DNA of 64,000 nucleotides, taken from the NCBI GenBank assembly GCA_042408215.1, contig JAYFMW010000021.1, forward strand, positions 1 through 64,000. Reading direction: 5' to 3'. How positions within the stretch are numbered: position 1 is the first letter of the stretch; every line of letters starts with the position of its first letter. The translations under genes were made by a program, and so were the position numbers. Under the pieces are notes generated by a model. That model saw only the letters and a list, made by a program, of their open reading frames with translations, searched no databases and was not told the DNA's origin. The DNA comes from Microcoleus sp. (GTDB lineage Bacteria; Cyanobacteriota; Cyanobacteriia; Cyanobacteriales; Microcoleaceae). Below, in pieces: positions 1 to 64,000 of this stretch.

Positions 1-989
1 TCACTTTAGACCAGTTACGCATTCTCAAGGCGATCGCTTCTGAAGGCAGCTTCAAACGCGCCGCTGACAGCCTCTATGTATCCCAGCCAGCAGTTAGCTT
101 GCAGGTGCAAAACTTAGAGAGACAGTTGGACGTACCGTTGTTCGATCGGGGGGGGCGCAGAGCTCAACTCACCGAAGCTGGACACCTGCTGCTGGGTTAC
201 GGCGAGAAAATTTTATCCCTTTGTCAAGAAACTTGTCGGGCTCTGGAAGACTTGCAAAATCTCCAAGGCGGTACCTTGATTGTGGGGGCTTCTCAAACTA
301 CGGGGACCTATCTGCTACCTCGGATGATCGGGATGTTTCGGCAAAAGTACCCAGATGTGGCGGTACAACTTCACGTTCACTCTACCCGCCGCACTGCGTG
401 GAGTGTGGCTAACGGACAAATTGATTTGGCGATCGTGGGCGGTGAAATTCCTACCGAACTCCTAGAAGCTTTAGATGTTGTTCCTTATGCTGAGGACGAA
501 CTGGCTCTGATCCTCCCTCCGTCTCACCCGATGGTACAACAAGAAACTATCCAAAAAGAAGACCTTTACAAATTGCAGTTTATTTCCCTGGATTCCCAGT
601 CTACTATCCGCAAAGTCATCGATCAGGTGTTGTCTCGGTGCGGCATTGATACCCGCCGCCTGAAAATCGAGATGGAACTAAATTCGATCGAAGCCATTAA
701 AAATGCCGTTCAGTCGGGGTTGGGGGCTGCATTTGTGTCGGTTTCGGCGATCGAAAAAGAGTTGCTGATGGGCGTCTTGCACAAATCTCAGATGGAGGAA
801 GTTGTAGTCACTCGGATTTTGTCGCTGATTTGCAACCCCAACCGCTACCGTTCTAAAGCGGCAGAGGCTTTCAGTAATGAAATTTTGCCCCAGTTTGCTA
901 CTTATTCTGCTATCGAGGAGAAGAAAGAACCCACTTCGCTTGAGTTGGAACCCGTAGAAATAGCATTTCCCAACCAGGCGGGAAGTTAA
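1..989 (+). CDS. rbcR: LysR-family regulator RbcR/Ycf30 (5' end outside window)
   Basis: Frame is open from base 3 ([34 protein letters not shown] = LysR HTH). [16 protein letters not shown] substrate-binding domain is typical of cyanobacterial Ycf30. Confidence 0.85.
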
Positions 990-1114
990 TCTCTTCAAAA
1001 GTCGGCTGTTCGCAGTTAGCAGTTAGTTGAGAAATCGAAATCTGGTTTAACAATCGCTTTTTCTTCCTTCTTCCCTGTTCCTTCTTCCTTCTTCCTTCTT
1101 CTTACCAAACCACA

Positions 1115-2575
1115 ATGGAAGTTTACTGCACGCGCCCAGGATGTCCGCGCCCTCAAAACTATTTTACCGACCTTGATGACAGTGCGCTGTTGAAAACTGT
1201 GCAGCAAAGGTATTGTAAAACCTGTGGAATGCCCCTGATTCTGAGCGGCCGCTATTTGCCCGTGAGGCTTTTGGGTCAAGGCGGTTTTGGGGCGGCGTTT
1301 TTGGCCCGCGATCGCTATACTCCGGCGATGCGGCAGTGCGTTGCTAAACTTTTGCAGCCGTCGGTAAATCTGACTCCGGCACAGCTAAGAATCGCTCAAA
1401 ATCTGTTTGAACGGGAAGCGGCGGTTTTGGAAGAACTGGGAAATGAACACCCACAAATTCCGAGTCTGCTGGCTTTTTTTGAGTTGACTTTTCCGAGTTT
1501 GCAGGCGGGGAAAGATGATAAGTTTTTCTATCTGGTTCAAGAATTTATTGATGGTGAAAATTTGGAGGAGGAACTGGCTGTTAAGGGCAAGTTTTCGGAA
1601 TCGGAAACGGTGGAGGTATTGCGGGAAATTTTGAAGGTTCTCGATTTTGTCCACTCTCGCGGTTCGATTCACCGGGATATTAAACCTGCTAATATTATGC
1701 GGGGGAAAAATGGTCGGCTTTATTTATTAGATTTTGGGGCTGTTAAACAGGTAACGCAAACTGCTGGTAGTTCAAAAGTTTCGACTGGTATTTATTCTTT
1801 GGGTTATGCTCCGCCAGAACAAATGAGCGGGCAAGAAGTGTATCCGGCAACGGATTTGTATGCTTTGGCTGTGACTTGTATTACTTTGCTGAGTGGTTTG
1901 CAGCCGACGGAGTTGTTTGATAGTTACAGAAATGAGTGGAATTGGCATTCGCGGGTGCAGATTAGTTCGCGTTTGACTCAAGTTCTCGATCGACTGTTAT
2001 TATCAGCTCCTAGCCAGCGTTTTCAATCGGCGGCTGAGGTGGAAGCGGCTCTGAATTCTCACTCGCAACAGCCTAAAATCGTCGTACAGCCTCCTCTGAC
2101 ACCTCCTCAACCCCCCGTACAAACTTTGCTTTCGATACCGACTCAGCAGCCTTCTAGCCCTGTTTCCGCGCCTGCTCCGGGAGGGCTGCAACCTGCGCCG
2201 AGAGGGGCTTTTTCGATTTGGGAGGTTTTGTCCGGGGCGGCGTTTACGGGTTTTCAGGGTGGGTTGCTGGCGATCGCCCTGAAGAGTTTATTGCCGTCTC
2301 CAGGCCTGAGTATGGGATTGTTGGGGATGATTATGGGGGGTTTGATTTATGCTCAGTATCGCCGATCGATCGAACAGACTGAGATGTTGATTATTGGCGC
2401 TGGTACTCTGGCTTTGCTGGTGTATTTTCCGGCTTTGCGATCGGCGGCAACTATGATTTATCCTGGTGATCCGATCGCTGGCGTGTTGTTTGTGGGGTGG
2501 TTGGCTGCTTTAGGGGCGATCGCGGCAACAGCTATTTTTCGATTGATTTATAAGTTACTTTCAAATCTTTTTTAA
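1115..2575 (+). CDS. Ser/Thr protein kinase with N-terminal 4-Cys prefix and C-terminal membrane helices
   Basis: CTRPGC...CKTCG prefix; LGQGGFG, HRDIKPAN and DFG motifs; Pro-rich linker; hydrophobic C-terminus. Confidence 0.92.
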   Translation: MEVYCTRPGCPRPQNYFTDLDDSALLKTVQQRYCKTCGMPLILSGRYLPVRLLGQGGFGAAFLARDRYTPAMRQCVAKLLQPSVNLTPAQLRIAQNLFEREAAVLEELGNEHPQIPSLLAFFELTFPSLQAGKDDKFFYLVQEFIDGENLEEELAVKGKFSESETVEVLREILKVLDFVHSRGSIHRDIKPANIMRGKNGRLYLLDFGAVKQVTQTAGSSKVSTGIYSLGYAPPEQMSGQEVYPATDLYALAVTCITLLSGLQPTELFDSYRNEWNWHSRVQISSRLTQVLDRLLLSAPSQRFQSAAEVEAALNSHSQQPKIVVQPPLTPPQPPVQTLLSIPTQQPSSPVSAPAPGGLQPAPRGAFSIWEVLSGAAFTGFQGGLLAIALKSLLPSPGLSMGLLGMIMGGLIYAQYRRSIEQTEMLIIGAGTLALLVYFPALRSAATMIYPGDPIAGVLFVGWLAALGAIAATAIFRLIYKLLSNLF

Positions 2576-2594
2576 TCTAAGTTAATATTTTAGC

Positions 2595-2672
2595 TGGACG
2601 CATGGAGTCCAGCAACCGGGTTTTTTACGAGAAGACGCGTTACAACCCAGATTCTGCTAAAAACCCGGTTTC
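2595..2672. repeat. Single copy of the AACCGGGTTTTT...AAAAACCCGGTTTC palindromic dispersed repeat
   Basis: Same inverted-repeat arms as the arrays at 5.1 and 8.3 kb and the copies at 32126-32190 and 41283-41346. Confidence 0.85.
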
Positions 2673-2689
2673 TTTGGTTGGCTGTCGAA

Positions 2690-2900
2690 TTAATCGATCG
2701 CCCTTAGCATCAATCAACACCCCAGCAGGACGAGGACGATCCCAAAAATGCGACGACATCGCATAGCCAAAACCACCGCCAAAATCAAGGTTCGTCAATT
2801 TGGTAACTGTTGGGCGATCGATTCCCTGGGTAAAAGCACCCGTGGCATTAGTTCCCGTCCCCCGATAAAAATGCAATCCGGTAATTGCGATCGCCCGTAA
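2690..2900 (-). pseudogene. Remnant of a PLP-dependent (LysA/diaminopimelate-type) decarboxylase
   Basis: Translation gives GLHFYRGTGTNAT...LDFGGGFG joined directly to YAMSSHFWDRPRPAGVLID. These are fold-III decarboxylase motifs normally far apart. No N-terminus is present. Confidence 0.6.
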
Positions 2901-3068
2901 AACCTGCTTTCAGTCCCACATTCCAGGCTCCTTACCCCCCAAGACCGCTCCGCCCCCCAAAATGTAAATTTTTGTTAAAGTAGTTAAGTAGGGTCTGTGA
3001 GAAGCCAACCTAAAATCAGTGAACTTTGAGTGTACAATTATTGAAGTTTAACTTTGACTTCCAGAAAA

Positions 3069-3731
3069 ATGCAACAAACACAAACCTTTATAGATCTTCA
3101 TCAAGCGTTTCTCGATCGACAGGCTAAATTTGCCACTTATAGAGTTAATAATATGAATATTATTACTCTACCTAATGTCTATCATCCAGCCCCTGGTTCT
3201 AGCTCTTTCTTTCTCTTAGAGCCTATTCGGGAAAGATATCAACATCTCAAAACCAAGAAAAAACGGCTGTTAGAGTTGGGTTGTGGTACCGGAGTTGTGG
3301 GACTGAGTTTAGGTGAATATGTAGAGGAACTGTACCTTTCTGATATCGCTTCCCATGCTGTACTATGTGCCAGAATAAATACGTTGATAAATTTCCGCAA
3401 AGCTAAAATCTACAATTCGGATTTGTTCAAATCTTTACCTGACGTTTTATTTGATGTCATTCTTTTTAATACTCCGTTGTTAGACAAACCAATTGAAAGT
3501 GTTGCCGAATTGTCTACCAACGATCCCAGCGGTCAAATATTCCTCAATTTTATCCAACAAGTTCCCCAATATCTTGCACCTCAAGGAGAGATTTTTTTGA
3601 GTTATTCCAATCTGGGAGATTTAGGGCTACTTAATAAAATTCCACCCAGCTTTACTGTGGAAAAAATAGCTGAAGAAAAGCACGAAGCAACTAAAAGTGA
3701 AAAGTATCTTTTTCGCTTAACCATCAATTGA
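3069..3731 (+). CDS. Class I SAM-dependent methyltransferase (HemK/MTS-like)
   Basis: LLELGCGTGVVG motif I, SDLF, and FDVILFNTP (NPPY-like). ATG at 3069 preferred over TTG at 3054. Confidence 0.85.
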   Translation: MQQTQTFIDLHQAFLDRQAKFATYRVNNMNIITLPNVYHPAPGSSSFFLLEPIRERYQHLKTKKKRLLELGCGTGVVGLSLGEYVEELYLSDIASHAVLCARINTLINFRKAKIYNSDLFKSLPDVLFDVILFNTPLLDKPIESVAELSTNDPSGQIFLNFIQQVPQYLAPQGEIFLSYSNLGDLGLLNKIPPSFTVEKIAEEKHEATKSEKYLFRLTIN

Positions 3732-3784
3732 GTATAGTTCACCCCAACTTTCAATATCATCGAATATCAGGAGCGTAGTAACTA

Positions 3785-4087
3785 ATGACAGCCTATAAAC
3801 TCACCGAAACAGAAATAAATCAAGCCTTAAAGAGCCTACCGGATTGGGTAGTCAAAGAAGGCAAATTGCACAAAAAATTTGAGTTTCGTTCTTTTAATGA
3901 GGCTATGGGTTGGATGGTGAGTGTCGCCATCTACACAGAGGTGATTAAACATCACCCGATCTGGCTGAATATTTATAATTCAGTTGAAGTAAATCTGCTG
4001 ACTTACGATGTAGGTCATGCGATCAGTAACTTGGACGTTGAACTTGCTAAAAAGATGGATGAATTAGCAGAGCCTCTGTTGCGGTGA
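3785..4087 (+). CDS. Pterin-4-alpha-carbinolamine dehydratase family protein
   Basis: LHKKFEFRSFNEAMGWM, HHP..NIYNSVEVNLLTYD and DVELAKKMD motifs; AGGAG RBS upstream. Confidence 0.88.
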   Translation: MTAYKLTETEINQALKSLPDWVVKEGKLHKKFEFRSFNEAMGWMVSVAIYTEVIKHHPIWLNIYNSVEVNLLTYDVGHAISNLDVELAKKMDELAEPLLR

Positions 4088-4310
4088 CATACTCCCACAC
4101 TCTCCCGTTGCGGTGAGTGAGGGCTTCTCAGGGACTCCTCTATGAGGACATTGACTGAGCTTTAAGACCCTGTGCCCCACGCTTCTGGATATTGATAGCC
4201 ACATTCCAATCTCTACACAGATGGTAAAACATACCGGACAGTTGTGTATTCGTTGGGATAGTGGCTTTTTGACTTTGTGGCCACAGCTAGAACACTATCT
4301 CAAAACTTGG
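4084..4310 (-). mobile_element. tnpB: Degenerate 3' remnant of an IS200/IS605 tnpB element with its right end
   Basis: Minus strand reads CSSCGHKVKKPLSQRIHNCPVC, then a frameshift, then CRDWNVAINI (Zn ribbon + RuvC-III). It is followed by AGAAGCCC-hairpin-GGAGTATGTCAC, matching the right end at 59911-59957. Confidence 0.85.
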
Positions 4311-4336
4311 TAACACCTTGACAATAGCTAAGTCCT

Positions 4337-5065
4337 CTATTTAAGAACCTCGATGATAAAATCAAGACTACTACACTGTTTTACTTTTGTCTGAGTTAAA
4401 TCCCATTTACATAAATCTAGTTTTTCCTGTTGTCGATTCAACCAAATTGCGTTTAATCCCGCAGTTTTCGCACCACAATAATCAGCTTTAAAACTGTCGC
4501 CAATATGTAACACATTTTCAGCAATGCAGTTGTGCTTTTGCAAAGCGACAGTGAAAATTTGAGAATCGGGTTTGGCGGCACCAACTTCGGTCGAAATAGT
4601 CACTGATGTGAAATATTCTGCTAAATTGAGTGATTTTAATACTGCATAAATTCGCGAATCGAAATTCGAGACTACGGCTAATTCAAGGCCTTGTTGCTGC
4701 CACCTATTTAATGCGGGAAATACATCGGGATAGACAAACCAAGGTTCGGCGGTGGCAAAATGAGCGTAGAGTTCAGCAAAGAAACTAGGAAAGTCTGAGA
4801 ATTGATTGAAAACCCCTGCTATTTGAAAGGCTTTAGCGCAAACTTCTTGCCACCATTCAAATTCTAGCTGGGGAATTTTGGCCGCTTCTATATCTGGAAA
4901 TGCCATCGGATTTGCTGAGGCAAAACTTTGGGAAAACGCTGCATTTAACTCTTCACTCTTAACTGCTACTCCAAAACTATTGGCTAATTTTTGGTACACT
5001 TCGCCGACGCTGCTGCGAAGGTCAAATAGTGTACCGGCGGCATCTAAAAAAATAACTTTTGTCAT
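4337..5065 (-). CDS. HAD-IA family hydrolase (REG-2-like)
   Basis: FLDAAGTLF motif I, VVSNFD, AKPD, HIGDSFKADY. Confidence 0.9.
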   Translation of the reverse strand: MTKVIFLDAAGTLFDLRSSVGEVYQKLANSFGVAVKSEELNAAFSQSFASANPMAFPDIEAAKIPQLEFEWWQEVCAKAFQIAGVFNQFSDFPSFFAELYAHFATAEPWFVYPDVFPALNRWQQQGLELAVVSNFDSRIYAVLKSLNLAEYFTSVTISTEVGAAKPDSQIFTVALQKHNCIAENVLHIGDSFKADYCGAKTAGLNAIWLNRQQEKLDLCKWDLTQTKVKQCSSLDFIIEVLK

Positions 5066-5097
5066 TGGTTATTGGTGATTGGTTATTGGTTATTTAG

Positions 5098-5456
5098 TCC
5101 TGGACGCATGGGTGGTCAGAAACCGGGTTTTTTACTGAATTTACGGTGTGTAACGAAGATTTCGTAAAAAAACCCGGTTTCTTCCTGGATGCATGGGTGG
5201 TCAGAAACCGGGTTTTTTACTGAATTTACGGTGTGTAACGAAGATTTCGTAAAAAAACCCGGTTTCTTCTGGATGCATGGGTGGTCAGAAACCGGGTTTT
5301 TTACTGAATTTACGGTGTGTAACGAAGATTTCGTAAAAAAACCCGGTTTCTTCTGGATGCATGGGTGGTCAGAAACCGGGTTTTTTACTGAATTTACGGT
5401 GTGTAACGAAGATTTCGTAAAAAAACCCGGTTTCTTTGTCGGAGTCCCTAAGTCCT
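5098..5456. repeat. Tandem array, 4 x 84-85-bp palindromic unit
   Basis: Unit starts (GGTGGTCAGAAACCGGG) at 5111, 5196, 5280 and 5364. Each unit has GAAACCGGGTTTTT...AAAAACCCGGTTTC. Confidence 0.95.
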
Positions 5457-5462
5457 GAACAA

Positions 5463-6668
5463 TTAACTTTTAAGCAAATCCTGAATCGGCTTGCTAATCC
5501 AATTGAAACCAACTTTCAATTGATGGTCAAATGTTGGCATCCGATAGAGATAGGCTAAGCGGCGAGCAATGTGGGCTAGTTGTCCGTCGAGTTGAATTCC
5601 TAAACCGGCGAAGGTGGCGTTGTCAATTCCTAATGCGATCATTTCTCCGATCGGCTGATAGCGGAAAGGAAGTAATGGCCGATCGGTTAGGGAGGCCCAA
5701 ATGTTCCACGCGGTATAATCCGCTTGCTGGAAGGCTACTTGGGCTGTGGTGGGGAGTTTTTGACCTGTTGCGTCGTGACATTCCGCTATATCTCCTAAAG
5801 CAAATATGTCTGGACGATCGACTATTTGCATTGTGGGAGTAGTCATTAATTGACCGCGCTGGTTTTGTTTGAGGGGTAGCGATCGCACTGCGGCGCTAAC
5901 TTGGGTTCCTACTGTCCACAGCACTATATCTACGGGTAGAACGTCTAATTGTCCTTTGTAAAGTAAGGAAATTGTGTCTGGCCCGATCGCCTCTACTGCG
6001 GTTTCTAAGTCAATCCAAACTTGCCGTTTTTCTAAGGCTTTTCTGGCTGCGTCTCGGTTGAACTCCGGCGATGTCCGCAGTATCGTGTCGCTTTGTTCGA
6101 CTAACCGCACGCGACCTTTGTCTCCGAGTCGATCGGCTAGTTTGCAAGCCAATTCTACTCCCGAATAACCCGCGCCGACGATCGCGATCCGAATTTTGTC
6201 GGTATTTTTGGCTTCTAAAAATCGCAGTCGTTCTTCTAATCGGTAAGCGTGGTCGAGAGTGCGAAATGAGTAAGCATATTCAACAGCGCCTTTGACCATA
6301 TTTAGCGGGGTTTCGCCTCCTAAAGCTAACACGAGGCGATCGCACGCAAATGTAGTAGAAGAGGCTGGCCCGTCGTGTAACTTGACTTGTTTTGTTTCCA
6401 AGTCGATGCCGGAAACAGTTCCTTGACAAAAGCGCACGCCTGTGTTTTCTAAGAGTTCGACAAACGGTGGCGCAATTTCCCAAGTTTGCAGTTCGCCTGT
6501 CAGGAGTTCGTACAGCAGGGGCACGAAGAGGAATCGATCGCGGCGATCGACTAGGACTATTTCGGGTTTTTCCGCTTTGGAGAAGGGTAACTGACTCAAG
6601 CGCAGGGCCGTGTAGAGTCCGCCGAAGCCTCCGCCGAGAATGCAAATCCGGGGTTGTTGTTGAGTCAT
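5463..6668 (-). CDS. ndbB: Type II NAD(P)H dehydrogenase / demethylphylloquinone reductase NdbB-like
   Basis: ICILGGGFGGLYTAL, second Rossmann motif IVGAGYSGVELA, FALGD, TAQVAFQQA. ATG at 6668. Confidence 0.8.
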   Translation of the reverse strand: MTQQQPRICILGGGFGGLYTALRLSQLPFSKAEKPEIVLVDRRDRFLFVPLLYELLTGELQTWEIAPPFVELLENTGVRFCQGTVSGIDLETKQVKLHDGPASSTTFACDRLVLALGGETPLNMVKGAVEYAYSFRTLDHAYRLEERLRFLEAKNTDKIRIAIVGAGYSGVELACKLADRLGDKGRVRLVEQSDTILRTSPEFNRDAARKALEKRQVWIDLETAVEAIGPDTISLLYKGQLDVLPVDIVLWTVGTQVSAAVRSLPLKQNQRGQLMTTPTMQIVDRPDIFALGDIAECHDATGQKLPTTAQVAFQQADYTAWNIWASLTDRPLLPFRYQPIGEMIALGIDNATFAGLGIQLDGQLAHIARRLAYLYRMPTFDHQLKVGFNWISKPIQDLLKS

Positions 6669-6776
6669 GGTGTTTTGAGGGGCGATCGGTAGCAAGGCAA
6701 GTTATCTTATTGTAACGAGATGGGGAGTAGGAGAGGGGGAGAGTGGGAGAGGGGGGAGTAGGATAGGGGGAGAGGG

Positions 6777-6937
6777 CATTGGTGTCAACTTAACGTCAAA
6801 CCGACAGTCTTTCTTGTTTGTGTCGAAGTCTCGATCCCCCCTAGGGCGTGTTTTCAAACTGCGACCTCAGATCCCGATCTAGACTCAGGTAAAAACGAGA
6901 TTTCTCAAGGCTTTCAGGCTGGTTGTTGACACCAATG
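6777..6937. mobile_element. MITE with CATTGGTGTCAAC terminal inverted repeats and a 9-bp target duplication
   Basis: TIR CATTGGTGTCAAC/GTTGACACCAATG. GGGAGAGGG is duplicated at 6768-6776 and 6938-6946. Related copies at 35477-35690 and 39912-40108. Confidence 0.85.
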
Positions 6938-7154
6938 GGGAGAGGGGGATAATTTTGATGATTCCTCCTTCCCCCTGCTTAGAGAGGCAATTAAACGCAA
7001 TAGATGCTATTCAAGAAATATACGGAATTTGCGATGGAGATTCCTGTAGGCAAAAGTTAGGGATTAACAATTAACAATTAAAAGTCAACCGTCAACAGTC
7101 AAAAATGAAAAGTCAAAAATGAAAAGTCAACCGTCAACAGTTAACAGTCAACTA

Positions 7155-7577
7155 ATGAAATATAACGTAATTTACGACGGCAATTGCAATCTATGCGTCA
7201 CCTTGGTGCAGTTACTAGAAAACTTAGATCGAGGTCAGCGCTTTGAGTATATTTCCATGCAAGATTTAGAGGAATTAAACCGCTTTGGGATAACTTCTGA
7301 TGACTGCGAAATGGGGATGATTTTGATAGATTGTGACATCCCCCAACGGCGCTGGCAAGGCAGCGATGCGGCGGAGGAAATCGGGCGGATATTGCCGGGA
7401 GGTGAGGTGTTTGTAGCTGCTTACCGCGCTATGCCGGGGATGAAGTGGATGGGCGATAGCCTTTACGAACAAGTCCGCGACAACCGCTATACTTTGTTTG
7501 GCAAGCGTTCTACAACGTATAAATCAGTTTATGCCGTTGGCTGTCGGGCGATCGACAATTGCGATAATTCTCCATAA
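7155..7577 (+). CDS. DCC1-like thiol-disulfide oxidoreductase (DUF393)
   Basis: VIYDGNCNLC (DxxCxxC) and YEQVRDNRYTLFG. The upstream ORF extension is STRR-derived. Confidence 0.88.
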   Translation: MKYNVIYDGNCNLCVTLVQLLENLDRGQRFEYISMQDLEELNRFGITSDDCEMGMILIDCDIPQRRWQGSDAAEEIGRILPGGEVFVAAYRAMPGMKWMGDSLYEQVRDNRYTLFGKRSTTYKSVYAVGCRAIDNCDNSP

Positions 7578-7635
7578 CCAAAACCCATTAAAAAACAACC
7601 AAACATCCAGCGCAGCACTTATCGTTCAATCCTCG

Positions 7636-7663
7636 TAGGGACACGGCATTGCCGTGTCCCTAC
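7636..7663. repeat. Small palindromic repeat GTAGGGACACGGCA-TGCCGTGTCCCTAC
   Basis: Near-perfect palindrome; related copies at about 14933-14998, 35690-35745 and 39818-39911. Confidence 0.8.
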
Positions 7664-7707
7664 CGTGTTTCATAACAGCGGGAACTGCTGTATTTAATCC
7701 ATCTTTT

Positions 7708-8127
7708 TTAATGATTAAACAGATCGAAAATCTGCTGGCAAAAGTGTTTGAGCTTTTGCGCCGACTCCGCAGCAGGTTCAGTTTTGCCAAGAAAATTCCA
7801 ATTTTCCACAGTAGAAAAGTGCCACTGCTGACCAGTATGATCGTAACCAGCGGCCTCCACTCCGATCGCCCGCCGAGATCCTTCTACCGGATCTTGGTAA
7901 AATCGGATTTGAATCAAAATGCTGCGGCTTTGCAAGAAGCGGCTTCTACCGGGAAAATGAAAGCCAATGTCGATCGAATCTGGATCGACAAGTTCCCTAG
8001 TATCCCGATCATTCATCCAAGGTTTCAAATCGACTTTTGCATCCGGGAATTCAGACTTGAATAAATTAACAACCGCAGCAATTTTACTGGCTAATTCTAT
8101 ATTCCTAGCTTGTTCGGCAGCGTTCAC
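7708..8127 (-). CDS. Conserved cyanobacterial hypothetical protein
   Basis: Globular ORF (VDLKPWMNDRDTRELVDPDSIDIGFHFPG). GTG start at 8127 is more plausible than 8196. Confidence 0.7.
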   Translation of the reverse strand: MNAAEQARNIELASKIAAVVNLFKSEFPDAKVDLKPWMNDRDTRELVDPDSIDIGFHFPGRSRFLQSRSILIQIRFYQDPVEGSRRAIGVEAAGYDHTGQQWHFSTVENWNFLGKTEPAAESAQKLKHFCQQIFDLFNH

Positions 8128-8285
8128 TGGAAAAACTCCTATCAAATACAAGTTATTACATGATTTAGATAACATTAGATCACAATGTAACTGCATAATG
8201 CCGAATGTAGACTGTCAACAGCGGACTTTTTCAGAGATAATTAGGCATTGACAAATTTTCAAATATGTGTTAGGTCATCTTATTT

Positions 8286-9237
8286 CCCACGGACTATCAA
8301 CCGAAAAAACCCGGTTTCTCGCAACTATCCTGAAAATCACGAAATTACCAGAAGAAACCGGGTTTTTGCCCCCACGACTATCAACCGAAAAAACCCGGTT
8401 TCTCGCAACCATCCTCAAATCACGAAATTACCAGAAGAAACCGGGTTTTTGCCCCCACGACTATCAACCGAAAAAACCCGGTTTCTCGCAACCATCCTGA
8501 AAATCACGAAACTATCAAAAGAAACCGGGTTTTTGCCCCCACGACTATCAACCGAAAAAACCCGGTTTCTCGCAACCATCCTGAAAATCACGAAACTATC
8601 AAAAGAAACCGGGTTTTTGCCCCCACGACTATCAACCGAAAAAACCCGGTTTCTCGCAACTATCCTGAAAATCACAAAATTACCAGAAGAAACCGGGTTT
8701 TTGCCCCCACGACTATCAACCGAAAAAACCCGGTTTCTCGCAACTATCCTCAAATCACGAAATTACCAGAAGAAACCGGGTTTTTGCCCCCACGACTATC
8801 AACCGAAAAAACCCGGTTTCTCGCAACCATCCTGAAAATCACGAAACTATCAGAAGAAACCGGGTTTTTGCCCCACGACTATCAACCGAAAAAACCCGGT
8901 TTCTCGCAACCATCCTGAAAATCACGAAACTATCAGAAGAAACCGGGTTTTTGCCCCACGACTATCAACCGAAAAAACCCGGTTTCTCGCAACCATCCTG
9001 AAAATCACGAAACTACCAGAAGAAACCGGGTTTTTGCCCCCACGACTATCAACCGAAAAAACCCGGTTTCTCGCAACCATCCTGAAAATCACGAAACTAT
9101 CAGAAGAAACCGGGTTTTTGCCCCACGACTATCAACCGAAAAAACCCGGTTTCTCGCAACCATCCTCAAATCACGAAATTACCAGAAGAAACCGGGTTTT
9201 TGCCCCCACGACTATCAACCGAAAAAACGCGGTTTCA
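8286..9237. repeat. Tandem array, ~11.3 x 83-84-bp palindromic unit
   Basis: CACGACTATCAACCG recurs at 8373, 8456, 8540, 8624, 8708, 8791, 8874, 8957, 9041, 9124 and 9207. Arms are AAAAACCCGGTTTC / GAAACCGGGTTTTT; intervening sequences are near-identical. Confidence 0.95.
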
Positions 9238-9250
9238 ACCGCCAATTCCC

Positions 9251-12200
9251 TTAACTCAGCGGCAGGGCGATCGTAAATTCCGTCCCTTCACCCACCACCG
9301 AGTCACAACTCAAACTACCGCCGTGGGTTTCTTCCACTATTTGCCGACTGATAGACAATCCCAACCCGGTACCTTTTCCAACTCCTTTTGTAGTGAATAA
9401 ATGGTCAAAAATCCGCGATATAACTTCCTCAGAAATTCCCCGGCCATTATCTCTAATCTTAATGACAACTATTTGATTTTCATCGTCCATCTCAGTTGTG
9501 ATATTAATGATATTAGGAGCGAGTTCAATCTCTGGGAAACTCCGACCTTTATTTGCTTCCTCAAAACAGTCGATCGCATTGGCAACAATATTCATAAACA
9601 CCTGATTCAACTGTCCCAAATAACACTTAACTTTCGGGATATTTCCATAATCCTTAACTACTTGAATTGCCGGAGTGTCTGGATTTGCTTTCAATCGATG
9701 CTGTAAAATCATTAAAGTGCTGTCAATCCCTTCATGGATATTTGCCGACACTTTATGGCTGGTATCGGCACGGGAGAAAGTGCGGAGAGATGTGCTAATA
9801 TTGCGAATGCGATCGCACCCAACTTTCATCGACAACAGCATTTTTGGTAAATCTTGTATAAGATACTCTAAATCGATATCCTCAGCATCCTCTGCGATTT
9901 TTGAGCTAGGATCAATCACTTCTTCCTGATATAACTTCAAGTGGTTAATTAAATCAGCAACAGCCCTATTAGCTTCGTTAATATTCCCCGCAATAAAGCC
10001 AACTGGATTGTTAATTTCGTGAGCGACACCGGCAACCAAATTGCCCAGAGAAGACATTTTTTCACCTTGAATTAGTTGCATTTGTGCTTGTTGCAGTTCG
10101 GAAAAAGATTTTTCTAACTGTTGAGATTTTTCTTGCTCTCGCGCATACAAACGAGCATTCTCGATCGCAATAGCCACTTGGGAAACTAAAACTTTTAAAA
10201 CTTCTACCCTGTCTATGGTAAAAGCTCCTGCTGCTAACTTATTTTCCATATAAATAATCCCTTGCAGATTGGATTGATAAATAATTGGCAAACACAGGAT
10301 TGATTTAATTTGAAATTCTCTAATGTACTCATCCGCATTAAAAAGTTCGGCAACAGTCGCATCCTGCAATACCAGAGGCTTTTGACTGCGAAAAACATAA
10401 TTAATTACAGAAAACGGCAAATATTGACTGTTTTCAAATGGCATAGATTGTAAAACAGTCGCTGTGCTATCTGTAGAATTTCCTACGGCTTCGATGCAGA
10501 GTCGATCGTCTTCGAGCAGCAGCAGCACGACTTTTTGAGCCGCCGCATTTTCTAAAATGATTTTGATTAACTTGCTCAACAATTTTTCGAGAACAATTTC
10601 ACCGTTAATGGCTTGCGAAGACTTAATAAAAGTAGCCACGTCTAAGAAATCGCCTAAACTATTACTGGTAGTATTTCCAGTGGTAGTGCGGGTGACATCG
10701 AGGGTTGGGGTTTGGGTTGTGCGCGTTTGTGCTACTAAAAAAGGATGTGTTGATTCCAAGTGTTTAACTTTCGCTAGAGCTCCCCAGCGGATGTAGCCGT
10801 AATAAGCTTTAGTCAGATATGCTTGAGAAATTATCTGTTTTCCCAGACATTGATAGAATTCTCCGGCTAATTCATAAGCTAATGCTTCCTCTTGGATGTA
10901 ACCATTTTTGGCAGCTCCATCAATTGCGCGATCGTACAATTCCATTGCTTCGGTATTCTGCCCCAAAACTCGCGCTTTCTCTGCTGCTACCAAGTCGTAT
11001 TTGTGTTGATAATTCATCGGAGCATCAACGGCCCATTTTTTCATCTTGTTTTGGAGATCTACCACTTTTTTCAGATATTGCTTTTGCTCCTCTTTCCCAG
11101 CTTGGGGATACAAAGCGAGGAGACTGAGAGAGGAGTATAATTTACTGACAGAAACTATATAAAGTCCGGCTACGGCTTCTTCATATTGCTCAAACAACCT
11201 TGAATTTTCCAAGGCTTGCGCGTAGTTTCGGAACAGAAAATTCAGCATAGCTTTGGCATTATAAACCAAACAAACTAAAACAAAGCTTTTAGCTTCTATT
11301 AAAGCGGGGAGCGTTTTTAATTCATTAAAGTTATCGCCGACTAAATGGCATGGTTCGACAGTTGTGCCAGACAAATTGAGGGCTGTCTGTCTCTCTATAC
11401 TTATATACTGTACAGCCATTTCTAGTTGAGATTGCTGCATTAGTTTCAGATACTTACCTGTCTCCTCTTCAACCAGAGCAAGAGGCTCTCCCATCCACAG
11501 TTTACAAGTACAATATAGATTAATAGAATAACCCGCATATTCCAAATCTCCAGTTTCCATCCCGGTTTTAAAAGCTTCCATGAGATAGCCTAATCCTGAC
11601 TTGAGAGCGGTTTTCCAGTGTTGAATAAAAGAACCAAAGACTGCATAAACTCTACTTTTGATTGAACGGGATGGAAATTTGTCTAACAGCCTAATTGCAA
11701 GTTCGCCGAATTGGTATCCCAAACTAATATCCCCTAGGCTGTACATAACTACGCCATAATAAACGTAGGCAATACTTGCATAAGGTGAATTGCCATATTT
11801 AATGCACAGCTTGACCATCATAAATGCCAGCAGTGGTACCAGTCGGGGCTTGGCCTGAATAGCAGTGCTGAAAATCCCTGATAAAATCCGCATGGCTGCT
11901 TTTTGATTGGGATCTGTCATTTCTGGTAAGTTAGCTAGATCGTCAATTCGTTTAATTCCCAAGCTCAGTTTTGTGTTAATCATTCCCGCCATAATATTGA
12001 GCGAGTTGGGGTTTTGAGGTAAAGAAATGCCTAACAATTTCAGCACTTCCAGTCCTGTATTTAGTGATTCTATAAGTCTATTTTGAGCATTGTAAGACTG
12101 GAGTTGAAGTTCATAAGCATTCACTTTTTCCAGTAGAGTTTTAGCTTTTTGCAGTACGATATCAACCAGTTTTTTTGAATCTTCATAGTTAATATTTAAG

Positions 12201-14800
12201 TATTCAGCTTCTGCTGTTGACTCGTAAATTGCTAAGGTTAAGTCATACTGACTTTGCCAACAATCCGCTGGCAATAATTCCATAGCAACCCGCAAATACC
12301 TAACAGCAGCTTCATAAGCAGCCGCCGCTTTTGCCTTGCGTCCAGCAGTTAAGTTGAACTTTGCTAACTGCGTCTTTTCTGCTGGCTGGCTAATCGTTTC
12401 AATTCCGAAGTTCAACTGATTGACAATATCAAATATGTTCTCTTCTAGTTTTTCGATGGGAGTGTTTTGAAGAAGTAATTGACCGATGTTAAAGTGAGTT
12501 GATTTTTTCCGGTTTTCAGGAATTAGCGAATACGCGGCTTGCTGGACGCGATCGTGCAAAAATTTGTAACTAACCCGCGAAGTATCTAATTTGAGATTGA
12601 TTGATTCGGCTCGATCGAAAACTAAAGGAATGCGATAAGCATCGCTCAAGGGCAGAATTAACCCTGCTTGCAAAGCTGAATAAAGTTGAGTGGCTGTAGT
12701 ATTAGCTGACTCTTCGCTGACAAGTGACAGCACATCTAGAGCAAATTTATCCCCCACACAAGCTGCTAATTTCAACACTTCTTGCGTGGCTACGGGGAGC
12801 TTTTCAATGCGACTGGCCACCAGTTGTACTACACTTTTATCGGTAATTCCAATGGCTTGAATTTCATCAATACTCCAATTCCAGCCCCCTTTACCTCCCT
12901 CATTGGTAACGGGAGAGATCAGACAATCAAAGTCGAACTTTAAAAGATTATCTTGATAAAGTGCTTGGAGTAATTGCGTCAAGAAAAAAGGATTACCGCC
13001 TGTTTTATTGCAGATTAACTCTGCTAGAGTTTTTACCTTTTCTGTGCGGTTGTTAAGTGTTTCCGCGACTAATTCAGTGACATTTTCTAAATCCAGCGGT
13101 TCCAGCACGATATTGTTGACAACAGTACCCGTCTTTTCAATCTCTTCTACAGTCTGAATTAAAGGGTGAGTGGGACTAACTTCGTTATCTCGATAAGCAC
13201 CGATTAGCAACAGATATTGCTGGTATGGGTCAGTTATCAGTGTTTGCATTAACTTTAATGTTGCTGAATCTGCCCACTGCAAATCGTCTAAAAATATCAC
13301 TAGCGGGTGTTCTTTTTGGGCGAAAACGCGAAGAAATTCTTTGAATACCCGATTGAAGCGATTTTGCGATTCTATTGGGCCGAGTTCTGGCACTTCTGGC
13401 TGTTTGCCAATGATTAATTCAAGTTCGGGAATTACATCGGCAATTACTTGACCGTCTGTTCCTAAAGCTGTTAAAATTTTAGTGCGCCATGTTTCTATAG
13501 AAGCAGCGCTTTCTGTTAGCAACTGGCCCAGCAGCGAGTTAAATGCTTGAATTAATGATGCGTAAGGAATGTTGCGTTTGAATTGATCAAATTTGCCGCT
13601 GATGAAGTAACCTTTTGAGCGAGTAATTGGTTTGCTAACTTCATTGACGACGGCGGATTTGCCGATGCCAGAATAACCAGATACTAGCATTAATTCGCTT
13701 TGGGAATGGGCGACTTTTTCTGTATTTTGGTTGGGTGGGAAAGATGCGGGTGAAAGGGTTTCTGCATTGGGGCGGGCGGGTTTTTCTGTATTTCGGTTGG
13801 GTGGGAAAGATTCGGGTGAACCCGCCCCTACACGTTCAAAGGCTGCTAATAGTTGGTTGACTTGGTTTTCGCGACCGTACAATTTCTGAGGAATTAATAA
13901 CTGACTGAGAATATCTAAGCGTCCTGGGGTAAAATCTGCAATCTTGCCTGTTGTTTCTAACTGATGCAAACATTTTTCTAAGTCTGCTAATAATCCGGCT
14001 GCACTTTGATATCTTTGTTCGGCATTTTTGGCAATCAATTTCATCACTATTTCTGAGATTGATGGGGAGATTTCAGAATTGATTTGATGGGGCGAAATTG
14101 CTTGAACTGCGATGTGGCTGTAAACTATTTCTAAGGGGTCACTGCTGGCGAAAGGCAATTTACCTGTTAGCATTTCATACAAGGTAATTCCTAATGAATA
14201 AAAGTCGGTGCGATAGTCGAGGGTGCGGTTCATTCTCCCGGTTTGTTCGGGAGACATATAAGCTAATGTGCCTTCGACTGAGTTGGGATTGTTAAATTGC
14301 GGGTTTTCTTTGTTTAGTTTTGTCGCAATGCCAAAGTCTGTGAGTTTAACTTGTTTTGTTTGGGAGTTAATAATGATGTTGCTGGGTTTGATGTCTTTGT
14401 GAATAATCTGATTTTGGTGCAGGTATTCTAAGGCTTTGACGATTTGGATGGCGATGTTTAAAATTGCGTGAAGCGAAGCTATCCCAAAGGGAATCGCACT
14501 CAATTTTTCTTTTTCGAGCATTTTTCCGAGAGATTCCCCGCCAAAATCTTCTAAAACCAGTCCTAATCGGTGGTCAAAGGTTTCGAGACTGATGGCTTTG
14601 ACGATTTGTTCGCTATCTAAACTTTGGCGGATTTGATATTCGTGTTTGAGACGGGTAATGGCTTCGAGCGTCGGATATTCGGCTTTCAGGAGTTTAAGAA
14701 TTATTGTGGGCTGGTTAATCGCTCTCTGTCCGCGATAGATAATTGTTTCGACACCTTCGTGCAGAGTAGAATTAATTGGGTATTCTGACAGGGTTTGCAT
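9251..14800 (-). CDS. Multidomain Ser/Thr kinase - AAA ATPase - TPR-like - GAF - histidine kinase (HstK-type)
   Basis: HKDIKPSN/DFG kinase; GYSGIGKS Walker A; FLDDLQWAD Walker B; GAF; AHEINNP H-box; GTGLGL G2 box. ATG at 14800. Confidence 0.93.
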   Translation of the reverse strand: MQTLSEYPINSTLHEGVETIIYRGQRAINQPTIILKLLKAEYPTLEAITRLKHEYQIRQSLDSEQIVKAISLETFDHRLGLVLEDFGGESLGKMLEKEKLSAIPFGIASLHAILNIAIQIVKALEYLHQNQIIHKDIKPSNIIINSQTKQVKLTDFGIATKLNKENPQFNNPNSVEGTLAYMSPEQTGRMNRTLDYRTDFYSLGITLYEMLTGKLPFASSDPLEIVYSHIAVQAISPHQINSEISPSISEIVMKLIAKNAEQRYQSAAGLLADLEKCLHQLETTGKIADFTPGRLDILSQLLIPQKLYGRENQVNQLLAAFERVGAGSPESFPPNRNTEKPARPNAETLSPASFPPNQNTEKVAHSQSELMLVSGYSGIGKSAVVNEVSKPITRSKGYFISGKFDQFKRNIPYASLIQAFNSLLGQLLTESAASIETWRTKILTALGTDGQVIADVIPELELIIGKQPEVPELGPIESQNRFNRVFKEFLRVFAQKEHPLVIFLDDLQWADSATLKLMQTLITDPYQQYLLLIGAYRDNEVSPTHPLIQTVEEIEKTGTVVNNIVLEPLDLENVTELVAETLNNRTEKVKTLAELICNKTGGNPFFLTQLLQALYQDNLLKFDFDCLISPVTNEGGKGGWNWSIDEIQAIGITDKSVVQLVASRIEKLPVATQEVLKLAACVGDKFALDVLSLVSEESANTTATQLYSALQAGLILPLSDAYRIPLVFDRAESINLKLDTSRVSYKFLHDRVQQAAYSLIPENRKKSTHFNIGQLLLQNTPIEKLEENIFDIVNQLNFGIETISQPAEKTQLAKFNLTAGRKAKAAAAYEAAVRYLRVAMELLPADCWQSQYDLTLAIYESTAEAEYLNINYEDSKKLVDIVLQKAKTLLEKVNAYELQLQSYNAQNRLIESLNTGLEVLKLLGISLPQNPNSLNIMAGMINTKLSLGIKRIDDLANLPEMTDPNQKAAMRILSGIFSTAIQAKPRLVPLLAFMMVKLCIKYGNSPYASIAYVYYGVVMYSLGDISLGYQFGELAIRLLDKFPSRSIKSRVYAVFGSFIQHWKTALKSGLGYLMEAFKTGMETGDLEYAGYSINLYCTCKLWMGEPLALVEEETGKYLKLMQQSQLEMAVQYISIERQTALNLSGTTVEPCHLVGDNFNELKTLPALIEAKSFVLVCLVYNAKAMLNFLFRNYAQALENSRLFEQYEEAVAGLYIVSVSKLYSSLSLLALYPQAGKEEQKQYLKKVVDLQNKMKKWAVDAPMNYQHKYDLVAAEKARVLGQNTEAMELYDRAIDGAAKNGYIQEEALAYELAGEFYQCLGKQIISQAYLTKAYYGYIRWGALAKVKHLESTHPFLVAQTRTTQTPTLDVTRTTTGNTTSNSLGDFLDVATFIKSSQAINGEIVLEKLLSKLIKIILENAAAQKVVLLLLEDDRLCIEAVGNSTDSTATVLQSMPFENSQYLPFSVINYVFRSQKPLVLQDATVAELFNADEYIREFQIKSILCLPIIYQSNLQGIIYMENKLAAGAFTIDRVEVLKVLVSQVAIAIENARLYAREQEKSQQLEKSFSELQQAQMQLIQGEKMSSLGNLVAGVAHEINNPVGFIAGNINEANRAVADLINHLKLYQEEVIDPSSKIAEDAEDIDLEYLIQDLPKMLLSMKVGCDRIRNISTSLRTFSRADTSHKVSANIHEGIDSTLMILQHRLKANPDTPAIQVVKDYGNIPKVKCYLGQLNQVFMNIVANAIDCFEEANKGRSFPEIELAPNIINITTEMDDENQIVVIKIRDNGRGISEEVISRIFDHLFTTKGVGKGTGLGLSISRQIVEETHGGSLSCDSVVGEGTEFTIALPLS

Positions 14801-15019
14801 AGGTTTATTTTCAATAATATCACGTCTAATTTTACCAAGAGTAACACTAATTTCGTGAATATTTATGTGATCCAGATCGCTTTGTTTTATGCCACAAGTC
14901 ACAAGTAGTATCGGAATTAATATTACCCAAAGTCAGGACACGGCAGTGCCGTGTCCCTACAATTAATTGGGGTAGGGACACTCCAAGAGCCGTGTCCTTC
15001 TCGGTTAAATTGCCGAGTT

Positions 15020-17407
15020 TCAATCTTGTACAACCGTAACTTCACTGAAATGAGTAATTGATTCGGGTTCCGGTAAAATGCGGACGCGGGCAAATTTCAA
15101 ACCGCTGACTCCTTGCAGGGCTTCTACCATGCCAGTTTGAATTTTTGACTCTACCCAACCTTCGCGAGATAAATAGCGTAAATATTGCTGGTACTCTTGC
15201 CACTCGTCCTCGGTTGAATAAACGATAGTCAACATCCCCGACTGGGTAATTCGCTCTTGTGTGTCTCGATCAACGGCTTTTTCGATCCGCTTTTTGACGA
15301 GTTCGTAGCGAATGTCGCGAGTGCCTTTTACGTCAAACATTTTTTCAGTATTTTCGTTGTGAAAAATGTCGATCGTGGTATTCTGGACTAACACTAAATG
15401 CGCGAGTTCCATGTTAATTTGAGACTCGGCTTGCAGGCGGAAAACTGTGCGGGCGCAGTCGCAAATTGCTCGCAGTTGTTCGTAGCGCAAACTGTGTAGG
15501 TGAAAGGGACTAAATTTGGAATCTATAGATTTCCCGACATAAATCATGTGATCCATGCCGTCAGTGCATTCTATGTCGCAGTAGTGGGGGAGAATTTGCT
15601 GCATTCGCTCTTGCCAGCTTGCCCATGTTTCTTGGAGTTTGGTACTGATTAAATTCAGCATTTGGTCGTAGCGAGTGCGATCGCCATAAACGCAGTTGTG
15701 TTCGTTGGCGCAAGCTGTCCGGTAAGCTTCAACGGCTGCCTGAACCTTCGGGCAGCACTGCATAAAATAGTCAAAATATACTTCTAATTTCTCCTTCAAA
15801 TACTCCGCCGATCGCACTTCCATATCGACTGTTACTTTTTCTTTTAAATGCTCGATGTAGTCGAGTAAATCGAGCCGCAGTTGCTCGCCTAGGTGAGTAT
15901 TTTGTGTTTCACAAACGACATCAACTATGGCTAAACCAAACCGAAATTGTTCCAGCAAATCGGTTTGAATGGCTCGATTTCGCTCGTCGCTAGAACCGCG
16001 AATATCGGAAATTCCGAACAGCGGATAAACGTCAGCAAATACAATAGTTTCCTGGGGCAGTCCCCAACTTCGCCTTTCTGCTTCTTGGATGAAACGCCAC
16101 TCGACTGCGGGATGGATGTTGTGAATGTGGGTAAACCGCTGCTGAATGGCTTGCCGCAGGGCTGCAATGAAGGCGGGAATTAGTTCTTGGGCGTGTTGAG
16201 AGTCAAGGCCGTTGAAGTGATTGGGCCGATCGCATAATAACCCCACCACGCCCAAAATCCGTTGGCCACAACCCTCGCGGGTAATAGTTTTCACCACCAG
16301 CGGTATCAACAACATCGATCGCACGCCCATTTTCCGTAAAGCGCGATCGCACTCGGTGTCGCATTCTCGCCGCAAATCCGGCACATTCCAAACTTGATTT
16401 GCCGCCGTTGCTTTCAAAAAATGAGAAGCTTCTAGAGAATTCATCGAATAAACAACCGGCTTCAAATGTTCGCCGCCTTTAGCAACTAATAGCTGTACCT
16501 GTTCGCCGTCAGGGCGCAGCAGCAAACTGCCGTCAGCATTAAAGAGCGATCGCAAACATCGATCGATTCTCTCAAATTTATCAGGCCGCAGCATCGAATC
16601 TCGATTAATTAATAACTGCGTCAGCCGCCGAATTTGCTCCTGCACAGTAACATCAAAACCTTCCAGCAGCAGCAAACCTTCTACTTGGTAATTATCCAAC
16701 TGCAATCGCGAGGCTAAATTGGCCAATTGATTCGGCTGCATCAGCCAAGCTTCCCGTTCTGCAACAGACATTAATTTTAAACGCAAATCGGCAAATTCAT
16801 CTATTCTTGAGTCAATCCTAGTAATTTTCAACTGTTCCGAACCCAGCCAAAATTCAATAAATCTGGGTTCTCCCTGTTGGCGGCTTTTTACACTGACCAT
16901 CACAGGTTCATCAAGCATTCGCAAACTTTCAAGGTCAATTTGATAAAATTGCTTAAATACCCAATGCAATAGGTGGCGGCGGTATAATTGTTCTGCTGTT
17001 TTGCCGTCCCCATCCTCGAACAGTTCCAGCAAAGTGATGCCCATTCCTGTAAACAAACCGTTGGTAGATTCGGTTCCCAAGGGCGTTCCCTCCCAACCAG
17101 CTAAGCGACAGAATGCCGCGTTAGCATAACGCAGGGCAAAGGTTCCCGGTGCCATTGCTGCTATTAAAACGCGACTAGATCCGAGAAATTGAAAGAGTCG
17201 GTCTAAGTCTTGTTTCCAGGTTTTCAAGCATTCAATTTCGGCAGATTGACTGGGTACTTGGGTCGCCAACTCTTCCAGTAGCTGTTCCATATTTGGTTGG
17301 CTTTGCAAACTGTTACTTTCTGGCTCAGTTGGGGTTGTATCTGCGGGCATCAGTGATTTTACGGAGTGGTTGTTGTTTTGACGCGAAGACGATTTGGGAG
17401 TAGACAT
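15020..17407 (-). CDS. GAF-domain protein with a conserved C-terminal domain of unknown function
   Basis: GAF-like segment (VRSMLLIPLV...ILGVVGLL), then NIHPAVEWRF, SDIRGSSDERN and RYELVKKRIEKA blocks. Confidence 0.8.
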   Translation of the reverse strand: MSTPKSSSRQNNNHSVKSLMPADTTPTEPESNSLQSQPNMEQLLEELATQVPSQSAEIECLKTWKQDLDRLFQFLGSSRVLIAAMAPGTFALRYANAAFCRLAGWEGTPLGTESTNGLFTGMGITLLELFEDGDGKTAEQLYRRHLLHWVFKQFYQIDLESLRMLDEPVMVSVKSRQQGEPRFIEFWLGSEQLKITRIDSRIDEFADLRLKLMSVAEREAWLMQPNQLANLASRLQLDNYQVEGLLLLEGFDVTVQEQIRRLTQLLINRDSMLRPDKFERIDRCLRSLFNADGSLLLRPDGEQVQLLVAKGGEHLKPVVYSMNSLEASHFLKATAANQVWNVPDLRRECDTECDRALRKMGVRSMLLIPLVVKTITREGCGQRILGVVGLLCDRPNHFNGLDSQHAQELIPAFIAALRQAIQQRFTHIHNIHPAVEWRFIQEAERRSWGLPQETIVFADVYPLFGISDIRGSSDERNRAIQTDLLEQFRFGLAIVDVVCETQNTHLGEQLRLDLLDYIEHLKEKVTVDMEVRSAEYLKEKLEVYFDYFMQCCPKVQAAVEAYRTACANEHNCVYGDRTRYDQMLNLISTKLQETWASWQERMQQILPHYCDIECTDGMDHMIYVGKSIDSKFSPFHLHSLRYEQLRAICDCARTVFRLQAESQINMELAHLVLVQNTTIDIFHNENTEKMFDVKGTRDIRYELVKKRIEKAVDRDTQERITQSGMLTIVYSTEDEWQEYQQYLRYLSREGWVESKIQTGMVEALQGVSGLKFARVRILPEPESITHFSEVTVVQD

Positions 17408-17791
17408 GAGTAAAGCACCTGAAAGCAGTGGATTTTGCCAAATAATGTTAGCGATCGGCGATTTATGGCTTTGTGAAGAACTTAGATCCTGTCGATAAAT
17501 TTTTGGGACCTCGAAAACTGGTTTTTATCCAGACGTTCGACTCATAAATTTTTACTTTTCTTTACAAACAGTCTCGACGTTACAGAGTGAGATTGACCTG
17601 TTTAGCACATTGCCAGTTAAGCTTATTATAAGTGGGAAACAGTAGCGGATCGTGTCAGGCGATTTGAGATTTGAGATTTGAGATTTGAGATTGCTCCCAC
17701 GGATTAATCCGGGGGATTGCGATCGGGATGCGGACAAGGCAAAAATTGAAATATATAATACAGTTAGCAGCATCTTTGAAAGGACATACCT

Positions 17792-18574
17792 ATGGCTTTA
17801 ACGGTTAACAATTTGAGCGGCGATCCGACTGGATTTCCTGTATTTGCCGGCGGCGGCCCGCGTCTTTTGGGATTCGCTACACCAGATGACATTAACGTAG
17901 AGCCGGGAAATTTGTCTTCTGTTCCCTGGGGAGTGTGGGGACTTGATGGCAACGATACCATAGCAGGTTCGTCGGATGGCAACGAACGGCTGTTAGGAAA
18001 TAACGGCAATGATGTAATCGGAGGTGGCGGCGGAAATGACATCATTTACGGCGGCAAAGATAACGATCGACTCGACGGAAATGAAGGCAACGACGTAGTA
18101 AGAGGCGACGCCGGCAACGACGTTATCTTTGGAGGCCCTGGCAATGATATTCTGCGGGGAGGGCAAGGAGACGACGATTTAGAGGGCAATGAGGGCAATG
18201 ATTTCCTAGCGGGCGATCGGGGAATTGACGTGCTCACAGGAGGCCTGGGTGCTGATACATTTCTGATCAAAAGCAATGATGAAGGATTTGGAGTCAATGC
18301 AGCCGATGTCATTACTGATTTTAACTTTGACGAGGGCGATCGCATAGCTCTCACCGATGGCTTAACAGAACTAAACCTCATCTTCACTGACGATGCTCTG
18401 ATCGCTTACGACAACGACGGAATTATTAACGACATGGTGATTCGCAACCGAAGTAACGGACAAATTTTGGGCGTAGTTTTAAATACGAACAGCTTTGAAC
18501 TTACCGGTGCATTTGAAACTGCAAGTCCTTTTGCTTTGGCAATTAACGGTTCTCAATTCCAGTTTTTGGCTTAG
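17792..18574 (+). CDS. Hemolysin-type (RTX) calcium-binding repeat protein
   Basis: Multiple GGxGND nonapeptides; DVITDFN..EGDRIAL C-terminal module; AGGA RBS. Confidence 0.9.
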   Translation: MALTVNNLSGDPTGFPVFAGGGPRLLGFATPDDINVEPGNLSSVPWGVWGLDGNDTIAGSSDGNERLLGNNGNDVIGGGGGNDIIYGGKDNDRLDGNEGNDVVRGDAGNDVIFGGPGNDILRGGQGDDDLEGNEGNDFLAGDRGIDVLTGGLGADTFLIKSNDEGFGVNAADVITDFNFDEGDRIALTDGLTELNLIFTDDALIAYDNDGIINDMVIRNRSNGQILGVVLNTNSFELTGAFETASPFALAINGSQFQFLA

Positions 18575-18835
18575 CTATTTCTAGGAAATCAAAAAGGTCG
18601 ATCGCTCTTTATTTACTAAAAGGGCGATGGGTCTTTTTAGATCAATTCCGGTTGCACTCAGAGATGATTGTTGACTGTTGACTATTGACTGTTGACTATT
18701 GACTGTTGACTATTGACTATTGACTGTTGACTGTTGTCATTCCCAATGCTATAAAGGCCCAATGCCCAATCCCCAATTCCCAATCACCAATTATCAATTA
18801 CTCTGCCAGTACCTATTCAACCCAAAACCACCAGA

Positions 18836-20017
18836 TCAACCCTTTACGCAAACCACCTGCTTCAAAGTCGCCACAACTTCCACCAAATCCGACTGCTGAC
18901 TCATCACCTCCTCAATCGGCTTATAAGCCCCCGGAATTTCATCTAAAAAATCCTCATTTTTGCGGCACTCAACCCCCTCAGTTTGCCGCACAAAATCATC
19001 AAGAGTGAATACATTTTTTGCTTGAGTTCGAGACATCAATCGCCCCGCACCGTGAGAGCAAGAACAATAACTTTCAGCATTACCTTTACCCTTAACAATG
19101 AAAGACTTCGCCCCCATCGAACCCGGAATAATCCCATAATCCTCAACTTCAGCCCGCACAGCACCCTTGCGAGTAACATACACCTCTTCCCCAAAATGCA
19201 CCTCTTTTTCCGCGTAATTGTGATGACAATTCACCTCCAATAACGGCTTAATAGATTTGCCGCCCGCAACGTGCTTTTCCACAATGTGCTTAAACCGATT
19301 CATCATCACATCGCGATTAAAACGAGCATAATCTTGCGCCCACTGCAAATCGTGCCAATAAGCCGCAAACTCCGGCGTACCTGTTACAAAATAAGCCAAA
19401 TCTTTGTCAGGTAGAGTAATTTCTGCCAGTTTAGCTAAATCTTTAGCAGTGTCGATATGGTGCTGTGCGAGCAAATTCCCAATGCCGCGAGAACCGGAAT
19501 GTAGCATCAGCCAAACAAAGTTTTCAGTATCAACACAAACCTCAATAAAATGATTGCCGCCGCCGAGGGAACCCAATTGTTTTAAGGCTTTATTGTCTTG
19601 GTGCTGCACGCCTTGATGAAGTTCCTTAAATTCTCGCCATCCCTGCCAGTTGGTGACTGTTTTTTCTACTTCCTTGTTTTCGGCAAATCCCACAGGAATT
19701 GCGGCTTCGATATCGAGGCGAATTAGTTTGAGTTTGCCTTCTAATTTGTCAGCGTTAAAGGGCATTTTAATGGCAGCCATCCCGCAACCAATATCAACGC
19801 CCACAGCCGCCGGAATAATCGCTTCTTTTGTAGCAATTACTGAACCGACTAAAGCACCTTTTCCTAAATGTACATCGGGCATTAGGGCGACGTGTTTGAA
19901 TACAAAGGGCAAAGATGCTACATTTTCTGCCATCTTGGTTTCTTTTTCGCCCAGGGCGTGATTTGCCCAAGATAGGACTGGTTTTGGGGTTGATATTTCT
20001 AATTTTTCGTAGGGCAT
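18836..20017 (-). CDS. rtcB: RtcB-family RNA ligase
   Basis: MPDVHLG, VGVDIGCG, GGGNHF, HSGSRG, HHNYA, IIPGSMG, SHGAGR and DEIPGAYK motifs. Confidence 0.95.
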   Translation of the reverse strand: MPYEKLEISTPKPVLSWANHALGEKETKMAENVASLPFVFKHVALMPDVHLGKGALVGSVIATKEAIIPAAVGVDIGCGMAAIKMPFNADKLEGKLKLIRLDIEAAIPVGFAENKEVEKTVTNWQGWREFKELHQGVQHQDNKALKQLGSLGGGNHFIEVCVDTENFVWLMLHSGSRGIGNLLAQHHIDTAKDLAKLAEITLPDKDLAYFVTGTPEFAAYWHDLQWAQDYARFNRDVMMNRFKHIVEKHVAGGKSIKPLLEVNCHHNYAEKEVHFGEEVYVTRKGAVRAEVEDYGIIPGSMGAKSFIVKGKGNAESYCSCSHGAGRLMSRTQAKNVFTLDDFVRQTEGVECRKNEDFLDEIPGAYKPIEEVMSQQSDLVEVVATLKQVVCVKG

Positions 20018-20057
20018 TTTTGTTTGAGTTTGTTTTGCCAGTTATCGTGTAGTACAT

Positions 20058-20086
20058 ATTGTAACATAAAACTTTTCGGATGTCAA
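20058..20086 (-). promoter_or_regulatory. Sigma70-type promoter of rtcB
   Basis: TTGACA (20086-20081), 17-nt spacer, TACAAT (20063-20058), with a TGn extension. Confidence 0.7.
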
Positions 20087-20197
20087 ACACACTAATTCTC
20101 GTAGGGTGCGTCAGTCGGGAATTTTGATCGGGATTCAGAGAGTATTGACTGACGCACCTTACCGACTAATTCTAGAAGCGTCCTGTATTGAAAATCC

Positions 20198-21325
20198 TTA
20201 AGAGATTCCCAAAGATTGAATGAATAATTTACTGTAGGGTGCGGATTGTTGTACCTTCGCCAGCGAACCAAATAACTCTTTTCCCCCGAAGATAACTAAT
20301 GTCTTCTGTTTAGAGTCAGGTTGTTGACTCAGCACTTGTGAGTGAACGGACAGAATGCTATCTGAATCAAAACGATAGAAATAGTCCAAGTCGCCGCAAA
20401 GCTCTTCTTTAAGATCCTTGAGAGTGGGGTAAAGTTCTTTACACGGACGCGGTTCGTGACCGATTAAAATCAGTTCATCTGATATTTCCATATTGTGGAG
20501 ATTGATGATGTACATTCTCCCATTACCTGTGTTAATTAAAACGCGATCGTCCGATAGGTAGCACATATAGTAACCAAAACCATCATCCGCATCAGGCCAA
20601 GGCCATTCGCAGAGTCCAAGTATATTGCACTCAGGAAAACTTAATCGACTGAGTTGTCGTTCGCAACTATTTAGAACTAAAAATTCGCCACCAGCGGGAT
20701 GAAATTCTGGAGGGCCTGTTTCGCAGGGAAACGGAATCTCCGCAGCGTGAATTATCAAACCATCATCGTAAACCCAGTAAACTTGCAGTCCATTCTGACC
20801 GGAAGCAGCCCAAAGAGCTAAAATTTGATTTTCTGGGTGTGGCCAAAACGAAAAGGTACTGCCACCAAAAGGGTCTTTGATCAGAAGTGTTCGCTGGATT
20901 TGCCATGAATTAGTATCGCGGATTTGAATTTCGACTTCCTCGAATCCAATTAATTTCATGCACCAAAAACGCAAGCCGTCTGCATCAAACCAGCAGTCCT
21001 GAAATCCATTGTCATTATACACATATGAAAATTTAACAGGAGGGTTAGGTAGTTGTTCTTCAAAAACTAGCTGGTTTTCTGCTGTCACAATTGCTAAATG
21101 ATTGCCATTTGCCATAATTGCTGCCAGCAAATCGCCTTTGGGGCTGATGGCTGAACGGCTAATTGCGTCGGGAAGCTGGTATTCGTATTTTGGTGACAAG
21201 TTGCGATCGCATACAGTGACATTTTGACCGCAACTTGTCGCAATAGCCCACTCGGAATTAGTGGTTTGATTTATAGTCAATATCCAGCCGTCAATTTGTC
21301 TTTCATATTTTGATAAAATCAGCAT
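20198..21325 (-). CDS. Hypothetical protein, possibly beta-propeller-like
   Basis: 375-aa ORF with repeated beta-strand/turn patterns (AISPKGDLLA, FDADGLRFW, FHPAGGEFLV). No family recognised. Confidence 0.6.
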   Translation of the reverse strand: MLILSKYERQIDGWILTINQTTNSEWAIATSCGQNVTVCDRNLSPKYEYQLPDAISRSAISPKGDLLAAIMANGNHLAIVTAENQLVFEEQLPNPPVKFSYVYNDNGFQDCWFDADGLRFWCMKLIGFEEVEIQIRDTNSWQIQRTLLIKDPFGGSTFSFWPHPENQILALWAASGQNGLQVYWVYDDGLIIHAAEIPFPCETGPPEFHPAGGEFLVLNSCERQLSRLSFPECNILGLCEWPWPDADDGFGYYMCYLSDDRVLINTGNGRMYIINLHNMEISDELILIGHEPRPCKELYPTLKDLKEELCGDLDYFYRFDSDSILSVHSQVLSQQPDSKQKTLVIFGGKELFGSLAKVQQSAPYSKLFIQSLGIS

Positions 21326-21616
21326 AGGGATATTTAAATTTACTGGGTTGATAGACTCTATTTTAACTCAAATTTTGCACCATTTTCAATTAACCTGTAG
21401 GGGCGGGTTCACCAATAGCCGATCGGGCGGCAAACAGGTTAAATAAACCCGCCCCCACCCACTCAAATCTTGCACCAATATCAATCTTCAGGAATTTCAC
21501 GCGGGGTGGGGGCGGGTTTTTGAGTCTTTTGGTATCCTTTAAAGCTATTGGTGAACCCGCCCCTACAGTATGGGTGAGAATGGTGTTCTACAGTATTTGC
21601 TGATGCTAAATCCCTA

Positions 21617-24600
21617 TTAATTCGGAGTCTTTCTCGCCGCCTTCTGCACAGGAATAGCCACCGCCTGCGGCTTCTGCTTCGCCCCAAACATATCAAAGAA
21701 ATCGTGCAGCAAAATATAAAAACAGGGAATGATAAACAGCGTCAGCAAAGTCGCCAGCGACAAACCCGAAAACACCACAACCCCCAAAGGTTGCAGAAAC
21801 TCCGAACCCTCTCCAATCCCCAAAGCGAGGGGGAATAAACCCAAAACTGTGGTAATAGTTGTCATCAAAATCGGACGCAAACGTTGAGGTGCAGCCCTGA
21901 GAATTGCTGTGGTGCGATCGACCTTTTCATCTTCCCGAATTTGGTTGGCTAATTCTACCATAATAATGCCGTTATTTACGACAATTCCCACGAGCAAAAT
22001 TGCACCGATCATCACCGTCGCCCCGATCGCAGTTTTGGTCACATACAGCCCGAAAATACCCGCAGCCAACGCCAGCGGCACCGTCAGCAAAATCACCAGC
22101 GGATCAACCAAAGAATTGTACTGCACCGCCATCGTTACAAACACTAAAAAAGTCGCCAACCCGCCCAAAAGTTTGAGCGCAGTTTGCAATTGATTGTTAG
22201 TTTCCGCAGCCGAACTCGGCACAATTCTGACTCCTGGCGGCAACTTCATTTCTGATAAAACTGCATCGACTTGTTTGACAGCATCGCCCAAACTTGCACC
22301 CCGATTTAAGTTGCCAACTATTAAGAAAACTTGCCGCTGATTGAGACGTTGAATTTCTCCCGGCGCTTTGCCGATCGCAATTTTTGCCACATCGCTCAAA
22401 CGGACGATGCTATTATTGCCAGATAAGGGAATTTGTCCGAGTTGGGCGATATTTTTTACAGAAGTGCGATCGAACTGCACGCGCACGTCCACCAAGCGGT
22501 TTCCCCGCTGCACTTGAGTCGGAACAGTACCTTCAATTGCCGTTTGAACTGTCTCCCCAATGTCTTGGGCACTGAGCCCGTACAAAGATGCCCTTTCCCA
22601 ATCGGGACGAATTTGCACTTCAGACTGCGGCGCGTCTCCATCCGGCCGAAACCGCGCTAATTTTACCTTTTCATCTAACTCTTTTAATATCTGACGGCCT
22701 GCTGATTGCAATACTTGTTCACTTGGGCCTTGAATTATGACATCAATTTCGCCACCTCTGACTGGAGAATTGGTTAAAACTAAACCTCTAATCCCTTCTG
22801 GAACCAAGCGCAGTCGAGTGCCTTTGGGAACGTCTATTTTCTTTAATTCCTCAGTCATTCTTTCTGTAAAGGCGATGGTACTTGTACCTTTTTTTAGGGT
22901 AATTGTGCTGCTTCCCCTGAGCAAATTTTCGATCGTATTGTTGCCGAACAGCAGCCCTCCCGCTGTCGTTAAAGTGTACTCTGTTTCTGGCTGTGCGAGC
23001 AGCAGTTTATCGGCGGCTGCAACTACTTTTTGATTGGTTTCCAAGTTAGTCCCCGCAGGAAACAAAGCAAATAATCGTGCTTGACTTGTATTAACTTTCG
23101 GCAAAATTTCTTGGGGAATTTGACCAGCCATTACCCAAGTGCCACCACCTAAAATCACGAAAGCGACTACAATGATAATTAACCGCAAACCCAGCACTTT
23201 TGACAGCATCGAACCGTAGGCGCGCGTAGCATTTTCAAAGCCACGGTTGAAATGTTTGATCGGCCCAAACTCACTGATGCCGCTGGAATAAGACATTCCC
23301 ATCAAGCGAGAAGTCAGCATCGGCACTATAGTTAATGCTACTACCAGGGATGCTGCGACTGCAAAGCTAATTGTTAAAATTAATTCGCTAAACAGCAGGG
23401 AAAAAAAGCCGCCAATTAGCAAAAATGGCAGCACTGATACTAAGTTAGCAGCAGTGGAGGCAACCATTGCTGATTCTACTTCTTGACTCCGCATTACTGA
23501 TTCTTCGATGGTGCGTTCTTTGCGGTCTTTGATTCTGCCTTTTTTTAGATGAGGGTTGTTGTCTAGACCGACTACAATATTTTCTAAAATCACGACGCTG
23601 GTGTCAATTGCCTGACCGATTCCTAATGCTAAACCGCCTAAACTAAACAAGTTCAGCGACAAGCCAAACAAGCGCATTAAAATAATGGCTGCGAGAGTAC
23701 ATAGGGGAATAGTCAGAGAGATAATTAGGGTTTGTCTGAGGGAACCTAAAAAGAACAAAACTGCGATCGCAGCCAACACTGCCCCGGAAACTCCCGCATT
23801 CGCAACATCGGCTAAGGAATTGCGGATGAAGCGGGATTCGTCTAAGGTCGTAACTACTTCCATATCTGCCGAAATTAACCCGGAATTCTGCATTTCTTTG
23901 AGGCGATTTTTCACTCCGTCCACAACCGTAATCGTGTTGGCATCCGGCTGTTTCAAGATGCTGATTTTAACGGCTGGTTTTTGATTGAGAAAAACTTTGA
24001 CTCGCTGTTCTTCTGTGCCGTCATTGACTGTGGCAAAATCGCGCAGGTAAACTCGTTTGGGCGGGTTGGAACCGGATATTTGAAAGGAAATGTTGTTGAT
24101 GTCGGCGGCTGTTTTAAAGCGGCCGATTGTGCGCGTCAGTGGTTCCTTGGATTCTTGGCGCAGTCGGCCGCCGGAAGTATCTAAATTGCGCGATCGCAAA
24201 GCATTGAAAACATCGTTAAGATTAACTCCTAAACTTTGCAATCGATTCAGGTCAATATTAACTTGAATTTCTTCTTGAACGCCGCCGGAAACGTCAACTG
24301 CTGCTACTCCGGGAATTACGTTAATTTCCCTGGCTAATTCGTCATCGGCGAATACGCGCAAATCTACGCCTTGGCGCGAGTCGGAAGTCAGCGCAAATTC
24401 GTACACCGGCTGTTGAGACGGGTCGAATTTAAATAGATTTGGCGATTCAACTGTGTCGGGAAGTCGGTTGCGGATGCGGTTAACGGCGGCTGTGGCGTCG
24501 TTGAGGGCTTGGTTGATGTCGCCCCCTGGTTTGAAGAATAAATCGACGCTGACTTGTCCTTCGCGGGTGCGGGAGAAGACTTGCGTGACTCCTTCTGTGG

Positions 24601-24838
24601 CGGAAAGTCCTTGTTCGAGGGGGCGGGTAATTTCGTCAACTGCTACTTCTGGGGAGACTCCGGGGGCGTCTAGGCGCACGCTGATCCGGGGATAGGTGAT
24701 GGATGGTAGCAAGTCAACGGGTAGTTGGGTGATGTAAAAAATGCCCACAACTATAATCGCCAGTGTCAGCATCAGGGTGCCGATGTGGCGACGAATGGCG
24801 ATCGCGCTAATGCTGAATCCGGTTTTGTCGGGGGTCAT
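21617..24838 (-). CDS. RND efflux permease (AcrB/AcrD/AcrF family)
   Basis: 1073 aa; LPVDLLPSITYP, multiple TM segments, GIVVNNGI, RLRPILMT. Confidence 0.95.
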   Translation of the reverse strand: MTPDKTGFSISAIAIRRHIGTLMLTLAIIVVGIFYITQLPVDLLPSITYPRISVRLDAPGVSPEVAVDEITRPLEQGLSATEGVTQVFSRTREGQVSVDLFFKPGGDINQALNDATAAVNRIRNRLPDTVESPNLFKFDPSQQPVYEFALTSDSRQGVDLRVFADDELAREINVIPGVAAVDVSGGVQEEIQVNIDLNRLQSLGVNLNDVFNALRSRNLDTSGGRLRQESKEPLTRTIGRFKTAADINNISFQISGSNPPKRVYLRDFATVNDGTEEQRVKVFLNQKPAVKISILKQPDANTITVVDGVKNRLKEMQNSGLISADMEVVTTLDESRFIRNSLADVANAGVSGAVLAAIAVLFFLGSLRQTLIISLTIPLCTLAAIILMRLFGLSLNLFSLGGLALGIGQAIDTSVVILENIVVGLDNNPHLKKGRIKDRKERTIEESVMRSQEVESAMVASTAANLVSVLPFLLIGGFFSLLFSELILTISFAVAASLVVALTIVPMLTSRLMGMSYSSGISEFGPIKHFNRGFENATRAYGSMLSKVLGLRLIIIVVAFVILGGGTWVMAGQIPQEILPKVNTSQARLFALFPAGTNLETNQKVVAAADKLLLAQPETEYTLTTAGGLLFGNNTIENLLRGSSTITLKKGTSTIAFTERMTEELKKIDVPKGTRLRLVPEGIRGLVLTNSPVRGGEIDVIIQGPSEQVLQSAGRQILKELDEKVKLARFRPDGDAPQSEVQIRPDWERASLYGLSAQDIGETVQTAIEGTVPTQVQRGNRLVDVRVQFDRTSVKNIAQLGQIPLSGNNSIVRLSDVAKIAIGKAPGEIQRLNQRQVFLIVGNLNRGASLGDAVKQVDAVLSEMKLPPGVRIVPSSAAETNNQLQTALKLLGGLATFLVFVTMAVQYNSLVDPLVILLTVPLALAAGIFGLYVTKTAIGATVMIGAILLVGIVVNNGIIMVELANQIREDEKVDRTTAILRAAPQRLRPILMTTITTVLGLFPLALGIGEGSEFLQPLGVVVFSGLSLATLLTLFIIPCFYILLHDFFDMFGAKQKPQAVAIPVQKAARKTPN

Positions 24839-25112
24839 TTGATTTTAGATTTGGGATTTTGGATTTTGGATTGAAGAGTTGACTCGAACTTTGAATTGTG
24901 GGGCTTGCGACCAAATTCTTTTCGGTCAGGCTTTATTTTCGATCGGGAGCGATCGCATATTTACGGTCCGCACCTTACAATTGCTCTAATAAATCTTAAT
25001 AATATCTCAAGTTTTTTTTAATATTTCTTTAGAGGTAGCCGATCGCCCAAAATAGAGAGCGAGATAAGTGGCGATCGGCTTTTTTATTGACTTTTAGTGG
25101 GGGCGGGTTTAT

Positions 25113-25401
25113 AAGAAATACCCTGAAAACCCTGCGACTTTAGTCCAGGGATGAAAGGGCGTTGCAGGATTTATCCTGCCCATCTTGACAAACTGATTTT
25201 GGTTTGATAAAGTTGTTGAAACTTAGTTGGTGAAAAACCCGACAGTTGCAAGCCGTTAGGCAAAAAAGTAGCCATAGACTCAGTCATGAGCGAGTGGGTA
25301 GTGGGTATCTGACTTACCCTTTAAGAATTCAACTTTGGGCGGATTCATCCCCCAATGTTTGTCCTTAAGAATCCCCGCGTCTTCAGACCGGGGAGTGTCA
25401 A
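25113..25401 (+). mobile_element. Non-autonomous, ORF-less IS200/IS605-type element (candidate stand-alone omega/reRNA locus)
   Basis: Inserted after TTAT. Left hairpin CCCTG..CAGGG; right end GAATCCCCG..CGGGGAGTGTCAA; internal TTGACA-17-TAAAGT. Removing it restores a GGGCGGGTTT...AAACCCGCCCC repeat. Confidence 0.82.
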
Positions 25402-25591
25402 TTATGCTTGTAGCTGCACCGCAATATCTCTGGTAAAACCCGCCCCTTGTGTCTTGAAAGAGGTAGATTGCGATTTGCCGTTGGGTGGGGGCGGGTTTAC
25501 TATATTATGGGTTTTCGGCAATTCTTGTTTGTAAAACCCGCCCCTACAGTCTTATTCCTAATGACTAATGACTGCTGACTAATGACTTCTT

Positions 25592-26194
25592 TCACTGTAC
25601 TTGACTGCCGTGGACGCGGGGGTCGGAACTGCTTGTTTTCACAGGCCCTGTGGGGGGAGTAAAATTAGAAACTTGACCCGTAGCTTGCGCGTGTGGCAAA
25701 TCTTTCCCTGCAATTAAAGCCTCTAAATTAGCTTCCATAATACTGCGTGGCGCTTCGCCGATCGTTTCAGCAACGGCGCTGCCTTTATTGTTTAAATAAA
25801 CAAAGTGTGGAATGCCGTCTACCCGATATTTTGAAACTTCTGGTAGCCATTTATCATTGTCCACATTCAGCATCACAAAATTTAGCGGTTCGGCGTATTT
25901 CTGTTTGATTTCGCTCAAATCCTTTGCCATTGCTTGACAGCTACCGCACCAATTAGCATAAAATTCCATGAGTGTCGGCTTGCCATTGACTAAAGCTGTT
26001 TCCAGAGGTGCGGAGGCTTTGGCCATTGCGGTGAGACTACTTGACGGCGTTTGAGTTCGTATTCCGAAAAATATCGATACTGAAAGGGCGATCGCTGCTA
26101 ACACAATTAATAAGTTTCTGATGCGCGTCGCTGCTTTTGCTTCGGATTTTTTTGGTGCGGGGGCCGCAGTTGATTTTGGCGATTTGGGACTCAT
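25592..26194 (-). CDS. txlA: Membrane-anchored thioredoxin (TxlA/HCF164-like)
   Basis: N-terminal TM helix; EFYANWCGSC; LNVDNDKWLPE; C-terminal DPRxHG. Confidence 0.8.
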   Translation of the reverse strand: MSPKSPKSTAAPAPKKSEAKAATRIRNLLIVLAAIALSVSIFFGIRTQTPSSSLTAMAKASAPLETALVNGKPTLMEFYANWCGSCQAMAKDLSEIKQKYAEPLNFVMLNVDNDKWLPEVSKYRVDGIPHFVYLNNKGSAVAETIGEAPRSIMEANLEALIAGKDLPHAQATGQVSNFTPPTGPVKTSSSDPRVHGSQVQ

Positions 26195-26380
26195 AAAATG
26201 GATTTTGATTTTAATTGTAGGTTTTTTATTTTTAATATCCGTCTCCGATTATACCACATTCTGAGAACACAACACGTTTATAATAAATATTTTGTTAAAC
26301 TTGCGTGCCGCTGACAAATCTCAAGTACGCTAAAAGATCAGAATCAAAAAATTCCCTGTAAATTACCGAGGACTAGAGGC

Positions 26381-26785
26381 GTGAAAAAACGGGTAACGCT
26401 GACGTTTCCCCAACGATCGATCCAAATGCCTGTCACCTACCGACTGGCCAAGGATTTTAATGTTGCTGCCAACATTATCCGCGCTCAGGTGGCTCCGAAT
26501 CAAGTGGGGAAACTGGTGCTAGAGTTATCAGGGGACATCGACCAACTCGAAGCGGCGATCGACTGGCTGCGATCGCAAAACATCGGCGTTTCCCTAGCCA
26601 GCAGGGAAATACTCATAGACGAAGATATCTGCGTTCACTGTGGCTTGTGTACGGGGGTTTGCCCCACAGAAGCCTTGACCCTTGACCCAGAAAGCTTTAA
26701 ACTAACGTTTGCTCGATCGCGCTGTATCGTCTGCGAGCAGTGCATCCCTACTTGTCCGGTGCAAGCTATTTCTACTAACCTGTAG
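26381..26785 (+). CDS. NIL-domain 4Fe-4S ferredoxin
   Basis: NIL-like N-terminus; two CxxCxxCxxxCP motifs; GAGG RBS before the GTG start. Confidence 0.9.
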   Translation: MKKRVTLTFPQRSIQMPVTYRLAKDFNVAANIIRAQVAPNQVGKLVLELSGDIDQLEAAIDWLRSQNIGVSLASREILIDEDICVHCGLCTGVCPTEALTLDPESFKLTFARSRCIVCEQCIPTCPVQAISTNL

Positions 26786-26810
26786 CCCAGCCAAAAATCC
26801 GATCGGTAAG

Positions 26811-27260
26811 ATGAGAAAAAACTCTTGGGTTTCCCTAACTCTACTTTTTGTTACCTACTTCACTTTGGGCTGGAAATTATCTGGCTTTAAGATTCCCTTG
26901 CCGATTGCTTGGCTTTTATCTGTAGCTGCCGTTTTGCTATTAACTGTCCTCTTGTCGTTCCCGCTGAAGGACACAAGAACCTTAATTACCAGGTGGTTTA
27001 AGACTGATACAGGTGCTTTTATGTCTATCATTTTATCAGCTCTTTTTGCAGTTATAGTTGTTACATGGTTGCACCTTTTTGCTACTGGTTTAGTCTTGTT
27101 TTCAGCCGGAGCTTTAGCAAGACTAGACATTCAAATGTCTGGTTTAAAAAAATGGGGTGCTTTTGGGGTATTAGCTGCTGTGTCTATGACTGGCTTGGGG
27201 TTGGGCGGAGCGCTAGATATTTTGTTAAAAAATGGCAGTATCGTGTGGTCACAATTGTAG
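26811..27260 (+). CDS. Hypothetical integral membrane protein
   Basis: Several hydrophobic helices; ATG at 26811 just after the ferredoxin gene. Confidence 0.7.
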
Positions 27261-27475
27261 ATTGGGAATGGGGAATGGGGAATGGGGAATTGGGAATGGG
27301 GAATGGGGAATGGGGAATTGGGAATGGGGAATGGGGAATGGGGAATGGGGAATGGGGAATGGGGAATTGGGAATTGGGAATTCGTAATTGGGAATTGGGA
27401 ATTCGTAATTGGGAATTCGTAATTGGGAATTGCTAGTAAATAACCAATAACCAATAACCAATAACCAATAACTAT
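27261..27475. repeat. STRR heptamer tracts (GGGAATG/GGGAATT, then TAACCAA)
   Basis: Direct 7-mer tandem repeats. Confidence 0.95.
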
Positions 27476-27481
27476 TGCAAT

Positions 27482-27505
27482 AAAAAAGCAGCTCGATCGA
27501 GCTGC
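27482..27505 (-). terminator. Intrinsic terminator
   Basis: Palindrome GCAGCTCGATCGAGCTGC followed by T6 on the minus strand. Confidence 0.7.
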
Positions 27506-27905
27506 TCGTCAGAATGCATGAGGTATTGTTTTTAGAATAGAACAGCTTGAATTCGATCGCTGCTGGGTTACATTTTTTGATACGGGAGACTTAATTTTGA
27601 ATGGACGATCGGGAAATCGTCACATAGGAGGATACCATTGGTGCTAAATTTTAGGACAATCTAATTAGCGTTTAACTGTCCTTGCGCCCTACAGCCCGAC
27701 TGCGGTGGGGCCATTTTATTTTTGCCGAGAAGTTAGCAGCGGATTGTAACACATCAAACAGGTCTGCCATTAGTTTTTGTACAAAATCTCCCGATCGCTC
27801 CTCAAACTCATAAAACTTACGCACCGCGTCGGGTGAAATACGGTTAAGAAGGCATATATTGGGCATTCAAACAGATTGATTGAGCGAGAAACTGATTTGC
27901 GCGGC

Positions 27906-28469
27906 TTAATTCACATCGAAGGCCTGGCCCGATCGATTTTTGGATTCGATCACTTTTTCGATTTCCTCGATCGCCCTAGCAGCCACAACTTCCGGCGTTT
28001 CGCTAATATTTGCACAGACTCGGACATCTGCTTGAGCATAGAAACGCTCTCGCTCCTTCAAGAGGGTTTCCAGCTTGGATTTGAGCTCGCCATCCCGCAG
28101 TAGGGGTCGAGTGGTGTCTTCCCGCAGGCGATCGCACAGTTGGTCTACGGGCACATCCAGCCAAACCACTATACCGTGATGCAAGTAACTCCAATTAGTC
28201 AATCGCAAAATAATGCCACCACCCGTAGCAACAATCAAATTTGTATAAGCAGACAATTGGCCAAGCACTTGAGTTTCTAATTCCCGAAATGCCTCCTCTC
28301 CTTGATCCGCAAAAATATCTGCGATCGACTGATTAGCAACTTGAGCAATTACTGCATCAGTATCAAAAAAATGATACTTTAATTTCCTTGCCAAAATGCG
28401 CCCCACCGTTGTTTTCCCCGCGCCCATCATCCCGACGAGATAGAGGTTCACTCCTCTCAATAAATCCAC
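27906..28469 (-). CDS. aroK: Shikimate kinase
   Basis: LVGMMGAGKTT Walker A, FFDTD, GEEAFRELE, ATGGG, RPLL. GGAGG RBS lies 8 nt before GTG 28469. Confidence 0.92.
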   Translation of the reverse strand: MDLLRGVNLYLVGMMGAGKTTVGRILARKLKYHFFDTDAVIAQVANQSIADIFADQGEEAFRELETQVLGQLSAYTNLIVATGGGIILRLTNWSYLHHGIVVWLDVPVDQLCDRLREDTTRPLLRDGELKSKLETLLKERERFYAQADVRVCANISETPEVVAARAIEEIEKVIESKNRSGQAFDVN

Positions 28470-28491
28470 AGTCAAATCCTCCGATATTTTG

Positions 28492-29379
28492 CTATTTTTT
28501 AAGGTTAATCGGCCCGCCACTGGGGCGATCGTCCTCAAACCGATCGTCATCCTCATCCAATCCCCAATCATCCTCATCTTCACTATTATTTTTAGCCACT
28601 TCTGGGCCACCCGTCTCAGGAATCGTCGCCCCTTGGGGGGGAACGATCACCCGATAGTCCGCATCGTAGACAGACTCAGTTTGTCCCACCCCTGATTGGT
28701 TAGGATCGCGATAGCCATAAGAGTAGACTGAGCCTGTCCAGGACTTGCTTTTCGGCTCCTGTTTGACTTCATAATCCCTCGGATTTGCCTCTACAACGTC
28801 ATTTACGGCCGATCGATCGACAATTTCGCGATTTTCCCCCCAATCGTCTTCACCGTCTTGAGAGCCAATTTTAGAGCCACCTGAGACCCAATCGTCATCA
28901 TCATCGGCTGCAACAGAAGTCCCAGCTTGAGCATAAGTTTTCGCGTTACCAGAGTTCGGGGGCCCAACATCCTGCAGGAAAGTCCGAGCATTATAACCAG
29001 TGGGCGTACCGTAATCAGTTCGGTATCCAGAAGCAGGCTGAGTTTCGGTATTTCCCCTAGGGCGATCGGGGTCAATTTCCGGTTTTCTGGGAGGGGGAGA
29101 GGCTGGGTAAGGTGTCCTCTTGTCCGCCGCGAAAGTATTGCGGCCGCCACTGTCGCGGCTGGTGCGCTTTGGCGGTTGAGAAAGGTAATTTGAGAAAGCC
29201 AGCAAGCCAGAAATCAACAAAGATGTGACAACTCCCGCCCCCATGCTGAATAAGATCCAGATAGATAGTGGCACAGCGGGCGATCGCATTCCCAAAAACA
29301 CCAGCGACACCGGATCAACATTTTGTAGGGCGAAAATAGTCAGCCCCACCACAATTACTAGCAAAAATACAGCACGCAT
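28492..29379 (-). CDS. LapA/DUF1049-family membrane protein with an acidic disordered tail
   Basis: [15 protein letters not shown]-terminus with two TM helices; DDW repeats; YDADYRVI. Confidence 0.75.
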
Positions 29380-29389
29380 ATTAATAATA

Positions 29390-29727
29390 TTGGGAATGGG
29401 GAATGGGGAATGGGGAATGGGGAATGGGGAATTGGGAATTGGGAATGGGGAATTGGGAATGGGGAATTGGGAATGGGGAATTGGGAATGGGGAATTACTA
29501 ATCCTTTCCTTTTCCTAATAACGAATAACCAATAACGAATAACCAATAACTAATGACTAATGACTACTGACTACTGACTACTGACTAATGACTAATGACT
29601 ACTGACTAATGACTACTGACTACTGACTACTGACTAATGACTAATGACTACTGACTAATGACTAATGACTACTGACTACTGACTACTGACTAATGACTAA
29701 TGACTAATGACTACTGACTAATGACTA
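29390..29727. repeat. STRR heptamer tracts (GGGAATG; TAACCAA/TAACGAA; TGACTAA/TGACTAC)
   Basis: Direct 7-mer tandem repeats. Confidence 0.95.
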
Positions 29728-30366
29728 ATGACTCCCTTCGTCTTCCTTCCAGCGTTTGAGAGGAACGCAATCAATACCCAACTGATCTAAAGTACGAGCC
29801 ACCACAAAGTCTACCAAATCTTCAATAGTTTGCGGATTGTGATACCAAGCAGGAATCGCTGGTACAATTCTAGCTCCAGCTTCCGCCAAGGTAGTCAAAT
29901 TCCGCAGGTGAATCAAGCTAAAAGGCGTTTCGCGAGGCACGAGTACCAATTTTCGCCCTTCCTTGAGCTGAACATCAGCCGCTCTTTCCAGCAAATCCGA
30001 ACTCAAGCCAGCCGCCAACTTGCCCAGTGTACTCATGCTACAGGGAATAATTATCATCCCTTGGCTGCGAAACGAGCCACTAGCAATATTAGCACCGACA
30101 TCTTGCCAGGGATGACACCGGAGTTTACCCATTGTCGGGACTCCCGCTTGTGCCCGCCAGAATTCCTCTTGAAGCGTCGGTTCTGCGGGCATTCGGGTGT
30201 TCTGTTCGCTTTGCCAAACCATGTAGGTAGACTTGGAAGCCACGAGTTCGATCGCGCGATCGGCTTCCAAGAGATATTTGAGAGTTCGCACCGCGTAAAT
30301 CAGTCCCGATGCACCGGTAACTCCTACGATCAGGGGTTGGGCGGGGACTGAAACAGAATTAGTCAT
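29725..30366 (-). CDS. ubiX: Flavin prenyltransferase UbiX
   Basis: GVTGASG, IASGS, PCSMSTL, RAADVQLKEGRKLVLVPRETP. Confidence 0.93.
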   Translation of the reverse strand: MTNSVSVPAQPLIVGVTGASGLIYAVRTLKYLLEADRAIELVASKSTYMVWQSEQNTRMPAEPTLQEEFWRAQAGVPTMGKLRCHPWQDVGANIASGSFRSQGMIIIPCSMSTLGKLAAGLSSDLLERAADVQLKEGRKLVLVPRETPFSLIHLRNLTTLAEAGARIVPAIPAWYHNPQTIEDLVDFVVARTLDQLGIDCVPLKRWKEDEGSH

Positions 30367-30437
30367 GGGCAACGATCCAGCAATAAGCTCACTAATTATA
30401 GCGCGATCGAATTACCCCAACATTGCCGATTCAATAT

Positions 30438-30574
30438 TATAGCAATCCTAAATCAGTTGTGTAATTGTTGTAGGGGCAATCCGACCCCTACTCCCCGTGG
30501 TTGCCCGCTTATGTTGGGGTAGGCACGGGGGCACTACCCCTACAAATCCTCATGAATGATTTAGGATTGCTATA
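30438..30574. mobile_element. MITE with TATAGCAATCCTAAATCA terminal inverted repeats enclosing a GTAGGGG...CCCCTAC repeat
   Basis: 18-bp perfect TIR with TA ends; internal palindromic repeat. Confidence 0.8.
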
Positions 30575-30692
30575 GTTATCTACTTCTGCCTTCTTCCTTC
30601 TCTTTTCTTCCTTCGCGTCCTTCGCGTCTTCGCGGTTCGTTCAATAATACTAATTCTTCGGGCCCGAAAGCACTAAAGTTATGAATGTCGCC

Positions 30693-32048
30693 TTAATCCT
30701 GAATATTTTTTGGCTTGATTTTATCTACAATCAGCCACAAGCCATATCCAGCCAGAAGACAAATTATTGGCATAATGGGAAGGCGAAACCTATGGCTGCC
30801 AACTATCCCACCTGATACAGTCAGGAAGTAGACAGCGACGCTGACAAGGGTAATCATTGACAGATTATTCAGGAATCTCTTTGATAGTAATGCTGTGGCT
30901 GCACCTAAAAGATATACGCCTGATAATAATGACAAGCTTAAATTAGTCCAAAATATGATATATCTGTATCGATCGAGATTTTGATATGAAGGAGTGAGCG
31001 ATCGATCGAAGCGCCCCACGAATAGTGGTACATATCGGTTTGCTGGGGTCTGAACTAAAGTCGCGAACATTCCTTTTAAATGGATTATTGAGTAAGTTAA
31101 AGGCTGACTCAAAATCATCTTTTTTCCTTCTTTACCCATGTAACGGTAAATTTGAGCCTGACTCCACTGTCGCTGTTCAGGATGAAGCATAAAATATTTC
31201 TCGTGTTTAGTACACCCCAATTGTTCGTGGCTATCTTCAAACTCTATACTTTTTTGGTAAGCGATTAAAGCAGCTCCATTATAGCAATATAGGTTGTAAT
31301 CAGAAACAGCAGCAAATCCAGAATATCCTGCTTTTACATAGTTTCTGATTTGCCAAATACCAACGCTACCCATCGCCACTACCAAAAAAATACAGGTATG
31401 AATAATGAAAAATTTCCTTGCCTGCATTTTTTTTAAATTCCAGACTAGGAGGATAGCAGTTATCAGGAAAGGCAAATAATATCCGATAGGCCTGACATAA
31501 ATAGATGCTGCTAAAGTCATAGCTGCCAAAGCCAGGTGTTTTCCTGACTTATTCTTGAAGTATTCTAACAGCAGCTTCAAAAACAAAGTTAATAAAGTTG
31601 TATGTAAAGTCTCAGACATTAAAAAAGCTGACCTGAGTATTGGCAAGGGTTCAATGGCATATAGTAAAGCACATAAAATGGCAATTTCATCTTTTTTAAA
31701 GAGGAGCAAAGCAATTTTGTAGATCAGATATACAGTCAAACAATCTAGAATTATCTGAATAAAAATTGTCACATTTTCCACATGACCTACTAATAGTCCG
31801 GGAATTAGTAGTAAAGGATAGCCAGGAGTGCGAAATAGTTCTGGTCGATCGTCAATGTTTAAAAACTGACCGAATTCTATTAGCTTTTTTGCAGGGATTA
31901 TGAATGACAATGTATCACCTCTATTAAACATTTCTAAATCTTGGGTAATACTCAAAGCTAAAACAGGCAGTAATAACCTCATCAATAAAGCGACTAACAG
32001 CACTCCCCAGATTGTAAAACTAAAGCCAGAATCTTTTGTATTTTTCAT
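30693..32048 (-). CDS. GT-C fold glycosyltransferase (GT39/ArnT/PMT-like)
   Basis: Multi-TM protein with FRTPGYP, MSETL, YVRP and RFRLPIMP motifs. Confidence 0.85.
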   Translation of the reverse strand: MKNTKDSGFSFTIWGVLLVALLMRLLLPVLALSITQDLEMFNRGDTLSFIIPAKKLIEFGQFLNIDDRPELFRTPGYPLLLIPGLLVGHVENVTIFIQIILDCLTVYLIYKIALLLFKKDEIAILCALLYAIEPLPILRSAFLMSETLHTTLLTLFLKLLLEYFKNKSGKHLALAAMTLAASIYVRPIGYYLPFLITAILLVWNLKKMQARKFFIIHTCIFLVVAMGSVGIWQIRNYVKAGYSGFAAVSDYNLYCYNGAALIAYQKSIEFEDSHEQLGCTKHEKYFMLHPEQRQWSQAQIYRYMGKEGKKMILSQPLTYSIIHLKGMFATLVQTPANRYVPLFVGRFDRSLTPSYQNLDRYRYIIFWTNLSLSLLSGVYLLGAATALLSKRFLNNLSMITLVSVAVYFLTVSGGIVGSHRFRLPIMPIICLLAGYGLWLIVDKIKPKNIQD

Positions 32049-32245
32049 CTATTTAATCCTCATTGAAAGCAATAAATACTCTGTTAATACTGCATATTTG
32101 ATCGGGACTTACGCAGGGGTAGTCAGAAACCGGGTTTTTTACCAAATCTGTGGGTTATAACGAAGTATTGTCGTAAAAAACCCGGTTTCTCAGTCCCAAT
32201 GCGTCCTGGACTATTTGATGTGAAAACTACCAGCTATATATCTCC

Positions 32246-33641
32246 TTACTCCTGAATATTTTTTGGCTTAATTTTATCTACAATCAGCCACAAGCCATAT
32301 CCACCCAGCAGACAGATTATTGGCATAATGGCAAGGCGAAACCTATAGCCACCAGCAACCCCACCGGATACAGCAAGGAAGTATACGGCTATGCTAACAA
32401 GCGCGATCATTGCCCTATTTTTCAGGAAATTACTGGATAGTAAGGCTGCGGTAACACCTAACAAATATGCTCCTGATATTAATAACAAGCTTAAGTCAGC
32501 AAAAAAGACTAGAGACGAAAGGTGAAAATCACTAAATATTGCTTTCCAGCTTGTTTGACCAGTTAAAACTTTAGGAATTTTAGAGGAAGGACTTAGAGCC
32601 GGATTACGTTGCTTAGTGAATCGTTTTAGATACAGCTTTGCGGGTGTCTCAATCAAGGTTCTAAGAGTTCCTTCTAAATGAACAATTGACGCATCCCAAG
32701 TATTGCTCATAATCATTTTCTTTCCCTTCTTTCCCCATGTAACGATAAATTTTGCTCTGACTCCATTCTTGCTGTTCGGGATGAAAATTTAAATACTTTG
32801 CGGGATTATTACATCCAAGCTGTTCAGACATCTCTTCAAATGTTATATTTTTTTGTTTAGCAATTACAGATGCACCGTTATAGCAATATAGATTGTAATC
32901 AGAAACAGCCGCAAATGCCGAATATCCCGTTTTTACATAGTTCCTGACTTGCCAAATGCCAACGCTACCCATCGCGACTATAAAGAAGACGCAAGCATGA
33001 ATCATCAAAATCTTATTTTTATGAATCTTTGTCAAGCTATCTATCAATAATATAGCAGCGATAAGGAAAGGTAAATAATACCCTATAGGTCGGACATAAA
33101 TAGATGCAGCCAAGGTAATTGCTGCACATAGTAAATATTTCCACGACTTTTCAGTAAAGTATTTTATCAGTAGATACATGAATAAGGTGATTAAGGCCGT
33201 AAACAGAGTTTCAGGCATCAGCAGCGTCAGCCATAGGATAGATACTGGTTCAACTGCGTACAGCAAGGCACAAAAAGTTGCAATTTTGCTTTCACCCCAA
33301 ATAGCCAATGCAATTTTATATATTAGAAATATCGTGAAGCAGCTCAGCATTATTTGAATGAAGATTGCCACAAGTTCTTGATGACCTAATAAAATTCCTG
33401 GTATCAATAATAGTGGATAGCCAGGAGTGCGGAAGATTTCAGGCTGTACGCTATTTGCAAATTGACCTGACTCTATTAACTTTCTGGCTGTTATCAGGTA
33501 TGATTCAGTGTCTAGAGTGTACGATCCTGATGTGTTGTTAATAGCAAGAACCACAATTGTTAATAAGCACCTCAGCAAAAAAGCTGTGGTCAGCACTCCC
33601 CTGATTGTAAAATTAAAGCCAGATATTTTTGTACTTTTCAT
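32246..33641 (-). pseudogene. Paralogous GT39/ArnT-like glycosyltransferase, frameshifted near 32720
   Basis: ORFs 32661-33641 and 32246-32716 align end-to-end with the 30693-32048 paralog. There is one extra base in GGGAAAGAAAATG. May be an assembly error. Confidence 0.75.
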
Positions 33642-33824
33642 CTATTTAATCCTCATTTTAAGCAATAAATACTCTGTTAATACTGCATATTTGATCGGGA
33701 CTTACGCACGGGTAGTCAGAAACCTGGTTTTTTACCAAATCTGTGGGTTATAACTGAGATATTGCACCATTCTCAATTAGCCTTTTATGAACAGGCAAGA
33801 TGCCTGTTCCACAAAAAAATTCAT

Positions 33825-35275
33825 CTATTGTGGAACAGGCATCTTGCCTGTTGCTGACGCAGCATCAACACTCGCTTCTTCAACATATTCACTGTCAGAA
33901 TTCACCTCCCAAAGGTCATGTTTCCCTGGGTTCAACACATTCTGGGCAGCTAAAATCCCCATCAACAAACTGTGGTCTTGGTTGTTATACTTAAAAGCAC
34001 CATAACGACCGACAACTTGCAAATTCTCAAATTGCTTGATATAAGTTTGAATTTCTGATAAAATGTATTTGTAATCCCCTGCATAAATTGGGTAAGTACG
34101 CGGCAAGCGAACTACAAAACCTCCCGCAATCTTCTCATCGCGAAGCAGCCCAATTTTTCTCAATTCTTGTTCGGCCAAACTCAAAAGTTCAGCTTCCGGC
34201 TGCCGCCACATCGGTTCGTCGAGGTTACACCAATATTCGCAGCATAAAGGCGTTTGGTGCTGGTTTGGTAGCATTTCCGGCGACCAATTGGCAAAATTAG
34301 TTACCCTCCCGACGCTGACACTCGGCTCATTGATGTAAAGCCAGTTGTCCGGGAATAACTGGCTCCCTTCAACTATTAGATAAACGAGAACTGTGTTGCG
34401 AAACTTGAGCGATCGCGCCAATGATAAGATTTGCTTACGGGGGGGGGGGAAATCATTTGATTTACTAATGTATTCAGCGGGACTGAGGAAATCACTGCAC
34501 TACAGCGAACCGTTGACTCTACTCCGGTTTGGCGATTTCTCAGAGTGAGTTGAGTAACGCGACTGTTGTGCTCGTGCACCCACACTACTTCTGTATTCAG
34601 GAGAATTTCCTGATTTTTTTCCAGTAGATAGTCGCTGATTTTGTCGTATAATTGCCCGGAGCCTAAACGGGGAAATTGAAATTGATCGATTAGGCTTTTA
34701 ACTTTGCCATCACTACCAAAAAAAGCGGTGCGAAGTGCTTTGAGCAGGGAAAGTCCTTTAATCCGCTGGGCGGCCCATTCAGCACTAATTTCAGTGCAGG
34801 GAATCCCCCAAAGTTTTTCTGTATAAGCTTCAAAAAATATTTCAAATAAACGCTTGCCAAATTTAGCTTCAACCCATTCTGCAAAATTTTTAGGGTGGCG
34901 GTTGGGTAACAGTTTTGCTACTAAATAAGAAAAAAAGATGCGGATATTTTCCACAATTCCCAAGGCAAATAAGACTTCAAAAGCTTTGAGGGGATAGCTA
35001 AAGTATTTGCCGTTATAGTAAATGCGGGTGAGGCGGCTGACTGTGACTTGTTCGGTGCCCAAAACTTCGTTCCAGAGTTTGAGGACGGGGGGAATTTTAG
35101 TGTAAAAACGGTGGGGGCCGAGGTCGAGAATAAATCCTTGGTACTCGATGCTTTTAGCGAGTCCGCCAACTTGCGATTCTCGCTCAACGATGACAACTGT
35201 TTGACCTTGCTGTGTGAGGGTATAAGCGGCAGCTAGACCGGCAGGCCCAGCCCCAAGTATGTATATTGGGGGCAC
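33825..35275 (-). pseudogene. FAD-dependent oxidoreductase (amine oxidase / UDP-galactopyranose-mutase-like), frameshifted at a C11 tract
   Basis: ILGAGPAGLAAA, DLGPHRF and GRYGAFKYNNQDHS are split across two frames at 34439-34449. Confidence 0.8.
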
Positions 35276-35306
35276 GTTTTGCTGTTGATGAATTTTTTAT
35301 AACTAA

Positions 35307-35377
35307 TAGACATCTCCCATAATTATTGTGGAACAGGCATCCTGCCTGTTCTTGACAAGCTTTTTAGGAGATGTCTA
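35307..35377. mobile_element. 71-bp MITE-like element (TAGACATCTCC...GGAGATGTCTA), copy 1
   Basis: 11-bp TIR; internal GAACAGGCA..TGCCTGTTC palindrome. Confidence 0.8.
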
Positions 35378-35476
35378 ATATTTTAGAGTAGCACAGTCTG
35401 TCAATGTTTCATATCAATTCCGGTAGCATCGGAATTATTAGTAGCCGAAATTAGGAGACTGCACGTCCCCTTCTTC

Positions 35477-35690
35477 GTGTCAACTTAAGCCTGAAAGCCC
35501 TGAGAAATCTGGTTTTTACCTGAGTCTAGATCCCCCTAAATCCCCCTTAAGAAGGGAGTAGGGTGTGAGTAGGGGTTGACGAAAGATCGGACTCCTGTCC
35601 CCCCCTTCTTAAGGGGGGTTAGGGGGGATCTAGGGTTAATAGTCAAACAGTAGTCTGTGACAGGGTTTGGCCTTAAGTTGACACTAATGG
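35477..35690. mobile_element. GTGTCAACTTAAG-type MITE containing a CCCCCTAA/AAGGGGG palindromic repeat
   Basis: Reverse-complement near-copy of 39912-40108 with a different central segment. Confidence 0.8.
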
Positions 35691-35835
35691 CTCTTGGAGT
35701 GTCCCTACAATATTATTTTGGGTAGGGACACTCCAAGAGCCTTGGACTCTATATCATTCCGGTGCAGTCGGAAACGATATTACTGGTTATTTGTTACTGG
35801 TTATTTGCAGGAAATAACCAATAACCAATAACTAA

Positions 35836-35906
35836 TAGACATCTCCTAAAAAGCTTGTCAAGAACAGGCAGGATGCCTGTTCCACAATAATTATGGGAGA
35901 TGTCTA
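35836..35906. mobile_element. 71-bp MITE-like element, copy 2 (inverted relative to copy 1)
   Basis: Reverse complement of 35307-35377. Confidence 0.8.
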
Positions 35907-35952
35907 ATAACTAATAACTAATGACTAATGACTAATGACTAATGACTAATGA

Positions 35953-38317
35953 CTATTCATCATCATCAAAAGCTTGACTACCGCCACCAACTGCAACTAA
36001 ATCAATTTGCTGGCGATAGTAGTCAACACTCTTGACTTGAACTTCCACCCGATCGCCCAAACGGTACTGATTGCGGTTTTTGCGCCCGACGAGAGTTTGT
36101 TGGCGCGATCGATACTCATACCAATCATCCTTCAGCGAAGAAACGTGCACCAATCCTTCAACCCGCAGAAGTTCGCTCTCCGGCGGCCGCACCTCAATTT
36201 CCACAAAGAAACCGTAAGACTGAACACCTGTAATCAAACCCTGGAAAGTTTGCCCAGTGCGCTCTTTCATCAATCCCGTTTTCTTCAATCCTTGCAAATC
36301 GCTTTCAGCGTCCTCAGCAACCCTTTCCCGTTCCGTCAGGTGCACTACTACCGATGCGAACTCCGTCTCAAATTCGTGGTGTAAGTCTGGGGGGAGGACG
36401 TTCCAAGTAATTTGGCCGTGACAGGAGGAATGGTGCAAGTCAACTTTTTCCTTAGTCCTTGTTGTACGGCCGCTGCGGCCCTGCTCCAACACTGCTTGCA
36501 ACAATCGCAACACCAGCAAATCGGCGTAGCGGGACAGCGGCGAAGTGCAGCGCGTGTAACCATCTTGCAAGGCTAAACCGAAGTGCGGCTTAGGAGTAGT
36601 GCTGTAAACAGCGGGCTTCATGGTGTCTTCCAGCAGGTAGGTGAGCACTCTTTCCGACTTCAATCCTGCAAACTGCTGCGTAAATCGCTGAAAGTCAAAG
36701 GGCAGAACTTCCTCTTCGTTTTCTAGATACAGTTCGCCTCCGAGGTTGTTGGACAGTTTGATGAACTCTTGAATGTCTGCCGGATCTGGCATGGGCTGGA
36801 CGCGGTAAATTCCGGGTACTCCCAAGGCTTGCAGGTGGGTGGCTACTGCTTGGTTGGCTAGTACGACTAATTCGGCGACGGCAGACTGGGCGCGGGGGGC
36901 GATCGCAAAAGCCCCCAGTTCCCCTTCATCGTCGAAGTGAGAGTTGGCATCGGGCAAATTTAGTTCAAAAGCTCCCCGCTGGAGTCTCGCCTGTCTGGCG
37001 GCCTGTGAGGCTGCGGAGATTTGATCTAGGAAAGGACGAAGGGCGGAGGACAAAGGGTCATCGGAGCGAGATTCGAGTATTGCTTCTGCTTCCTTGATAG
37101 CTGAGTTGGTAGTCAATTTGAATGACGCTGGTTTGAATTTCGTATTCAGCGAGGGCCCCTGATTCGTCAAGGGTCAGCAGCACGCTGAAGGCCAGCCGTT
37201 CGGTGTCTGGCAGCAAAGAGCAGCGCTCGTTCACGATTTCTGGCAGCACGGCGATGATTTTTGATCCCAGATGGGGGGCGGTGCCTCGCTTGCGGGCTTC
37301 GCGGTCGATCGGGGTTTCTGGCTGCACGTACTCGGCGGCGTCGGCGATGTGAATTCCCACTCGCCAACCTCCCGACTTGAGGGTTTCAATGGAGAGGGCA
37401 CGTTCGACTGGTGGATCGGACAGGAATGAGGCCGGGTCAAACTCGTTCTCGTTTTCGGCTGGGTCGGAGAAAGTTTCCTCCCCAATTGTTTCAGGATTAT
37501 TTTCGCTTTGGGTTTCTTCCAGTTGGTTTTTGCTGAAGGTAATGGTGAGGATGTCTCGCAAATCTAAGCGTTTTTTGATGTCGGTTTTTTTGAGTTTGCT
37601 GGGCAAATTTTCGGCTGCTTTGATGACTGCGGGCGGGAACGATCGCGGCAAGTCGTGTTTGCAGCATACGATGTCGAGGTCGTCAGCGGCTTCGGCGTCG
37701 GAACCGAGTACCTGTACTACTTTTCCGACTGGGCGGTGGGTGCCGAGGGGATAGCGCTTGACTTCGACGTGCACCAAATGGTCGATCGCCTCTTGGAGAT
37801 TGATGCCGTTTGCCAGTAAGTCTAGTTCAAACAGCAGGCGATCGTCCAGGGGAATTGCTCTGTAGCTGAGGCGGCCGGTGGGGGTGGCTGTTTGCTTGAC
37901 TCTGGCGAGTACCGAGGGGTTGGCGCGTTCGAGTATCAGCATGACTTCGCCTTCGGGGGAACGGCGGCGGCTACCTTCTTTAATGATTTTGACTAAGACT
38001 CGATCGCCATTCCATGCTGTTGAGAGATGACTTTCCCGCACGTAAACGTCTTCTGAGCCTTCGGCGTCTTGAATTGCGAAGCAAAATCCTTTGCTTGAAC
38101 AGCGCAGTTTTGCTTCTACCACATCGTCTTCAGTTACTCGGCGATATCGACCTTTATCTTTGACTAAAATGCCAATTTTCTCTAGAGCTTCTAATGCGAT
38201 TTGAAGTTTGAGTTGACTGGTGGCGTCATTGCAGTCGAGTTTTTTCTCTAATGCTTTGGGAGCCACTAATTTGTCTTCTGTAAAATTTGCCAACAGTGCA
38301 GCGATAGAAAATTCCAT
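35953..38317 (-). CDS. RNase II/R (RNB) family protein, Zam-like; apparent frameshift near 37093
   Basis: Cold-shock domain (KGFCFA..DVYV), RNB (HIADAAEYV; HFGLA..YTRCTSPLSRYADL) and S1 (EGLVHVSSL). The two ORFs join at YQLSYQ/EAEAILES if one base is removed. Confidence 0.8.
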
Positions 38318-38799
38318 GTAGCGATCGATCCTCTTTTTTCCAGCAATTAGTCTAATTTTGGCGAAATCGACCGCGCCCTCTCCCGCCGGAGCGAACGTGC
38401 TTCCCAACGAACTATCGGGCGCGGGTTAGTAGGTTGAGACAAGCACAGCCACCCAGTTTGAGCGCGGGGATTTTTTTTGAAATTCTTTCCCGACGCCGGT
38501 GGCGGCCAATTTTCTGCTGTCTGTCTTCAACTGACTTCTGACGGTGCAGAAAACTGTCTTTTACCCTTACTACTTTTGCTTACTTGCTTAGTCATTTCCG
38601 ATAGTAGGTAGAAATGACGCCCGGTGGCTGTTAGCTTAAACCGCCGGATGTGGGATGGGGTTTAGTGGCGTGAAAAGTTGCGCGGATGATTCACCTTATA
38701 ATTTATTGTATGTTGAATAGGTGATTTCAGAAAAATGTTTTCTCTGGTCTGTACTACACTTAATTCATCAGCCCCCTCTGGTTTCGGGGTCAAAACATT

Positions 38800-39780
38800 A
38801 TGTTTGCTCAATTTCGCACCCTTTATCCAACTGGACAGTTGATCTGTGAATTGCTGACTGTTCATCACGGTAAGTTTGTTGTTCGCTCTCTGGTTCAGGT
38901 TGACGGCAAAACTCTCGCTACGGGTATGTCGGCTGCTGAGTCTGTTGAGGAGGCTGAAGACCGCGCCCGGTTGCGATCGCTCGCTGTCCTCGGATTTGAT
39001 GCGGCTACACCTGCGACGATCGCCAATGTTTCTCCCTCTCCCGTGGCTGTTGTTCCGGCTCCGGCTCCGGCTCCCGTTGCTGTTCCGGCTCCCGTTGCTG
39101 TTCCGGCTCCCGTTGCTGTTCCGGCTCCCGTTGCAGCTCCTGTCTTAGAAAAGCCTCTTACCAATGACAATTTTGCTATATCACATCAGAGCAGTTTTGT
39201 CAATAGTCAATCGCAATTAATCGAAGAGGCGATCGCACCAGTACCGACTCCAACCCATAGCTCAGGATTGCAGCCAATTGTCGATCGGGCTGTGACAGGA
39301 TCTAGAGAGGAATTCGACTCTTCTGACGCTTGGCTTTCTTCCAGCTACGGGGAACCGCGACCGGAACCGTCCATACCAAGGGCTAACCAAACTGAACTTT
39401 TACAGGGCGCAGCCGAAGTCAGGGAATTGGAACCGATGTCTGTTGGGATTCCGAGTGATGCGATCGAGGATATTTCTGAGACGATCGCCCAAATAGACGC
39501 GACTCTCAAGCGCCTGAAATGGACTAAAAAACAAGAAAATGACTGTCTGCAACACAATTACGGCAAACCGTCCCAAGGACTGCTGTCAGCAGCAGACTTG
39601 GTAGATTATCTCGAATATCTGGAAATCTACAGCAGAACGACTGAGGAAATCAAGCGTTTGGGCTGGAGTAGCAGTCAAGGAAAGGATTATCTCAAACAAG
39701 CTTACGGCCAGGAAGCGCGACACTTCTTAAATAGAGAAGAATTGCTCGACTTCCTCCAATATCTCGAATCTTTGCCATAA
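38800..39780 (+). CDS. Conserved cyanobacterial hypothetical protein with a PAPVAV linker and duplicated C-terminal helical module
   Basis: Globular N-terminus; 18-bp tandem repeat at about 39040-39140; two [LI]KRLxW...YG...L[VL]D[YF]LxYLE repeats. Confidence 0.8.
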   Translation: MFAQFRTLYPTGQLICELLTVHHGKFVVRSLVQVDGKTLATGMSAAESVEEAEDRARLRSLAVLGFDAATPATIANVSPSPVAVVPAPAPAPVAVPAPVAVPAPVAVPAPVAAPVLEKPLTNDNFAISHQSSFVNSQSQLIEEAIAPVPTPTHSSGLQPIVDRAVTGSREEFDSSDAWLSSSYGEPRPEPSIPRANQTELLQGAAEVRELEPMSVGIPSDAIEDISETIAQIDATLKRLKWTKKQENDCLQHNYGKPSQGLLSAADLVDYLEYLEIYSRTTEEIKRLGWSSSQGKDYLKQAYGQEARHFLNREELLDFLQYLESLP

Positions 39781-39911
39781 GTGCGATCGGATATAACCAT
39801 CGACAACACAGCAAGGGAAGAAACGGCAATGCCGTTTCCCTACCCCAAAATAATCGATCGCTCTCTAGGATGTAACCATCGCGCGATTAATTGTAGGGAA
39901 ACGGCACTGCC

Positions 39912-40108
39912 CATTGGTGTCAACTTAAGGCCAAACCCTGTCACAGACTACTGTTTGACGATTAAGGCCAGATCCCCCCTAACCCCCCTTAAGAAGGGGG
40001 GGACAGGAGTCCGATCAAAGTCCCCCTTCTTAAGGGGGATTTAGGGGGATCTAGACTCAGGTAAAAACCAGATTTCTCAGGGCTTTCAGGCTTAAGTTGA
40101 CACCAATG
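39912..40108. mobile_element. CATTGGTGTCAACTTAAG MITE nested in a GTAGGG..GGCACTGCC repeat and itself containing a CCCCCTT/AAGGGGG repeat
   Basis: 18-bp perfect TIR; flanks GGCACTGCC / GGCAC. Confidence 0.85.
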
Positions 40109-40178
40109 GGCACGCTTGAGTGTCCTGACTGTGGGTAATATCAATTCCTATGCCACCGGAATTGATATTACTGGTAAT

Positions 40179-40787
40179 TTAGACAACGGCGGCGATCGGA
40201 CGAGTTGCAGAAGGACGGCGATCGATCACTTGATCCACTAAACCGTATTCCTTTGCTTCTTCGGCGGACATGAAGAAATCCCGTTCGGTATCTTCTTCAA
40301 TGCGCGATAGAGGCTGACCGGTATGATTTGCCAAAAATTCGTTCAGGCGGCGTTTGTGATACAAAATCTCTTTGGCCTGAATTTCAATATCCGTTGCTTG
40401 TCCCTGAGCTCCCCCTAAAGGTTGATGGATCATAATCCGGGTGTGAGGCAGACTCATGCGCTTGCCTTTAGCCCCCGCACTCAACAGAAAAGCGCCCATG
40501 CTGGCGGCCAAACCGAGACAAATGGTGCAAACATCAGGGCGGATGTGGTTCATGGTGTCAAAAATGCCCATACCAGCCGTCACCGAACCCCCAGGGGAGT
40601 TGATATAGAGGTAAATATCTTTCTCTGGGTCTTCGGCGTCTAAAAATAGCAATTGGGCGACGATCAGGTTAGCCAAGTCTGAGTCTACCTGTTGGCCCAA
40701 GAAGACGATGCGATCGCGCAGGAGTCGCGAGTAGATATCAAAAGCGCGTTCGCCGCGACCGGATTGTTCTATAACTGTTGGGATCAT
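40179..40787 (-). CDS. clpP: ATP-dependent Clp protease proteolytic subunit
   Basis: [43 protein letters not shown]. Confidence 0.97.
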
Positions 40788-41372
40788 TGACAGGGCCTGC
40801 CTATTTACGTCTCTTTTTTTAATTTTAGCGGGTGGGGCTTATTTGTAGTTAGGGATTCGTGGCGGGCGATCGGCTTTTATCGGCAAAATCCTTAATTTCG
40901 CGCGGTTTGAGGCATGATCGAGTTCATAGTCGAAACTTGAACAGGTGCGATTTCCTGACTCTCTGGAAAAAGTGTAATTGCATATTGCAAAGAAAAGGTT
41001 GTTACATCGAGACGATCTTCCTCAGTCCAGGTATCACTTTGCTCGAATAGTCTGTTAATTTCCATCGCTAAATCCCCACTGGAATTCCATCCCATAAATA
41101 TTGTCTATCAAATCTGAAACTTGAACCGGTGAATCATCAGGTATCGCAGAAGCAGGACTGATCTCAAATCCGTTGACATCGGAATTATGCCTCTCTCTCT
41201 TATCTTCCTCTGCGTACTCTGCGTACTCTGCGGTTTAATCATTCCAATGCAACCAGAATTGATCTGATGCACTGCGACTAAAGAAACCGGGTTTTTAGGA
41301 TAAAACTTCGTTACAGCGCACAGATTCGGTAAAATAACCGGTTTCCAGACCCCATGAGTAAACCCTGAATAC

Positions 41373-42575
41373 TCAAATTTTAATCTCCCAACCACGGCGA
41401 TACATTCCATACAAAATCAACCACCAAAATAACACCGCAGTCACAGCAAAGGCTAGGGAACCATTCAGCGGGCCGGCCCACGGCAAAAACCAGTTTTCGT
41501 AAATCCAAGTGTAGGTACTTGGAGCACTTTTGCCACTACCAATATGAGTTTTTAACAGAATTCTGGCGACAATCCCGGAAGCAACAAACAGGAAAATAGC
41601 ATTCAATCCCATGATTTCAAACGGCCTCCCCCATTTCCAACCTCGCACTTCTATGGTTTCGTAGCAAACTGCTAGTAATAGCAACGCCCAACCGGCGGTA
41701 AAAATTACATAGGAACTTGTCCAAAGTTGTTTGTTGATGGGAAAGGAAAATCCCCACAAATGGCCGATGACCACGCAACTGAGACCGCATATTGCTAAGT
41801 TTACACTGGTGCGGGTTTTGATTTGCTGTACTCGCAACCATTCTCCTGTAAAGTAGCCTGTGAGGACTGTGACAACTGCTGGTAAGGTGCTCAACAATCC
41901 TTCGGGGTCGAAGGGGCCGCCTTTGTAGAGGTGTTGACTGCCTAGAATTAGTCGATCGACATATCCCCCTAAATTGCCCTCTGGTGTGAGTTCGCCGGCG
42001 CTGTACCCCCCCCCTACAGGTACTAGGGTTAACAGGCTCCAATAGCCGAATAATAGGGCAATGGCGAGGAGTTTTTGGTGGCGGGGGGAGAGGTTGAGGA
42101 TGGCGATCGCACCGATAAAATAAGCTAAGCCGATGCGCTGTAATACTCCCATGATGCGGATTTTACTGAAGTTTTCAATGGGGGCGCTGTTGAGAAGTAC
42201 GTCAAGGGCGATCGACGATGTGTTTAGCAGCAATCCTAATATAAATAAAATGGCGGCGCGCCTCGCAATCCGCCAGTAGATATTTGAAGAAGTCAGAGGG
42301 GTTTTTTCTGTCTTTGTTTGTTCCTGTACATCTGTAATTTTCGATGCTTCTGTTTCTGTTTTTGTAGTGGTTTGGGTATATTTGGATAGGGAAAAGGACA
42401 TCGCGCAGCCAACGATGAACAAGAAAAAGGGAAATACCAAGTCAGTGGGGGTGCAACCGTGCCATTCTGCGTGTTCTAGGGCTGGATAAACCTGTTTCCA
42501 ACTGCCGGGGTTGTTGACTAGAATCATGGAGGCGATCGCAATTCCGCGAAAAACATCAAGGGATTTTAAGCGCAT
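41373..42575 (-). CDS. Heparan-alpha-glucosaminide N-acetyltransferase-like membrane protein (DUF5009/NagX-like)
   Basis: RLKSLDVFRG, HAEWHG, DLVFPFFLF, GVLQRI, DPEG, INKQLWTSSY. Confidence 0.88.
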   Translation of the reverse strand: MRLKSLDVFRGIAIASMILVNNPGSWKQVYPALEHAEWHGCTPTDLVFPFFLFIVGCAMSFSLSKYTQTTTKTETEASKITDVQEQTKTEKTPLTSSNIYWRIARRAAILFILGLLLNTSSIALDVLLNSAPIENFSKIRIMGVLQRIGLAYFIGAIAILNLSPRHQKLLAIALLFGYWSLLTLVPVGGGYSAGELTPEGNLGGYVDRLILGSQHLYKGGPFDPEGLLSTLPAVVTVLTGYFTGEWLRVQQIKTRTSVNLAICGLSCVVIGHLWGFSFPINKQLWTSSYVIFTAGWALLLLAVCYETIEVRGWKWGRPFEIMGLNAIFLFVASGIVARILLKTHIGSGKSAPSTYTWIYENWFLPWAGPLNGSLAFAVTAVLFWWLILYGMYRRGWEIKI

Positions 42576-42589
42576 AAATAAGTCTGTTG

Positions 42590-43226
42590 TTATTGGTTAT
42601 TGGTTATTTGTTATTTGTTATTTGTTATTTGTTATTTGTTGTTGACTGTTGTCTGTTGACGGTTGTCTGTTGACGGTTGACTGTTGACGGTTGTCTGTTG
42701 ACTGTTGACTGTTGACTGTTGACGGTTGACTGTTGACTGTTGACTGTTGACTGTTGTCTGTTGACTGTTGACGGTTGACTGTTGTCTGTTGTCTGTTGTC
42801 TGTTGTCTGTTGTCTGTTGTCTGTTGACTGTTGTCTGTTGACTGTTGACTGTTGACTGTTGTCTGTTGTCTGTTGACTGTTGACTGTTGACTGTTGACTG
42901 TTGACGGTTGACTGTTGACGGTTGTCTGTTGACTGTTGACTGTTGACCGCTAACTGTTACCAATTCCCAATTCCCAATTCCCAATTCCCAATTCCCAATT
43001 CCCAATGACCAATTCCCAATGACCAATTCCCAATTCCCAATTCCCAATGACCAATTCCCAATGACCAATTCCCAATGACCAATTCCCAATGACCAATTCC
43101 CAATTCCCAATTCCCAATTCCCAATGACCAATTCCCAATTCCCAATTCCCAATGACCAATGACCAATTCCCAATTCCCAATTCCCAATGACCAATTCCCA
43201 ATTCCCAATGACCAATTCCCAATTAC
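42590..43226. repeat. Compound STRR block (TTATTGG/TTATTTG; TGTTGAC/TGTTGTC; CCCAATT/CCAATGA)
   Basis: About 640 bp made almost entirely of 7-mer tandem repeats. Confidence 0.95.
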
Positions 43227-44615
43227 CTATATCTCTATCCCTTCCACAGTCAAAATCACCCCATTTTTCATCAACGTATCGCAGCGTTCTACATAAAAAT
43301 TTGCTGCTTTGTCCTGTTTGTTGACTTGCAATACGCGCAAAAACATTTGTTTTGCTTGGGCGAATTGCTGCTGGTAGTGGAAAAAAATCCCCTGTTCAAA
43401 ATAAGTTTGGGTTTGTGCTTTTAGTTCGATCATGATATCGGAGTCGCCGTCGTAAATTTCAAATACAGCAACAGGCGTTTGTTTTCCTTTGACTTGAACG
43501 CGATCGAGAAATCGGCACTTGTACTGTTGGGGGTCGTCGATGCGGCAAAGAGTTTGGACGCTAGCTACAATACCAACTCCGTAAAGCTTTGTCAATCCTT
43601 CCACGCGGGAGGCTAAATTAACTGCATCGGAAATCACCGTACTTTCCATTCGTTCCGCTTCGCCAATCGTACCTAACATTAAAGTTCCAGTATGCAAGCC
43701 AATGCCGATCGAAATAGGTTGATAGCCGCTATTTTGCCTGTGTTTATTATAAATTTTAACTTGCTGCTGCATCTCAATTGCTGCTTGCACGGCATCTTCG
43801 GCGCAGTTGGGAAACAAAGCCATAATGCCGTCGCCAATATATTTGTCTATAAAGCCGTTGTACTGGCGAATCACAGGCCCAACTCGACTCAAGTAAGAGT
43901 TTATAAAATCAAAATTATCTCTGGGAGACATACTTTCTGACAGACTTGTAAATGAGCGAATGTCGGCAAACATAATCGTCATTTCTGCCTGTACAGAGTC
44001 TCCCAATCTGGCATCAACGATGCTTTCTCTTTTGAGAAATTTCAAAAATTCGCGGGGGACAAAACGGGCTGACGCGGCAGCAATTTTTTCGAGTTCGCTT
44101 TTGCTGGATTCGATTTGATTGAGGGAGCTAAATGATCTCAGTGCTGTTACTACTGTGGTAAATAATTTCTTATTAGTCAGTTCGGTTTTGGTTTTGTAAT
44201 CATTGATATCGTAGCTGACAATTACTACATCTTCTGGTACTTGTCCCGGCTGTCCAGTACGCAAAATAATCCGCACTATCTTATTGCCTAAAATATCGCG
44301 GATGTATTTAACTACTGCCAAGCCTGCCTCTTCCGTTTCCATAACTACATCGAGCAAAATCAATGCTATGTCCTGGTTATCTTTGATAATTTCTTTGGCT
44401 TCCTTGCCTGAGTAAGCGCTGATAAATGTTATGAATTTATTTTCAAATGTAAAGTCTTTTAATGCCAGTTTCGTAATAGTGTGAATCTCGATCTCGTCGT
44501 CTACAATTAACACTTTCCAACTGGATTCTATCGGTTTTTGTTCCAAAGCGTCTTCTTCGATAAATATTAAGTCTTCGTCTTCAGCGTCGAATATTTTTTT
44601 ACTAGCTTCTGACAT
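43227..44615 (-). CDS. Receiver domain - class III adenylate/guanylate cyclase
   Basis: LIVDDE/LLDVVME receiver; [30 protein letters not shown]-like tail. Confidence 0.92.
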
Positions 44616-44657
44616 TTTTTTCTCCTAAATATTATTTTATTAACGCTGGCATAATAA

Positions 44658-45830
44658 CTAATTACCAATTTTAGCGGGAAATTTAATCAAAAATTTTGTG
44701 CCCTGACCTAGTTGACTTTGGCATTTAATTGTGCCTTGAAGTTTTTGATTTACGAGATTGTAAATAATGTGCAATCCCAATCCAGTGCCGCCCTGACCTC
44801 TTTTGGTAGTAAAGAAAGGTTCAAAAATTTTACTGATATTTTCTGGGGTAATTCCTTTGCCATTATCGGCATATTCAAATACTAACAGCTCGCCATCTAG
44901 TTGAAAATAAAAGGTGAGAACTCCTTCGTCGTCTGGCTCATAAGCGTGAATTAGGGAGTTGATCACCAGATTTGTCACAATTTGATAGAACACGCCTGGG
45001 TAACTGTCCAGTACAATGTTTTCATCGCAATTAACCTCTACTTTGTGTTTAGTTGTTCTCAGTTTTGCTGTTAAGGATGTCAAAATTTCCTCGAGATATT
45101 TTTTCACTTGAAAAGTTCGTTTTAATTCACTGGATTGATCGACTGCCACTTCTTTAAAACTGTGGATCAAGTCGGCCGCCCGCGTGAGGTTAGCCAATAT
45201 CATATTACTACTTTGCATCGTGATATCCAGAAATTTTTCTAACTCCGAGCGTTTAATTTGACCGTTGCTGTAAATCTCGCAGAATTTTGTGACTTTTTCA
45301 GCTAGCAGCGAGGCGGCGGCGATACCAATGCCGATGGGAGTATTGATTTCGTGGGCAACACCTGCAACTAACCCGCCGAGGGCGGCCATTTTTTCCGATT
45401 CTACCAGTTGATTTTGGGTAGATTTTAGGTCTGCTAAAGTTTGGGATAGTTCGGAGGTACGCTGTTGTACTAACTGTTCGAGATTCTGATTAAATTGCTG
45501 CAAATTATTGTGCATTTCAATATTAGTTGGAATGGAGACAGAAGTTAGCCACTGCTGGTATTTTGATTCTAAATGCGCTGCTTGGGCTTTGGCATCACAG
45601 CGCTGATAGCAAGAGTGCGATTCTGTCAAGTAAATTTTGGCAATTTTTGCTCGTCCTAGGGACAGATAAAATGCTCCGGCTAATTCTGCTGCTAATGCTT
45701 GTTCGTGGATGTGTCCGTTGTCTTCCGCTCCTTGAATTGCCCGATCGTAATATTCCATTGCTTCGACAATATTGCCCGTTACTCGCGCTTTTTCTGCTGC
45801 TACTAAGTCGTCGTTGTCCTGATAATTCAT
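44658..45830 (-). CDS. Histidine kinase with a TPR-like N-terminus
   Basis: AHEINTP H-box, NLVINSLIH N-box, DNGKG, FFTTK, GTGLGL. Confidence 0.9.
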   Translation of the reverse strand: MNYQDNDDLVAAEKARVTGNIVEAMEYYDRAIQGAEDNGHIHEQALAAELAGAFYLSLGRAKIAKIYLTESHSCYQRCDAKAQAAHLESKYQQWLTSVSIPTNIEMHNNLQQFNQNLEQLVQQRTSELSQTLADLKSTQNQLVESEKMAALGGLVAGVAHEINTPIGIGIAAASLLAEKVTKFCEIYSNGQIKRSELEKFLDITMQSSNMILANLTRAADLIHSFKEVAVDQSSELKRTFQVKKYLEEILTSLTAKLRTTKHKVEVNCDENIVLDSYPGVFYQIVTNLVINSLIHAYEPDDEGVLTFYFQLDGELLVFEYADNGKGITPENISKIFEPFFTTKRGQGGTGLGLHIIYNLVNQKLQGTIKCQSQLGQGTKFLIKFPAKIGN

Positions 45831-46092
45831 GGATCAAAAATTCCTTTATTATGCTTTTTTTATTTTTTTGACTAAAAATATGCTCAATTTCAAACAGGAA
45901 GATTATGGAATCTCCCCATATATCGGGGCAATTACGGGGAGATTACTCCTACAAAAAACTAGAGATAGATGCTCTGCGGAATTCCTAATCTACATTCTAG
46001 CCTTCAAAAAATCAAAAACTGCGCTTTGCGATCGCAGCAGTGCAAAAATAAACTGGTGGGTGCAAATCCAAAGCTAAAATCAAAAAACAATT

Positions 46093-46959
46093 ATGCAGAA
46101 TATAATGGCCTCACATCGGGCCTCTGGCGGCGCTGAGATTAAACTACTGGTAGTGGATATCGATGGCACGATCGCAGGAAAGTCCAATGAGATCCGAGAA
46201 CCGGTCAAACAGGCAATTTTGGCAGCCCACTCGCGGGGAATCAAAGTTGCAGTCGCTACGGGTAGAATGTATCGATCGGCTTTACGATTTCACCGGGATA
46301 TTGGCTCAACTTTGCCCCTGATTTGCTACCAAGGTGCGTGGATTCAAGATCCCGCTACTCAAAAAATGCTCCGCCACCAGCCGCTGTCGAAACAAAGGGC
46401 TCTGGAATTGTTGGAGCATTTTGAAGAACCGCATTTACGATCGCTCCTTTCGGTGAATTTTTACATCAACGACCAACTTTATGTACCGGAAATTACCGCC
46501 GCCACCAGACTTTACGCCGAACGATCGGGAATTGAACCAATTGCTATTACAGACTTCCGGCGAGATATTCCGGGTGAACCGACTAAAGTTTTGGCTTTGT
46601 GCAAAAATTCGGGGGTTCTCGACGGCTTGCTCAGTAGTATGCGCGATCGCTACACGCCTGCGGAACTGTATTTGACTCGCTCGGTTGCTACTTTTTTTGA
46701 AGCTACTCATCCTTTGGCGAATAAGGGAGCAGCAGTGCAATACATAGCGGAGGACTTGTTGGGGTTGCGGCCGGAGAACGTGATGGCGATCGGCGACAAT
46801 TTTAATGATGTGGAAATGATCTCTTATGCGGGCGTGGGTGTGGCGATGGGTAATGCTCCCGATGCTGTGAAAGCTGGTGCTAACTGGGTGGCGCCGGATG
46901 TGGAGGAAGACGGGGTGGCTGCTGCGATCGAAGAATTTGTTTTGGGCGATCGATCGTAA
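46093..46959 (+). CDS. Cof-type HAD-IIB hydrolase
   Basis: VVDIDGT, ATGR, NKG, IGDNFNDVEM, AMGNA. Confidence 0.92.
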   Translation: MQNIMASHRASGGAEIKLLVVDIDGTIAGKSNEIREPVKQAILAAHSRGIKVAVATGRMYRSALRFHRDIGSTLPLICYQGAWIQDPATQKMLRHQPLSKQRALELLEHFEEPHLRSLLSVNFYINDQLYVPEITAATRLYAERSGIEPIAITDFRRDIPGEPTKVLALCKNSGVLDGLLSSMRDRYTPAELYLTRSVATFFEATHPLANKGAAVQYIAEDLLGLRPENVMAIGDNFNDVEMISYAGVGVAMGNAPDAVKAGANWVAPDVEEDGVAAAIEEFVLGDRS

Positions 46960-47184
46960 CTTCATAAATACAGTAGGGGCGGGTTTTACAAACAATAATT
47001 GCCGAAAACTAACAATATAGTAAACCCGCCCCCACCCACCATCAATCGCAATCCAGCTCTTTCAAAATACAATATACAACGGGCGGGTTTATAGATATTT
47101 TGTTGGTGAATTATAGATTCTGGCGAACCCGCCCCTACAGTCCCTACAGGATGGGAATTTAGATAGTTCAAAACTTTTAAAAAT

Positions 47185-47257
47185 GGGTTTCAACAGAAAG
47201 AACACCGACGACTGGCCGTGTTTCGTCTCGGTGTTCTTACTGGTTCGCTCCTCACAC
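47185..47257 (-). ncRNA. yfr2: Yfr2-family (Cyano-1) small RNA; 3' end approximate
   Basis: 5' GTGTGAGGAG, then stem AAGAACACCGA/TCGGTGTTCTT with loop GAAACACGG; consensus promoter immediately upstream. Confidence 0.8.
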
Positions 47258-47264
47258 GTCCATC

Positions 47265-47293
47265 ACTCTACCCGACTCAGCAAAGTCTGTCAA
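47265..47293 (-). promoter_or_regulatory. Sigma70-type promoter of yfr2
   Basis: TTGACA (47293-47288), 17-nt spacer, TAGAGT (47270-47265). Confidence 0.75.
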
Positions 47294-47390
47294 GACTTTT
47301 TACAAAACTTTTTTTCCCAGTCGTCCGATCGGGGACACCAAAGCCCTGAAACCCTTCCCCACAAAGGAGAAGGATGATTTTTGCAACTGC

Positions 47391-48281
47391 TCAATTCAAC
47401 TCGGCCATCCAGTCCAAAATCAGAGAATTGACTTCACTGGGCCGCTCATCGTGGGGACAGTGGCCCGTGTTGGGAATCGCAACAAATTTAACCGATCGCC
47501 CATCATCGGCCAATTCCTGATAGATTTTACTACCTGCGATCGGTGTCCAGGGGTCGTCTGCGCCCCAAAGTACCAATAACGGGCGATCGACTTTGGGCAG
47601 CAATTCCGACGGTTGAGGGCCCGCTGGGGCTGTCAGAATCGAGGCAAAAACTTGTTGAGCTCCGGGCTCGCAGGAGGGGGCGTGCAGGAGTTCTACGAGT
47701 TCGTCGGTGATGGCTTCGCGGTTCCCGTAGACTTGGCGCAGGGTGTTGCGGATGCGGTGTTTCTGGCGGATGTTGTTGAACAGAAATGGGCCGAGGATGG
47801 GCGATCGAACTAATTTAGTAAAAGTCCCCATCACCACTCGCAGCGGGAAATTAAGTTCATCTGGACGGTGGTTGAGTCCACCGGCACAGTTAATTAAAAT
47901 ACCCCCGGCTGATATTTCGGGATGGTTGGCGACTACCATCAAACTCAACAAAGCGCCGATCGAATTCCCAACAAAAACAGCCGGTTCCTGTACAAGTTCC
48001 CCCCAGAAATCTGTGAGCAATTCTTCCCACAATTCCAGAGTGTAATCTAGGGCTGGTTTAGCGGAAGCACCGAATCCCAGCAAGTCTAGAGCAAATACTC
48101 GGTAGCCGCCGGCAGCCAGTGCGGGGATGTTTTGTCTCCAATGTCCGATCGAAGCCCCAAAGCCGTGAATTAAGATGAGAGGGCGGCCGGTTCCCTGAAC
48201 CGTATATTGAATTTTGTGACCTTTCCAAGTCCAAATTAATTTTTCAAAGCTGGTTGTAGATACTAATTGTTGTGCAGTCAC
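47391..48281 (-). CDS. Alpha/beta-fold hydrolase
   Basis: IHGFGASIGHW, GNSIG nucleophile elbow, WGADDPW, GHCPHDE. Confidence 0.92.
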   Translation of the reverse strand: MTAQQLVSTTSFEKLIWTWKGHKIQYTVQGTGRPLILIHGFGASIGHWRQNIPALAAGGYRVFALDLLGFGASAKPALDYTLELWEELLTDFWGELVQEPAVFVGNSIGALLSLMVVANHPEISAGGILINCAGGLNHRPDELNFPLRVVMGTFTKLVRSPILGPFLFNNIRQKHRIRNTLRQVYGNREAITDELVELLHAPSCEPGAQQVFASILTAPAGPQPSELLPKVDRPLLVLWGADDPWTPIAGSKIYQELADDGRSVKFVAIPNTGHCPHDERPSEVNSLILDWMAELN

Positions 48282-48318
48282 GGCTGTTATGTAAAGTTTC
48301 GTTACACCTCATAGCAGA

Positions 48319-48568
48319 AGTCATTAGTCATTAGTCAGTAGTCAGTAGTCAGTAGTCATTAGTCAGTGGTCATTGGTCATTGGTCATTAGTCATTAGTCA
48401 TTAGTTACTCGGTTGGGGCAGCCAATAACCTAGTGCCCCATACGCCATGCCCCATGCCCCATGCCCCATGCCCCATGCCCCATGCCCCATGCCCCATGCC
48501 CCATGCCCCATGCCCCATGCCCTATGCCCCATGCCCTATGCCCTATGCCCTATGCCCAATTCCCACTA
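48319..48568. repeat. STRR tracts (AGTCATT/AGTCAGT; CCCCATG/CCCTATG)
   Basis: Direct 7-mer tandem repeats. Confidence 0.93.
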
Positions 48569-48569
48569 A

Positions 48570-50600
48570 TTACCTTTTTTCGAGCAGCCAATAAGTAATC
48601 ATATCTCCCTTACCTTTCACCGGAATCACACCACGCTTCTCAAATAAATACTGATCTTTCAAAAGCTCATAAGTAACATCAGTAACTTGAATACCGCCTG
48701 CAAATCCCGTAACTTCCATCCTCGACGCCACATTCACAGTATCTCCCCACAAATCGTAAGTAAACTTGCTAACCCCAATCACTCCCGCAACTACTGGCCC
48801 GGAATTGATGCCGACGCGAATTGCCAATTTTTCCCCGGTTTCGGCGGACAACTTTGCTATTTTTGCTTGCATTCCCAGGGCCATTTGGGCGATCGCCTCA
48901 GCGTGGTCATCTCTCGGTGTAGGCAACCCCCCAACTACCATATAAGCGTCACCAATAGTCTTAATTTTCTCCACACCGTACATTTCAGCTAACTGGTCGA
49001 AGTGGGAAAAAATCACGTTCAATCGCTTTACCAGTTCCGTAGGAGACATTCTAGCCGACAACTCAGTAAAGCCAACAATGTCAGCAAATAAAACAGTTAC
49101 TTCTTCAAAACAGTCAGCAATTGTGCTTGGCTCTAATTTCAATCGTTCTGCTATTGCTTTAGGCAAAATATTTAACAGCAATTTCTCACTTTGTTCCTGT
49201 TGAACCTTCAGCGCTTCTTGGGCTGATTTGCGCTCCGTAATGTCAGAAACAGTACCTTCATAGTAGATCAGCACACCTTTTGAATCTCGAACTGCGCGGA
49301 CATTTTCTGAGATCCAAATTCTCCGACCATCCTGGCGACACACCATAGATTCAAACCCAGACACAGCATGATCCGCTTCCATAGCAGCAATGAATTCGAG
49401 GCGGCGCGAGGGGTCAACATAAAGTTGATCGGAAATATTTTTCACACTGAAAATTAACTCTGAGGGCGAGTCGTAACCGTACAATTTTGCCAAAGCAGGA
49501 TTAGCGCTGAGATAGCCACCATCAGGCGTACTTTGAAAAATACCTTCGATCGCATTTTCTACGATACTGTGATATCTTTCTTCAGCAATTCGCCGCGCTT
49601 CTTCTGCTTGTTTGCGCTGAATTAAAGAACCTAATTGAGTGCCGATCGCCTTAAATAAATCTATGAATCGCTGGTCTTTTAGACATGGCAAAATCTTAAA
49701 AAAAACCAGCACTGCCAATACTTCATCACCCACTAAAATAGGCACGCCACAACCTGCTTTAAATCCGGTCTCTACTGCTATTTTACTGAGGAGAAAATCT
49801 GGGTAGCCCGCCAGGGAAAAATCTTCTACCCATTCAGGTTGCTGAGATGCCCAAACTCGTCCCGGTAGCCCTATATTCAGGGGAAATGTCAACTTTTCGC
49901 TTTCGCTACGGAATGATGCCATGCTGGTGTTGCTGGCATACCAACCCCGGCTGGATTGCAGGACAATTCCTTCTTTATCAGGAATCCAAGCTTCTCCTAC
50001 ATCCCATCCTATAGTTTCGCCAACTTGGTGTAAAATTGCTTCTAAAGCCGAGTGAAAGTCTACAGATTCGCCGATCGCCCGCGTAGTTTCCAGCAAAAAC
50101 CGGATTTCTTCTTCAGCCCGCTGTCGTTCCGCAATTTCTTGCTGCAATCTAGAATTGCGATCGTGCAATTCCCTAGCTTGTTGTTGAAGTTTTGATTGCA
50201 AAGAACGAAGAGAAAGTTGATTTTCTACGCGGGCCAAAACTTCTTCTATTTGAAACGGCTTAGTAATATAGTCCACTCCTCCTACTTGAAAAGCTTTTAC
50301 TTTTTCTAATACATCATCTAGCGCGCTAATAAAAATGATCGGAATATCTTTAGTATTGTCACTTTTTTTTAACTTTTGACAAACTTCATAGCCGTTCATT
50401 TCCGGCATATTAATATCTAGCAAAATTAGGTCGGGGGGAGCTATTTGCGCCCCTTGCAGAGCAACTTTCCCGCTAATTGCTTTCCTAACTTGATACCCGT
50501 AGGATGCAAGCATAGTTGATAAAAGTCGCAAATTATCCGGCGTATCGTCAACGATCAGAATATTTCTACAGGTCACTGGCAGTGGATGGTCGTTCATCAT
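48570..50600 (-). CDS. Adenylate cyclase, REC-GAF-PAS-class III cyclase
   Basis: LIVDD/LLDINMP receiver, GAF, PAS; FADIVGFT, KIKTIGDAY, YDLWGDTVNVASR (K/D ATP-specifying residues). Confidence 0.93.
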   Translation of the reverse strand: MMNDHPLPVTCRNILIVDDTPDNLRLLSTMLASYGYQVRKAISGKVALQGAQIAPPDLILLDINMPEMNGYEVCQKLKKSDNTKDIPIIFISALDDVLEKVKAFQVGGVDYITKPFQIEEVLARVENQLSLRSLQSKLQQQARELHDRNSRLQQEIAERQRAEEEIRFLLETTRAIGESVDFHSALEAILHQVGETIGWDVGEAWIPDKEGIVLQSSRGWYASNTSMASFRSESEKLTFPLNIGLPGRVWASQQPEWVEDFSLAGYPDFLLSKIAVETGFKAGCGVPILVGDEVLAVLVFFKILPCLKDQRFIDLFKAIGTQLGSLIQRKQAEEARRIAEERYHSIVENAIEGIFQSTPDGGYLSANPALAKLYGYDSPSELIFSVKNISDQLYVDPSRRLEFIAAMEADHAVSGFESMVCRQDGRRIWISENVRAVRDSKGVLIYYEGTVSDITERKSAQEALKVQQEQSEKLLLNILPKAIAERLKLEPSTIADCFEEVTVLFADIVGFTELSARMSPTELVKRLNVIFSHFDQLAEMYGVEKIKTIGDAYMVVGGLPTPRDDHAEAIAQMALGMQAKIAKLSAETGEKLAIRVGINSGPVVAGVIGVSKFTYDLWGDTVNVASRMEVTGFAGGIQVTDVTYELLKDQYLFEKRGVIPVKGKGDMITYWLLEKR

Positions 50601-53600
50601 AATATACTTGAATTAAATCGATGATGATATCTATCCGAAAATTATCGACCAAATCTGTTAAAGCATTAGCGAGAGTTGCCTCACTTTCAGGGATTTGCTC
50701 GATCAGTTCCAGTAGGCCACTGTCATCAACGCAAAGTGCTGCTTGGTACAAATCGGCCACCCATTGTATGGGCATTACACTCAAATCCTCGGCGGTCAAA
50801 ATTTTGGGAGGTATCAGGGGGGACACAGAAGTAGATGACTTTTCTTCCTCATAAATATAACGCAATTTTAGGTGATGCGCTATCTTGTCAAAAAGTACGT
50901 CTTCCCGAAAGGGTTTACAGATAAAATCGTCACAACCTGTAGACAAAATTACTTGCTGCTGCTCCTCAAAAGCACTAGCAGTTAGGGCAATAATTATGGT
51001 TTCTTGACCTTGTGGAGTTTGCTTAATCAGCCTTGTAGCCTCATACCCGTCCATGACTGGCATCACCATATCCATCAAGATCAGGTGCGGTTTCCAAGTT
51101 AACTGCAAAGCAATACCTTCTTCACCGTTAGAAGCTTCGCGAATTTCAAATCCCAACGGTTTGAGAAGCTCGATCAACAGTTGGCGGTTTTCGACTATAT
51201 CTTCAACTATCAATATTCGATAAATTTGCTGTCCGGCTTCTAAAGCAATGACTTGTTTGGTGCTAGATTTTTCTGGTTCATCACTTGCTGTTACCAAATT
51301 AACTTGGATATTAAATGTAAAACTTGTGCCTTTACCGACTTGGCTTTCAACAGCAATATCACCTCCCATAATCCGAACGAACTGTTGGCTTATTGGCAAT
51401 CCCAGCCCAGTTCCTTGCATTGATTTGCGGCCTGTTTCTGTTTGCACGAACGGCTTAAATAATGTAGGAATTTCGGATTCAGAAATACCGGGGCCGGTGT
51501 CGGCAATTTCAAAATACAGTTGGGATTTTTCATCTCCTGCTACATGGTTGTCTCCTAGACTTCTGACTCGCAGAGTCACAGTTCCCTGTTGAGTAAATTT
51601 GATGGCATTTCCCAGCAAATTAATTAAAACTTGCCGCAATTTAGCTTCATCTGTTTGAATATATTGTGGCAAATCGCAGTCGAATTCAAAAATTAGCTTT
51701 AAGCCTTTTGAATTAGCTTTGAGTTGCAGCATTTCTTTAAGGCTGTTGAGCAGGTTATAGAGGTTGAAGCGACTTTCATTGAGCGTAATCTGACCAGCTT
51801 CTATTTTAGACATTGACAAAACATCATTGATGAGTTCCAACAAATGTTCGCCGCTGCGGTTGATAATTTCTATATATTCTTTTTGTTCTGGAGTGATGGA
51901 ACTGTTGCGAGCCATAACTTGGGAAAAACCGAGGATGGCGTTGAGAGGCGTGCGGAGTTCGTGACTCATGGAAGCTAGAAATTGGCTTTTGGCACGATTA
52001 GCAACTTCGGCGGTTTCTTTAGATTTCATTAGTTCCATTGACTGTCTTTGAGTGTGAGCGAGCAATTCAGCTTGTTGCAATGCTACTCCTAGCTGCGTGC
52101 CTATATGAACTGCGACGTTGATTTCAGCTTCGCTCCACTGGCGGGGCGCTGAGTTTTGATAGGATGCTAGCAATCCCCAGAGGTTTTCTCCGCATAAAAT
52201 AGGTACAGTAATATAGGCTTTGACTTCAAATCTTTCTAGCAATTGGATATAACAAGAGTCGAATCCTGCTTGGTAAATGTCTTCGACGCAGAGGTAAGCT
52301 GTCCCTCGCCTGTAGGCTCCGCCTTCGGTTTCTTGCAAATATGTATCGTTGACTGTTTGTGAGGTGCTATCGAATTTTTGGACTAGGCAGTTTTCGCTTT
52401 CCACAGTGCCTTCTGCGAAGTAGGGATCGCTTTGCTGTTCTTGGATGAGAGAAATCCATTTACTGTCAACGGATTCGGCGACAAATTCGCCACTCCAATC
52501 AGGATTGAAACGGTAAATGGCGACTCGATCGCACTTCATGGTTTGGCGCAATTCTCGGGTTGTGGCGTGAAAAATATCTCGGATCTCTAAGGTCTGGCGC
52601 ATTCTTTCAATAGTTCTGGCGATCGCTCTTTGCTGCAAAGCACTTTCTTGCAGTGCGGTTTCTGCTTGCTTGCGTTCGGTAATATCTACAGCCATTAAAG
52701 CAATGCCGATCGCTCTACCGTTTTCATTAATTAGCGGATTATTATACCATTCGCAAAGGATAGTTTTACCATTTTTTGTAATAGTTTGATTGGTGGTGCA
52801 ACTGGCCCCAAAATCGGCATTAATCTTGTTGCTTAAAACTTGAGATATTTGCTGGTAGCAGTTTTCTGGAACGAGAAAATCCGGGACATTGCAACCGATC
52901 GCTTCTTGTTGGCTGTAGCCAAAAATTTTGGCAGCAGCAGGATTCCAAGTAATAACTTCTAAATTGAGATTTAATTCAATAATTGCTATGGGGGTTTGCT
53001 GCAATAAAAATGAGATTCTTTGCTGTGATTCTAGCAGTTTATCTTCGGCTAATTTACGGTCTGTGATGTCGTTAGCCGTGCCGAGAATTTGTTGAGGTTT
53101 ACCATCAGTTTGTCTCAGAAATACTGTATCCCAACTGTGCATCCACCGCCATTCGCCGTTTTTGTGTTTCATTCGGTATTGACATTCAATGACATCGCCG
53201 TCTTTGGCTCGCTCCACTTTTTTGACACTTTCCAAAAAGGCTGGCAAATCCTCGGGGTTGAACAGCGTTGGCATCATTGCAGTACCCAGATCTTGTATTT
53301 CTTGGGCGGTGTAGCCCAGCATCGTATAAATTTGGCGGTTGCTGTAGATATTGCGCTGTTCAATTAAATCGTAGACATACAAAAGGTTGGGATTAGCATC
53401 GGCGAGGGCTTGAATGAAATGCTGACTTGATCGGAGTGCGGATTCTGCTAGTTTGCGATCGCTAATATCTCGCGCCACAATGATTACTGATTCTGGCGAA
53501 AGCGGAGAAACTTTAGCGTCGAGCCAAACTTCGCGATCGCCCGCACTAAAGCTATATTCAACATTGATACTTGACTGAGTTTTGAGAACTTGTTGGATAG

Positions 53601-55290
53601 CATCTAATACCAAATCAGCTACAGATTCCGGCAAAAATTCCTGCAGGTTTCTGTTCATCATTTCGCTGAAAGGTTTAACCAAATTCGACGAGCTTGTCGG
53701 GGCGATTTTAATGCAGCGCCCTGCCGCATCTCTAACTAAAACTAAGTCAGTCATCGCGGCAAAAATCGCCCGCAATTCTGCTTCAGATTCTTGCAGAGCT
53801 TGTTCGGCGCGGATGCGGGTGCGAACTTCTGCTTGTAACTGTTGATTTTGTCGATCGAGCTGTTGGCGCCGCTGTTTTTCTCGATCGATCAGTTGGACTT
53901 GGGCGATCGCAATACCTACTTGAGCCGCCACAGCTTCTAAAAGGTCAATTTCATCTTCAGTCCATGAACGGTAGCGATCGCACTGATGCAAGCAGATAGC
54001 GCCGTTTGCGCGGCCTTGGTAGGAAGTGCGAACTGCTAGCATCGATTTCAAACCCACCAGGCGACAAATCGGTTGCACTGCTTGCAAAAGAGGCTCTAAA
54101 TCAACATTATTAGAGGCGATCGCCCGCTCTTGCAGCATCATTTGCACGACATGAGGATTACCCCAAATCGGAACTGATACATTGCGAATTGATTCGCATT
54201 CCGGTTCCAGATACTCTGCCGCCAAAGGAATATCGACTTTAGGGTTAGTAACGTAAGTGTGAATTAAACAGCGATTAACCCGAAATGCCTGACCGATTTG
54301 AGTTGCCGCTGTTTGAAAAATTTGCTCTGGCTGCAAGCTAGAACGCATCTCCTGAGTAATTTTTCCGATTAATAATTCTCGCTGAATTTGCCGTTCTAAG
54401 GCTGCTTTAGCGACCGCAGTTTCTATTTCTGATTTTTTGCGATCGCTGATATCAAAAAGTACGCCGTACCACACAATATCTCCATTATCACGCATTTCAG
54501 GTCGAGCCTTTGATTGCAGCCACTTGACTTTTCCTGACGGCGTAACAATCCGCCATTCGCAGGCAAAAGGTTCTAATGTTTGAGCGCTACTGGCAATTGT
54601 TGTTGACAATAATTGTCGGTCATCGGGATGATTTTGATTGAAGCATAGTTCCGCATTCTTCAATATCTCTTCTAGCTCCAATTCGTAAATATCTTTACAA
54701 GCAGAACTGATATATTCAAAATTTAATTTTCCTGATAAATTATGCACAAATTGATAAATAACTCCCGGTATATTCACCGCCAATTTCTGCAACCTTGCTT
54801 TGCTTTCCCGGAGTGCTTGTTCTGTTTCTTTGCGAACTTCTACCTCTCGTTGCAGTTGTGTATTCTGCTCTTTTAATTGTTTCGATAGCTGTTGAATAGT
54901 CAGTTGACTTTCGATGCGCGCTAAAACTTCTTCCAATTGAAAAGGCTTAGTAATGTAGTCAACGCCCCCGACTTCAAAAGCTTTGACTTTATGAAAAGTT
55001 TCATTGAACACGCTCAAGAAAATTACCGGAATCTCGCGGGTATTCTCGTTGGCTTTCAGTCTTTGGCAGACTTCATAGCCGTTCATTCTCGGCATCGCAA
55101 CCTCAAGTAAAATCAAGTCTGGTAAACAAGAAAAATTAGCATTTACTGCCATTTCTCCAGAAATATAACACTGAACTTTATACCCCTCTTGCGTCAATAT
55201 ATTTGAGAGAAACCTGAGATTGTTGGGTTGGTCGTCAATAATTAAAATATGGATACTTTCTTTGTTGATTACCATCTTTGATTCTGCCAT
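50566..55290 (-). CDS. Hybrid histidine kinase REC-PAS-GAF-PAS-PAS-PAS-GAF(cyanobacteriochrome)-HK-REC
   Basis: SHELRTPLN H-box. CBCR GAF: DRVAIYRFNPDWSGEFVAES...DTYLQET...DIYQAGFDSCYIQLL. C-terminal receiver LMDMVMP. Confidence 0.92.
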   Translation of the reverse strand: MAESKMVINKESIHILIIDDQPNNLRFLSNILTQEGYKVQCYISGEMAVNANFSCLPDLILLEVAMPRMNGYEVCQRLKANENTREIPVIFLSVFNETFHKVKAFEVGGVDYITKPFQLEEVLARIESQLTIQQLSKQLKEQNTQLQREVEVRKETEQALRESKARLQKLAVNIPGVIYQFVHNLSGKLNFEYISSACKDIYELELEEILKNAELCFNQNHPDDRQLLSTTIASSAQTLEPFACEWRIVTPSGKVKWLQSKARPEMRDNGDIVWYGVLFDISDRKKSEIETAVAKAALERQIQRELLIGKITQEMRSSLQPEQIFQTAATQIGQAFRVNRCLIHTYVTNPKVDIPLAAEYLEPECESIRNVSVPIWGNPHVVQMMLQERAIASNNVDLEPLLQAVQPICRLVGLKSMLAVRTSYQGRANGAICLHQCDRYRSWTEDEIDLLEAVAAQVGIAIAQVQLIDREKQRRQQLDRQNQQLQAEVRTRIRAEQALQESEAELRAIFAAMTDLVLVRDAAGRCIKIAPTSSSNLVKPFSEMMNRNLQEFLPESVADLVLDAIQQVLKTQSSINVEYSFSAGDREVWLDAKVSPLSPESVIIVARDISDRKLAESALRSSQHFIQALADANPNLLYVYDLIEQRNIYSNRQIYTMLGYTAQEIQDLGTAMMPTLFNPEDLPAFLESVKKVERAKDGDVIECQYRMKHKNGEWRWMHSWDTVFLRQTDGKPQQILGTANDITDRKLAEDKLLESQQRISFLLQQTPIAIIELNLNLEVITWNPAAAKIFGYSQQEAIGCNVPDFLVPENCYQQISQVLSNKINADFGASCTTNQTITKNGKTILCEWYNNPLINENGRAIGIALMAVDITERKQAETALQESALQQRAIARTIERMRQTLEIRDIFHATTRELRQTMKCDRVAIYRFNPDWSGEFVAESVDSKWISLIQEQQSDPYFAEGTVESENCLVQKFDSTSQTVNDTYLQETEGGAYRRGTAYLCVEDIYQAGFDSCYIQLLERFEVKAYITVPILCGENLWGLLASYQNSAPRQWSEAEINVAVHIGTQLGVALQQAELLAHTQRQSMELMKSKETAEVANRAKSQFLASMSHELRTPLNAILGFSQVMARNSSITPEQKEYIEIINRSGEHLLELINDVLSMSKIEAGQITLNESRFNLYNLLNSLKEMLQLKANSKGLKLIFEFDCDLPQYIQTDEAKLRQVLINLLGNAIKFTQQGTVTLRVRSLGDNHVAGDEKSQLYFEIADTGPGISESEIPTLFKPFVQTETGRKSMQGTGLGLPISQQFVRIMGGDIAVESQVGKGTSFTFNIQVNLVTASDEPEKSSTKQVIALEAGQQIYRILIVEDIVENRQLLIELLKPLGFEIREASNGEEGIALQLTWKPHLILMDMVMPVMDGYEATRLIKQTPQGQETIIIALTASAFEEQQQVILSTGCDDFICKPFREDVLFDKIAHHLKLRYIYEEEKSSTSVSPLIPPKILTAEDLSVMPIQWVADLYQAALCVDDSGLLELIEQIPESEATLANALTDLVDNFRIDIIIDLIQVYYDERPSTASDL

Positions 55291-55501
55291 TTTTAATTTT
55301 CTAGTTTGAGCTGCGGAGTCATCATTTAGTTAATCGGGATATTCCCTACAAGGGACGATTATTCAGGGAGTTTTTGCTGACAGCATTAATCAGGCCAAAT
55401 CAAAATTTTTTGTAGACTGTAGGGCTGGGTTTTAGCAAAGATATTTACAGGTAACTAAGGCGATCGATAAAACCGCCGTAATCCAGGTAATATCAACTCT
55501 T

Positions 55502-56017
55502 TTATTGGGGACGTTGGGCTAGCAATTCCTGAAGTTTCGCAAAATTTTCATGACTGAGGGCAATTTTTATTTCAAGTTCTTGTTCAGCATCCCACAGCAG
55601 TAAAATATTATTTTCACCCAAGGCGATTTCGGGATTATTCAAGTCAAGTGTTTGATATTTAACTGCGGGGATTCCGATGCGAATTACCAGTTCTGATTCC
55701 AACTGAGGATAGACGTACAATTGCTGTTGCAAGTTATCGAGTTCCAGTTTATGAACGGTGGTATTCCGTTCCACAGAAGAATCAGGTTTGTACCAATAGA
55801 GAGTGTCAGAGCTTATGTCGGGGTTGACTATGACAAATTTTTCGTCAAAACGCTGGGGCTGCCAGTGGATTTCGCTCTCACCGCCAAGGGGAATCAGTCG
55901 CTCCACCCAGGTGATTTCTTTACCGTTGAGGTTGGCCCACCACTGACGGATTCGATCGAGAATCTCGGCATTTTCTGGATCGTTGCTGCCCGACTCCCAC
56001 ACTATTTTTAGCTGCAT
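55502..56017 (-). CDS. Hypothetical protein
   Basis: Globular ORF from ATG 56017. The upstream extension is STRR-derived. Confidence 0.65.
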   Translation of the reverse strand: MQLKIVWESGSNDPENAEILDRIRQWWANLNGKEITWVERLIPLGGESEIHWQPQRFDEKFVIVNPDISSDTLYWYKPDSSVERNTTVHKLELDNLQQQLYVYPQLESELVIRIGIPAVKYQTLDLNNPEIALGENNILLLWDAEQELEIKIALSHENFAKLQELLAQRPQ

Positions 56018-56084
56018 ATACAGGTTCTCCGGTGATTTTAAATTTGAGATTTGAGATGGAGATTGGAGACTCATTCCTACTAAT

Positions 56085-56228
56085 ACCAGTTTTTTATGAG
56101 GCTGCATAGAATCTGATCCCCCCTAACCCCCCTTAATAAGGGGGGAACAAGATTCTGCTCAAAGTCCCCCTTATTAAGGGGGATTTAGGGGGATCGAGAT
56201 CTATGCAACGACCCATTAAATTGGTATA
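56085..56228. repeat. Nested palindromic repeat: GATCCCCCCTAACCCCCCTT...AAGGGGGATTTAGGGGGATC inside TATACCA..TGCATAGA / TCTATGCA..TGGTATA-like arms
   Basis: The core matches the interior of the MITEs at 35.5 and 40 kb. Confidence 0.75.
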
Positions 56229-56373
56229 AAATAGTGTAAATGGACTTACCAATTGTCTACCACCAAGATTACGTTGCACCCCTCCCCTCCGGTCACCGCT
56301 TCCCGATGGCAAAGTTTCAACTGCTTTACCAGATGCTGCTCGCGGAGGGGGTAGCAGATCGATCGGTACGCCT

Positions 56374-57711
56374 CTAATCGTTTAAAAACTCGACATTGGT
56401 GGACAAAGAGGCATAACTGTAACCATCAAAGCGGTGAACCGCGCGGCAGTGCTTCCAACGAATACTCTGCAAGCGCACATGAGCCACAGTCAAATCAAAT
56501 GCACCGGATTTTCTGACGGTGACTTTACCAACGTGAGTACCAGCGTGTTTCCCAGTAGGAACAATAGCTTTAACCATGTCGCCCGTTTGAAAACCAAAGT
56601 AATTTTTCTGTCGCTCACGTTTGATTAGCTTACCTTCCTTACCACGCTTAGGAAAGCCAAATTTGTCAACTTGACACATTTGACGATTTCCATAACCAAC
56701 AGCCCTTATTGACAGCGGCACTACCCCTGAAACTTTTAGTTTGAGGGGTGTAGATGCCCCAACACAGGCAGCATCCAGCCAGTGAGTTTTAGGTAGGTTT
56801 TGACGACATCGGTTAAACTTTGTCCGCCCACCAGTCCCAACTTCCACGGATAATCCAGTCTCTTTGAGTCGATTAAATAATGCCCAACGGGTAGAATTAA
56901 CGGCAGCAGTGTCGGCTTTCTGTTGTTTTACTTGTCTCAGAATGCGCTGTAACAAGTCAGGTTTTTGGGCTAAAAATTCTCTGAGAGCTTGACGGCCTTT
57001 TTTTTGGTTGCAATTCCTACAAGCAATGCCTAAATTACTAATTCTATTTGAACCACCTTTAGACTTCGGTAAAAGATGCTCAATCTCCAAACGAGTATCT
57101 TTAGCCCCACAGTACATACAGGTATGATTGAATTTGAAAAGCAGAAATTCTCGCACTTCGTAACCAGCTAACTCACCTTGTTGGTATGCGACTCCACTGA
57201 TGTCTGGATTCTCCATGAGTTGAGTGTCAAACTTGACTAATTCCTGAGAAATATCAGAAATCAACGCTAGCTTTTGTAACCTACGAACCCAAGTTACGAT
57301 ATTCTCAACTCGGCTTTGCAGACTGGGTGGGAGCCACCCTGTAGGGCGTTTCCGGTTATCAAAGCGTGGTTGACGATACCGAGTTTTTCGATGGCGTCTT
57401 CCTCTTCTTAACTGGCGGCGTTTGGTTAAAGCATCGCGAATTTGAAAGCCTCTATGTTCTAGTTCGGCGGCCCAAACTACTTCTCCTGTTGCATCATCTA
57501 CCAGTGCTAAGCCAGTCAATTTAGCACCAGGATCTATTTTTAATCGCCAGGGTGCAATTTGGGGATTTGGTAGAACATCTTTCAGGATGATGGTGAACGG
57601 GTAACGTTTCCAGACAGCGGCTTTGCCCTCTTGAAGCAGCATCCTGGCTCGGCCTGGATGGATAGGATTTAGAGGATTTTTGTTGGTGTCTACAACGAAT
57701 ATTTTGCTCAT
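56374..57711 (-). CDS. iscB: RNA-guided endonuclease IscB
   Basis: PLNP (PLMP-like), RuvC-I KIDPG, Arg-rich bridge helix, RuvC-II QELVKFD, HNH CMYC..EHLLPKSKGGSN..CRNCN, RuvC-III HWLDAAC; GGAGG RBS. Confidence 0.95.
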   Translation of the reverse strand: MSKIFVVDTNKNPLNPIHPGRARMLLQEGKAAVWKRYPFTIILKDVLPNPQIAPWRLKIDPGAKLTGLALVDDATGEVVWAAELEHRGFQIRDALTKRRQLRRGRRHRKTRYRQPRFDNRKRPTGWLPPSLQSRVENIVTWVRRLQKLALISDISQELVKFDTQLMENPDISGVAYQQGELAGYEVREFLLFKFNHTCMYCGAKDTRLEIEHLLPKSKGGSNRISNLGIACRNCNQKKGRQALREFLAQKPDLLQRILRQVKQQKADTAAVNSTRWALFNRLKETGLSVEVGTGGRTKFNRCRQNLPKTHWLDAACVGASTPLKLKVSGVVPLSIRAVGYGNRQMCQVDKFGFPKRGKEGKLIKRERQKNYFGFQTGDMVKAIVPTGKHAGTHVGKVTVRKSGAFDLTVAHVRLQSIRWKHCRAVHRFDGYSYASLSTNVEFLND

Positions 57712-57724
57712 ATTGAGCCTCCGA

Positions 57725-57950
57725 ATAATCGGGTGATTTTTGCCTTGGTAATGTTAAGAGGGCTTGTCAGACTAGCAGCACTTCCTTAGCGAAATAAAGA
57801 TGTTTAACTGGTAGCGACAGAGCAAGGAGCTGGCAAGCACTCACAGGGTGTCGTGACCTTCTTAACGTAGTCTGTGGTTAGACTTAACCGGGCTATCTCT
57901 ACCAAGGATTTCTCTGGATTGTCCAGGTTTGTCCAGTGGTTCGCGGATAG
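57725..57950 (-). ncRNA. HEARO / IscB omega-RNA scaffold
   Basis: About 230-nt leader upstream of iscB with a (G)CTATC/GATAGC first stem and HEARO-like blocks CTACGTT, ACACC, TGC..CCAGC..GCTCT, GTTAAACA, AACATT..AGGC. Confidence 0.85.
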
Positions 57951-58482
57951 CAATTTCACACTCCCGAACTTCCTCCCCAAGCATGGATTGAGTTAGTCCA
58001 CGACGACCACTACGTTCAAGCTTACTGCAACGGCACCCTCGATGCCAAAGCTCAGCGACGAATTGGTCTCCCTTGGAGTCCGGCCCTGGTGAACCGCACT
58101 TGCACGGCCCTCGCAGGTACTGCGATCGCAGCTAGACTCGCTTTAGAATCCGGTTTAGCCTGCAATACAGCCGGCGGAACTCATCATGCCTTCCCGAATT
58201 ATGGGTCTGGTTTTTGTATTTTTAACGATTTGGCGATCGCCTCTCGTGTCCTCCAACAATTGGGTTTAGTTCGTCAAGTCTTAATTGTCGATTTAGCTCA
58301 ATAGACGGGAATCCCCACACTAGACCGATCGAAGGTTAGTGTGGGATGAGAGTCGCCCATATCTGGATGACGAGACGAGCAATTTTCATTCTACTTATTA
58401 TTGTAACACCATAATTATTGGTTCCTCAAATATCTAATGTCGAAAATTTCTAGATCTTTATGGATAATATGAGTTCATGTAC

Positions 58483-58511
58483 TTGACCGAGAATAACATA
58501 TCTGATAGAGT
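58483..58511 (+). promoter_or_regulatory. Putative tnpB promoter
   Basis: TTGACC, 17-nt spacer, TAGAGT, with a TGn extension; 33 nt upstream of the ATG. Confidence 0.5.
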
Positions 58512-58544
58512 AATACTAATAGGTGCGACTTTAACTGTGACCCA

Positions 58545-59927
58545 ATGAAAACAACATATCAGTACCAGTTTTATCCAAATACCAATCAAAAGTTAGCCCT
58601 AAACCAGTGGCTCAGAATTTGCCGTTATTGGTATAATCGCCAATTGGGAGATCGCTTGGATTGGTGGGATAACAACCGCACTGCTGTAAATGCTTGTCCA
58701 TCGATCGCCAGTATTTCCCATCCCAGAGAAAAGCCTAACTACTATTCGCAAAAACAACAATTACCCCTCCTCAAAAAAGACTTGGTAAAGGTTTTTCATA
58801 GTGGGGAGTTGTTGGACTTTAAACAGGTAGATTCAACCCTACTCCAAGATGTTTGTAAGCGAGGAGATAAAGCTTTCGAGCGATTTATCGTAGGCGATAG
58901 TCAGGGTAAAAAATCGGGCAAACCCCGATTCAAAACTGAAGCCGATTACCGGACGATGACTTTCGCCACTGCGAGTAATGATTGGATTAAACGGATTCGC
59001 AAGAGTTGGATATATATTCGATTACCGAAACTGGGGGTTGTGAAAGTTCGGATGCACCGCCCAATCCCTTATGGATTTACCATCAAGCAAGCTAGTGTTA
59101 CGAAAAAAGCTGATGGTTGGTTCATTCAGTTAATACTCGAAGACATCTCTGTACCTCAATTCACACCTGATAAAGTTATTCCCACTTGGGATAACTCAAT
59201 CGGTTTGGATGCGGTGTTACATGAAGATGTCTATCTGGCTACTTCCGAAGGTGAAAAACTACCTTGTTTGAAGCCACTTCGCAAGAATAAAGCGAAACTA
59301 GACCGTATTTCTCAGAAACGAAATAAACGGAAACGAGGTTCTAAATCTCGACGTAAATTGGCCAAAAAAGAAGCTATTCGACATCAAAAGATTGCTCGGT
59401 CTCGTAAAGACTTCCATTATAAAACCGCTCATAAGTTGATCGAGACAGGAGCCAAATTTTTCTTTTATGAAGAACTCAATCTTAAAGGCTTAACCAAGAG
59501 AAATAAAGTTAAGCAAGATGATAATGCGAATTATCTTCCCAATGGTCAATCAGCTAAATCAGGGTTGAATAAATCTTGGTTGGATGCTGCATTTGGTCAA
59601 TTTTTCCTGACGCTGGAATACATAGCCGCCAAAGCTGGATCAGTCGTCGTTTCACAAAAACCTGCTTATACCTCAATGGTTCTCTGTTATCGGAATGAAA
59701 TTATTTTCACTGATTGTAGTATGAGAGACTATTGGGACGAGCAAAATTCTTTGATGGTAGATCGTGATATTAATGCTGCGATCAACCTAAAAAGACTGGG
59801 GTTGGACATTTTCCCCAGTATAAAACGCTGTAGTGGGAATCTTTCTATAGTAGGAACTATGGATAAAAGTACCACAAAGGAAATTTTGTATACCCTTAAT
59901 CGGGCTACAAAGAAGCCCACGTCATAG
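58545..59927 (+). CDS. tnpB: RNA-guided endonuclease TnpB
   Basis: YQYQFYP HTH-OrfB, GKPRFK, RuvC-I IGLD, RuvC-II YEELNL, KSGLNKSWLDA, RuvC-III DRDINAAINL. Confidence 0.93.
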   Translation: MKTTYQYQFYPNTNQKLALNQWLRICRYWYNRQLGDRLDWWDNNRTAVNACPSIASISHPREKPNYYSQKQQLPLLKKDLVKVFHSGELLDFKQVDSTLLQDVCKRGDKAFERFIVGDSQGKKSGKPRFKTEADYRTMTFATASNDWIKRIRKSWIYIRLPKLGVVKVRMHRPIPYGFTIKQASVTKKADGWFIQLILEDISVPQFTPDKVIPTWDNSIGLDAVLHEDVYLATSEGEKLPCLKPLRKNKAKLDRISQKRNKRKRGSKSRRKLAKKEAIRHQKIARSRKDFHYKTAHKLIETGAKFFFYEELNLKGLTKRNKVKQDDNANYLPNGQSAKSGLNKSWLDAAFGQFFLTLEYIAAKAGSVVVSQKPAYTSMVLCYRNEIIFTDCSMRDYWDEQNSLMVDRDINAAINLKRLGLDIFPSIKRCSGNLSIVGTMDKSTTKEILYTLNRATKKPTS

Positions 59928-60715
59928 CGTACTCGCTTGACGTGTGGAGTATGTCACATGTAGCTTTGTCTGTCGGTATGGAGGACGACGAATATTTACA
60001 AACCTTGGCTAAATACCTAGCAGATTTGCTCTCGGATGTCAAGCCAGATTTGGTTTTATACGATGCCGGAGTAGACCCTCATCAGGGCGACAAACTGGGA
60101 AAATTAGCTTTAAGTGATACGGGGTTATTTCGCAGGGAAATGCAAGTTTTATCTACTTGTTTGGCGGGGGGTGATCCCGTCGCCTGTGTGATTGGCGGTG
60201 GCTATTGCGATGACATGAATGGGTTAGTTTATCGGCATTCGCTCCTGCACCGAGCGGCGAGTCAAACCTACAGGCAGTATCGACTTTAAGATTTGTCAAG
60301 CCTACTACAAAAATCTAGATTAATTGCAGAAATTGTCGCCCAAATCCTTCACCCCTACATCTGAATCAAAAGCTTGAGATTATTGGTTGGATATGTATAA
60401 TGGATCAGACGAACGCGATCGGGAGCAGGGCGGGTGCGATCGCCCACAAGATGAAGTTAAAGGCAAGTGAGACAACGACTTCCCGGTTGGCGAACGCTCA
60501 CGGGAACCTTGTCACCTGGTTAGTAGTCCAAAACAAATAGTAAAATCAGCAACGACAAATAAGTAGATCCCTTCAGGAGTACAAGTTAGCGTGGTTGTTA
60601 GGTAAGAGCAAACAAATCAACGGCCGGATAGCGATCGCGATCGCCAAAATATAGGGTGCCGAGAATGTAGAGATCATTCTCGACTAGCGTTTAATCAATA
60701 AATAGGAGGTCACTT

Positions 60716-62002
60716 ATGCAAGTCAATTCAAAAAAATCAGAACAACTAGGAAAAACACAGGATTTAGAGTTTCTAGAACCTATTACCAAGCGTTATCTGA
60801 TGGTGATTAACGTCAGATCCACCAGGGATGAAAAAGGTGACAGGTATCTCGATCCGATGTGGGCAAAAGACCTAACCGAACATTTCAAGTATCTGAAAAA
60901 CTTCACGTTAGCATCTCCATGCCAACAAGAAACATCCCCAGAAAACACAATCGATGTGGAGAAGGAACCATCATTTGCTGACGTTGAATTTATCGACCTG
61001 CCCTCCCCAAACAGCTATAAAGAAGCAATATTGACGCTGCCTGCTACAGTTGCCAAACTTTGGGGTGCGATCGGCAAAGCAGATATCGTACACAGTTGCG
61101 TAGCAGGCTGGCCCATTCCTATGGGGTGGTTAGTGACACCAATAGCCCTGATTCAGGGAAAATTCTACGTACTCATAGTCGAGTCCGCACCGTGGCGTCT
61201 GGAACCAGGCAAAACCATAAAAATCCAACACAGAATCATCGCTTACGTGTCGGAAATAGTGAACCGCTGGTGCGTAAATAATGCGAACCTGACAATCTTC
61301 ACACAATCGGAATACCAGCAGAGTTTACTGACAAAGCGAAAAGAACGGGGTCACGTCATCCACGCTTCCTGGATAGATGAAGAAAATATCATTTCTGAAG
61401 CCGATGCAGCGGAAATATGGCAAAAAAAGTTATCCCCATCAAGCCAAAAACTCAAACTTCTATTTGCTGGCAGAGTGGAGTCCAGTAAAGGCGTGTTAGT
61501 TCTCCTAGAAGCCCTGAAAATTTTGGACAACAAAAACATTGCTGTCAATCTCGATATACTCGGCGATGGCACACTGTTAAGCGAATGCAAAACACTTAGC
61601 AATCAACTACAAAAATCGGTTAACATCCGATTTTTGGGAACGGTTGCTTACGGCAAAGAATTATTTCGGTGGCTGCAAAAATATCACGCTATTGTGGTTC
61701 CCAGCATCTCAGACGAGCAGCCCAGAATCGTCTACGATGCTTATTCCCAAGCAGTACCTGTACTCGCAAGCAACACAGACGGACTGCGCGACTGCATCCA
61801 AAACCACAAAACTGGTGTAATTGTTAATTCTAACGACCCTGTGGCCTTAGCAGATTTGATCGAATGGTCGGGGCAAAACTTGCCTCAGCTTCAAAGTATG
61901 GGCAAGGCATCTCTCCAGCAGGCTCACAGCCTGACGCACCAAGAAATGCACCGCAAACGGTGGCAGCTTTTATTGAAGATGTTGGAGCAATCAAACAAGT
62001 AG
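60716..62002 (+). CDS. Glycosyltransferase family 4
   Basis: LFAGRVESSKG and VVPSISDEQPRIVYDAY (E-x7-D); AGGAGG RBS. Confidence 0.9.
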   Translation: MQVNSKKSEQLGKTQDLEFLEPITKRYLMVINVRSTRDEKGDRYLDPMWAKDLTEHFKYLKNFTLASPCQQETSPENTIDVEKEPSFADVEFIDLPSPNSYKEAILTLPATVAKLWGAIGKADIVHSCVAGWPIPMGWLVTPIALIQGKFYVLIVESAPWRLEPGKTIKIQHRIIAYVSEIVNRWCVNNANLTIFTQSEYQQSLLTKRKERGHVIHASWIDEENIISEADAAEIWQKKLSPSSQKLKLLFAGRVESSKGVLVLLEALKILDNKNIAVNLDILGDGTLLSECKTLSNQLQKSVNIRFLGTVAYGKELFRWLQKYHAIVVPSISDEQPRIVYDAYSQAVPVLASNTDGLRDCIQNHKTGVIVNSNDPVALADLIEWSGQNLPQLQSMGKASLQQAHSLTHQEMHRKRWQLLLKMLEQSNK

Positions 62003-62083
62003 GATAGTTGCAATGCTCGATCGCCTGATCTTGCCAAACAGATACAAGCTGAGCTAGAAATTGTTAAACAGACGATCGCCCTT

Positions 62084-63094
62084 ATGTCCAATGCCATTGC
62101 GCGCAATCATCCGTATCCGCTACTGGTAGTCATTGTTAACTACCGAACCCCTGGTTTGACCATTGACTGCTTGCGTTCTCTAGTTAGCGAAATTGAATCC
62201 CTTCCCGGTATGCAGGTTGCAGTTGCCGACAACGCTTCGGGCGATCGCTCAGTCGCAGAAATTAGCAGCGCGATCGCAGCAGAAGGCTGGAGCGATTGGG
62301 CATCCTTCGTGCCCCTAGACTGCAACGGCGGATTCGCCTTCGGCAACAACGCCCTCATCCGTCCCGTCCTCCAATCCCCCAATCCCCCGCCTTACATCCT
62401 GCTGCTCAACCCAGACACCGTAGTTCGCCCCGGTGCCCTAAAAGCCCTCGTCGATTTCATGGACACCCATCCCGAAGCAGGAATCGCCGGCAGCCGTTTA
62501 GAAGACCCCGACGGCACGCCCCAGGAGTCAGCTTTTCGGTTTCACAACATCTTCACCGAACTCGATTTTGGTTGGCGGACAGGCTTTATATCCAAGTTAT
62601 TGGCAAACTGGGCCGCAGCGCCCCCTATTGCCCAAGAAATCTGCCAAACTGATTGGGTAGCTGGAGCCAGCATGATCGTCCGTCGCGAAGTATTTGAAAA
62701 GATTGGCTTGATGGATGAAGCTTATTTCATGTACTGCGAAGAAATGGACTTTTGCCTGCAAGCTCAGAAAGCTGGCTGGAGTTGCTGGTATGTACCTGAA
62801 AGTCGCGTTGTCCACCTAGTCGGTCAAAGCTCAGGCGTCACCGACACCAAAGCAGCCCCCAAGCGGCTGCCCCTGTATTGGTTTGATTCCCGGCGACGCT
62901 ACTTTATCAAAAACTACGGCTTGGTTTACACAGCGTTAACTGATGTATCCTGGGCTTCGGGCTTTGCAGCCTGGAGGGTGCGCCGCGTACTTCAAGGCAA
63001 GCCCGACGGCGATCCACCAAATTTTCTCAGGGATTTTGTATTGAATAGTGTATTTTTAAAGGGAGGTAAGATTGAAAAATCCAAAAACTTTTAA
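62084..63094 (+). CDS. Glycosyltransferase family 2
   Basis: VIVNY, DNASGD, GFAFGNN, LLNPD, YCEEMDFC. Confidence 0.92.
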   Translation: MSNAIARNHPYPLLVVIVNYRTPGLTIDCLRSLVSEIESLPGMQVAVADNASGDRSVAEISSAIAAEGWSDWASFVPLDCNGGFAFGNNALIRPVLQSPNPPPYILLLNPDTVVRPGALKALVDFMDTHPEAGIAGSRLEDPDGTPQESAFRFHNIFTELDFGWRTGFISKLLANWAAAPPIAQEICQTDWVAGASMIVRREVFEKIGLMDEAYFMYCEEMDFCLQAQKAGWSCWYVPESRVVHLVGQSSGVTDTKAAPKRLPLYWFDSRRRYFIKNYGLVYTALTDVSWASGFAAWRVRRVLQGKPDGDPPNFLRDFVLNSVFLKGGKIEKSKNF

Positions 63095-63290
63095 ATGAGT
63101 TTGTACATAAGTCAAAGCCAAATAAACCCGGTTAACGCTGGCAATAAAAATATTGTTTGATGTAGCCCAAAAATGGTATTCTATATCTAAACAAACCGGG
63201 TTGAACCTCCCTCAAAAAACCAGATAAACAAATTATTATCACGGGCATCTAGCAACAGGGTAAACAAGCAATAAGTGTGAATTAGAGCTT

Positions 63291-63872
63291 ATGGTAACTG
63301 AGCCAAACTTAATCACAAGTGAAAATCAAGTAGAAACCCCCGCACTGGGACTGTGGCAGCAGATTCAAGAAGATTGGATTGCTCACGGCCGCGACTGGAC
63401 AAAACCGGGATTTCGCGCCGTAGCAGTGCAGCGTTTTGGCGTCTGGAGAATGCAGGTAGAACCGAAATTACTTCGAGCTCCTTTGAGCATTATTTATCGA
63501 TCGCTCTACCGAAAAGTCCGCAATACCTACGGTATAGATTTGCCTTATACGGTAAAGCTCGGTCGTCGCGTGGTGATTGAACATCAAAGCGCTATTATTA
63601 TTCACGGATATTGTACGATCGGCGACGACTGCATTATCCGCCAAGGTGTAACCCTGGGGAACCGCTATTTGGACAAACCGCTAGAATCGCCTCAATTGGG
63701 CGATCGGGTGAACGTCGGTGCCGGCGCGAAAATCCTCGGCAAGGTCAACCTAGGAGACGATGTAAATATCGGTGCCAATGCAGTCGTCTTGTCAGATGTT
63801 CAAGCCGGTCAAACTGCTGTTGGTATCCCAGCCAAAATTATCAAATCCCGGCCTGCTGAAAACAACGCTTAA
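63291..63872 (+). CDS. Serine O-acetyltransferase-like hexapeptide acetyltransferase (polysaccharide locus)
   Basis: Hexapeptide repeats IGDDCIIRQGVTLG, VGAGAKILG, IGANAVV, AVGIPAK. Confidence 0.88.
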   Translation: MVTEPNLITSENQVETPALGLWQQIQEDWIAHGRDWTKPGFRAVAVQRFGVWRMQVEPKLLRAPLSIIYRSLYRKVRNTYGIDLPYTVKLGRRVVIEHQSAIIIHGYCTIGDDCIIRQGVTLGNRYLDKPLESPQLGDRVNVGAGAKILGKVNLGDDVNIGANAVVLSDVQAGQTAVGIPAKIIKSRPAENNA

Positions 63873-64000
63873 ATCATTTTCTTCCTTATGGCTTCTGCTA
63901 TAACTCTGCGGAGATTCAATCAATCTCCCTAGTCAAGTTAGAGATTCTTCTTAAGATAAACTGCACAAATAAGCACAATTGTCTACATCATCAAAACACT

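What the first reader, a model, noticed from the sequence alone, without database searches (positions are those of the whole stretch)
25113..25401. 289-bp ORF-less IS605-type element with its own promoter: candidate stand-alone guide-RNA gene
Seen: TTAT, 13 nt, then AAAA and the left hairpin. This is the same 13-nt spacing as TTAG to AATC in the tnpB element at 58297. The right end is GAAT-hairpin-TCAA. Inside is a consensus promoter TTGACA(25185)-17-TAAAGT(25208), then ~180 nt of non-coding, hairpin-rich sequence (GGGTA..TACCC; TTGGG.GGAT..ATCC.CCCAA within TTAAG..CTTAA) with no recognisable tnpB remnant. Known: TnpB reRNA is the right end plus ~16-20 nt of flank. Inference: the element expresses an omega-RNA ending in guide TTATGCTTGTAGCTGCACCG and borrows TnpB and TnpA in trans. 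It sits in the loop of a multicopy GGGCGGGTTTAT repeat whose arm supplies TTAT, so that repeat family may be a recurring landing pad.
Basis: partly seen in the sequence, partly recalled or inferred. Interest (0 to 1): 0.75.

Follow-up and report, generated by a model that had tools for sequence, protein, structure and literature searches.

The report
Guide-RNA mini-transposon keeps tnpB hairpin
This is a recently inserted, protein-less offshoot of a jumping gene in a cyanobacterium that still carries a likely promoter and the guide-RNA part of the lost nuclease gene, which is a known kind of element, and it has also kept one small hairpin from inside that gene whose role is not known.

Summary
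Real, and mostly a known kind. 25113-25401 is one of 16 near-identical ORF-less copies (family A) of a tnpB-only IS605-type element present 31 times in this genome, 25 with an intact RuvC-II-rearranged TnpB. A relative holds the exact empty site. The trans-guide idea is supported indirectly: the whole omegaRNA scaffold is kept, from the AAGUA start mapped for another RIIr-5 TnpB, with compensatory changes among 20 minis and a conserved -35/-10. Expression and TnpB binding are unshown; the -10 is weakened in 7 of 16 copies. Gene-less omegaRNA elements (PATEs) are published. The extra: the one mid-gene piece kept is an 18-nt hairpin under codon-level constraint in distant tnpB genes and kept next to the scaffold by unrelated minis in three other cyanobacterial genomes; sister families B and C lack it. 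I found it in none of 8 paper searches. The scan has noted such elements, and kept tnpB hairpins, before on other DNA.

The parts
25109..25112 (+). TTAT target motif (TAM), outside the element
   Evidence: 64 of 66 paired elements follow TTAT; present in the empty site
25113..25401 (+). 289-bp ORF-less IS605-type mini-element, family A (16 copies, 90-100% identical)
   Evidence: empty site in G005
25113..25180 (+). Left end: AAAA DNA guide 25126-25129, hairpin 25130-25150, second hairpin 25164-25179; shared with the 31 long tnpB elements
   Evidence: the role of AAAA follows the IS608 pairing rule (recalled)
25185..25213 (+). sigma70-type promoter motif TTGACA-17-TAAAGT, specific to family A; origin unclear
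   Evidence: -10 variants TAAATT, TAATTT, TAGTTT, TATTTT in diverged copies; TCGAGT or TCAAGT in 7 of 16 own copies
25226..25243 (+). 5-bp hairpin with 8-nt loop, from tnpB codons V-G-E-K-P-D
25244..25265 (+). Short linker of decayed tnpB codons; an 87-nt (29-codon) deletion lies at its 3' end
   Evidence: tblastn gap of 29 aa
25266..25401 (+). Predicted omegaRNA scaffold (136 nt) over the former tnpB C-terminus (stop 25366-25368): stem 1, stem 2 at 25303-25319 whose loop UGAC (25310-25313) can pair with GUCA (25397-25400), long stem 25321-25368
   Evidence: 5' end inferred from supplement S2 of PMC10278001
25369..25401 (+). Right end: GAAT, hairpin 25373-25393, TCAA
25402..25421 (+). Predicted guide (host flank); after TTAT it matches only the empty site
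   Evidence: no TTAT site with fewer than 4 mismatches in the first 16 nt in the genome; all 66 guides differ
25099..25112 (+). Left arm of the host palindromic repeat into which this copy inserted (right arm 25434-25446)
   Evidence: 491 GGCGGGTTT matches in the genome

Best explanation
A non-autonomous IS200/IS605 miniature (PATE) made by internal deletion of a tnpB element, kept working as a self-protecting guide-RNA cassette. Shown: it is mobile, inserts after TTAT without duplication, shares both ends with 31 long elements, and keeps the full 3' scaffold. Inferred: a Y1 TnpA made elsewhere excises and inserts it; the promoter starts a transcript near 25220; cognate TnpB from the long copies binds it and trims it to about 25266; the guide is the flank from 25402; the complex cuts TTAT+flank sites left after excision, and repair from a chromosome copy restores the element. 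The 5' hairpin is probably a working part of the precursor RNA. I put about 0.93 on 'PATE from this tnpB family' and about 0.65 on 'family A makes a working trans guide'.
For: Copy number and ends. Empty site in G005; four further sites filled in metagenome contigs are empty TTAT sites here. 25 of 31 long elements encode a TnpB of 400 aa or more with D198, G291, E338, D386, matching the RuvC-II rearrangement shown active for TvTnpB (PMC10530073). Scaffold retention starts at AAGUA on the K-V codons after NADxNG..IxRK, where the processed omegaRNA of RIIr-5 ortholog 38 begins (PMC10278001 file S2), and that Val codon is the most constrained of 177 conserved columns. Among 20 minis 95% of 960 cells pair, 6 of 48 pairs change on both sides (2 of 500 shuffles), pseudoknot 100%. 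One double change (U-A to A-U in stem 2) was seen only in ORF-less elements: none of 29 database matches lay in a tnpB gene. The -35 and the T-A---T of the -10 persist while the middle -10 bases vary. An intact tnpA with the same left end exists in G139 (L129), 69% identical to an intact tnpA of this genome. PATEs that encode omegaRNAs needing TnpB in trans are described (PMC10055086).
Against: No stranded or raw RNA data; contigs from RNA libraries cannot show transcription. The -10 loses its A in 7 of 16 copies. Related sequences can beat shuffle controls without structure, and I derived the structure from these sequences (caveats). Pair 69-93 is unpaired in 14 of 20 minis against 1 of 14 long elements. 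This copy has two mismatches in the long stem, and its guide can pair with its own leader (-20.2 kcal/mol; 8 of 3000 random flanks as strong), which lowers the 5' hairpin's pairing probability from 0.75-0.86 to about 0.2. RIIr-5 ortholog 38 was inactive in the published TAM screen. No intact tnpA with this left end was found among 20 Y1_Tnp matches in this genome.
Confidence: 0.65

Rival explanations
1. Passive hitch-hiker: a PATE spread by TnpA alone; the scaffold, hairpin and promoter are leftovers, kept by recent amplification, recombination with long copies and DNA-level palindrome correction.
For: 90-100% identity among the 16 copies; mosaic variants among copies and shared right-end variants between A and B; -10 decay in 7 of 16 copies; no expression data.
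Against: About 100 nt more than the terminal hairpin is kept in A and B; mini-specific changes persist across genera instead of being overwritten by long copies; promoter region diverges to 66-72% while the scaffold stays 88-91% in 4 of 5 complete distant copies, 80% in the fifth; unrelated minis keep hairpin plus scaffold at 94% hairpin identity against 66% in the linker.
Confidence: 0.22
2. Decoy or parasite of TnpB: the mini RNA binds TnpB mainly to soak it up or to regulate tnpB expression through the kept hairpin, and homing is secondary.
For: 35 ORF-less against 31 long elements share the ends; the kept hairpin lies upstream of the inferred processed RNA, so it is not part of the guide itself.
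Against: Scaffold, pseudoknot and guide junction are intact, as expected for cutting; no data on titration; families B and C lack the hairpin.
Confidence: 0.09
3. Host-domesticated guide gene with a fixed target (defence or regulation).
For: Strong promoter motif; structured RNA.
Against: All 66 guides differ and are simply flank; the insertion is absent from G005; no TTAT-adjacent target in the genome. Phage and plasmid targets were not searched.
Confidence: 0.04

Closest known systems
PATEs of IS605-type transposons (Haloquadratum walsbyi, PMC3119063; passages seen)
   Same: No terminal inverted repeats, near-terminal palindromes, no target duplication, too short for a transposase, multicopy; HqIRS71 likewise keeps part of the tnpB C-terminal coding region.
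   Different: Cyanobacterial; carries a promoter motif and a separate mid-gene hairpin; the passages seen do not discuss a guide-RNA role.
omegaRNA-encoding PATE-like elements of Geobacillus stearothermophilus ISGst families (PMC10055086; passages seen)
   Same: Gene-less, same ends as tnpB elements of the genome, predicted to need TnpA and TnpB in trans for mobility and restorative homing.
   Different: Partner here is a RuvC-II-rearranged TnpB with TAM TTAT; the kept intragenic hairpin is not mentioned in the passages seen.
Standalone omegaRNAs acting in trans (as summarised in PMC10691335; passages seen)
   Same: Mobilised RNA-only loci in the same genome as effector loci.
   Different: Trans activity is shown there for compatible OMEGA effectors; here it is inferred. 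That paper calls their biological role unknown.
RIIr-5 / TnpB2 nucleases such as TvTnpB (PMC10691335 section 8; PMC10530073 passages)
   Same: RuvC-II Glu replaced by Gly, alternative Glu 47 residues on, NADxN motif.
   Different: No solved structure matched at E 0.001; activity of this subfamily untested; tree placement not done.

Membership tests
PATE (IS605-derived) | Near-terminal palindromes related to those of an IS605-type element | tested here: met
   Left 72 nt and right 138 nt shared with 31 tnpB elements
PATE (IS605-derived) | No target-site duplication; insertion after a short target motif | tested here: met
   Empty site in G005 restores the flank exactly; TTAT in 64 of 66
PATE (IS605-derived) | No transposase or nuclease ORF | tested here: met
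   No ORF of 80 aa or more over 25113-25401; only tnpB fragments
PATE (IS605-derived) | No terminal inverted repeats | tested here: met
   Read from the sequence: the two termini are not complementary; no separate repeat search was run
PATE (IS605-derived) | Mobilised by TnpA in trans | tested here: inconclusive
   Mobility shown by filled and empty sites; intact tnpA with this left end only in G139; closest intact tnpA in this genome (69%) has another left end
Standalone omegaRNA | Complete scaffold ending at the transposon end, followed by a variable guide | tested here: met
   5' limit inferred from one published ortholog
Standalone omegaRNA | Compatible effector in the same genome | tested here: met
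   25 of 31 long elements with intact ORF and motifs; Pfam OrfB_IS605 above cut-off
Standalone omegaRNA | The RNA is expressed | tested here: inconclusive
   Family-A-specific interior is on contigs of 4 of 4 RNA libraries laid, but contigs show no strand, start or level
Standalone omegaRNA | Binds the effector and directs cleavage in trans | not testable with these tools
   needs biochemistry
RIIr-5 TnpB (partner protein) | RuvC-II Glu to Gly with alternative Glu about 45 residues downstream | tested here: met
   G291 and E338 by motif; no structure model made
RIIr-5 TnpB (partner protein) | Placement in the RIIr-5 clade of the TnpB tree | not tested
   assigned by motifs only
Rfam RNA families | Match at gathering score | tested here: not met
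   No match in the element; none meaningful at E up to 5 for one copy each of A, B, C and the long element

The most novel reading that the evidence does not exclude
The 18-nt hairpin at the x-G-E-K-P-x codons is an undescribed cis-signal in the precursor RNA of cyanobacterial RuvC-II-rearranged TnpBs, needed for TnpB loading or for 5' trimming at AAGUA. Gene-less minis of several lineages are natural minimal precursors (promoter, hairpin, short linker, scaffold) that keep exactly the parts TnpB needs. Supplying the hairpin could turn on enzymes of this clade that look inactive with the trimmed scaffold alone.
Probability: 0.35. Interest if true: 0.65.

Novelty: new variant of a known kind. 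Interest (0 to 1): 0.42.

Why it matters
The element class is known, so the finding alone is ordinary. It matters in two modest ways. First, the role of standalone omegaRNAs is called unknown in PMC10691335, and this genome offers a clean test set: 16 + 14 minis, 25 intact cognate nucleases, a known TAM candidate (TTAT) and a natural empty site. Second, the minis act as a natural deletion scan of the tnpB transcript, and point to a short intragenic hairpin under nucleotide-level constraint, a possible missing part of omegaRNA biogenesis in a little-studied TnpB clade.

Tried and rejected
Landing-pad repeat: rejected, 1 of 66. Window tnpB at 58545 as partner: rejected, best alignment E 7.6. Non-tnpB origin of the interior: rejected. 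Origin of the promoter segment 25181-25224: unresolved; two weak, conflicting alignments (tnpB leader, or upstream coding sequence at 67% with gaps), no genome match outside family A. Self-targeting: none of 66 guides has a TTAT-adjacent perfect match of 12 nt or more; this is also the chance expectation. Rfam: nothing. PDB by sequence: nothing. RNA runs: 4 of 24 listed runs were laid, all contigs; depth over the family-A interior was far above the neighbouring single-copy gene in X1 (285 against 2-5) and X2, and near it in X7, but the tool states that contig depth cannot rank genes, copies and strains are summed, and DNA may be present, so it is not used as evidence of expression. Register scan for the hairpin: it ranks 3rd by pairing (0.89, z 4.0), but other registers near VFGWNKG and TCVSSNG reach z 3.3-4.1, so that test alone does not single it out. 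Hairpin in families B and C and in 535-bp minis: absent. Pattern hits in G037, G440 and G501 have no scaffold and were dropped as chance; G197 is an intact tnpB. L048 was dropped as an unrelated chance match. No structure prediction or tree was run. Phage and plasmid collections were not searched for guide targets.

Full report
OBSERVATION. The geometry described is in the sequence at the stated places. The host is a cyanobacterium; the named records that share the element are titled Microcoleus, Kamptonema, Microcoleaceae or Oscillatoriales. The element lies between an efflux-type gene ending at 24838 (minus strand) and a thioredoxin-like gene at 25592-26194 (minus strand; names from my reading of the translations). 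Genome G005 of the same genus matches query positions 1-263 and 553-797 back to back, which is the empty site with TTAT joined to base 25402. The boundaries 25113-25401 are therefore exact, and there is no target duplication: the second TTAT belongs to the host flank.

FAMILY IN THE GENOME. BLAST with each end gave 68 left-end and 113 right-end hits; 66 pair into elements, 2 left and 47 right ends stay unpaired. The 66 are: 16 family A (289-295 bp, this one), 14 family B (298-299 bp), 4 family C (about 320 bp), one 485-bp B copy with a nested insert, and 31 long elements of 1450-1620 bp. TTAT precedes 64 of 66, and all 66 downstream 20-mers differ. 25 of the 31 long elements encode a TnpB of at least 400 aa with the motifs GID[HR]G, QDESYTS and NAD[VI]NG (Pfam OrfB_IS605). 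The canonical RuvC-II Glu is Gly291, with Glu338 47 residues on. This fits clade RIIr-5 (PMC10691335, section 8 read) and the TnpB2 group, of which TvTnpB was shown to cut (PMC10530073, passages). The assignment is by motif only. A decayed tnpA lies in the left part of some long copies. An intact tnpA beside the same left end exists in G139 (L129); the closest intact one in this genome is 69% identical to it and has a different left end, so the mobilising enzyme here is inferred. Four more sites filled with family A in metagenome contigs are empty TTAT sites in this genome, so the family has moved recently.

TWO CORRECTIONS. The interior is tnpB: the last 138 nt are 89% identical to a long element's 3' end, and 25225-25265 is 80% identical to the codons VGEKPDNWQPSGK, with 29 codons deleted between the two blocks. 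The repeat is not a landing pad: 1 of 66 against 0.13 expected.

IS THERE A GUIDE RNA? TnpB omegaRNA overlaps the end of its gene and is trimmed at the 5' end by TnpB (PMC10278001; passages and section 13 read). In its file S2 the processed RNA of RIIr-5 ortholog 38 starts with AAGUA at the K-V codons after NADxNG..IxRK; that ortholog was inactive in the TAM screen (compared by eye; the supplementary figures were too large to read). Families A and B keep everything from that same AAGUA (25266). In 20 dereplicated TnpB genes (below 75% identity; four-fold sites about 34% identical) this Val codon and the Leu codon of the pseudoknot loop are the two most constrained of 177 conserved columns. On 20 distinct minis a 48-pair structure is 95% paired, with 6 pairs changed on both sides (2 of 500 shuffles) and the four pseudoknot pairs invariant; 14 long elements give 95% and 2 pairs. 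The structure was drawn from these sequences and they are related, so this is support, not proof. One double change in stem 2 was searched as an exact pattern: 29 matches, one unrelated, none inside a tnpB gene. Against: one pair of the long stem is broken in 14 of 20 minis, and this copy has two mismatches there.

PROMOTER. In copies found through the scaffold pattern, independent of the promoter, TTGACA is kept in all family-A copies where it is visible but one, which also lacks the right end (L049), and the -10 reads TAAAGT, TAAATT, TAATTT, TAGTTT, TATTTT or TCAAGT. Keeping T, A and T while the middle varies is what selection on a -10 box gives (general knowledge). In this genome 9 of 16 copies have TAAAGT, 5 TCGAGT, 2 TCAAGT. 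Contigs of 4 RNA libraries from 4 studies carry the family-A interior, but cannot show transcription.

THE KEPT HAIRPIN. An earlier scan note (e1-5504048) led me to test whether the mid-gene block is a structure. 25226-25243 forms a 5-bp stem with an 8-nt loop (pairing probability 0.75-0.86 without guide). In 22 distinct motifs from TnpB genes 43-50% identical to the cognate protein, 94 of 110 positions pair against 83.4 +/- 3.0 for synonymous redraws (0 of 5000), and the outer pairs follow the protein: V-D gives G-C, F-E gives U-A, I-D gives A-U, and all three F-K cases use TTT with AAA. The Pro codon is the third most constrained of 177 columns and the first outside the scaffold. A scan of all registers puts it third by pairing, with other registers at similar z, so that scan is not decisive; per-pair shuffles give 124-314 of 10,000. 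A pattern search for hairpin, 20-50 nt, AAAGTA hit 9 of 301 genomes of the order (reversed control: 1 match). Besides this genome and G001: six diverged ORF-less copies in G631 with a different scaffold (hairpin 94%, linker 66% identical), one in G589 (3 of 5 pairs), one relic in G448, one intact tnpB and three chance hits. All three genomes hold related tnpB genes. The search finds only minis that have the hairpin; families B and C and the 535-bp minis lack it, so it is not universal. A protein-level or DNA-level reason for the constraint is not excluded.

MECHANISM. [quoted passage not shown] An omegaRNA from a mini-IS works in trans for an IS607 TnpB (10.1101/2023.11.20.567912, passages). 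Shown here: mobility, ends, partner genes, scaffold conservation. Inferred: transcription, trimming, binding, cutting. This copy's guide can pair with its own leader (-20.2 kcal/mol, 8 of 3000 random flanks, the strongest of 16 copies); I read this as chance, and trimming at 25266 would remove it.

COMPARISON AND NOVELTY. It meets the sequence criteria of a PATE (PMC3119063, passages) and resembles published omegaRNA-bearing PATEs and standalone omegaRNAs. The hairpin appeared in none of the listings of 8 searches or the passages read, including a 2026 review (PMC13565253, passages). The library lacks most subscription papers, and bioRxiv supplements were closed, so absence from print is not established. 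The scan has noted gene-less omegaRNA elements many times and kept tnpB hairpins twice on other DNA; I could not check whether those are the same motif. The IS608 pairing rule for the end motifs is recalled. Verdict: a known kind of element with one testable new detail; interest 0.42.

Noticed in passing
window 56374-57951 (-): HEARO RNA (Rfam 101.7 bits) followed by an intact 445-aa IscB-type ORF (RRXRR, HNH).
   Followed up: partly
window 58297-59927 (+): Separate tnpB element after TTAG, 460-aa ORF, unrelated to the mini's partner; it appears to interrupt a deacetylase-family gene (my reading of the flanks).
   Followed up: partly
L053 and G000:C27:61249-62800: The same orthologous site holds a family-A mini in a metagenome contig and a 1552-bp tnpB element here; end variants differ up to the junctions. 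Whole-element replacement, independent insertion or mis-assembly.
   Followed up: partly
L104 (G000:C6:578430-578647): A tnpB of another family is followed by two right ends 217 bp apart, like a two-unit omegaRNA array; part of the second unit matches the interior of family C and about ten other places.
   Followed up: partly
run X2, joint 25401 to 25116: A contig joins a right end to a left end of a related element, as an excised circle or a tandem would.
   Followed up: no
L177:1480-1705 (G448): Hairpin plus scaffold relic with no visible left end, between two ferredoxin-like genes.
   Followed up: partly
family B, e.g. L109, L111; L060, L069: Family B has its own 90-nt leader of unknown origin with a small hairpin that varies in a compensated way between lineages.
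   Followed up: no
L139, L142, L143: ORF-less 535-540-bp elements with this left end, another family's right end and a conserved non-coding interior with a promoter-like motif.
   Followed up: no
G000:C23:21443-21927 (L112): Family-B copy with a nested piece of another IS200/IS605 element.
   Followed up: no
L052, L061, L064: Family-A copies with a 25-nt insertion right behind the -10 box, leaving promoter and hairpin intact.
   Followed up: no
window 27263-27470: Tandem 7-mer repeats of the GGGAAT(T/G) type followed by ACCAATA repeats.
   Followed up: no

Follow-up and report, generated by a model that had tools for sequence, protein, structure and literature searches.

An IscB–omegaRNA element in a HIP1 site of Microcoleus, probably a non-autonomous IS607-type transposon

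Introduction

IscB is the ancestor of Cas9, HIP1 is the most abundant motif and the commonest repeat of cyanobacterial genomes, and the SDR5 repeat of Nostoc is a very short non-coding repeat. The closest described relatives of the locus reported here are the ISC2-type IscB–omegaRNA elements (PMC4810608; ISGst IscB, PMC10055086), in which a solo iscB gene with RuvC and HNH domains has the omegaRNA upstream of it at one end, the guide derives from the flank, the target is not duplicated, a transposase is relied on in trans, and the nuclease gene is opposite in orientation to the tnpB of the partner. These elements have a GTCA end and Y1 hairpins and insert at targets of the ATGA and GTGA types; for the ISGst IscB and TnpB the TAM equals the transposase target (Meers 2023, PMC10055086). 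The accessible part of Kapitonov 2016 (PMC4810608) distinguishes 22 ISC families, which it assigns to Y1, with targets such as GT/GR, N/ATGA and similar (a slash marks an insertion point or junction throughout), none of them CGATCG.

The second group of relatives is the IS607 family (IS607 and IS1535, PMC6188088; CboIStron, 10.1101/2023.11.20.567912; ISXfa1, PMC10711439), for which the accessible parts of these sources describe helically phased motifs about 20-45 bp inside the element and inverted between its ends, a 2-bp core, no duplication, the element core at the left and the target core at the right junction, and a flank base that serves as RNA scaffold. More specifically, the available text of Chen 2018 (PMC6188088) has the short motifs phased and set about 20-60 bp inward from the ends, gives a 2-bp GG core without duplication and has most members ending in GG; that of Zedaveinyte 2023 (bioRxiv 10.1101/2023.11.20.567912) reports that, when the core of the circle does not match, the left junction retains the dinucleotide of the circle and the right junction that of the target; and that of PMC10711439 has the fixed right-flank base of IS607 TnpB elements serving as RNA scaffold.

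IscB itself is known from IS200/IS605 (Y1) elements only. In the adjacency survey of Meers 2023 (PMC10055086), tnpB occurred together with serine resolvase “but not iscB”, the accessible part of Altae-Tran 2023 contains no IscB–IS607 link, that of a 2026 review places IscB under IS605 only, and IscB serves only as an outgroup in PMC9956272. Our literature search, which covered mostly titles and the starts of abstracts and few subscription papers, found no published description of such a link. The table of Kannan 2025, with 400 rows of tested orthologs, was searched by the starts of words, degenerate TAM spellings lying outside the scope of this search; it has no scaffold starting GCTAT or CTAT, no TAM starting GCG, CGA or GAT, and no cyanobacterial names.

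Results and Discussion

The window analysed here is a stretch of 64,000 nucleotides from Microcoleus sp. (contig JAYFMW010000021.1, positions 1 to 64,000), in which we recognize the following features:

56240..56365, plus strand: host HDAC-family gene, codons 1-42, interrupted (tblastn with an intact relative of 305 aa)
56359..56365, plus strand: left half of the target, TCGATCG, which with C57951 rebuilds TCGATCGC (7/8 HIP1)
56366..57950, unstranded: whole non-autonomous IscB element, 1585 bp (empty allele in the relative G008, contigs skipping 1585 nt, second copy)
56366..56410, plus strand: left end of IS607 LE type, G-TACGCCTCTAAT followed by phased motifs at 56390-56395 and 56400-56405
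56374..57711, minus strand: iscB, 445 aa (NF040563, 453 bits, cut-off 175; RRXRR and HNH), its 3' end overlapping the left-end motifs
57733..57951, minus strand: omegaRNA (HEARO) scaffold (RF02033, 101.7 bits, model positions 1-211, position 1 being flank base 57951)
57892..57951, minus strand: first RNA stem, GCTATC at 57946-57951 pairing with GATAGC at 57892-57897 (Rfam alignment)
57918..57950, plus strand: right end of IS607 RE type, TGTCCA at 57920-57925 and 57930-57935, 15 bases and a terminal AG
57951..58295, plus strand: host HDAC-family gene, codons 43-157, followed by a TnpB element; codons 197-305 resume at 59960
57952..57967, minus strand: predicted flank-derived guide (TCGGGAGTGTGAAATT), its length and 3' boundary following IscB omegaRNA geometry (PMC10055086)

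An intact and recently mobile element

The stretch 56366-57950, described as an intact IscB element in an earlier sequence-only reading, is confirmed as an intact, recently mobile IscB–omegaRNA element: the IscB, the omegaRNA, empty alleles and a second copy were all found. Excising it in silico yields TCGATCG/CAATTT with the HDAC frame open across the join. Three of the five boundary choices are in frame; the cut at 56365-57949 is equivalent, one G being shared between the ends, and the cut at 56367-57951, which is in frame too (D-R-S-E-F), is ruled out because the empty allele of G008 encodes D-R-S-Q-F. That allele reads AGCAGATCGATCG/CAATTTC (L137, 98.7%; the one locus among 30 examined that is this close and has the site), and the empty site GATCGATCG/CAATTT is present in G008 and in two metagenomes. 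Among four public runs examined as contigs (X11 and X15 being RNA runs), two, X12 and X15, contain contigs with an exact skip of 1585 bases at the insertion place, and further contigs of the same two runs have the element at other sites, with the match spanning 56360 (CGATCG) to 57951 (C). The second copy, at C5:441872-443456 of this genome, has 3 differences (99.8%) and lies in the target GGCGATCG/C. No target duplication was found at the insertion by in silico removal, in the G008 allele or in the run contigs; this, the single shared G and the 7/8 HIP1 site, all read earlier from the window, recur in the rejoined sequence and in the G008 allele. A promoter scan gave nothing exceeding chance. 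A nearly identical copy (L077, G005:C615) has other DNA inserted in its omegaRNA and right end.

The claim that removal restores the HDAC gene in frame held for the frame, which is open through the join; the gene itself is still broken, being split again by a TnpB-only element at about 58296-59959, with codons 158-196 missing. Since G008 lacks the IscB element and yet carries this TnpB element (96% over 1829 bases), the HDAC gene was probably already dead when IscB arrived. Upstream of the gene, at 56118-56194, the window contains a long GC-rich inverted repeat, a small dispersed repeat with a depth in the thousands in the public runs.

The IscB protein and its RNA

The protein is a regular member of the IscB family, with a bridge helix, the RuvC residues D60, E157 and H310/D313 and the HNH residues H212/N235, and it also matches IscB in the PDB; the PDB alignments of its C-terminal region are too weak for a TAM to be read from the protein sequence. 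The proteins of this family, here called HIP1-type after the target described below, have database entries with generic names. Upstream of iscB, at the element end, lies the omegaRNA scaffold as a full-length RF02033 match. Its first stem encloses the right-end transposase motifs, standing where the hairpin of a Y1 element would be. That flank base 57951 extends this stem, as had been noticed from the letters, agrees with the Rfam HEARO model, which pairs GCTATC with GATAGC; a plain MFE fold of the RNA does not predict the stem (z=-0.62). Across the family the sixth pair occurs as C-G, U-A, A-U and U-G (37/39 ends with the 3' arm found), pairs 1-4 being fixed by the search pattern.

Several derivatives consisting of the omegaRNA or the ends only (about 32 to 410 bp) have the same ends and target (C3:172215-172619 and C30:201522-201634 of this genome; L028, L031 and L100), and it is possible that they supply trans-acting guides. 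Two further IscBs of this genome (C14:55647-56912 and C7:92425-93690), on a long branch, show a third end type, in which the 5' end of the RNA is neither GTCA nor GCTAT and no downstream hairpin is seen. The viral collection also contains a HIP1-type IscB whose left end is variant (L249, an IMG/VR contig).

Insertion into the HIP1 core

HIP1 is 70-fold above expectation in this genome (G000), where all six two-ended members of the family lie in CGATCG/C, five of them in the full HIP1 octamer; these six include three more with iscB or its remains (C5 twice, C30) and the short derivatives on C3 and C30. A left-end pattern containing CGATCG retrieved 108 stretches from the GTDB collection, mostly from Microcoleus, Coleofasciculaceae, Nostoc and Scytonema records. 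In 39 of them the right end could be located by a profile stopping before the flank, which gave 36 distinct insertions, 22 of them of full length and 14 shorter; the right flank base is C in every one of the 36 (background 53% after CGATCG; p about 1e-10). When the query did not contain CGATCG, that hexamer formed the left flank at 24 of 27 distinct sites of the genus (37 matches, of which 30 loci were read) and at 8 of 10 metagenome loci, the exceptions numbering three and two, respectively. The base preceding CGATCG is G in 26/36 (p=0.015 vs background), and the elements therefore target the 7-mer CGATCGC, with full HIP1 mildly preferred. These counts bear out the proposal, made for the window copy, that the element targets the HIP1 core. 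A mobile sequence precisely within HIP1 has a counterpart in SDR5 (as cited in the accessible text of PMC4390886), which differs in inserting between HIP1 bases 3 and 4, our element doing so at base 6/7 or 7/8.

The crossover core is asymmetric: the left core is GG in 17 insertions and GC in 19, and the right core is GC in all 36, an asymmetry that would follow if the serine transposase leaves the donor core at the left end and the target core at the right end. The GG circle joint predicted earlier (...GGATAG/GTAC...) holds for the window copy, and the 19 of 36 family members with a GC left core depart from it.

Ends of the IS607 rather than the IS200/IS605 type

The hexamers first seen in the window are where they were reported (TCGACA at 56390, TGGACA at 56400, TGTCCA at 57920 and 57930) and are not a chance occurrence, to judge from the same register recurring across the family ends. 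TGGACA, with at most one mismatch, begins at element position 25 in 29/36 and at position 35 in 22/36 left ends, and TGTCCA finishes 25 bases from the right end in 30/36 members and 15 bases from it in 30/36. As in IS607 elements, these phased direct-repeat motifs come without terminal inverted repeats and without duplication.

The layout of gene and RNA, a motif on one side only and the absent duplication would equally fit an ordinary ISC2 element of the IS200/IS605 type, moved in trans by a Y1 TnpA, with CGATCG as an unusual TAM, and the genome offers 20 Y1_Tnp matches. We nevertheless regard this explanation as extremely unlikely. The element has no GTCAA terminus, and subterminal hairpins of the ISC2 kind are wanting: none of 31 family left ends has structure at z<-2, as against 6/8 of the 5' ends of Y1-type IscBs of the same genome at z<-3. 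A GCCTCT and AGAGGC stem at the left end of the window copy was considered as a Y1 hairpin and discarded, its 3' arm being absent from the family consensus. The right-flank base, free in ISC2, is C in 36/36 here, a pattern of IS607 rather than of IS605, and the ends match those of elements that encode a serine TnpA. The earlier contrast with the IS605-type termini of the window thus stands for the GTCAA end and the left hairpins, and has to be softened for the right ends, 10/31 of which show weak structure at z<-2; the IS605-type element checked in the window is the TnpB element only, the GTCAA-ended IscBs used for comparison sitting elsewhere in the genome.

Autonomous IS607 partners with the same left end and target

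At 26 loci the same left end occurs without the omegaRNA right end, and four of these with enough DNA (L027, L032, L033, L093) run directly into IS607 tnpA and tnpB genes. The two TnpAs tested score 193 and 191 bits against NF033518 (cut-off 110). The partner TnpB carries the DPG motif, by which pro-Fanzors are marked in the available text of Yoon 2023 (PMC10711439), its membership there being based on this motif only. The left-end consensus of the partners, CGATCG/GTa.gCCTCTAAT..TGGAcA..TGGACA, parallels that of the IscB elements, CGATCG/cTACGCCTCTAAT..tGGAca..GTggAa. In a set of 14 partner left ends (one spurious row, a second L177 match, having been dropped from 15), 13 are identical to the IscB element at 28-33 of 45 positions and the 14th at 24/45, with motifs starting at 25 (14/14) and 35 (13/14). 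At the right, the 25/15 register before the terminal AG is kept in 12/13 and 10/13 partners, and outside the motifs the ends diverge (20-23/35 identical in 12/13). With internal-sequence queries, CGATCG forms the left flank of 19/20 distinct IS607 left junctions, one internal-query tally, whose query overlapped a conserved host gene, counting only 9 loci with TnpA.

These comparisons establish, at the sequence level, that the IscB element is mobile, inserts without duplication into CGATCG/C (mostly the HIP1 octamer) and has its left-end sequence, end motifs and target in common with cyanobacterial IS607 elements. It differs from these partners, which encode TnpA and TnpB, hold the TnpB RNA in their right end and take both GG and GC target cores. 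From the IS607 elements described in the accessible parts of the sources cited above it differs in having IscB in place of tnpA and tnpB, in a core that is mostly GC rather than GG, and in a target of 6-7 bp (CGATCG plus C) rather than GG or TGGG; from ISC2 elements, whose layout it shares, the reliance on a transposase in trans being predicted here, it differs in its phased motifs, its CGATCG/C target, its fixed guide-side flank base and its serine-TnpA partner.

Hence, we consider it highly probable from these shared features that the element is mobilised in trans by a serine TnpA, as the sequence-only reading had supposed. Its further suggestion, that a serine recombinase would be found between the same ends, came true for the IS607 TnpA/TnpB elements, and no copy combines TnpA with IscB (0/302 loci, 22 viral loci included); the autonomous relatives carry serine TnpA and not the Y1 TnpA that would have spoken against mobilisation of this kind. 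Among 23 IS607/resolvase-like upstream regions of the genome, this left end occurs in two cognate copies only (C5:422237-424072 and C26:10748-12584), in both of which tnpA has a +1 frameshift. We found no intact cognate helper in this genome, its other IS607-like tnpA genes having different ends, and the plasmid collection yielded merely weak tnpA pieces.

These frameshifts lend something to the notion that the IS607 likeness is ancestry only and that another recombinase, be it tyrosine, IS110-type or a host HIP1-directed pathway, now moves the element, as do the target, longer than the GG or TGGG given for IS607 in the accessible sources, and the link of HIP1 to site-specific recombination and SDR5 insertion in the accessible text of PMC4390886. 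We hold this to be very unlikely, given that the spacing from motif to terminus is kept to the base in both element types, that autonomous IS607 elements use the same target, and that no other recombinase gene lies between these ends in the 26 loci whose ORFs were listed.

The partners have some peculiarities of their own. Their tnpB has an open frame from element base 91 onward, which runs over the whole of tnpA in the +1 frame and comprises 560-577 aa in 6/7 copies (e.g., L032:4098-5777 and the two G000 copies), the seventh being internally deleted. Around the end of tnpA an in-frame Met is lacking, and a long N-terminal extension, a non-ATG start or a frameshift fusion comes into question. 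In this IS607 family (L027, L032, L272, L275 and relatives), the target of 6 bp, CGATCG, plus a G/C base is longer than reported IS607 targets, and for its DPG-type TnpB we predict a 5' TAM derived from HIP1.

Proposed transposition cycle, guide and TAM

Taken together, we propose that the element is probably a non-autonomous IS607-type transposon in which IscB and the omegaRNA replace TnpA and TnpB as cargo, with serine-TnpA mobilisation and a HIP1-derived TAM. The TnpA of a partner would bind the phased TGGACA motifs in trans and excise a double-stranded circle with the joint ...GGATAG/GTAC..., which would integrate where CGATCG ends, across a G-(C/G) core of 2 bp, leaving the core of the circle at the left junction and that of the target at the right. 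IscB, guided by the flank beside the right end, would then cut the re-formed empty site, and recombination would restore the element. A search for the circle junction in the contigs of the four runs gave none; contigs alone cannot show its absence.

The TAM is deduced from its overlap with the transposase target, which holds as a rule (Meers 2023), and we judge it quite likely to be HIP1-derived. It would have shifted from the ATGA type to GCGATCG, the invariant flank G becoming the first base of the scaffold. The fixed right-flank base, C on the plus strand, seems to be used as scaffold here as it is in IS607 TnpB elements. Because this G coincides with Rfam model position 1, with the start of the scaffolds of Kannan 2025 (those in the first rows of its table start with the corresponding G, that of GTCA or GTGA) and with the variation of the sixth pair, a guide ending ...GTGTGAAATT with the TAM GCGATCG appears likelier than the earlier register of a guide ending ...AATTG with (C)GATCG. 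The right junction of the element itself, GCTATCC, differs from GCGATCG at two positions, 3 and 7, a difference that self-protection would require (cf. Meers 2023).

It is conceivable that the ends and mobility are those of an IS607 element and that IscB is a mere passenger that cannot cut the empty site, its TAM not having followed the new target or the nuclease being weakly active, with the flank C due to the transposase or to stem closure only. The 14 of 36 insertions that are short derivatives without iscB have the same flank C, the TAM of this IscB is a predicted one, and few of the clade-diagnostic residues are in the C-terminal region (4 of 17 columns, at 379-393, all substitutions). 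Set against this are the open frames and catalytic motifs maintained throughout a diverse clade whose subfamilies are about 56-64% identical, the co-variation of the sixth stem pair, and the matching of TAM and target, which is the rule among tested elements (PMC10055086); on the whole, we think a passenger role unlikely.

The target cores of the two element types bear on the functional IscB that we favour. The right core of the IS607 partners is GG in 5 and GC in 14 cases (n=19), as against no GG among the 36 IscB-type insertions (Fisher p=0.003), and within the GG-left subset the figures for a GG right core are 5/12 and 0/17 (p=0.007), p values that overstate the difference, the five GG-core partner cases being all from one genus. 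A GC-only target core fits filtering of sites by IscB or its RNA; the right-end sequence or the transposase could also cause the bias.

Methylation and origin

GATC and CGATCG methyltransferases generally accompany HIP1, according to the accessible part of Elhai 2015 (PMC4390886), and this genome has 11 C5-methyltransferase matches, from which specificity is not assignable. As CGATCG stays intact at the left junction, the excised site should be methylated, and homing would therefore need a methylation-tolerant nuclease or action just after replication. Hence, the natural substrate argues for tolerance of methylation rather than a block; the gating of cleavage by methylation, raised in the sequence-only reading, found no support here. 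One may go further and picture a serine transposase, a TnpB and a captured IscB that converged on the methylated HIP1/DmtC mark, such that an IscB with a GCGATCG TAM reads methylation and cuts only methylated sites, those of the chromosome, or only unmethylated ones, on newly replicated or incoming DNA. We rate this as improbable; if true, HIP1 would have a dedicated protein reader, and OMEGA nucleases a natural member that senses methylation.

In a tree with the 11 other IscBs of this genome, a single branch separates the HIP1-type proteins from the rest (100/97; 38 rows). Once 15 rows from the viral collection are included (36 rows), they split into two supported subclades, which share an unresolved fork with Y1-type IscBs of cyanobacteria, all within Y1-type outgroups. 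The phylogeny points to a likely swap of ends by a Y1-type ancestor, with one or two origins, in which an ISC element likely exchanged its Y1 hairpin ends for IS607 ends and retained the first RNA stem.

Conclusions

By its sequence features, an IscB OMEGA module joined to IS607 ends and a HIP1-core target appears to be a new combination. The TAM predicted for its IscB is GC-rich, and the IS607 transposase, whose target of 6-7 bp is the most abundant motif of cyanobacterial genomes, might find use in scarless insertion. As a natural transposase swap, it provides a test bed for the TAM following the transposase target, here from AT-rich to GC-rich, and gene-adjacency surveys would overlook an IscB clade that relies on IS607 ends in trans.
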